DNA of 28,865 nucleotides, taken from NCBI GenBank assembly GCA_041548245.1, contig JBFESZ010000016.1:1-28865 (forward strand). Reading direction: 5' to 3'. Every line of letters starts with the position of its first letter. The stretch's first letter is position 1. The notes beneath the pieces are model-generated. The model searched no databases and was not told the origin of the DNA. It was given only the letters and a program-made list of their open reading frames with translations. This DNA is from Sulfurimonadaceae bacterium. GTDB lineage: Bacteria > Campylobacterota > Campylobacteria > Campylobacterales > Sulfurimonadaceae. This document shows positions 1-28,865 of this stretch, piece by piece. The position numbers and the translations under genes are program-made.

Positions 1-21
1 TACCAATTTCACCACATCCGC
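1..21 (-). tRNA. tRNA, probably Leu (5' 21 nt only; truncated by the window edge)
   Basis: Reverse complement GCGGATGTGGTGAAATTGGTA is identical to the 5' end of the tRNA-Leu at 66-150. The anticodon lies outside the window. Confidence 0.8.
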
Positions 22-65
22 GTGTTTTAGAAAGGTTTGATATTGTTAGAAGTGCTTTATAAGAA

Positions 66-150
66 TGGTGCGGATGAGAGGACTTGAACCTCCACACCTT
101 GCGGCACTAGATCCTAAGTCTAGCGTGTATACCAATTTCACCACATCCGC
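66..150 (-). tRNA. tRNA-Leu(UAG)
   Basis: Cloverleaf with anticodon arm CTAGA-CTTAGGA-TCTAG, long variable arm, GTTCAAGT T-loop and encoded CCA. Confidence 0.97.
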
Positions 151-180
151 GTCTATAAAACACTGTTAACAATATCAAAG

Positions 181-257
<77 letters not shown>

Positions 258-265
258 ACATAAGG

Positions 266-342
266 TGGTGCGCCCGACAGGATTCGAACCTGTAACCAAC
301 GGATTCGAAGTCCGTTACTCTATCCAGTTGAGCCACGGGCGC
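266..342 (-). tRNA. tRNA-Arg(UCG)
   Basis: GCGCCCG...CGGGCGCACCA. Anticodon arm ACGGA-CTTCGAA-TCCGT. Confidence 0.97.
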
Positions 343-441
343 ATCGTTTTTTAAGGTTGGCAAATCAAAAAACTCTATATCTTGGTTGCTAGAGAGCTTT
401 TAGATAAGCCGATCTATTTTTATTTTTCAACTGTTATTACA

Positions 442-519
442 TGGGGTGGGATACGGGATTCGAACCCGCGACCCTCTGAACCACAACCAGATACTCTAAC
501 CAACTGAGCTAATCCCACC
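442..519 (-). tRNA. tRNA-His(GUG), with encoded G-1
   Basis: G-GTGGGAT...ATCCCAC-C-CCA. Anticodon arm TCTGG-TTGTGGT-TCAGA. Confidence 0.97.
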
Positions 520-564
520 ATGTGATTATAATAATTAAGTCTTGAAAAGATAAAAATAAAAAAG

Positions 565-642
565 TGGTCGGGGCGAAAGGACTCGAACCTTCGACCCCTT
601 GGTCCCAAACCAAGTACTCTAACCATACTGAGCTACGCCCCG
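565..642 (-). tRNA. tRNA-Pro(UGG)
   Basis: CGGGGCG...CGCCCCGACCA. Anticodon arm CTTGG-TTTGGGA-CCAAG. Confidence 0.97.
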
Positions 643-678
643 ACACTGTTCAACAATAATTCAATTGATGAGGGCGAA

Positions 679-707
679 ATTATATACAAAAGGTTTGCAA
701 TTGTCAA
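679..707 (-). promoter_or_regulatory. Sigma70 promoter of the tRNA operon
   Basis: Minus strand reads TTGACA (707-702), a 17-nt spacer, then TATAAT (684-679), followed by the GC-rich TTCGCCCTC discriminator typical of stable-RNA promoters. Confidence 0.9.
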
Positions 708-801
708 TACTATTTTCAAGGAAATTCAAATAAGTTGCAAATTCGTTTATTTTAATCCCGATTGAGTATAATGATTTATCACAAAATATGGAAGATGAGA
801 T

Positions 802-2148
802 ATGAAAATAGCACGTTTTTCCCGCTTGGGTTTTATCTTGGCAGCGGCAGGTTCAGCCGTAGGCCTGGGTAACATTTGGAAGTTCCCTTACATTACAGGA
901 GAATATGGAGGAGGGGCTTTTGTTCTTGTCTATTTGATCACAGTCTTATGTATAGGGTTTACAATAATGATTGCCGAGATGCTGATAGGTTACTTAGGGC
1001 GTCTTGATGCCGCAGCAAGTTTCGAATCATTGGCCCCTCGGTTTAAGATGCAGTGGCGTCTTGCAGGTTTGATGGGGATATGGGCTGGTATATTGATCAT
1101 GACTTTTTATTCAGTTGTCATCGGTTGGATACTTCATTATATTGTTGTCGCATTCGGTTCTCTTCCAAGCTCAGTAGTCGAAGCAGAAGCTGCATTTACA
1201 AGTATGTTAAAAGAGGGTATTGGAACACAGGTGCTGTTTCACACGATCTCCTTTGTCATGGTCACAGCAGTATTGGTCCGCGGTATCAAAGGGGGGATTG
1301 AAAAGTTAAACATGCTTTTGATGCCGTTGTTAATCTTGATTGTCTCGGTTATGTTTTTGTATGCACTTACACTCAATGGGTTCGCACAAGCCTGGGATTT
1401 TATGTTTACACCCGATTGGAGTAAATTGAACTCTGATGCTTTCGTGACGGCAGTCGGGCATGCCTTTTTTACCGTTTCGCTTGGAATGGGAGCGATATTG
1501 ACCTATTCTGCGTCATTGCAAAAAAATAGTAATCTGGCAAAGAGCTCATTGATAGTAGTGGGCCTTGATACCGGAATCGCACTTTTGGCTGGATTGACCC
1601 TATTTACATTCTTATATCAATATGGTGCAGAACCGGCGAAGGGACCGGGTCTAGTTTTTATATCTCTTCCTGCCGTTTTTTATGAGATGGGGACTTTGGG
1701 AAATATATTTGCCATTTTATTCTTTATAGCGCTTGCTTTTGCCGGTTTGACATCGGCTGTCTCATTGACGGAACCAATGGTGCAGTATCTTATCGACAAG
1801 TTCTCTTTTACCCGGTTTCAATCAGCCATGACGGCAGGCTTATTCTTTTATCTGGTGGGTATCATTGCACTGCTTTCAAATACATCGGAATTTGGTGACA
1901 TGCTAACCTTTGGGTCGAAAAACTTTTTTGACTGGGTTGATCATATTACTGCCGCCGTCATGTTGCCTTTAGGTGGATTACTGATGGCTCTTTTTATTGG
2001 TTACGCTTTGCCGAAGAGTCAGGTCTATGCTGTATTGAAAACGAGTCTGGGCCGGGGATTTTCTGTATGGTATTTTATGCTTCGTTATGTGGCACCTGTC
2101 GCTTTGGTCATTGTGATGTTGAATCTTCTTGGTATTTTGAGCTTTTGA
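802..2148 (+). CDS. Sodium-dependent transporter, neurotransmitter:sodium symporter (NSS/SLC6, LeuT-like) family
   Basis: 448 aa with about 11-12 hydrophobic segments. Signature motifs GSAVGLGNIWKFPY, GGGAF, AFFTVSLGMG and GPGLVF. Confidence 0.95.
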   Translation: MKIARFSRLGFILAAAGSAVGLGNIWKFPYITGEYGGGAFVLVYLITVLCIGFTIMIAEMLIGYLGRLDAAASFESLAPRFKMQWRLAGLMGIWAGILIMTFYSVVIGWILHYIVVAFGSLPSSVVEAEAAFTSMLKEGIGTQVLFHTISFVMVTAVLVRGIKGGIEKLNMLLMPLLILIVSVMFLYALTLNGFAQAWDFMFTPDWSKLNSDAFVTAVGHAFFTVSLGMGAILTYSASLQKNSNLAKSSLIVVGLDTGIALLAGLTLFTFLYQYGAEPAKGPGLVFISLPAVFYEMGTLGNIFAILFFIALAFAGLTSAVSLTEPMVQYLIDKFSFTRFQSAMTAGLFFYLVGIIALLSNTSEFGDMLTFGSKNFFDWVDHITAAVMLPLGGLLMALFIGYALPKSQVYAVLKTSLGRGFSVWYFMLRYVAPVALVIVMLNLLGILSF

Positions 2149-2177
2149 TCAATATAGTAGAATAGAAGGTGTGGCAG

Positions 2178-2196
2178 TTGCCCCTTAGGAGGGCAA
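2178..2196. terminator. Hairpin between convergent NSS transporter and thiG
   Basis: TTGCCC-CTTAGGA-GGGCAA inverted repeat; no long U-tract. Confidence 0.5.
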
Positions 2197-2200
2197 AGTG

Positions 2201-2980
2201 TTAAAACTGGATCATTCCATCAACAGGAGATGATGCCGTCGCATAAGGGCGTTTTGGGATACGTCCTGAAAGGTATGACATACGTCCTGCGATAACTGCA
2301 TGTTTCATCGCTTCTGCCATCATCATAGGGTCTTGAGCCTGTGCGATAGCTGTATTTGTGAGAACGCCTTCTGCACCAAGTTCCATGGCATAAGCAGCGT
2401 CTGAGGCACAGCCAATTCCCGCATCGACGATGACAGGAACTTTGACAGCCTCTCTTACAAAGACTACATTGTATGGGTTTTGTACGCCGAGTCCTGAACC
2501 GATGGGTGCAGCAAGAGGCATAACAGCATGTGCTCCGGCATCTTCAAGGCGTTTTGCCATAATCGGATCATCTGAAGTATAAGCCATGATAGTAAAGCCC
2601 TCTTTAGACAGTACTTCACATGCCTTTATTGTCTCAAGTACATCAGGATAAAGTGTTTTTTCCGTATCGCCTATCACCTCAAGTTTAATTAGATCAATAC
2701 CTGTAGCTTCACGGGTTAGACGGAAAAGGGTGATAGCCTCTTCAGCTGTTGTACAGCCTGCAGAGTTTGGTAAGAATTTGACATTTGTCCCTTTAAAGGT
2801 ATCACGCAGGTTCTCTTTGTTTGGGTCTGTGATATTTAAACGACGTACAGCAACAGTAATAAGTTCTGATCCAGATGCTAAGGTTGCTGCTTTGGTGGTC
2901 TCAAAATCTGCGTACTTTCCGCTTCCAACGATAAGACGAGACCCTAGTTCATATTTTCCAATTTTTAGAATGTTATCCAT
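2201..2980 (-). CDS. thiG: Thiazole synthase
   Basis: Motifs [25 protein letters not shown] (catalytic Lys), [20 protein letters not shown] and C-terminal ASSP. Confidence 0.97.
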
Positions 2981-3036
2981 TTAGTAGTTCCTAGACATTT
3001 TTTATTGTGGGGTTATAACACAGACTATCTAATAGC

Positions 3037-3597
3037 TTATTGAAGCAAACTAATTACGGTCTGAGGTAAAAGCTCATATTCAAGTAAATGGATTCGGTTC
3101 TTAAACGATTCAAAATCTTCTCCCTCAATACGGTGGAGTTCTTTTTGAGCAATGATGGCCCCGCCATCCAGCTCATCACTGACCCAGTGGACAGATACGC
3201 CGGCTGGTTTGTCGGGATGTTCATAGCTCTGTTCTATTGCTTTGGCTCCTTTGAAATGCGGAAGAACAGAGGGATGGAGATTGATTGATTTTACATTTTC
3301 GGTAAAGACAGGGGTAAGAATCCTCATAAAACCAGCCAGTACGACGAGGTCCGGCTTATAGTAGTCGATTCGATTAACCAGTTCTTGATCAAATGCCTCT
3401 CTTGAGTCATAGTTGTTATGCTCGATGATATTGACAGGAATGTTGTATGCTCTGACCTTTTCAATACCTTTAGCCTCTTTTCTGTTGGTTATGGTCGCGA
3501 CGACCTCGATTTCTTCGTGCTTGTTGACTTCCTTGATGATATGAAGCATATTGTTTCCCTCACCGCTGAAGAGAATGACTACTTTTTTTACAGACAT
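3037..3597 (-). CDS. purN: Phosphoribosylglycinamide formyltransferase
   Basis: Motifs LFSGEGNN, LAGFMRIL, INLHPS.LP.FKG and GVSVHWV..ELDGGAII.Q. Confidence 0.96.
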   Translation of the reverse strand: MSVKKVVILFSGEGNNMLHIIKEVNKHEEIEVVATITNRKEAKGIEKVRAYNIPVNIIEHNNYDSREAFDQELVNRIDYYKPDLVVLAGFMRILTPVFTENVKSINLHPSVLPHFKGAKAIEQSYEHPDKPAGVSVHWVSDELDGGAIIAQKELHRIEGEDFESFKNRIHLLEYELLPQTVISLLQ

Positions 3598-4976
3598 GAG
3601 AGCCCTTCGATAATATTTTCTGGTGTAAGTGCATAGGAGTTTTGCTTGGCGGATGCTGCACTAAGGGTCTGTGCCAAAGACGCTTGTACAGCAGCATCTA
3701 AGGGCGAATAGCCTTGTGCAAGGAGGGCACCGCACAGACCACTCAAGATGTCCCCGCTGCCGCCTTTCGCCAGAGATGAGGTACCATGGGGATTGATATA
3801 GAACCTGCCGTGATGGGCAATGATGGTATTGGCTCCTTTAAGGATGAGAACGACATGTGGGAACTTCTTATTGAAGAGTTCGGCATATGTGAAACGGTCC
3901 TCTTGCAGTTCGTGTACTGTAATATTGGCAAGCTGTGTTGTTTTCAATATATGGACGAATTCTTTGGGATGCGGGGATATGATGACCTCTTTATATAGAA
4001 GGTCATAAAAAACAGAGTGATAAAAGATATCAGCATCAAGGACCATGGGGAGGTCATGTGCCAGAATTCGAGAAAGCCGCTCTCTTTGAAACTCTCTGCC
4101 TAGACCCATTCCACAGGCAATAGCCGTTGTGTTTTTTGGAAGTGTTGTATCTTGCATCAGTGAATAGGGAAGGGAAGTTATCTTTTCACCTACAAGAGTT
4201 ACCAAACCGACCCCATAGTTCAAAGCTGATAAACCGGCGATTATAGATGCACCTTCTCTCTCTCCGTGGATAAGGCTAAGGTGGCCGAAACTTCCTTTAT
4301 GGGTGTTTTTCTTTTCTCTAAAAGGAGGCTTCAAGTCGCTTTTGTCTAAGAGTTTCCAATGGCTTTTTGTCTGATATATATCACGAGGGAGACCAAGATC
4401 AAGTTGTTCTATGTCCCCTACATTCTCTTTCGCACTGTCTGAAAAAAGACCTCGTTTAAGTGCACCCATAGTCAGGGTGATGTCTGCAATGAAAGCGTGC
4501 GGATAGAGGTGACCCTCTTTATTAAGGCCCGATGGCATATCACATGCTATCTTGACCCCGTTGAAACAGTTAAGTCTTTCAAGCAAGGTACTGCTCTCCT
4601 GGTCCATCTCTCGAGAGAGTCCAGAGCCAAAAAGGGCATCAACGATAATATCAGCGTCTTCGAGTCCATTGACAGGGTCAAGCCCCATAGCTCTGATACG
4701 TTCAAGTTGTAGTTTTCCAGTCTGTGTAGAGGGTTGTTTATGCAGATAAAGCCGAACATCAAAAGTCAGATATAACAGGCGCGCCAGGGCAATGCCATCT
4801 GCTCCATTGTTTCCGGAGCCTGATACAATCAAGACTGTTTTGGCTGATTGATGATGTCGTTTAATATACTCAGCCATCCCATTAGCCGCGTGCTCCATCA
4901 GAATATCTTCATTGAGATGGAACGTTGTATAGGCACGTTGGTCTAAAGTGTCGACCTCATAATAAAGATTTTGCAT
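3588..4976 (-). CDS. nnr: Bifunctional NAD(P)H-hydrate repair enzyme (NnrE epimerase fused to NnrD dehydratase)
   Basis: YjeF_N motifs LMEHAA, GSGNNGADG, DALFGSGL and DMPSG; carbohydrate-kinase motifs HKGSFG, LDAD, PHPKEF, LKG and GGSGDILSG. Overlaps purN by 10 nt. Confidence 0.94.
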   Translation of the reverse strand: MQNLYYEVDTLDQRAYTTFHLNEDILMEHAANGMAEYIKRHHQSAKTVLIVSGSGNNGADGIALARLLYLTFDVRLYLHKQPSTQTGKLQLERIRAMGLDPVNGLEDADIIVDALFGSGLSREMDQESSTLLERLNCFNGVKIACDMPSGLNKEGHLYPHAFIADITLTMGALKRGLFSDSAKENVGDIEQLDLGLPRDIYQTKSHWKLLDKSDLKPPFREKKNTHKGSFGHLSLIHGEREGASIIAGLSALNYGVGLVTLVGEKITSLPYSLMQDTTLPKNTTAIACGMGLGREFQRERLSRILAHDLPMVLDADIFYHSVFYDLLYKEVIISPHPKEFVHILKTTQLANITVHELQEDRFTYAELFNKKFPHVVLILKGANTIIAHHGRFYINPHGTSSLAKGGSGDILSGLCGALLAQGYSPLDAAVQASLAQTLSAASAKQNSYALTPENIIEGLSCL

Positions 4977-5011
4977 TGTCAGCCCTGTTTCGCCTTTTAT
5001 TTCTATATATA

Positions 5012-5094
5012 ATTATAACGAAGGTTTAATCAATTAATTTTAATATATAAAAAATTTAAATTCATTTTGCTTATGTATTAAAATCTATTATAAT
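5012..5094. promoter_or_regulatory. Divergent -10 boxes for nnr and the YeiH-family gene
   Basis: TATAAT on the minus strand at 5017-5012 and on the plus strand at 5089-5094, with a very AT-rich spacer. SD AAGGA precedes ATG 5121. Confidence 0.6.
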
Positions 5095-5120
5095 GACGAA
5101 TCCAAAAAAAGGAATATATT

Positions 5121-6239
5121 ATGGCTTTTTCAAAAGAGAAGCGTAAGGGAACGATAAGCGGGATCATATTTGTTGCATTGGTAGCCGCCGCTGCAACATA
5201 TATCTCCGAGCTTGCACCGGTAGCGAAGATGGGTATCTCGCCTCTTGTTGTGGGTATCGTTATCGGTATCTTTTATGCGAATACATTGCACAACAGGTTC
5301 CCCGTAGAATGGGAAAGCGGTATTATCTTTTCTGCAAAGAAGATTTTGCGTTTTGCTATTGTCTTTTACGGTTTTAGGATTACGTTTCAGCAGATAGCTG
5401 AGGTCGGCTTACAAGGCTTTATGGTTTCATTTTTGATGCTTTCATCAACAATGATCATCGGGATATGGTTGGGTCAGAAAGTCTTTAAGATGGACAGAGA
5501 CACCTCCATCCTCAATGCATCCGGTGCTTCTGTGTGCGGGGCGGCAGCTGTATTGGCGACTGAACCAGTGTTAAAAGCAGAAGAACACAAGGCAGCTATA
5601 GCTGTCTCTATGGTGGTCTTGTTTGGTACGATCTCCATGTTCTTGTATCCTGTCTTGTATACGACGATCATTGAACCGGCAGAGGGTTTTTTACATATGT
5701 CGCCATCGGCGTTTGGTATCTATGTGGGCGGTACTATCCATGAGGTTGCCCAAGTCGTTGCAGTACCTGCCTCTGTCCCTGTGCCTGTAGGTATGGAAGC
5801 TGAGTACAAGATGATGGCGGATTCAGCTGTCATCGTAAAGATGACCCGTGTTATTATGATCGCACCGATGCTGATCATACTGGGTCTTCTTCTTTCATAT
5901 AGCGCTAAAAAGTCAGGTGGTGAAGGTAGCAAGCTTAAGCTTGTTATCCCTTGGTTTGCTGTTTACTTTATCGGGATAGCCGGAATTAACTCTTTGATTC
6001 ATGGTTACACACTGGGTGCAACTGAGGAAATGGCTGTGATGATAAAAAGTACGATTAATAATATTAACATCATAGACACGTTCTTGCTGACAATGGCGAT
6101 GACAGCTTTGGGAATGGGAACGCGATTTGCAAAATTCAAAGGTCTTGGACTGGCTCCGATCTATACAGCTGGAAGTATGTTTATCTGGCTGGTCGTAGGT
6201 GGATTTTTTATAACACAGTGGGTTGTTGCAACTTTTTAA
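5121..6239 (+). CDS. YeiH family (UPF0324) membrane protein, putative sulfite/sulfate exporter
   Basis: Polytopic membrane protein with family motifs LRFAIVFYGF, GASVCGAAAVLA, GGTIHEVAQVVA, VKMTRV, IPWF and MAMTALG. Confidence 0.9.
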   Translation: MAFSKEKRKGTISGIIFVALVAAAATYISELAPVAKMGISPLVVGIVIGIFYANTLHNRFPVEWESGIIFSAKKILRFAIVFYGFRITFQQIAEVGLQGFMVSFLMLSSTMIIGIWLGQKVFKMDRDTSILNASGASVCGAAAVLATEPVLKAEEHKAAIAVSMVVLFGTISMFLYPVLYTTIIEPAEGFLHMSPSAFGIYVGGTIHEVAQVVAVPASVPVPVGMEAEYKMMADSAVIVKMTRVIMIAPMLIILGLLLSYSAKKSGGEGSKLKLVIPWFAVYFIGIAGINSLIHGYTLGATEEMAVMIKSTINNINIIDTFLLTMAMTALGMGTRFAKFKGLGLAPIYTAGSMFIWLVVGGFFITQWVVATF

Positions 6240-6257
6240 AAAAGAGAATAGAGATAT

Positions 6258-6275
6258 AAGGGGGATTTCTCCCTT
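6258..6275 (+). terminator. Probable intrinsic terminator after the YeiH-family gene
   Basis: AAGGGGG-ATTT-CTCCCTT stem-loop followed by a pyrimidine-rich tract. Confidence 0.55.
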
Positions 6276-6373
6276 CTTACTCTCTCTTTAATGCATTATC
6301 ATCTCTCTCTCTTAATAGACTCTAAAGAGTCCAAATACAGCTTATTAACCAAAAAAACGATGTACAATTTGAA

Positions 6374-6835
6374 ATGTTAGTTGATCTTTCCGAACAGAAA
6401 AAAAGTTATTATGAACATAAGCGTGAGCGGGAACAAAAGATCGCAGCGATGCGGCGTGTTGTCTCGATGTGGACAAAAGAAGAGATGAAGATCTATGTTT
6501 ATAATCATAATAAGGATTACCCTTGTAAAGATGCCGGTATGGCCGCCATACTTGAACGCTTTATATATTCGAATGAGTTCCGTGTTGAGACTATGGCAGA
6601 AGAGTTGAAGTTAGGTTTTGATATTGTCCTTGCAATCGCGCGTAATAACAGGATATCCCTTGAAACGGCTGAGCTTATTCAAACATTTATAAAGAGTTAT
6701 AAAGAGGTGATTCAATCTTTTGACAGGCAACTTTCTCAGACTTACAAATACAAATTACAAAAGGCATATGAGCAGAGTCTCGAAATCGTCGAAGCCAAGA
6801 TGGCCATAGAACAAGAGATGCGCATCAAATATTGA
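6374..6835 (+). CDS. Hypothetical protein, predicted alpha-helical and soluble
   Basis: 153-aa ORF filling the gap up to the convergent comM stop, with natural composition. No family recognised. Confidence 0.75.
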   Translation: MLVDLSEQKKSYYEHKREREQKIAAMRRVVSMWTKEEMKIYVYNHNKDYPCKDAGMAAILERFIYSNEFRVETMAEELKLGFDIVLAIARNNRISLETAELIQTFIKSYKEVIQSFDRQLSQTYKYKLQKAYEQSLEIVEAKMAIEQEMRIKY

Positions 6836-6838
6836 GCT

Positions 6839-8344
6839 TTAGCGCCTTCGATAAGAGAGGGCTTCCATCAGGTGCACTTTTTCAATTTTTTCAGCCAGTG
6901 AGAGGTCAGCGATCGTTCTGGATACTTTAAGAATTTTATTGACGGAACGAAAACTCAGACCAAAGTGTTCGCTTGCTTGACGAAGTACTCCTTGAAGTTC
7001 GGGGGTAAGTTGGCAAAACTGTTTTACCTCATTATCATCGAGTTTCCCGTTAGGTTTTTGTTGGTTACGATTATCTTTAAACTTTAGTGCCTTAAAGACC
7101 TCTGTATGCATCGCAGAAGAGCTAAGTGTCGCTTTATCGTCACTGCTGCTTGGCTGCATCTGTACACACACGTCTATCCTGTCTAGAAAAGGTTCCGAGA
7201 GACGATTTTTATAACGTTTAATCTCAAGCTCGGAACAGCGACAACTTTTTTGCATATGATAGAGGTTCCCGCATGGGCATGGGTTCATCGCTGCAACAAA
7301 CATAATATCTGTTGGGTACTCTATTTTTGTGTTGACTCTTGAGATCATGATTCTTCTGTCTTCAAGTGGTTCACGTAAGGCTTCAAGGATGTTCTTTGGA
7401 AAATGGGGAAGCTCATCGAAAAAAAGTATGCCACCGTGAGCCAAGCCGATTTCTCCTATGCGTGAAGATGTCGAGCCTCCACCGAAGATACTCGCCGGTG
7501 TTGAAGTATGGTGGGGATGCCTGAAGGGACGAAGTGGAGCGAAATCAGGTTCAATTCCTTCTAGAGCATTAAGTTTCGCATTTTCTAAAATTTCACCCAT
7601 GTGTAAGGGAGGTAAAATATAGTGAAGGCGTTTTGCAATCATACTCTTGCCACATCCAGGACTTCCTTCCAATAAGAGGTTATGCATGCCCGCAGCACAG
7701 ATCAGAGCAGCCCTTTTTGCATGCTCCTGACCTTTGACTTCATTAAAATCACATAGATATTGAGCTTGATAATAAAGCTTTTCATACCGAGTTTCTATGA
7801 AGTTGTGAGAGTACTCTTTTTTTATAGCTGGTGTTCGATTTTGATTTGATCTAAAGAACTCAATACACTCTTCTAAATTATGCACTCCATACAATTCAAT
7901 ATTTGGGATAACAGAGAGCTTGGAGAGTGAAGAGTAGGGAACGACAACTTTAGTAAGCTCTTTTGACTGAGATAATGACAAGATAAGGGCAAAGAGCGAA
8001 CGTGTCTCCTTGACCTCTCCATCCAGCCCAAGCTCACCGAAAACATAAAAGTCTTCAAAATCAACATCTTCTTTGTTCAAGGCGATAAGAAGTGCTCCGC
8101 ACAAATCGAAATGGGTGCCTTCTTTTTTAAGATCGGAAGGAGAGAGGTTGATGGTTATTCGCATCGGAGGGAAGGTGTACCCGTTAGCAGCAAGTGCAGA
8201 TTTAATACGTTCTTTTGATTCTTGAATGGACGCATTCCCCAAACCAACGATAGAGAATGAAGGGAGACCTTTCGTAAAACTTGTCTCAACGCAGACACTT
8301 TTGGTCGAGATACCTTCAAAACTTCCTGAGTATACTTTTTTCAT
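6839..8344 (-). CDS. comM: YifB/ComM family Mg-chelatase-like AAA+ ATPase
   Basis: N-terminal Lon-like region (GLPSFSIVGL, ITINLSPSDLKKEGTHFDL), Walker A GSPGCGKS, PFRHPHH, FFDELP, LREPLE and AAMNPCPCG. Confidence 0.95.
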   Translation of the reverse strand: MKKVYSGSFEGISTKSVCVETSFTKGLPSFSIVGLGNASIQESKERIKSALAANGYTFPPMRITINLSPSDLKKEGTHFDLCGALLIALNKEDVDFEDFYVFGELGLDGEVKETRSLFALILSLSQSKELTKVVVPYSSLSKLSVIPNIELYGVHNLEECIEFFRSNQNRTPAIKKEYSHNFIETRYEKLYYQAQYLCDFNEVKGQEHAKRAALICAAGMHNLLLEGSPGCGKSMIAKRLHYILPPLHMGEILENAKLNALEGIEPDFAPLRPFRHPHHTSTPASIFGGGSTSSRIGEIGLAHGGILFFDELPHFPKNILEALREPLEDRRIMISRVNTKIEYPTDIMFVAAMNPCPCGNLYHMQKSCRCSELEIKRYKNRLSEPFLDRIDVCVQMQPSSSDDKATLSSSAMHTEVFKALKFKDNRNQQKPNGKLDDNEVKQFCQLTPELQGVLRQASEHFGLSFRSVNKILKVSRTIADLSLAEKIEKVHLMEALSYRRR

Positions 8345-8613
8345 GACAATAGTATATTGAACCAGGCAAAAAAAGAAAATATCTGTATGATTTATACAAA
8401 AATTTTAAGTTAAAAGGTTGTTTTTATGCATAAAAAAGCAAATTAAGCTATCAATATCGCCAAATTTTGGGAGGATAGGATCAATAAAATATTTAAGAAC
8501 TAAAAATAACATAATGTGATAAACTGATAAAGTCTTTTATCGCTGTTCACTTAAGGGTTGCAGGTCTGCTTGTAAGGTGTCGAAAGTGCACTCATGTCAA
8601 CAAGGAGGCAAAG

Positions 8614-8709
8614 ATGAATGAAATGCATCTGGGAGTGGGTAGTTTAGTGGCTTGTATAGTCTTGGTTATTTCGATAATCGATTTATATAAAGTGACGCAT
8701 TCTGAATAG
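8614..8709 (+). CDS. Small (31 aa) single-transmembrane peptide, below the ORF-track cutoff
   Basis: SD AAGGAGG (8602-8608) lies 5 nt before the ATG. Translation MNEMHLGVGSLVACIVLVISIIDLYKVTHSE has a 17-residue apolar core. A plus-strand-specific hairpin follows the stop. Confidence 0.65.
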   Translation: MNEMHLGVGSLVACIVLVISIIDLYKVTHSE

Positions 8710-8713
8710 AATG

Positions 8714-8742
8714 ATTATTTGTCCCTAAAAGGGATGAATGGT
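8714..8742 (+). terminator. Hairpin between the small peptide gene and convergent def
   Basis: ATTATTTGTCCCT-AAA-AGGGATGAATGGT gives 13 bp with four G-U pairs as plus-strand RNA. Those pairs become A-C mismatches on the minus strand. Confidence 0.6.
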
Positions 8743-8754
8743 AAAGACGATAGG

Positions 8755-9270
8755 TTATTTTTTCGACTTTTGTAGTTTCTTGTACTCTTTTTCAAACTTC
8801 TTACGACGCGTATATGAGAGCTTTTCGATAAATAGTTTACCATCCAAGTGGTCTATCTCATGCTGTATCGCTACAGATAAAAGTCCTTCTGCCTCTAATT
8901 CTTTATGGTTGCCGTGACGATCCTGATAGCTGAGGGTCAGTCTTTCATGACGTTCGACATCTTCATAAAAACTAGGTACGCTTAAGCAGCCCTCCTGATA
9001 AACGATTATACCATCTTCATTGGAGGTGACAGGATTGATGATCTCCAAGAGGTCTTCAAAATGCTGCTCGCCTTCTTCATCAGGTATGCAAAGCAACAGT
9101 ACACGTTTAGCTATACCGACTTGAATAGCAGCAAGGCCGATACCATTACTTTCAAGCATCGTATCATACATATTGTCAAGCAGTGTGTGCAGATCTGCAT
9201 CAAATGTTTCAACTGCTTGAGAGACCTCTTTCAAGCGTTTGTCGGGATATACAACAATGGGGAGTTTCAT
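8755..9270 (-). CDS. def: Peptide deformylase
   Basis: Motifs GIGLAAIQVG, EGCLS and QHEIDHLDG. Confidence 0.97.
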   Translation of the reverse strand: MKLPIVVYPDKRLKEVSQAVETFDADLHTLLDNMYDTMLESNGIGLAAIQVGIAKRVLLLCIPDEEGEQHFEDLLEIINPVTSNEDGIIVYQEGCLSVPSFYEDVERHERLTLSYQDRHGNHKELEAEGLLSVAIQHEIDHLDGKLFIEKLSYTRRKKFEKEYKKLQKSKK

Positions 9271-10337
9271 TCAGTTTCAGTGTCCTTTGTACAGACTGAG
9301 TAATCCTCAGTATCATTTGCGTAGGCGTTTTCCATAGCATTAAGAGCACATACCAGTGTCTCTTCAACAGATCGATCCGGACTGATGTTGGCAATGCCCA
9401 ACGAGATTTTCAACTGAATCTCTTTTTCTGCAAGAAAGAAGTTGCTTGATGCGACAAGATCACACAAACGTGCGCTAGCACGCTTGGCATTAACGATATC
9501 AGTATGCTTGAGAATCATGGCAAAGACACCATCACCGTAATGGGCAACGACATCACTACGACGAGATGTTTTCATGAGCAAGCGTGCAACGGTTCGTGTC
9601 ATAAGCATCAGTGCCTTGGGATTGTCAACACTCTCTTCAATCACTTTTGAGAGCTCTATGGTGATCAGTGTGCTCGTATGTTTGAACTCTTCAATCAGGT
9701 TTTTTTCCTGTTCGAGTTTTTGCAGGAGATAACGTTTATTATAAATACCAAACTGATTGTCATAGATGGTCTCATTATCAACATTTTTCACGATGTTGGC
9801 AGTATCTTGATAGAGATCCTTCATATGGTCAATCTGCTTTTTCAAGATATTATTGAGTTTTCCTACATCTTGATCCAATGAAGTTATAGTGGATAAGACA
9901 GATTGGGCATCAGGATTGACCCCAAGTTCAGCACGGCGTTTTGAAAGAATTTTTTCCATCAAAGCCATGTTCTTGTAAAGATTGGAGGTCACTTGCAAGA
10001 TTGACTTGATGGAGGAAAATCCCGATTTTAAACTTTTCTCCAATTGAATGGTCTTCTCGTCATCATTGCTGTTTTCAAACTCAAGGATAGAGTTGATCTG
10101 TTTGCGCATTGTTTCTGACTTCTCTTCCAAAAGCCGGTCGAAATAGAGTCCAAAGTTATTAGGCGTTGGCGGAAGGTTGTCTTGTATCAGTTGTGAGAGG
10201 ACCTCTTTGGCATACATCTCTAAGTCACTAGTAGGCTCGTTTAAATCAGAAGATGGGGAAGGACCACCGAATGTCGGTACATCAGAGGATGTGTCCACAG
10301 CAGAGATATCACGTCGTTTACGAAGATTTCCTGCCAT
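9267..10337 (-). CDS. Degenerate GGDEF-domain protein (coiled-coil N-terminus; A-site GDGVF; RxxD I-site retained)
   Basis: C-terminal GGDEF fold (YDNQFGIYNKRY ... RRSDVVAHYGDGVFAMIL ... KISLGIA). ATG 10337 is preferred over GTG 10343 because the SD AAGG sits at proper spacing. Confidence 0.85.
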   Translation of the reverse strand: MAGNLRKRRDISAVDTSSDVPTFGGPSPSSDLNEPTSDLEMYAKEVLSQLIQDNLPPTPNNFGLYFDRLLEEKSETMRKQINSILEFENSNDDEKTIQLEKSLKSGFSSIKSILQVTSNLYKNMALMEKILSKRRAELGVNPDAQSVLSTITSLDQDVGKLNNILKKQIDHMKDLYQDTANIVKNVDNETIYDNQFGIYNKRYLLQKLEQEKNLIEEFKHTSTLITIELSKVIEESVDNPKALMLMTRTVARLLMKTSRRSDVVAHYGDGVFAMILKHTDIVNAKRASARLCDLVASSNFFLAEKEIQLKISLGIANISPDRSVEETLVCALNAMENAYANDTEDYSVCTKDTETE

Positions 10338-10346
10338 ATTCACACC

Positions 10347-10937
10347 TTATTTTTTAGAATTTTTTGAAATCACTTCATCTATCATACCGTATTTTTTCGC
10401 TTGTTCGGCAGACATGAAGTTATCACGTTCTGTATCTTCAGCAATTTTTGCTACTTTTTGACCCGTGTTCTCAGCCAAAATAGCATTCAAATCATCTTTC
10501 ATACGCTGAATCTCTTTCGCCTGGATCTGGATATCAGTCGATTGGCCTTGAGCGCCACCTGATGGTTGGTGGATCATGATACGAGAGTTAGGTAGAGAGT
10601 AGCGTTTTCCCTTTGCACCAGAACTCAGTAGGAAAGCGCCCATTGAAGCCGCTTGTCCTATACATATCGTCGAAACATCGGGTTTTATATAATTCATTGT
10701 GTCATAAATTGACATTCCCGCAGTAATGACTCCTCCTGGAGAGTTGATGTAAAAATAGATATCTTTTTCCGGGTCTTCTGCTTCAAGAAAAAGAAGTTGA
10801 GCGACAATAGTCGAAGCAGATTGGTCATTGACTTCGCCGGTCAGCATAACAATACGATCTTTTAGAAGACGTGAATAGATGTCATAGGACCGTTCACCAC
10901 GACCTGTTTTTTCAATAACGTAAGGAATATAACTCAT
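10347..10937 (-). CDS. clpP: ATP-dependent Clp protease proteolytic subunit
   Basis: Motifs [29 protein letters not shown] (catalytic Ser), MIHQPSGG and DTERDNFM. Confidence 0.98.
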
Positions 10938-11027
10938 TGAGTGCCTTTGTATGATTTAAAAAATGATTATTTTGAAATTTGAGAAATTTAAAACTCTTGT
11001 ATTGTAGCTAATCATTTTTTAAAGCAC

Positions 11028-11052
11028 AACACCCATTCAAGTAATGGGTGTT
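11028..11052 (-). terminator. Hairpin downstream of tig
   Basis: Perfect 10-bp stem AACACCCATT-CAAGT-AATGGGTGTT. A clpP -10 candidate (TACAAT, 11006-11001) follows it. Confidence 0.65.
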
Positions 11053-11111
11053 AAAAGGAAATGATCTTTAAGCTTTTTAAAGAATCCTAGTCCTTAGGTT
11101 GACTGCAGAAA

Positions 11112-12410
11112 TTAATCTTTCAGTTTCGCATCAATTAGTTTTGAAAGTACTTTGTCCTCTACCATAGCCATCTGGATAGCCGGAAGGTAACCAGATTTCT
11201 TATAGCTTTCATAGACTGCAGCAGGGTCTTGACCCATTTGCATCGCTTCAAAGTAAATTGTCTGCATCACTTCATTCTCTTCGACTTTGATATCTTCAGC
11301 TTTAGCCAGAGCATCGATGATGAATGTCGCTTTCACAGAACGTGTCGCATCGTCACGGAACTCTTCACGAAGTTCTTTGACTTTTTCTGCGTTGTCTTTA
11401 AGTTCATTGATCTCATCTTCGCTCATAGTCTGCGCTTTTTTGTTCAGTGCCATATCCATCTCTTGTTCTACTACGAAAGAAGGAAGGTCGAAGTTGAACT
11501 TTTGAACGAAAGCTTCAAGTAGATTTGGTTTTAACTCTTCGTTGTAAAGCTTAGAAAGTTCTTCTTTTTCAAGTTGCTCTTTTACTTTTTCTTTTAACAT
11601 ATCCATAGTGGCTTCTTCTTCGCCTGGAAGCATTTTTTTAGCAAGAGCAGCATCCATACGTACTTTTTCTTTCATCTGGATTGCATTGACTTTTACTTTG
11701 AACTCGGCATCTTTGCCTGCAAGCTTCTCACCACCATAGTTCTCAGGGAAAGTTACTTTGATGATTTTTTCCTCACCTTTTTTCATGCCGATTACTTGAT
11801 CTTCAAAACCAGGAATGAATTGACCTGAACCCAGTGTAAGAGAGAACCCTTCAGCAGCTCCACCTTCAAATAGCTCACCGTCAATAGAACCTTCAAAGTC
11901 GATATTCGCTGTATCACCATCGACAAGCGCGCGGTCCTCATCAACGTCTACGAAAGGTGCCTGTGCCTGAGCGATCTCTTGGATACGGTCAGTAATCGCT
12001 TTTGCAGTGATTTTTGGTTTTTTAGTCTCTGGAGCGATCTCTGCATAGCCATCAATGTTGATCTCAGGACGTAGAGCAATAGTCACGGCCACATCGATCT
12101 TGTCATCAGATTTGTCAAATTTAGTGATCTGAGGTTCACCGATTAGTGCATCGTTAGTCGCACCAAGATCTTTTAGACCATTGTCAAGCAGGTCACGAAG
12201 TGCTTCTGATTCAGCATCCTGGACAAGTTTGTCTCCGTATTGTTTTTTAATAGCAGATACAGGAACTTTACCTTTACGAAAACCTGGGATATTTGCAGTT
12301 TTAGCAAGTTGCTTGGCAAGTTTTTCAACATTGGCATCAATATCAGTTTGTGCCAATGTAGCAGTGATTTCAGCGTTAGCGCTGTCGATTTTATTGGTTT
12401 TGAATTCCAT
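11112..12410 (-). CDS. tig: Trigger factor
   Basis: Ribosome-binding signature IPGFRKGKVP; FKBP domain (IDFEG..DGELFEGG, FIPGFEDQ, VTFPENY). Confidence 0.97.
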   Translation of the reverse strand: MEFKTNKIDSANAEITATLAQTDIDANVEKLAKQLAKTANIPGFRKGKVPVSAIKKQYGDKLVQDAESEALRDLLDNGLKDLGATNDALIGEPQITKFDKSDDKIDVAVTIALRPEINIDGYAEIAPETKKPKITAKAITDRIQEIAQAQAPFVDVDEDRALVDGDTANIDFEGSIDGELFEGGAAEGFSLTLGSGQFIPGFEDQVIGMKKGEEKIIKVTFPENYGGEKLAGKDAEFKVKVNAIQMKEKVRMDAALAKKMLPGEEEATMDMLKEKVKEQLEKEELSKLYNEELKPNLLEAFVQKFNFDLPSFVVEQEMDMALNKKAQTMSEDEINELKDNAEKVKELREEFRDDATRSVKATFIIDALAKAEDIKVEENEVMQTIYFEAMQMGQDPAAVYESYKKSGYLPAIQMAMVEDKVLSKLIDAKLKD

Positions 12411-12576
12411 TAAATCCCTTTTAGATTTTTACAGTAGTATTCTCAAATGACACTACTATGTATAAATTTTTCGAAATTTTATCGAAACTTTTCTTTTTTT
12501 TCTATAATACGATATGTTTAACTCAGCACAAGCGAAGAGATGGTATTCTAACGTCAATAAAACATAAGGTATAGAA

Positions 12577-13161
12577 GTGGCTGATATAAATAATGAAGCA
12601 TTTGAGAACGCAGTAAAGACGATGATGCGGTCTGTAGGTGAGGACCCAGAGCGCGAAGGACTTCTCAAGACGCCAGAGCGGGTGAGAAAAGCTTATGACT
12701 TCATCTATGGAGGGTATAAAGAAGACCCTAATGAAATCCTTTCTTCGGCTCTTTTTACCTCTTCGAATGATGAGATGGTTTTAATCAAAGACATTGAACT
12801 TTACTCTACTTGTGAGCATCACCTTCTTCCTATTATAGGACGGGCCCATGTTGCTTATATTCCTGACGGAAAGGTCGTTGGTCTTTCAAAGATACCAAGG
12901 GTAGTGGATGTCTTTTCCAGACGCATGCAGATACAAGAACAGTTAACAGAACAGATCGCTGACGCTATTATGCAGACTATTGAGCCGAAAGGAGTCGCCG
13001 TCGTCATACAGGCGCGTCACATGTGCATGGAGATGCGAGGTGTTGAGAAGATCAATTCGACGACAACATCATCAGCGCTGCGTGGGCTGTTCAAAAAAGA
13101 TGAAAAGACCAGAGCAGAGTTCTTTTCTCTTATCAATGCTCCTGTAGGCAACAGGTATTAA
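12577..13161 (+). CDS. folE: GTP cyclohydrolase I
   Basis: Motifs [40 protein letters not shown] and [12 protein letters not shown] start. Confidence 0.97.
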
Positions 13162-13167
13162 ACATAT

Positions 13168-14475
13168 ATGCCTCTAAACTCTCTTCGCGATCGGATCAAA
13201 GGACATAATTTATCACCTGCATTTGGGACGATCACAGAGATTAATGCCAATATTGTCTTGGCTAAAGGGCTCAAGGTCAGCATAGGTGACACCGTATCCA
13301 TCATCTCTAAAGAGAATCAGATGAGCACGATGGGTATGGTGACGGAGATCAGAGAGGAAAGTTTTGCCATCAGCCCTTTTTCATTCATTGAGGGCTACTG
13401 TGTAGGAGATGAGGTCTTTTTAAAACAAAATGGGATGAAGATAGACATCGGTCCTGAGCTCTTGGGCCGTGTTGTCGATCCTTTTATGCATCCCATCGAT
13501 GGTAAAGGGAGTCTGCGCTGTTCGTCACAGTCTTCGATTATTAAACAGCCTATTGCTGCGATGGCAAGAGGTATGATTAATGAAAAGTTTTCTGTCGGAG
13601 TTAAAACCATCGATACACTTCTTTCATGCGGTAAAGGTCAAAAGCTGGGTATCTTTGCTGGCTCCGGCGTGGGTAAATCGACACTGATGGGTATGATCGT
13701 CAGAGGTTCTGAAGCTCCTATCAAGGTCATAGCTTTGATTGGAGAGCGCGGACGGGAAGTCCCAGAGTTTATTGAGAAAAACCTGGGAGGAGACCTTACG
13801 AATACAGTCATCGTTGTAGCGACTTCCGACGATTCCCCTTTAATGCGAAAATATGGGGCCTTTTCCGCGATGTCTGTGGCAGAATATTTTAAAGACCAGG
13901 GACAGGATGTTCTTTTTATGATGGACTCCGTAACACGTTTTGCCATGGCACAACGTGAGATCGGACTAGCCCTTGGAGAACCACCTACTTCCAAAGGTTA
14001 CCCACCATCATCATTGACTCTCCTTCCCCAGTTGATGGAAAGAGCTGGAAAAGAGGAAGGGAAAGGTTCTATTACGGCCTTCTTTACAGTCTTGGTAGAG
14101 GGTGATGATATGAATGACCCTATCGCGGACCAATCCCGTTCTATTCTGGACGGGCATATCGTCCTGTCACGTGAACTGACAGACTTTGGTATCTACCCGC
14201 CTATACACATCCTAAACTCTGCTTCGAGGGTGATGAATGATATTATCTCTGCAGAACATTTTGAAGCCGCAAGAAAGTTTAGACGGCTTTATACATTGTT
14301 AAAAGAGAATGAGGTCTTGATACGTATTGGTGCTTATACATCGGGGAATGATGCTGAACTGGATGAGGCGATTGCTAAAAAAGAGAGCATGGAAAAGTTC
14401 ATTTCACAGGGCTCAAGTTTCATATCAGACTATGATGAAAGTATTCAGACACTCATCGAGATGATGAAGAGCTGA
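13168..14475 (+). CDS. fliI: Flagellar type III export ATPase
   Basis: Walker A GIFAGSGVGKSTL, ALIGERGREV, DSVTRFAMAQREIGL and SILDGHIVLSR. Adjacency to folE matches Campylobacter gene order. Confidence 0.95.
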   Translation: MPLNSLRDRIKGHNLSPAFGTITEINANIVLAKGLKVSIGDTVSIISKENQMSTMGMVTEIREESFAISPFSFIEGYCVGDEVFLKQNGMKIDIGPELLGRVVDPFMHPIDGKGSLRCSSQSSIIKQPIAAMARGMINEKFSVGVKTIDTLLSCGKGQKLGIFAGSGVGKSTLMGMIVRGSEAPIKVIALIGERGREVPEFIEKNLGGDLTNTVIVVATSDDSPLMRKYGAFSAMSVAEYFKDQGQDVLFMMDSVTRFAMAQREIGLALGEPPTSKGYPPSSLTLLPQLMERAGKEEGKGSITAFFTVLVEGDDMNDPIADQSRSILDGHIVLSRELTDFGIYPPIHILNSASRVMNDIISAEHFEAARKFRRLYTLLKENEVLIRIGAYTSGNDAELDEAIAKKESMEKFISQGSSFISDYDESIQTLIEMMKS

Positions 14476-14571
14476 AAGTATTAACTAAAAATTTCCTTAA
14501 GCTATACTTTCCATAAAATAATCTTAAGCATAAACTTAAGCAATACCTACTATCATGTCGCTATCAAAAAG

Positions 14572-14588
14572 AGGACAAAATATGTCCT
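14572..14588. promoter_or_regulatory. Palindromic candidate operator upstream of nifS
   Basis: AGGACA-AAATA-TGTCCT perfect 6-5-6 inverted repeat, 54 nt before the nifS ATG. Confidence 0.5.
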
Positions 14589-14603
14589 AATTAAAAATTT
14601 TGA

Positions 14604-15860
<1,257 letters not shown>

Positions 15861-15889
15861 ACTAAGAAAATAAATTTAAGGAGTATATA

Positions 15890-16864
15890 ATGGCTAAGAA
15901 TGATATGCTAGGCGAATCTCTATGGGACGCTTACTCAAATAAAGTTACAACACTAATGAACAACCCTCAACACCAGGGTGAGATCTTCCCGGAAGAGGCA
16001 GAAGCTCATGGTAACAAGCTTATTGTCGCGGATTTCGGTGCAGAGAGTTGTGGTGATGCAGTACGTCTGTATTGGGAAGTTGACCCTTCAAATGATATGA
16101 TCGTAAACTCTAAGTTTAAGTCTTTTGGTTGTGGTACTGCTATCGCATCTTCGGATGTTATGACACAACTGTGTATTGGTAAAACAGTACAAGAAGCGGT
16201 CAAGATCACAAATATTGATGTTGAGTTTGCACTCCGTGATGATCCAGAAACACCAGCGGTTCCACCTCAGAAAATGCACTGTTCGGTAATGGCGTATGAC
16301 GTTATTAAGAAAGCAGCAGGTATGTATCTTGGTGTTGATGAGTCAACATTTGAAACAGAGATTATCGTATGTGAATGTGCGCGTGTTTCTCTTAATACAT
16401 TGAAAGAGGTCATCAAACTAAATGACCTGAGTACAGTTGAGCAGATCACAGACTATACTAAAGCAGGTGGTTTTTGTAAGTCTTGTATCAAACCGGGTGG
16501 ACACGAAGATAGAGAATATTATCTAGTGGATATCCTTGCAGATACAAGAAAAGAGATGGATCAAGAGAAGCTTGCAGCAGCAGCTGATGCTGGTCTTAAA
16601 GGTGACTTTGAGACTATGACACTGGTTCAAAAGATCAAGGCAATTGATGCGGTAGTTGACGAGAATATTCGTCAGTTCCTTGTGATGGATGGTGGAGATA
16701 TGGAAGTTATCGATGTTAAGACATCAGATGAGAATATTGACGTATATATCCGTTATCTTGGTGCATGTAATGGTTGTGCAAGTTCTTCGACAGGTACATT
16801 GTATGCAATTGAGGCAGCGTTAAAAGAGAAGCTTTCTCAAAAAATCAGAGTTTTACCTATCTAA
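15890..16864 (+). CDS. nifU: Fe-S cluster scaffold NifU (IscU-like, BFD-like [2Fe-2S] and Nfu domains)
   Basis: N-domain ESCGD, FGCG and MHCS; central CEC...CKSC; C-terminal DGGD...YLGACNGC. Confidence 0.95.
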   Translation: MAKNDMLGESLWDAYSNKVTTLMNNPQHQGEIFPEEAEAHGNKLIVADFGAESCGDAVRLYWEVDPSNDMIVNSKFKSFGCGTAIASSDVMTQLCIGKTVQEAVKITNIDVEFALRDDPETPAVPPQKMHCSVMAYDVIKKAAGMYLGVDESTFETEIIVCECARVSLNTLKEVIKLNDLSTVEQITDYTKAGGFCKSCIKPGGHEDREYYLVDILADTRKEMDQEKLAAAADAGLKGDFETMTLVQKIKAIDAVVDENIRQFLVMDGGDMEVIDVKTSDENIDVYIRYLGACNGCASSSTGTLYAIEAALKEKLSQKIRVLPI

Positions 16865-16893
16865 TCTGATTGCAACCGTTTTACAATCAGATA

Positions 16894-16959
16894 TCTACAA
16901 TGGGTATCCTTTATAAGGTTGAGTTGGCTTTGAAAGAGAAGCCTTCTCGATTGGACTGA
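16894..16959 (+). pseudogene. Relic fragment resembling the NifU/Nfu C-terminal helix
   Basis: Translates STMGILYKVELALKEKPSRLD* versus NifU SSTGTLYAIEAALKEKLSQ: 11/19 identical by manual alignment, ungapped. Confidence 0.6.
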
Positions 16960-16976
16960 AGTCATATTTATAATTT

Positions 16977-17007
16977 ATTGGTTTACAGGTGTTGCCTGTA
17001 AACCAAT
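16977..17007. terminator. Bidirectional terminator between nifU and the PIN-PhoH gene
   Basis: Perfect 13-bp stem ATTGGTTTACAGG-TGTTG-CCTGTAAACCAAT. Confidence 0.75.
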
Positions 17008-17026
17008 CCTCAGTTTTACTTTATTT

Positions 17027-18505
17027 TTAAAAGTTTTTATCAAACCAGTTTGCAATTTCACTACGTATGGTATGGCGTAACTGTATACCGGCTATATAGT
17101 CCTCGTTTTTTGCTTTTTGCAGCAGTGCGACTAATGCATTCCTTCGTTTAGAGAGGAACGGATGGTCGATCTGGTTGGGATCTCCCATCACAACCATTCT
17201 TGTATCATCTCCCATCCGTGTACCGATCAATTTTAATGTCGCTGCTGTCATGTTTTGTGCCTCATCGATGATGACAAATTTTTTAGAGATGGTCGTCCCT
17301 CTTAGATGTGCGATATCCATGACTTCTATGTTGTGCTTGATCATAAATAATTCAGTGGCCGTCTCCTGCTTCATCGAATTGATATTGCCGGTATATTCGA
17401 CTTGAGAGTCAATCGAATACTGTTTCATGTGTTCAATAGTGAAGTTGACAGCCGAATAGAGCGGATACATAAAATACCCGAGTTTTTGTCCTTCATCCCC
17501 TTTTCGAAATCCAAGTTCAGACTGAGGATCATTGGCTGTGACCGTATTACGTGCGTAAACGATTCCCTCAACAATGCCTTCTTTGACAAGTTCAAGTCCT
17601 GCCTGAAGAGCAATCAGCGTTTTACCTGAACCGGTTGAGCCTGATACGACAGTTACATAGTTTTGAGGGTGCGTCAACATGGTGAAGTAGAACTTCTGTT
17701 CGAGATTGATAGGACGGATCAGCTCTTCATCATAGAACTCCCCAAAACGACGGTCAAAATCACACATCTCGAGAGTATGATTGTTGATAATAGCATATTT
17801 TTGTATACCGGTTTCATAGATCTGAGAAGTATCACCTGACTCTTGTACAAAGGTGATCTGCTCAAAACTCATGTGTTTGTTAATGTCTTCTAGAACAGGT
17901 TCATCACCTTGATAGGTATAGGTATAGGAGAACTCAATTTCATCCGGTTTTTCGACACGGGCATTTCGGATACTCTGAGTCTCGATTCCCTGTACTTCGG
18001 AAGCTATTTTGAAAGAGATGTCATTGGTCAGAAGCGTCAGACCGTAGTCACCTGCGATTTCTCCGATTTTGGCATCATTGAGTCCAAGGACATGTGAAAA
18101 ATGTTTTTCAATATGATATGTCTCTCTATAGATGATATAAAGTGGGATGTCAGAATCGATTTGATCACCGGGTAGAAGGTCATGTGGAAAGTGCATGCTT
18201 AGCCGATAGTATTTATCTTCGCACGTGGCACGGTCTATGGTGGCACTGGCCTGTACACATTCAGGTAGATCCGAAAATTCTATGGGAGTGCCATCCTCGT
18301 TGTCGGCCAGACGGAAAAACTCCCGGGCACGAAAGCCGGCATCACCGCGCATGTCGTCTTTTTTGTTGTTGAGTTCCGCTAGGACAATATCAGTAATGAT
18401 AACAGCATTTTCATTGTTGTCATTAAGTCGAACGATATGGATAGGGTCATCAAGTATAACGGAGGTATCAAGAAGATAGCAACTTTGTTCAGGGGTCTCA
18501 GCCAT
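17027..18505 (-). CDS. PIN-domain/PhoH-family ATPase fusion (PhoH2/YlaK-like)
   Basis: PIN acidic residues (LLDTSV, LAELN, NDAKI, LLTND). PhoH domain with Walker A GSTGSGKT, LRGTTI, IIDEAQN, GDPNQID and RS.IA. Confidence 0.92.
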   Translation of the reverse strand: MAETPEQSCYLLDTSVILDDPIHIVRLNDNNENAVIITDIVLAELNNKKDDMRGDAGFRAREFFRLADNEDGTPIEFSDLPECVQASATIDRATCEDKYYRLSMHFPHDLLPGDQIDSDIPLYIIYRETYHIEKHFSHVLGLNDAKIGEIAGDYGLTLLTNDISFKIASEVQGIETQSIRNARVEKPDEIEFSYTYTYQGDEPVLEDINKHMSFEQITFVQESGDTSQIYETGIQKYAIINNHTLEMCDFDRRFGEFYDEELIRPINLEQKFYFTMLTHPQNYVTVVSGSTGSGKTLIALQAGLELVKEGIVEGIVYARNTVTANDPQSELGFRKGDEGQKLGYFMYPLYSAVNFTIEHMKQYSIDSQVEYTGNINSMKQETATELFMIKHNIEVMDIAHLRGTTISKKFVIIDEAQNMTAATLKLIGTRMGDDTRMVVMGDPNQIDHPFLSKRRNALVALLQKAKNEDYIAGIQLRHTIRSEIANWFDKNF

Positions 18506-18605
18506 AAGTATTACCTTTATGTCAGGATGTTTTATATTATAGCCATACTAAACAAAAAAGAAATCTTAAAAAGTTGAAATTTTAATCATTTAACCAAAAG
18601 AGAAT

Positions 18606-18830
18606 TTAGATTACGCCAACTTGCAAGAGGGCTTCATCATCAATCTCTCTTTGGTCCATCAGTGCTTTATTCTGATAGATATAAGCAACGGGAAGCACGT
18701 CCCAGAATTTATCACTGGGATGAGATACGCCGGCAAAGCTTAACAGACGCTCTTGGATATCTAGAGAGAGTTCATGGAACATGATACTGTCATCAGTTAC
18801 AGGGGCACCAAGCTTTGGATTGGTAAGCAT
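18606..18830 (-). CDS. Small acidic hypothetical protein (74 aa)
   Basis: SD GAGGA directly before the ATG and a TATAAT at 18865-18860. No family recognised. Confidence 0.65.
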   Translation of the reverse strand: MLTNPKLGAPVTDDSIMFHELSLDIQERLLSFAGVSHPSDKFWDVLPVAYIYQNKALMDQREIDDEALLQVGVI

Positions 18831-19035
18831 TTCATCCTCGTTTTCTCTAAAGTCAATGCATTATATATTAAAGAAAATGGTATTAATGTTAATTTTGAAA
18901 AATTGAAACCATGAAGTCAACAAAAGGTTACATCACATTAAAAAGAGTGTTTATGAGAAACTTTCGAATAAACTTTGTCTTTTTTAAAGAAATACTAAAA
19001 TAATTTTAGCTATCCTTTCATCCTTCTTATTAAAC

Positions 19036-19111
19036 GGTCCGTTAGCTCAGTTGGTAGAGCGCTACCTCGACAAGGTAGATGTCACAAGTTCAAGTCTTGT
19101 ACGGACCACCA
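19036..19111 (+). tRNA. tRNA-Val(GAC)
   Basis: GGTCCGT...ACGGACC-A-CCA. Anticodon arm CTACC-TCGACAA-GGTAG; GTTCAAGT T-loop; 76 nt. Confidence 0.95.
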
Positions 19112-19250
19112 TCATAAAACTTCTCAAACTTACAAAAATAATTAAAACCGATAGTGAATTTAACATATCTACAGCGAATCGATGTAAAATACTAGTACTA
19201 TTATTGTACTTTACAAGCCTTATAGGTGATAAACAGAGTCGGGAAAATAA

Positions 19251-19541
19251 ATGAAATTAATGAGTATTAAAGAGTATGCCATTGTCAACAAACTCAGTAT
19301 CTATAATGTTGTGAAGATGGTAAAGAACGGAACACTTCAGAGTGAAATTAAAAAGGTAGATGGAAAGGATGAGGTCTATGTTATACAAAATGAGATATCA
19401 TCAATATACAAAGGGACACCGGACACTTCTGAAGCAGAAACAATAGGGGATTATGAAAAAGCTTATTTCGAACTGAAGCTCAAGTATGATCAGTTGAAAA
19501 TAGAGCATGAAGCGTTGAAAAAGAGAGTAGAGACACTTTAG
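19251..19541 (+). CDS. Small protein with putative N-terminal MerR/excisionase-like HTH and C-terminal coiled coil
   Basis: LMSIKEYA...LS...VVKMVKNGTL pattern resembles Xis/MerR-type HTH. The tail YFELKLKYDQLKIEHEALKKRVETL has heptad leucines. Confidence 0.65.
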   Translation: MKLMSIKEYAIVNKLSIYNVVKMVKNGTLQSEIKKVDGKDEVYVIQNEISSIYKGTPDTSEAETIGDYEKAYFELKLKYDQLKIEHEALKKRVETL

Positions 19542-19544
19542 TCG

Positions 19545-21077
19545 GTGTATATACACAGGAGAGATAGAAAATTGACGATTAGACAGGTTATTGTACGCAT
19601 TGCCATTATTATTTTACTTATTGAGATGCTGATAATGCTTGGTTTAAGTGTAGTGACCTATGAAGTGCCAAAAGCTGTCGAGGTTTTATTGGATGCTTTT
19701 CTTCTTGTTCTTTTCTCTACACCCATTATCTACCAATGGGTGATCAAGCCTTTTGTGATTATGCGTAATAAAGCTATCGAAGAGATGCACTACATAGCAT
19801 CTAATGATACGTTGACAGGACTTCCTAACAGAGAGAAGTTCTTGACACTTTTAGAGCATACGATAATGATTGCAGCATCACAAGAAAAGACATTGGCCGT
19901 GCTTTTTTTGGATCTTAAACGGTTTAAAATACTCAATCAGACTTTTGGTCATACAGTAGCCAACCATGTGCTCAAGCAGGTAGCACAAAGGCTTAACATA
20001 CTTTTGACGTCGAAGAACTTTGTAGCGAGAATCGGTCCGGATCAATTTGCAGTATTGGTACAGAATATAACCTCCAATGATGAGATATATCTGCTTTCAA
20101 AGAAGATAGTGAACTCTTTTGAAGAGCCTATAAAATATGATGAGCATATTTTTACAATGGAAGCGTGTATCGGTATCAGCGAATATCCAAAGGATGCAGA
20201 AGACAGTGAAACCCTGCTTAAGTGTGCCAATAATGCTATGTTGCAGGCGAAGTCGCAAGAGCAAGAGTGTATTGGATTTTACGCTCCTGGAATGACGGAA
20301 ACGATTCAACAACACTTTGTTTTAGAAGAAGATATGCGGCAGGCACTTGTACAGAATGAATTTTTTCTTCTGTATCAACCCAAAGTCAATGCAAAGACAC
20401 AAGAGATCATCGGTGTTGAAGCTCTAATCCGATGGAAACATCCGGAAAAAGGGTTGATCAACCCTTCAGAGTTCATCCCTTTGGCGGAAGAGACAGGATT
20501 GATCATTCCTATAGGTCAATGGGTACTGCATGAAGCTCTTTCTCAGCTTAAGATATGGGCTAATGAGGGCAGACCGCCACTCGTGATGTCGATAAACCTT
20601 TCCGCCAGACAACTTAATCCTGAGCAAATTGAGAGCATTATCAAGATACTGCAAGCTTCTAAAGTACCTATGGAATATATAGAGTTTGAGATCACGGAAA
20701 CATACCTTATGAAAGATATAAAACGTTCTCAAGAGCTTCTGGAAAGACTACATGAGAGTGGGGTATCTATCTCGTTGGATGATTTTGGGACAGGTTACTC
20801 CTCGCTTGGCTATTTGAAACGATTTAAGATTGATACCCTAAAGATCGATCAGGTACTCATACGCGATATTGAGACAGATGAGAACGACTTTGCCATCGCA
20901 GAAGCAATAGTCGGGATCGGTCATGTATTAAACCTAAAAGTCATTGCCGAGGGTGTGGAGACACAAAAGCAGATGCAGATGCTTCAAGATGTTGGGTGTG
21001 ATTATTTTCAGGGCTATTATTTTTCTAAACCTGTCACTGCTGAGGATGTCTTTAGCGGAGAGAAATATAAATATTAA
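19545..21077 (+). CDS. Membrane-anchored GGDEF(degenerate)-EAL protein, probable c-di-GMP phosphodiesterase
   Basis: Two N-terminal TM helices. GGDEF is replaced by GPDQF and DLD by DLK. EAL motifs are intact (EALIRW, INLS, EITE, DDFGTGYSSL, KID, EGVET, QGY). The true start may be TTG 19572, which has SD AGGAG. Confidence 0.9.
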   Translation: MYIHRRDRKLTIRQVIVRIAIIILLIEMLIMLGLSVVTYEVPKAVEVLLDAFLLVLFSTPIIYQWVIKPFVIMRNKAIEEMHYIASNDTLTGLPNREKFLTLLEHTIMIAASQEKTLAVLFLDLKRFKILNQTFGHTVANHVLKQVAQRLNILLTSKNFVARIGPDQFAVLVQNITSNDEIYLLSKKIVNSFEEPIKYDEHIFTMEACIGISEYPKDAEDSETLLKCANNAMLQAKSQEQECIGFYAPGMTETIQQHFVLEEDMRQALVQNEFFLLYQPKVNAKTQEIIGVEALIRWKHPEKGLINPSEFIPLAEETGLIIPIGQWVLHEALSQLKIWANEGRPPLVMSINLSARQLNPEQIESIIKILQASKVPMEYIEFEITETYLMKDIKRSQELLERLHESGVSISLDDFGTGYSSLGYLKRFKIDTLKIDQVLIRDIETDENDFAIAEAIVGIGHVLNLKVIAEGVETQKQMQMLQDVGCDYFQGYYFSKPVTAEDVFSGEKYKY

Positions 21078-21196
21078 AAGAACCAATCAAAACGGCTAAA
21101 AAAAATACTTCATACACTATAAAGTAAAATTTAGATAGAATCACGAAATTTTTAGAATATACTTTCTTAACAGATACACAAGAGACAGGATGACGT

Positions 21197-23005
21197 ATGG
21201 ACGCTATTGCGATCAAACATAATGACGAAATCATAGATTTACAAACAGCCCAAGCTCAAGGAATAGAGGGAGAGCCGATAGAGTTAGACAACTCTCTTGA
21301 AGCACTTGAAGTGCTCCGCCACTCAACAGCTCACCTTATGGCTCAGGCGATCAAGTCACTTTACCCCGAAGCAAAGTTCTATGTAGGGCCGGTGGTCAAA
21401 GAGGGCTTTTACTATGACTTCAAGGTTGACTCTGAGATCGGAGAAGGCGATCTTAAGCGCATTGAGAAGCAGATGCTCTCATTGGCAAAGAAAAAACATG
21501 ATATTGAAAAGTATGAGATTTCTATGGACGAGGCCAAGGCAAAGTTTGCAGGGGACCATCTGAAGCTTGCAGTCATGGAGCGTATTCCTTCAGAAACGGT
21601 CTCCATATACAAGCAGGGAGACTTTGAGGATCTGTGCCGTGGACCGCATGTCCCTTCAACTAAGCATATTCGTTTCTTTAAACTGACAAAAATCGCAGGT
21701 GCCTATTTAGGCGGGGATTCGAAAAATGAGATGCTGACACGTATTTACGGGATCGCATTTGCTGACAAAGAGGCCTTAAAAGCCCACTTGGACATGTTGG
21801 CCGAGGCGGAGAAGCGTGATCACCGTAAAATCGGTAATGAAATGAAGCTTTTCACATTCCGTGAAGAGGTCGGCGGGGGACTTCCTATCTGGCTTCCAGC
21901 GGGTGCACGTATGCGCTCACGTTTAGAGAGCCTTCTATTCAAAGCGCACCGCAAACGCGGTTATGAGCCTGTACGTGGACCGGAGATACTGCGATCATCC
22001 CTTTGGAAGACTTCTGGTCATTATCAGAATTATGGCGAAAATATGTACTTTACGGTCATCGATGAGCAGGAATACGGTGTCAAACCGATGAACTGTGTCG
22101 GTCATATCAAGGTTTATGAAGACGACCTGCATTCTTACCGCGACCTTCCCTTGAAGTATTTTGAGTATGGTGTGGTACATCGTCATGAGTTAAGCGGTGC
22201 TCTTCATGGTCTTTTCCGTGTCCGTGAGTTCACTCAGGATGATGCACATATCTTCTGTACGACCGATCAGATAGAGGGCCAGATTATCGAGATAGTGGAT
22301 TTTATCGATAAGATCATGCAGACCTTTGAGTTTGACTATAAGATGATGATCTCAACTAAACCGGAAAAAGCAGTCGGAAGTGATGAGGTTTGGGAAGTCT
22401 CGACTAATGCACTTAAAGCCGCAATGGACAGAAATGACCTCTCCTATGAGATCGATGAGGGTGGCGGGGCATTTTACGGTCCTAAGATCGATATCAAAAT
22501 TACGGATGCTATTGGACGTGAATGGCAGTGTGGAACGGTGCAGTTAGACTTCAATCTACCTGAACGCTTTGAGTTAGAGTATACAGGCGAGGAAAATAAT
22601 AAAGTTCAACCTGTTATGATACACCGTGCAATTTTAGGTTCGTTTGAGCGTTTTATTGGTATATTGACGGAACATTACGCGGGAGAATTCCCAATGTTTA
22701 TCGCTCCGACACAGGTCGCAATCGTTCCTATTGCAGAAACGCATAACGCCTATGCAAGAGAAATAGCAGAGCAATTGATTGACCTGGGTGCGGACTTTGA
22801 GATCTTTGACAAGAACGAAAGTCTTAACAAGCGTATTCGTACTGCTGAAAAAGGACGTGTCCCGATGATCATTGTCTTAGGTGATGAAGAGGTCGCCAAT
22901 AAAACAGTGGCAATTCGAGACAGAAGAACAAGAGAACAGTCAGACTCAACTCTGGCAGACTTTTTAACTATGATACAAACCAAAATTAATGAGGTACATT
23001 TTTGA
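21197..23005 (+). CDS. thrS: Threonine--tRNA ligase
   Basis: Editing motifs RHSTAHLMA and DLCRGPH; catalytic motifs [32 protein letters not shown] and [12 protein letters not shown]. Confidence 0.98.
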
Positions 23006-23532
23006 GCAAAAAACACCAAACCATAATGAACGACGATATTCGCGTTCCAGAAGTACGCTGCGTCGTTGACGGCGGAGAAGCATTAGGCATCGTTTCAACA
23101 GATGTTGCAATGGATAAAGCAAATGAGTTGGGACTGGACCTGGTACTGATTTCTCCGGATGCAAAACCACCTGTTGCAAAGATTATGGATTATGGTAAGT
23201 TCAAATACCAAGAAGAAAAGAAGAAAAAAGAGCAGCGCAAAAACCAGGTCAAGATCGAAGTCAAAGAGATCAAACTTTCGGTAAAGATCGCGGATAATGA
23301 CATCTCCTATAAAGTAAAGCATGCCCGTGAGTTTTTAGAAGCAGGTAAACATGTAAAATTTCGTGTGTTTCTTCGTGGCCGTGAGATGGCTCACCCTAAA
23401 GCAGCAGAAGATGTGCTGCTTAAAGTATGGCCTATGGTCGAAGACCTTGGCACCATGGATAAACAACCACGTTTAGAAGGTCGTTATTATAATATGCTTG
23501 TCCTTCCTAAGAAAGAAGACAAGAAAAAATAG
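23002..23532 (+). CDS. infC: Translation initiation factor IF-3
   Basis: Motifs [34 protein letters not shown] and KEIKL...FLRGRE. The TTG start overlaps the thrS TGA (TTGA). Confidence 0.97.
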
Positions 23533-23539
23533 TTATTAC

Positions 23540-23557
23540 AGAGGGCTTTTGCTCTCT
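23540..23557 (+). terminator. Probable terminator after infC
   Basis: AGAGGGC-TTTT-GCTCTCT stem-loop followed by a pyrimidine-rich tract. Confidence 0.55.
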
Positions 23558-23657
23558 TGCTCTCCTTTTAATCCCTCTCTCTTAATATCGATTTAGTACC
23601 TGATAAAGCATTGTTTTAGTATACTGTTTGTAGATACCCTATATTTTAGAGGTAAAT

Positions 23658-24386
23658 ATGAAAAGACTCTTCCTTGCATGCCTTGTCGTAGGTACCTTTA
23701 TCCATGCTAATGAGGCGCATGATATTATTCAAAAGCTGGACAACAATATCCGCGGAAAAAATATCTACATGAAAATCAGTATGAAGGTCGTCTCATCCAA
23801 TCATGAACGTAATATGAAATTGGAAAACTGGTCACATGGGAACAAGAAAAGCTTTGTAAAGGTTTTATACCCTCCTAAAGACAAAGGAATAACTTTTTTG
23901 AGTCTTGACAATCAGATGTGGCAGTATGTTCCAAAGATAGAGAGGATCATTAAAATCCCACCGTCGATGATGTTGCAAAACTGGATGGGAAGTGATATCA
24001 CGAATGATGATGTCGTCAAGCAGAGCTCGATCGTTGAAGACTACGATGCAAGAATAATCAAACGTGAAGGCACTATCATCACTTTGGAACTTATACCAAA
24101 AGAGGATGCTCCCGTTGTATGGGGAAAAGTAATCATTAAGGTGGATATACTGACATACACCTCCCAAAAAGATATTTTTTATGACGAAGAGGGCAAAGAA
24201 GTCAGGTTTTTTGTTTATGAGAACGTCAAAAAGTATGGGAAGTATTACCTTCCAACCTATTGGAGAGTCCAGCCAAGTGATAGGAATGACAGGTATACAG
24301 AAATTATATTGGACGAAGTCGTTTATGATGAAGAGATATCTGAACAGTATTTTCAAAAAAGTGCCCTGAAAAGATTTTCAAGATGA
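23658..24386 (+). CDS. Periplasmic LolA-like 'outer membrane lipoprotein-sorting' family protein
   Basis: Signal peptide MKRLFLACLVVGTFIHA. Family-like motifs P.KDKG.TFL, MWQYVP...R.IKI and WMGSD.T.DD; beta-rich; ends YF...L. Confidence 0.8.
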   Translation: MKRLFLACLVVGTFIHANEAHDIIQKLDNNIRGKNIYMKISMKVVSSNHERNMKLENWSHGNKKSFVKVLYPPKDKGITFLSLDNQMWQYVPKIERIIKIPPSMMLQNWMGSDITNDDVVKQSSIVEDYDARIIKREGTIITLELIPKEDAPVVWGKVIIKVDILTYTSQKDIFYDEEGKEVRFFVYENVKKYGKYYLPTYWRVQPSDRNDRYTEIILDEVVYDEEISEQYFQKSALKRFSR

Positions 24387-24395
24387 GAAGAGAAG

Positions 24396-25616
24396 ATGTT
24401 TGACTTTGCTCTGAAAAACATTCTTTTTTACAAGGGTCGCTCTATTACGACCTTTATTTTGACCTTTCTATCCACTATGCTGTTTGTTGTTTTTATCTCC
24501 TGGCAGGACGGTTCTCACAACTCTATGCTTGAGAATGCCTTGAAGGTCTACACGGGGGCAATTGAGATATATCACAAGGATTACCGTGATATAGGTGGTA
24601 ATGAATATCTTATACGTGATGTAGAAAAGATCACAAAGAAACTCCCAGAGATTAAGGGGATAGAAGCATTTACATCGAGATATGAGACGTATGGATTGCT
24701 TTCGAGTCAAGAGTTTTCAGCGGCATCAATGATAGCCGGGATAGAGCCCGCAAAAGAGAAGATTATCAGTTCTATCGCTACCGCATTAAGAGAAGGGGAG
24801 TTTTTAACTGAGAACTCAGGAAATTGCCTTTATATGGGATCAGAGCTGGCTAAAAAGCTACGGTTGAAGATTACAGACGAGGTCAGTTTTGTCGGCAGTG
24901 CGAGCGATGACTCTTTTGCGGCAGATATTTTCAGATTATGCGGTACATTTAAAACGGGATCGTTCGAGTTTGATTCAAGTGCCTCGTTTGTCAGCAGGTC
25001 ATATTTCGATCAGTTGATGTATTCACAAAATATGGCTTCGTATATAACAATCAAGGTACACGATCTTTCGGATGTTGAGAATGTGAACCATGCAATACTT
25101 GAAATCCTGGAGGATGATCCTCTGGAGTCATTGACCTGGAAAAGTTTGATGAAGAGCATGGTAGAAGCGATGGAAGTTGACAATATTTTCGGCTACATTT
25201 CACTCTCTTTGTTTTTGATTGTAATCTTCTTTGTGATCATGATTTATGGCTTCATTAATGTGGGCTCGCGTATTAAGGAATTCGGTGTGCTGCGCTGTAT
25301 TGGTGTAAGCAGAGAAAATATATTCAAACTTCTTTTTTATGAGATACTAATACTCTCCAGTGCCGCCATCTTACTTGCTGCGCCAATTAGCGGATATATT
25401 ACTTACTACTATAGTTTGCATCCTGTCGTCATTGAGGGGATAGCTGAAACGTATAAGGAATACGGCATTATTTCGGATGAGATACCCTTTGAATTTAATC
25501 TCTTGACTCTGGGCTGGAATCTTGCGGTGATTTATCTCTTGAATTTTTTGAGTCTGATCTATCCCTATATGTATATCAACTCATTCCGACCGATAGAGGC
25601 GACCCGACATGTATAG
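24396..25616 (+). CDS. ABC transporter permease, FtsX/MacB/LolC-E family
   Basis: A.KN....GRS..T N-terminal helix, TM1, large periplasmic domain (G.ELAKKL.L...D), R.KEFGVLRCIG, three C-terminal TMs and PIEA.R. Confidence 0.9.
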   Translation: MFDFALKNILFYKGRSITTFILTFLSTMLFVVFISWQDGSHNSMLENALKVYTGAIEIYHKDYRDIGGNEYLIRDVEKITKKLPEIKGIEAFTSRYETYGLLSSQEFSAASMIAGIEPAKEKIISSIATALREGEFLTENSGNCLYMGSELAKKLRLKITDEVSFVGSASDDSFAADIFRLCGTFKTGSFEFDSSASFVSRSYFDQLMYSQNMASYITIKVHDLSDVENVNHAILEILEDDPLESLTWKSLMKSMVEAMEVDNIFGYISLSLFLIVIFFVIMIYGFINVGSRIKEFGVLRCIGVSRENIFKLLFYEILILSSAAILLAAPISGYITYYYSLHPVVIEGIAETYKEYGIISDEIPFEFNLLTLGWNLAVIYLLNFLSLIYPYMYINSFRPIEATRHV

Positions 25617-26820
25617 ATTGATTGTTAAGATGGCATGGAAAAACTCATTTTTAAGACCTGCTCGTACATTGCTTGTCATCATGATGATCGCGGTAAGTAT
25701 GAGTATGATGCTCAGTATTCAAGGTCTTTATGACGGTATGGTCAAGAACATGGTTGAGAAGAACAAGCGAAGTGACAGTGGTGATCTTAGTCTTTATAAA
25801 AAGGGATATAGACTTGAACAGGACATTAAATACAGGATTGACAATGCCGAGACGATAAAAAGTGATATAGAGGGTATGTCAGGCGTCAAAGCTGTTGTCT
25901 TGAGAGTGACAGCAGAGGGACTTGTTTCAACTGCAAGAAAATCATCATTCGCTTCTCTTTACGGGATCGATATGGAAGAAGAGGAGGCTTTTGGGCAGTT
26001 TAGTGATTTTATAAAAGAGGGTGAACTCACTCTTGAAAAACGTGATGCTGTTATTGGTCTAGAGCTTGCAAAGACTCTTAAAGTTTATATCGGTTCTAAG
26101 CTGATATTTTCTACCCAGAACAGTTCAGGTGAGATCAACTCAATAGCACTGAAGGTCAAAGCGATAGTTCAGACCACAAATATCCGGCTTGATAAAAGTG
26201 CCATATTCATCAATAGGGAAAGAGTATACCCTTTTTTGGGGATAAAGGCAGATGAAGCGACCCAAATAGCTATTATGAGCGAAGAGCAAAAATTATATAA
26301 TCAACTGGTAAGTAAATATACGGATTTGGATGTGAAAAGCTTTTTAGAATTACAGCCGATGATCAAACAGATGCAGGATATGATGGTTATATTCAATTCT
26401 ATTACTTTTTTTATCGTCATGAGTGTAGTGTTTGTAGGTATCTTTGGTGTTATGTATGTCTCTATTTTAGATCGTATTCGTGAATTTGGCATTGTGTTGG
26501 GCATAGGTATGGCTTATGCGTATATAAGATTTCAGATATTTTTTGAAGCGATCTTGGTCGGCCTGCTTGGTTATCTTGGAGGTGCTCTTCTTGGTACAAT
26601 ATTGCTGATATATTTAAGAGATTATGGACTGGATCTGAGTGCATTTTCTGATGCTTTGGAGATGTGGGGATATGAAGCGACTATAATGGGCACAATAAAA
26701 ATCTCCTACTTTACGAATACCTTTTTGGCAATTATGATGGCGTCATTGCTGAGTGTACTCATTCCATTGAAGAAAATCAAAACACTCAATCCAATTGAAG
26801 TGATTAAGGCAGAAAAGTGA
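25609..26820 (+). CDS. ABC transporter permease, FtsX/MacB/LolC-E family (second subunit)
   Basis: Motifs MAWKN....ART, IGLELAKTL, RIREFGIV.GIG and NPIEVIK. Overlaps the previous gene by 8 nt. Confidence 0.9.
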   Translation: MYRLIVKMAWKNSFLRPARTLLVIMMIAVSMSMMLSIQGLYDGMVKNMVEKNKRSDSGDLSLYKKGYRLEQDIKYRIDNAETIKSDIEGMSGVKAVVLRVTAEGLVSTARKSSFASLYGIDMEEEEAFGQFSDFIKEGELTLEKRDAVIGLELAKTLKVYIGSKLIFSTQNSSGEINSIALKVKAIVQTTNIRLDKSAIFINRERVYPFLGIKADEATQIAIMSEEQKLYNQLVSKYTDLDVKSFLELQPMIKQMQDMMVIFNSITFFIVMSVVFVGIFGVMYVSILDRIREFGIVLGIGMAYAYIRFQIFFEAILVGLLGYLGGALLGTILLIYLRDYGLDLSAFSDALEMWGYEATIMGTIKISYFTNTFLAIMMASLLSVLIPLKKIKTLNPIEVIKAEK

Positions 26821-27488
26821 TACAACTTAAAAGTGTGAACAAGTATTTTTACAGAGGTGAGGCAAGAGAAGTGCATGCACTTCGTGATATTAATCTTCGC
26901 ATAGACGATGGGGAGTTTTCATTGTTGAGTGGGCCATCAGGATGTGGAAAGACTACGCTATTGAATGCGATAGGTGCACTTGACAGTATCGATAGCGGTG
27001 AAATATATCTGGATGAGAGAGAGATCGGTTCTTTGGATGAGGAGGAAAGGACAAAGCTTAGACTTAATGATATGGGTTTTGTCTTCCAGGCCTATAACCT
27101 TGTCCCTGTTTTGAATGTAGAAGAAAATATAGGTTTTGTCATGAGATTACGCGGCTTCAGTGATCAAGAGATTAAAAGCAGGGTGTTGGAGGTAGCAGCG
27201 ATGTTGGAGATAGACAATAAGTTGAGATCACTGCCAAACGCACTTAGCGGAGGGCAACAACAACGTGTCGCCGTAGCACGTGCAGTGGCCGCCAAGCCAA
27301 AGATAATCTTAGCTGATGAGCCGACGGCGAATCTTGATTCGCAAAACTCGAAAACATTGATGAACATGATGAAAGAGCTTAATGAAAAAGAGGGAGTAAG
27401 TATCTTGTTCGCATCTCATGATGATTATGTGCTTGAGAGCGTCAGACGTGTCATCAAACTTAATGACGGAATGATTGTCGATGCTTAA
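26817..27488 (+). CDS. ABC transporter ATP-binding protein, LolD/MacB-like
   Basis: Walker A GPSGCGKTT, GFVFQAYNL, LSGGQQQRVAVARA, ILADEPTANLD and an H-loop. The GTG start overlaps the previous stop (GTGA). Confidence 0.95.
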   Translation: MIQLKSVNKYFYRGEAREVHALRDINLRIDDGEFSLLSGPSGCGKTTLLNAIGALDSIDSGEIYLDEREIGSLDEEERTKLRLNDMGFVFQAYNLVPVLNVEENIGFVMRLRGFSDQEIKSRVLEVAAMLEIDNKLRSLPNALSGGQQQRVAVARAVAAKPKIILADEPTANLDSQNSKTLMNMMKELNEKEGVSILFASHDDYVLESVRRVIKLNDGMIVDA

Positions 27489-28635
27489 GAAGCTTGTGAT
27501 CTTGGTATTCTTGTTCGTATACACAGCCTATGCTGAATTTGATTATAGTATTGAGAATACAAACTTTACAATCTCTCAAGATAGGTTGCGCCCAGATGAA
27601 AAGAAAGAGTCTTTTTATAATTATGACAGGCTACGTTTCCGAAGTGATTATGTACAAGAGAGTTATTTTACAACGATTATAGCGGATATGGTTAATTATC
27701 TAGGCTATGGGTATATCAACTCTGTATCACATACTATAGCAAAAGCTCAGAAGGCAGACACCCCTTTTGAAACGCAGAGCTCTTATCGTAACTATGGCGA
27801 GGGAGAGGCCTATGTCAAACTTTATAGGTTATATGGTGGATTCGAAGATGGATCAAATAGAGTTGTCCTAGGCCTGCAGAATATTACCATGGGTGTGGGA
27901 AGGATTTGGACGCCAAGTAATCTTTTTAATCCGAAAAATACTTATGCTTTTGAGCCTGATGAGGTTTTTGGCGTAGCTGCACTGACGTACACCATACATT
28001 TAAATGAGACATCAAACTTCACTGCCGTAGTTTCACAAAAGAGAGATAAGAGTTACAAATATGCATTACGGTACAAAAGTTTTTTAGAGTATGCAGATGT
28101 CGCTTTAAGTACAATCAGTTCTGATGATACCTCAATGCTGGCATATGAACTGGAGGGCAATTTGGCCGATACAGGGATAGAACTCAGGTCGGAAGGCACC
28201 TATATTAAGAGCAGTTTGAAGAGTCCGATGCTTCAGAATGAAGAGAAAGAGTTTTTTCAGGGGATTGTCGGAGCGGATTATGGGTTTGAAAACGGGTTGA
28301 CACTGGTTGCCGAGGCACTCTATAGCTCAGAGTCATTTGATTATGATCAGATATTATTGAACCTGCAGTCGGATGTTTTTTCTGATCTTCGCTACTCAAA
28401 GTTTTATCTGGGAACCACACTCTCTTACAGTCTGAATATCTTTTTAGATGCCTCACTTGTCTATATAGAGAGTTTTAATGAACATAACTCACGTTTCATA
28501 TCTCCTTCGCTCAGATATACACTGAATGATTTTAATACTTTTTCTTTGGGGGCTATGCTTAAAGATGGCCCTGGCGGGAGTGAGTTCGGAGATTTTGGTA
28601 ATAGTTACTATTTCAAGTACGTCTTCACCTTTTAA
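27481..28635 (+). CDS. Predicted outer-membrane beta-barrel protein
   Basis: Signal peptide MLKKLVILVFLFVYTAYA. Amphipathic Tyr/Phe-rich strands, a GLQ.I..G.GRIW.P...FNP segment and a C-terminal beta-signal YFKYVFTF. ATG 27481 is preferred over TTG 27475. Confidence 0.75.
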   Translation: MLKKLVILVFLFVYTAYAEFDYSIENTNFTISQDRLRPDEKKESFYNYDRLRFRSDYVQESYFTTIIADMVNYLGYGYINSVSHTIAKAQKADTPFETQSSYRNYGEGEAYVKLYRLYGGFEDGSNRVVLGLQNITMGVGRIWTPSNLFNPKNTYAFEPDEVFGVAALTYTIHLNETSNFTAVVSQKRDKSYKYALRYKSFLEYADVALSTISSDDTSMLAYELEGNLADTGIELRSEGTYIKSSLKSPMLQNEEKEFFQGIVGADYGFENGLTLVAEALYSSESFDYDQILLNLQSDVFSDLRYSKFYLGTTLSYSLNIFLDASLVYIESFNEHNSRFISPSLRYTLNDFNTFSLGAMLKDGPGGSEFGDFGNSYYFKYVFTF

Positions 28636-28670
28636 CACTTTGCAGGAGGCTTTTAATTTCAGATAAATTC

Positions 28671-28679
28671 TGATATAAT
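28671..28679 (+). promoter_or_regulatory. Extended -10 promoter for rpmI
   Basis: TGATATAAT matches TGnTATAAT, preceded by phased T-tracts. Confidence 0.7.
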
Positions 28680-28708
28680 TTCAAACTCATTTTACACTTC
28701 GGTGTAGA

Positions 28709-28801
28709 GTAACGATTTTCCGTTAAAGCTAACCTTACGGAAAATGGGAGCACCTTCGGTGCATTGGCTTTCCGCCAAGGAAAACCAAGTGTTAGCGTAG
28801 A
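28709..28801. other. 93-bp highly structured element in the rpmI leader (candidate palindromic repeat/MITE or structured RNA)
   Basis: Three hairpins plus a pseudoknot pairing GCTAAC/GTTAGC. Bounded by GTAGA direct repeats (28704-28708 and 28797-28801). Confidence 0.55.
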
Positions 28802-28851
28802 TCAAAGAATACATCTCTTTGTTCATAAAAAAACTATGAAAGGTCAAATCG

Positions 28852-28865
28852 ATGCCAAAAATGAA
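28852..28865 (+). CDS. rpmI: 50S ribosomal protein L35, first codons only (truncated by the window edge)
   Basis: SD AAAGGT 7 nt before ATG CCA AAA ATG AA = MPKM(K), the typical L35 N-terminus. rpmI normally follows thrS-infC. Only 14 nt are visible. Confidence 0.7.

Follow-up and report, generated by a model that had tools for sequence, protein, structure and literature searches.

Results

The element in the rpmI leader

The window, i.e. the whole stretch of 28,865 nucleotides that was analysed (Sulfurimonadaceae bacterium, contig JBFESZ010000016.1), ends on its + strand 14 bases into a gene that starts with ATG at 28852 and is preceded by the ribosome binding site GAAAGG at 28838-28843, so that only 28838-28865 of this unit is seen before the contig end cuts it. 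In relatives the sequence from this start continues as MPKMKSVKG.., an N-terminus from which we take the rpmI product to be L35. A -10-like box, TG-n-TATAAT, was read directly at 28671-28679 (+) and assigned to the rpmI promoter; the GGTATAAT/GATATAAT box is equally spaced in all 11 congeneric rpmI upstream regions, and a two-hexamer promoter scan returned no -35/-10 pair. The 5' part of the leader is a hairpin, UACAC-UUCG-GUGUA, followed by GAGUAA (28690-28709, +, present in the MFE fold), which is kept, with compensatory changes in its stem, in four leaders that carry the element described below (filled) and in seven that do not (empty). Box and hairpin both lie outside the element.

The element itself was matched by the covariance model of its family at 28742-28836 with 83.2 bits, and its core extends from about 28746 to 28826 on the + strand, the contig ending ~40 bases further on. 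The core begins with the hairpin P2, GCACC-UUC-GGUGC (28750-28762), which is supported by the model match and by covariation. It is followed by P3 (TTGGCTTTCC-GCCAA-GGAAAACCAA, 28764-28788) with the loop GCCAA at 28774-28778, an inner stem 28770-28773/28779-28782 and an invariant AA at 28783-28784; in P3, GGC 28766-28768 can pair either with CC 28785-28786 as an outer stem or with GCC 28774-28776 in the loop. Pair counts define a mini-hairpin, G-U[GUUA]G-C (28789-28796), and the invariant GUAG at 28797-28800 (together 28789-28800), and the model alignment gives a last hairpin, P4 (G28800-C28824, loop 28809-28815), with a tail that reads CAU in this copy and CGU in the family consensus (28800-28826). 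Upstream of P2, the hairpin P1 (28710-28746, stem ATTTTCCGT 28715-28723/ACGGAAAAT 28737-28745), read directly and found in the fold, is a locus-specific extension that is absent from the family model; in the three other filled leaders its place is taken by a U-run/A-run hairpin of different sequence. A weak minus-strand match to the model at 28686-28770 (6.9 bits, E 0.022 in 366 nt) was also found, and P1 may be what is left of a partner copy in inverted orientation. A second, degenerate copy is present in genome G000.

All the strings on which the initial annotation had built its description were found in place, and the element is, as stated there, richer in GC than its surroundings (0.46 vs 0.28-0.32 in the flanking spacer); its folding energy is lower than that of shuffled sequences on both strands (z -2.65 on + and z -4.18 on -). 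The proposed pseudoknot between GCTAAC (28728-28733) and GTTAGC (28791-28796) does not hold for the family: GTTAGC belongs to a family-wide mini-hairpin, G-Y-[GUUA]-R-C, and GCTAAC lies in P1, with the locus-specific character just described. GTAGA does occur both at 28704-28708 and at 28797-28801, and had been taken as the border of the unit and as a target duplication; the left one is part of the leader hairpin and is present in the seven empty leaders too, and the right one holds the invariant internal GUAG. The 93-nt unit drawn at 28709-28801 has to be shifted downstream to the match and core given above, and then includes P4, which had not been listed.

Conserved fold and polarity

The covariance model (R1) was built from relatives and applied with a threshold of E<=1e-3 to 101 genomes of the window's bacterial family. 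The conserved fold lies on one strand and comprises P2, P3 with its GCCAA loop, the 2-bp mini-hairpin closing the GUUA loop, the invariant GUAG and P4. In alignments made by fitting the copies to P2, P3 and P4 of the model, so that the counts for these helices lean towards the model, and among copies that within one genome are related and not independent, 90.7% of 2291 cells are paired as compared with 69.4 +/- 0.6 in shuffles (none of the 500 shuffles reaches the observed value), the covariation score is 0.638 as compared with 0.247 after shuffling and at most 0.142 with the partners slid, and 22 of the 24 pairs show changes on both sides. The stems thus covary strongly among relatives, and for P2 and P3 this agrees with the hairpins first proposed from the single copy.

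In P2, whose stem varies in both sequence and length, 75% of cells are paired and all four pairs change on both sides. The inner pairs of P3 are 92-97% paired with UA<->CG swaps, and the pair R25:Y35 is GC in 62 copies, AU in 21, GU in three and otherwise in five; the outer P3 stem was discarded, its rival pair 25:45 being only 65-76% paired. The P4 pairs are 92.6% paired and eight of the nine change on both sides. The mini-hairpin is formed by two pairs that are not part of the search model: 49:54 is UA in 47, CG in 45, UG in five and AU in one of 98 copies and is never unpaired, and 48:55 is GC in 94/98. GUAG (columns 56-59) stands directly 5' of P4, with G59 in 94/98 copies, and about 23 unpaired junction bases are near-invariant across families. 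A candidate compact pseudoknot, RGC:GCY, is 95-98% paired and is not in the model.

In the covarying pairs, G-U outnumbers A-C on the + strand by about 6:1 (162:27 and 78:12), and therefore the folding strand is the strand sense to rpmI; G-U makes up ~8.5% of the paired cells. The opposite polarity had been proposed from a C/A juxtaposition that would be a G-U pair in minus-strand RNA, but this position is conserved (88/95) and never covaries. The two minus-strand frames reported to cross the window copy without a stop do so, but open antisense frames are not a trait of the family, as the best frame is open in only 65/134 copies.

Size and range of the family

Matches to R1 were found in 90 of the 101 genomes, ~990 in total (150 + 837), with 0 to >40 copies per genome, the count reaching ~40 under capped scoring, none at all in 11 genomes, and 17-30 in each of five complete genomes. 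The element is thus multi-copy, and a single copy always upstream of rpmI, which the initial annotation had named as the mark of a ribosomal-protein leader, is not what was found; among congeneric rpmI leaders seven of 11 are empty. In a sample of the phylum, 11/151 genomes had matches (by bacterial family: f1 6/6, f20 3/4, f4 1/1, f18 0/53, f12 0/60), and the element is also present in two sister families of Campylobacterales. Confirmed members come from a Sulfurimonas sp. MAG, Sulfurovum mangrovi and two IMG/VR contigs, and the sequence pattern of the element matches 80/184 loci and two viral contigs. BLAST against plasmid and phage records gave one Sulfurovum record, in which the element is unannotated, and no match among the phage records; in a phage setting, one copy lies between the protease and portal genes of the head module. 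The unit is ~93 nt, a long form of ~130 nt exists, and the arrangements include tandem or head-to-tail arrays and head-to-head pairs (L031, L067).

No Rfam 15 family was found at the element, neither in the window and seven further loci at the gathering score, nor at E<=10 in 28600-28865, nor at E<=5 in 12 loci whose copies score highly, in line with the earlier suggestion of an unclassified structured nucleic acid; the abstracts surveyed held no description of such a family. Its members sit in intergenic spacers, both in the bacterial family of the window and in at least two sister families of Campylobacterales, and it is an uncatalogued family and not an rpmI-specific control RNA.

Insertion and turnover

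The rpmI leaders of the genus provide presence/absence alleles (four filled and seven empty among the 11 compared). At another locus, L119, the copy in G076 is absent from G041, G085 and G092, where a 13-nt sequence that occurs twice in G076 stands once; at least one insertion has made a 13-bp target duplication. This is the only clean empty/filled pair. Of other candidate empty sites, L108 looks like an exchange of ~19 nt that left no duplication, a further repeat confounds L109, and G085 carries the copy at L105. Direct repeats of at least 10 nt flank 11/145 copies and 0/145 mismatched controls; seven of the 11 are clean repeats of 10-14 nt, and one more is at least 33 nt. The duplication lengths, a small sample, are 10, 10, 12, 13, 13, 14 and >=33 nt. 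The duplications mostly begin with an A-run in the orientation of the element, whose own ends are ragged and which is followed by an A-rich 3' flank. Inspection by eye of four copies with duplications (L119, L150, L094, L054), each end set against the reverse complement of the other, showed no terminal inverted repeats.

Insertion in frame into genes, the other half of the early proposal of a small mobile element, did not hold up: the element is small, non-coding and repeated, but of the 98 copies found in complete genomes, none is located within a credible ORF. Long stop-free frames cross five of these copies, and the four distinct frames (one common to an orthologous pair) belong to no Pfam family.

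In nine orthologous pairs from two congeners, the identity of the element is 83.7% (632/755) as compared with 83.8% at third codon positions, and orthologous copies differ by whole swapped stems and by a 37-43-nt module that is present or absent. Within genomes the median identity is 62-73%, and in four complete genomes no pair reaches 90% except one tandem pair; a recent burst is therefore not indicated. That ~23 unpaired bases stay near-invariant across families amid neutral drift is a pattern seen more in functional RNAs or protein-binding sites than in ordinary miniature transposons.

Discussion

Nature of the element

Our data probably are best explained if the element is one copy of a non-autonomous, ~93-nt, non-coding, structured interspersed repeat family, of which the copy in the rpmI leader is a passenger. 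By analogy, it is similar in its lifestyle to the REP and ERIC repeats. We infer a selfish element that would be mobilised in trans through a strand-specific folded intermediate, either single-stranded DNA or RNA; this intermediate would be recognised by a putative trans-acting enzyme, which would place it in A-rich spacers at cuts staggered by ~10-14 bp, and exchange between copies may reshuffle the stems. At rpmI, the element would have inserted downstream of the conserved 5' hairpin and upstream of the ribosome binding site of the rpmI(-rplT) leader in some members of the genus, where it would be co-transcribed in sense and lengthen the leader from ~40 to ~165 nt. At most, this copy might tune mRNA stability or ribosome access. 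Several observations speak against the passenger repeat: no mobilising enzyme was found, no terminal inverted repeats were visible in the four copies inspected, duplicated flanks occur at the 11 of 145 copies only, a single empty/filled pair is clean, copies within a genome are diverged, and the ~23 unpaired bases are near-invariant. Among 1534 ORFs from 124 loci no recurrent neighbour gene emerged by clustering, and the largest cluster touches five loci.

With ~1000 detected copies, this is an uncatalogued structured repeat family in environmentally dominant sulfur oxidisers. Metagenome assemblies break at repeats of this kind, which can also be mistaken for riboswitches or leaders. The mix of traits is unusual: RNA-like covariation and an invariant core are combined with no preference for a transcribed orientation, with duplications without inverted ends and with no partner gene, and the mobilising factor, once identified, could reveal a new route of mobilisation.

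Alternative explanations

It is unlikely, in our estimate, that the element is a GTAG-tagged REP/REPIN, of which GUAG and P4 would form the palindrome that a single-copy Y1 (RAYT) transposase cuts and copies in single-stranded form, with P2 and P3 as an added module. HUH/Y1 transposition is not known to leave target duplications of 10-14 bp, and insertion without duplication would be expected, whereas the duplications observed here have that length. GTAG and CGTC repeats are recorded from Sulfurovum sp. NBC37-1, with G-T pairing noted, by Di Nocera et al. 2013 (PMC3733652). Like REP/REPIN sequences, in particular the GTAG-tagged ones, the element is short, non-coding and intergenic in both orientations, with GTAG directly 5' of a covarying, G-T-tolerant hairpin; it occurs likewise as single units, head-to-head dimers and tandems, in genome-specific sub-families and in 0 to dozens of copies. 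A GTAG tag with an imperfect palindrome of 20-40 nt is, however, found in the 3' third of the element only, and unlike REP the element is three times longer, carries two more hairpins, the mini-hairpin and the ~23 conserved unpaired bases, and reaches tens, not hundreds, of copies.

Nor does the proposed transposase follow the element. PF01797 (Y1) is found in 50/101 genomes and is uncorrelated with copy number: G002, G042 and G041 have 28, 40 and 18 copies and no Y1, and G018 and G024 have no copies and six and five Y1. A RAYT-like protein of 177 aa is found in 21/101 genomes only, and none of 12 Y1 loci and five loci of the 177-aa gene is flanked by a copy (best 9.7 bits, E 0.34). There is furthermore no strong replication-strand bias (59/100 copies in leading orientation by a rough hand count, with the origin assumed at coordinate 1). 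The same count, the duplications and the lack of correlation with Y1 set the element apart from the palindrome-associated elements derived from IS200/IS605. Thus Y1/RAYT and the 177-aa protein, and likewise RVT_1 (see below), were rejected as partners, as none of them tracks the element.

Little credence is likewise given to the element as a host-serving RNA module, e.g. an entry site for RNase III or RNase J/Y, an operon punctuation, a protein-binding site or an excisable rRNA intervening sequence, that is kept by selection. The near-invariant junction bases together with covarying stems across at least three bacterial families would fit such a role, as would the frequency of G-U among paired cells and the occurrence of two inverted copies within a 23S rRNA gene. 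Copies fill short intra-operon spacers (median distance to the flanking ORFs 38 and 23 nt), and the same spacers, between grpE and dnaK and upstream of coaE, are occupied in different genera. However, there is no preference of orientation: where both neighbouring genes point the same way, 32 copies are in sense and 28 in antisense (15 more lie between convergent and 13 between divergent genes), and the antisense copies are equally intact, with pairing of 0.912 in sense and 0.936 in antisense copies (p 0.28) and a core of 0.951 and 0.949 (p 0.57). The number of copies varies from 0 to >40 within one bacterial family with 11 genomes lacking them, orthologous copies evolve at the rate of third codon positions, and the majority of the congeneric rpmI leaders are without the element, all of which speaks against such a role.

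An RNA-level mobile element or putative ribozyme, i.e. a self-cleaving or protein-recruiting RNA that would be copied back to DNA like a SINE with target-primed insertion, is in our view very unlikely. It would be consistent with the conserved core and variable stems, the candidate pseudoknot RGC:GCY, the high G-U frequency, the tandem arrays, and the variable duplications with their A-run starts, ragged ends and A-rich 3' flank. But the loops of the proposed pseudoknot are 1 and 2 nt, which seems sterically tight in RNA geometry, and no known ribozyme family scores, with hammerhead, twister, twister-sister, pistol, hatchet, HDV-like and hairpin models giving no match at E<=10 in the window stretch or at E<=5 in the 12 loci. 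A reverse transcriptase match, RVT_1, is found in only 33/101 genomes and is absent from the copy-rich G023, G042, G002 and G041, and also from G076, the genome with the dated insertion. The more specific thought that we have here a SINE counterpart or a new self-cleaving or self-ligating module, with the junction bases (RGC:GCY, AA bulge, GUUA mini-hairpin and GUAG) as putative catalytic or enzyme-recruiting core and with spread via transcripts giving rise to the variable A-run duplications, is quite unlikely as well.

Structured RNAs upstream of rpmI are otherwise represented by the L20 leader (Rfam RF00558) and by the pseudoknot of the E. coli rpmI operator. The element shares with them a structured position in sense between the promoter and the ribosome binding site of rpmI, but an autoregulatory L20/L35 leader of the rpmI-rplT operon mimicking the L20 site on 23S rRNA is extremely improbable, as the element is multi-copy, dispersed and not gene-specific, is not conserved in the genus (it is missing from the seven empty leaders), matches neither the L20 leader nor any other family of Rfam, and gave no rRNA site by BLAST; the element is not an L20/L35 feedback site. 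Short BLAST matches at other loci, considered for 23S mimicry, were not rRNA.

Comparison with other repeats

ERIC sequences are structured, ~100-130 nt long, and located in transcribed spacers in either orientation, and many genomes hold ~20-30 of them; they are conserved between genera, lack a transposase of their own, and occur in long and short forms that arise by internal indels. The passenger repeat described here is likewise structured, of ~100-130 nt, in spacers in both orientations, with long and short forms and no transposase, a likeness that is one of lifestyle only. ERIC is one long imperfect palindrome whose insertions duplicate TA, whereas the element is a string of separate hairpins that folds on one strand, and its duplications are 10-14 bp.

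MITEs such as Correia, RUP and Nezha are small and non-autonomous, make target duplications, and lie in spacers where they are co-transcribed with their neighbours. The element is like them in all these respects, but unlike them it has no terminal inverted repeats seen by eye (four copies) and a variable length of duplication (small sample), no parent insertion sequence was found, and its copies are old and diverged. With the Rickettsia palindromic elements, the analogy first suggested for the window copy, it has in common that it is repeated, short and structured and does not itself code for protein; those elements lie in frame in protein genes, and the analogy fails on the absence of the 98 copies from credible ORFs and on the fact that no frame is open family-wide.

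Classical 23S rRNA intervening sequences, known from Campylobacterales and other bacteria, are described as rRNA-specific inserts. In G027, similarly, two copies in inverted orientation, with a 13-bp stem closing the pair, split the LSU (23S) rRNA gene, but unlike the classical sequences this insert is built from a chromosome-wide repeat. That one repeat family occurs on the chromosome, in an intervening sequence of 23S rRNA and in a phage genome gives a hypothesis for how intervening sequences may originate and travel. The insertion point in G027 lies ~560-740 nt from the start of the LSU rRNA gene, presumably at the helix-25-type site of 23S rRNA.

An interspersed, structured repeat

The data fit a non-autonomous, structured and interspersed element whose lifestyle is closest to that of the REP/REPIN and ERIC repeats. 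Like these, it is intergenic, occurs in both orientations, forms dimers and arrays and has genome-specific sub-families, and the GTAG tag before a covarying hairpin is counted among the likenesses. Its length sets it apart from them, as does its fold, in which several hairpins and an invariant core form on one strand; the duplications it leaves vary between 10 and 14 bp, and no transposase could be recognised for it. GTAG- and CGTC-tagged repeats are among those listed in a Sulfurovum genome (Di Nocera et al. 2013, PMC3733652), and the GTAG family there might correspond to P4 of the present element. A description of the whole unit was not found in the literature, searched at the title and abstract level.

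A covariance model built from 18 copies scored the window copy at 83.2 bits (28742-28836). Of the 101 genomes of the bacterial family, 90 had one copy or more by this model (150 listed matches, with a further 837), and copies per genome reached at least about 40; five complete genomes hold 27, 26, 24, 17 and 30 copies at E≤1e-4. A sample drawn from the whole phylum gave matches in only 11 of 151 genomes, the bacterial families f1, f20 and f4 with 6/6, 3/4 and 1/1 genomes, and the two largest families with 0/53 and 0/60. Members were confirmed in two named records, a Sulfurimonas sp. MAG and Sulfurovum mangrovi, from which the names of the host families were inferred. The window's own genome has a second copy (G000:C8:35104-35199; L173 1505-1600), which is degenerate (42 bits, P3 without the GCYGA loop) and antisense to both neighbours, a branched-chain aminotransferase-like gene and an SPFH-domain-like gene.

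The rpmI leader with and without the repeat

The element's likeliest role at rpmI is that of a passenger lengthening the leader. The region upstream of the gene was recovered from 11 genomes of the genus, G000 among them, and a -10 box, a 5' hairpin with compensatory changes and a ribosome-binding site (RBS) are common to all 11. An insert of about 120 nt is present in only four (G000, G002, G006 and G013); in the seven empty leaders the RBS follows about 10 nt after the 5' hairpin. The left GTAGA, one of the two that bound the unit in the initial annotation, is also present in the empty alleles and is therefore leader sequence, not a target duplication.

In the window, all on the plus strand, the stretch upstream of rpmI has first a TG-n-TATAAT box (28671-28679) and a small UUCG-loop hairpin (28690-28709), then GAGUAAU. 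The box and the compensating hairpin with the GAGUAAU after it (28671-28709) are conserved in 11/11 upstream regions with or without the repeat; they, and not the repeat, are the candidate for a feature by which the rpmI leader is natively controlled or stabilised. There follow P1 (28715-28745), the hairpin placed first in the initial annotation, which lies outside the family unit; P2, GCACC-UUC-GGUGC (28750-28762); the long hairpin P3 (28764-28788); GUGUUAGCGUAG (28789-28800), between P3 and P4; P4 itself (28800-28824), a hairpin missing from the initial annotation; an A-rich tail; and the GAAAGG RBS (28838-28843). The ATG of rpmI stands at 28852; the window is the complete contig G000:C16, whose end cuts the gene 14 bases after its start. 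All strings quoted in the initial annotation were found where it placed them, and the element is indeed GC-richer than its surroundings (0.46 vs 0.28-0.32 in the flanking spacer). The stretch is more stably folded than shuffles on both strands (z -2.65 on the plus, -4.18 on the minus strand), and Rfam 15 gave for it no match at the gathering score and none at E≤10. Within 28821-28840, UUCAUA in the element tail can pair with UAUGAA, which extends into the first bases of the GAAAGG RBS. The MFE and centroid folds both contain this weak A/U hairpin, which is peculiar to this genome and could mask the RBS a little. Both ends of the contig fall in or beside repeated or conserved sequence; its start carries a minus-strand cluster of five tRNA genes (69-642), and one further tRNA lies at 19036-19108.

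Anatomy and fold

The anatomy was derived from 51 copies (alignment A2) and from 98 copies of complete genomes (A3). The unit opens with an A-rich lead-in ending in AAAG, followed by P2, of variable sequence and two main types, a G and Y-G-R-G-C; it continues with an inner P3 stem of 4 bp capped by GCYGA, an invariant AA and C-N-N-A-G, and closes with a 2-bp mini-hairpin, G-Y[GUUA]R-C, then GUAG, P4 with a variable lower stem and a conserved apex, CGU and an A-rich tail. Identity reaches 90% or more at about 23 positions. It is possible that the element is mobile or catalytic at the RNA level, and also that it is an RNA serving the host; either would account better for this invariant core.

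Standard pairs fill 90.7% of 2291 pair cells in A3 vs 69.4 ± 0.6 after shuffling (0 of 500 shuffles equal it), the covariation score is 0.638 vs 0.247 shuffled and at most 0.142 with slid partners, and both sides change in 22 of 24 pairs, figures that favour P2, P3 and P4 because the alignments were fitted to these helices of the model, and that come from copies related to one another within a genome. Two pairings were left out of the model and so are independent of it. One is the mini-hairpin pair 49:54 (A3 columns), which is UA in 47 copies, CG in 45, UG in 5, AU in 1 and unpaired in 0; the other joins R25-G26-C27 to the loop bases G33-C34-Y35 and is 98% paired in A2, with 25:35 being GC in 62, AU in 21, GU in 3 and other in 5. 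The outer P3 pair 25:45, the alternative assumed at first, is only 65-76% paired, so that the P3 loop would form a pseudoknot, and a very tight one, or else an alternative hairpin.

The GCTAAC/GTTAGC pseudoknot proposed initially is not conserved, and GCTAAC sits in P1, outside the family unit. A minus-strand model match over 28686-28770 (6.9 bits) weakly hints that P1 may be what is left of a partner copy in inverted orientation, an origin that would account for the complementarity. A polarity antisense to rpmI had also been proposed. Among covarying pairs G-U exceeds A-C (162 vs 27 of 1899 cells in A3, 78 vs 12 of 974 in A2), and therefore the folding strand is the one sense to rpmI here; the C/A juxtaposition read earlier as a minus-strand G-U is kept in 88 of 95 copies and, being invariant, is uninformative about pairing.

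Placement and turnover of copies

By crude ORF calls the copies occupy short spacers, the ORFs on either side lying at median distances of 38 and 23 nt. The unbiased set, taken from complete genomes and again placed by crude calls, has 32 sense and 28 antisense copies where the neighbouring genes are co-directional, with 15 more between convergent and 13 between divergent genes; a sense:antisense ratio of 19:6 from an earlier set of top-scoring copies is superseded. The two orientations are equal in pairing and core conservation. Since the copies have no orientation preference, a host-serving role as a cis-acting mRNA element is disfavoured. A rough replication-strand count by hand, with coordinate 1 taken as the origin, put 59 of 100 copies in the leading orientation, which is no strong bias. 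In-frame insertion in the manner of Rickettsia palindromic elements fails, as no reading frame is kept open across the family (the best in 65 of 134 copies) and the long stop-free frames crossing 5 of 98 A3 copies, four distinct frames with one common to an orthologous pair, have no Pfam family. A single copy always upstream of rpmI would have marked an L20 leader; BLAST against 40 relatives found the P2-to-P4 segment again at unrelated loci, which are not rRNA, and that reading is thereby excluded.

Within one genome the copies have a median identity of 62-73%, and none reach 90% bar one tandem pair. At nine orthologous sites in two congeners the element is 83.7% identical, equal to third codon positions (83.8%), and across orthologous sites entire stems are swapped, linked core variants change together and only one of the species has a module of 37-43 nt. 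These patterns indicate that copies replace or convert one another and that the element exists in long and short forms. In the long form, of about 130 nt (L117, L106, L121, L115, L136, L137 and L119, in G076/G041), the module stands behind P3 and contains a GCGGAAUUYCGC hairpin and GAGGACAAC; where one congener has it, the orthologous copy of the other lacks it, and two partial copies begin with it instead of P2 and P3. In tandem arrays two or three units recur at about 93-94 nt, as in the direct arrays of three units in G107 (L160 1501-1784) and two in G238 (L071 1501-1687), and head-to-head pairs are also present. The G107 units differ little or not at all, suggesting that they arose by local duplication. 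Next to the element at L109 (~1598-1817; G076:C1, beside the copy at 294122) lies another repeat, some 120-190 nt long; with 11-14 matching places per genome in G041, G085 and G092, it is a second, unrelated interspersed family.

Insertion and search for a partner gene

Three complete congeners lack the L119 copy of G076, and each has just once the 13-nt sequence that stands on both sides of the 135-nt insert in G076; two more empty-site comparisons were not clean. Flanking direct repeats of at least 10 nt were found for 11 of 145 distinct copies vs 0 of 145 mismatched controls. Among these 11, three belong to the tails of adjoining copies, one is ambiguous and seven are clean (10, 10, 12, 13, 13 and 14 nt, and one of at least 33 nt), most of these beginning with an A-run in the element's orientation. 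The copies with flanking repeats have ragged ends, and in four of them, compared by eye, no terminal inverted repeats were seen. Upstream of a gene start in G019:C14 (L014 ~1420-1620), a copy is flanked by a duplication of ~33-45 nt, far longer than the others, which itself holds a hairpin and a T/A-run.

Of the 101 genomes, 50 carry Y1 transposases (PF01797) and 33 carry reverse transcriptases (PF00078), and neither tracks copy number: the copy-rich G002, G042 and G041 have neither gene, and G018 and G024 have several Y1 genes and zero copies. A 177-aa gene resembling RAYT, the Y1-type REP-associated transposase, is found in 21 of 101 genomes. Copies flanked the Y1 or RAYT-like gene at 0 of 17 loci, and no recurring neighbour gene family was seen beside copies. 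In G076:C1 the RAYT-like protein (L167 1826-2359) is single-copy; it contains an HxH motif and matches Y1_Tnp weakly.

Copies in rRNA and phage

Inside the LSU rRNA gene of G027, about 560-740 nt from the gene start, lies a head-to-head pair closed by a 13-bp stem (L067 1417-1595 = G027:C1:1649584-1649762), which is an intervening sequence made of a chromosomal repeat. An IMG/VR phage contig carries a 71-bit copy (L183 5677-5771) between the gene of a head maturation protease and that of a portal protein, which is divergent, with a large terminase adjoining. The repeat, placed here in a head gene module, therefore also lives in phage or prophage, and these are a possible vehicle for it between hosts.
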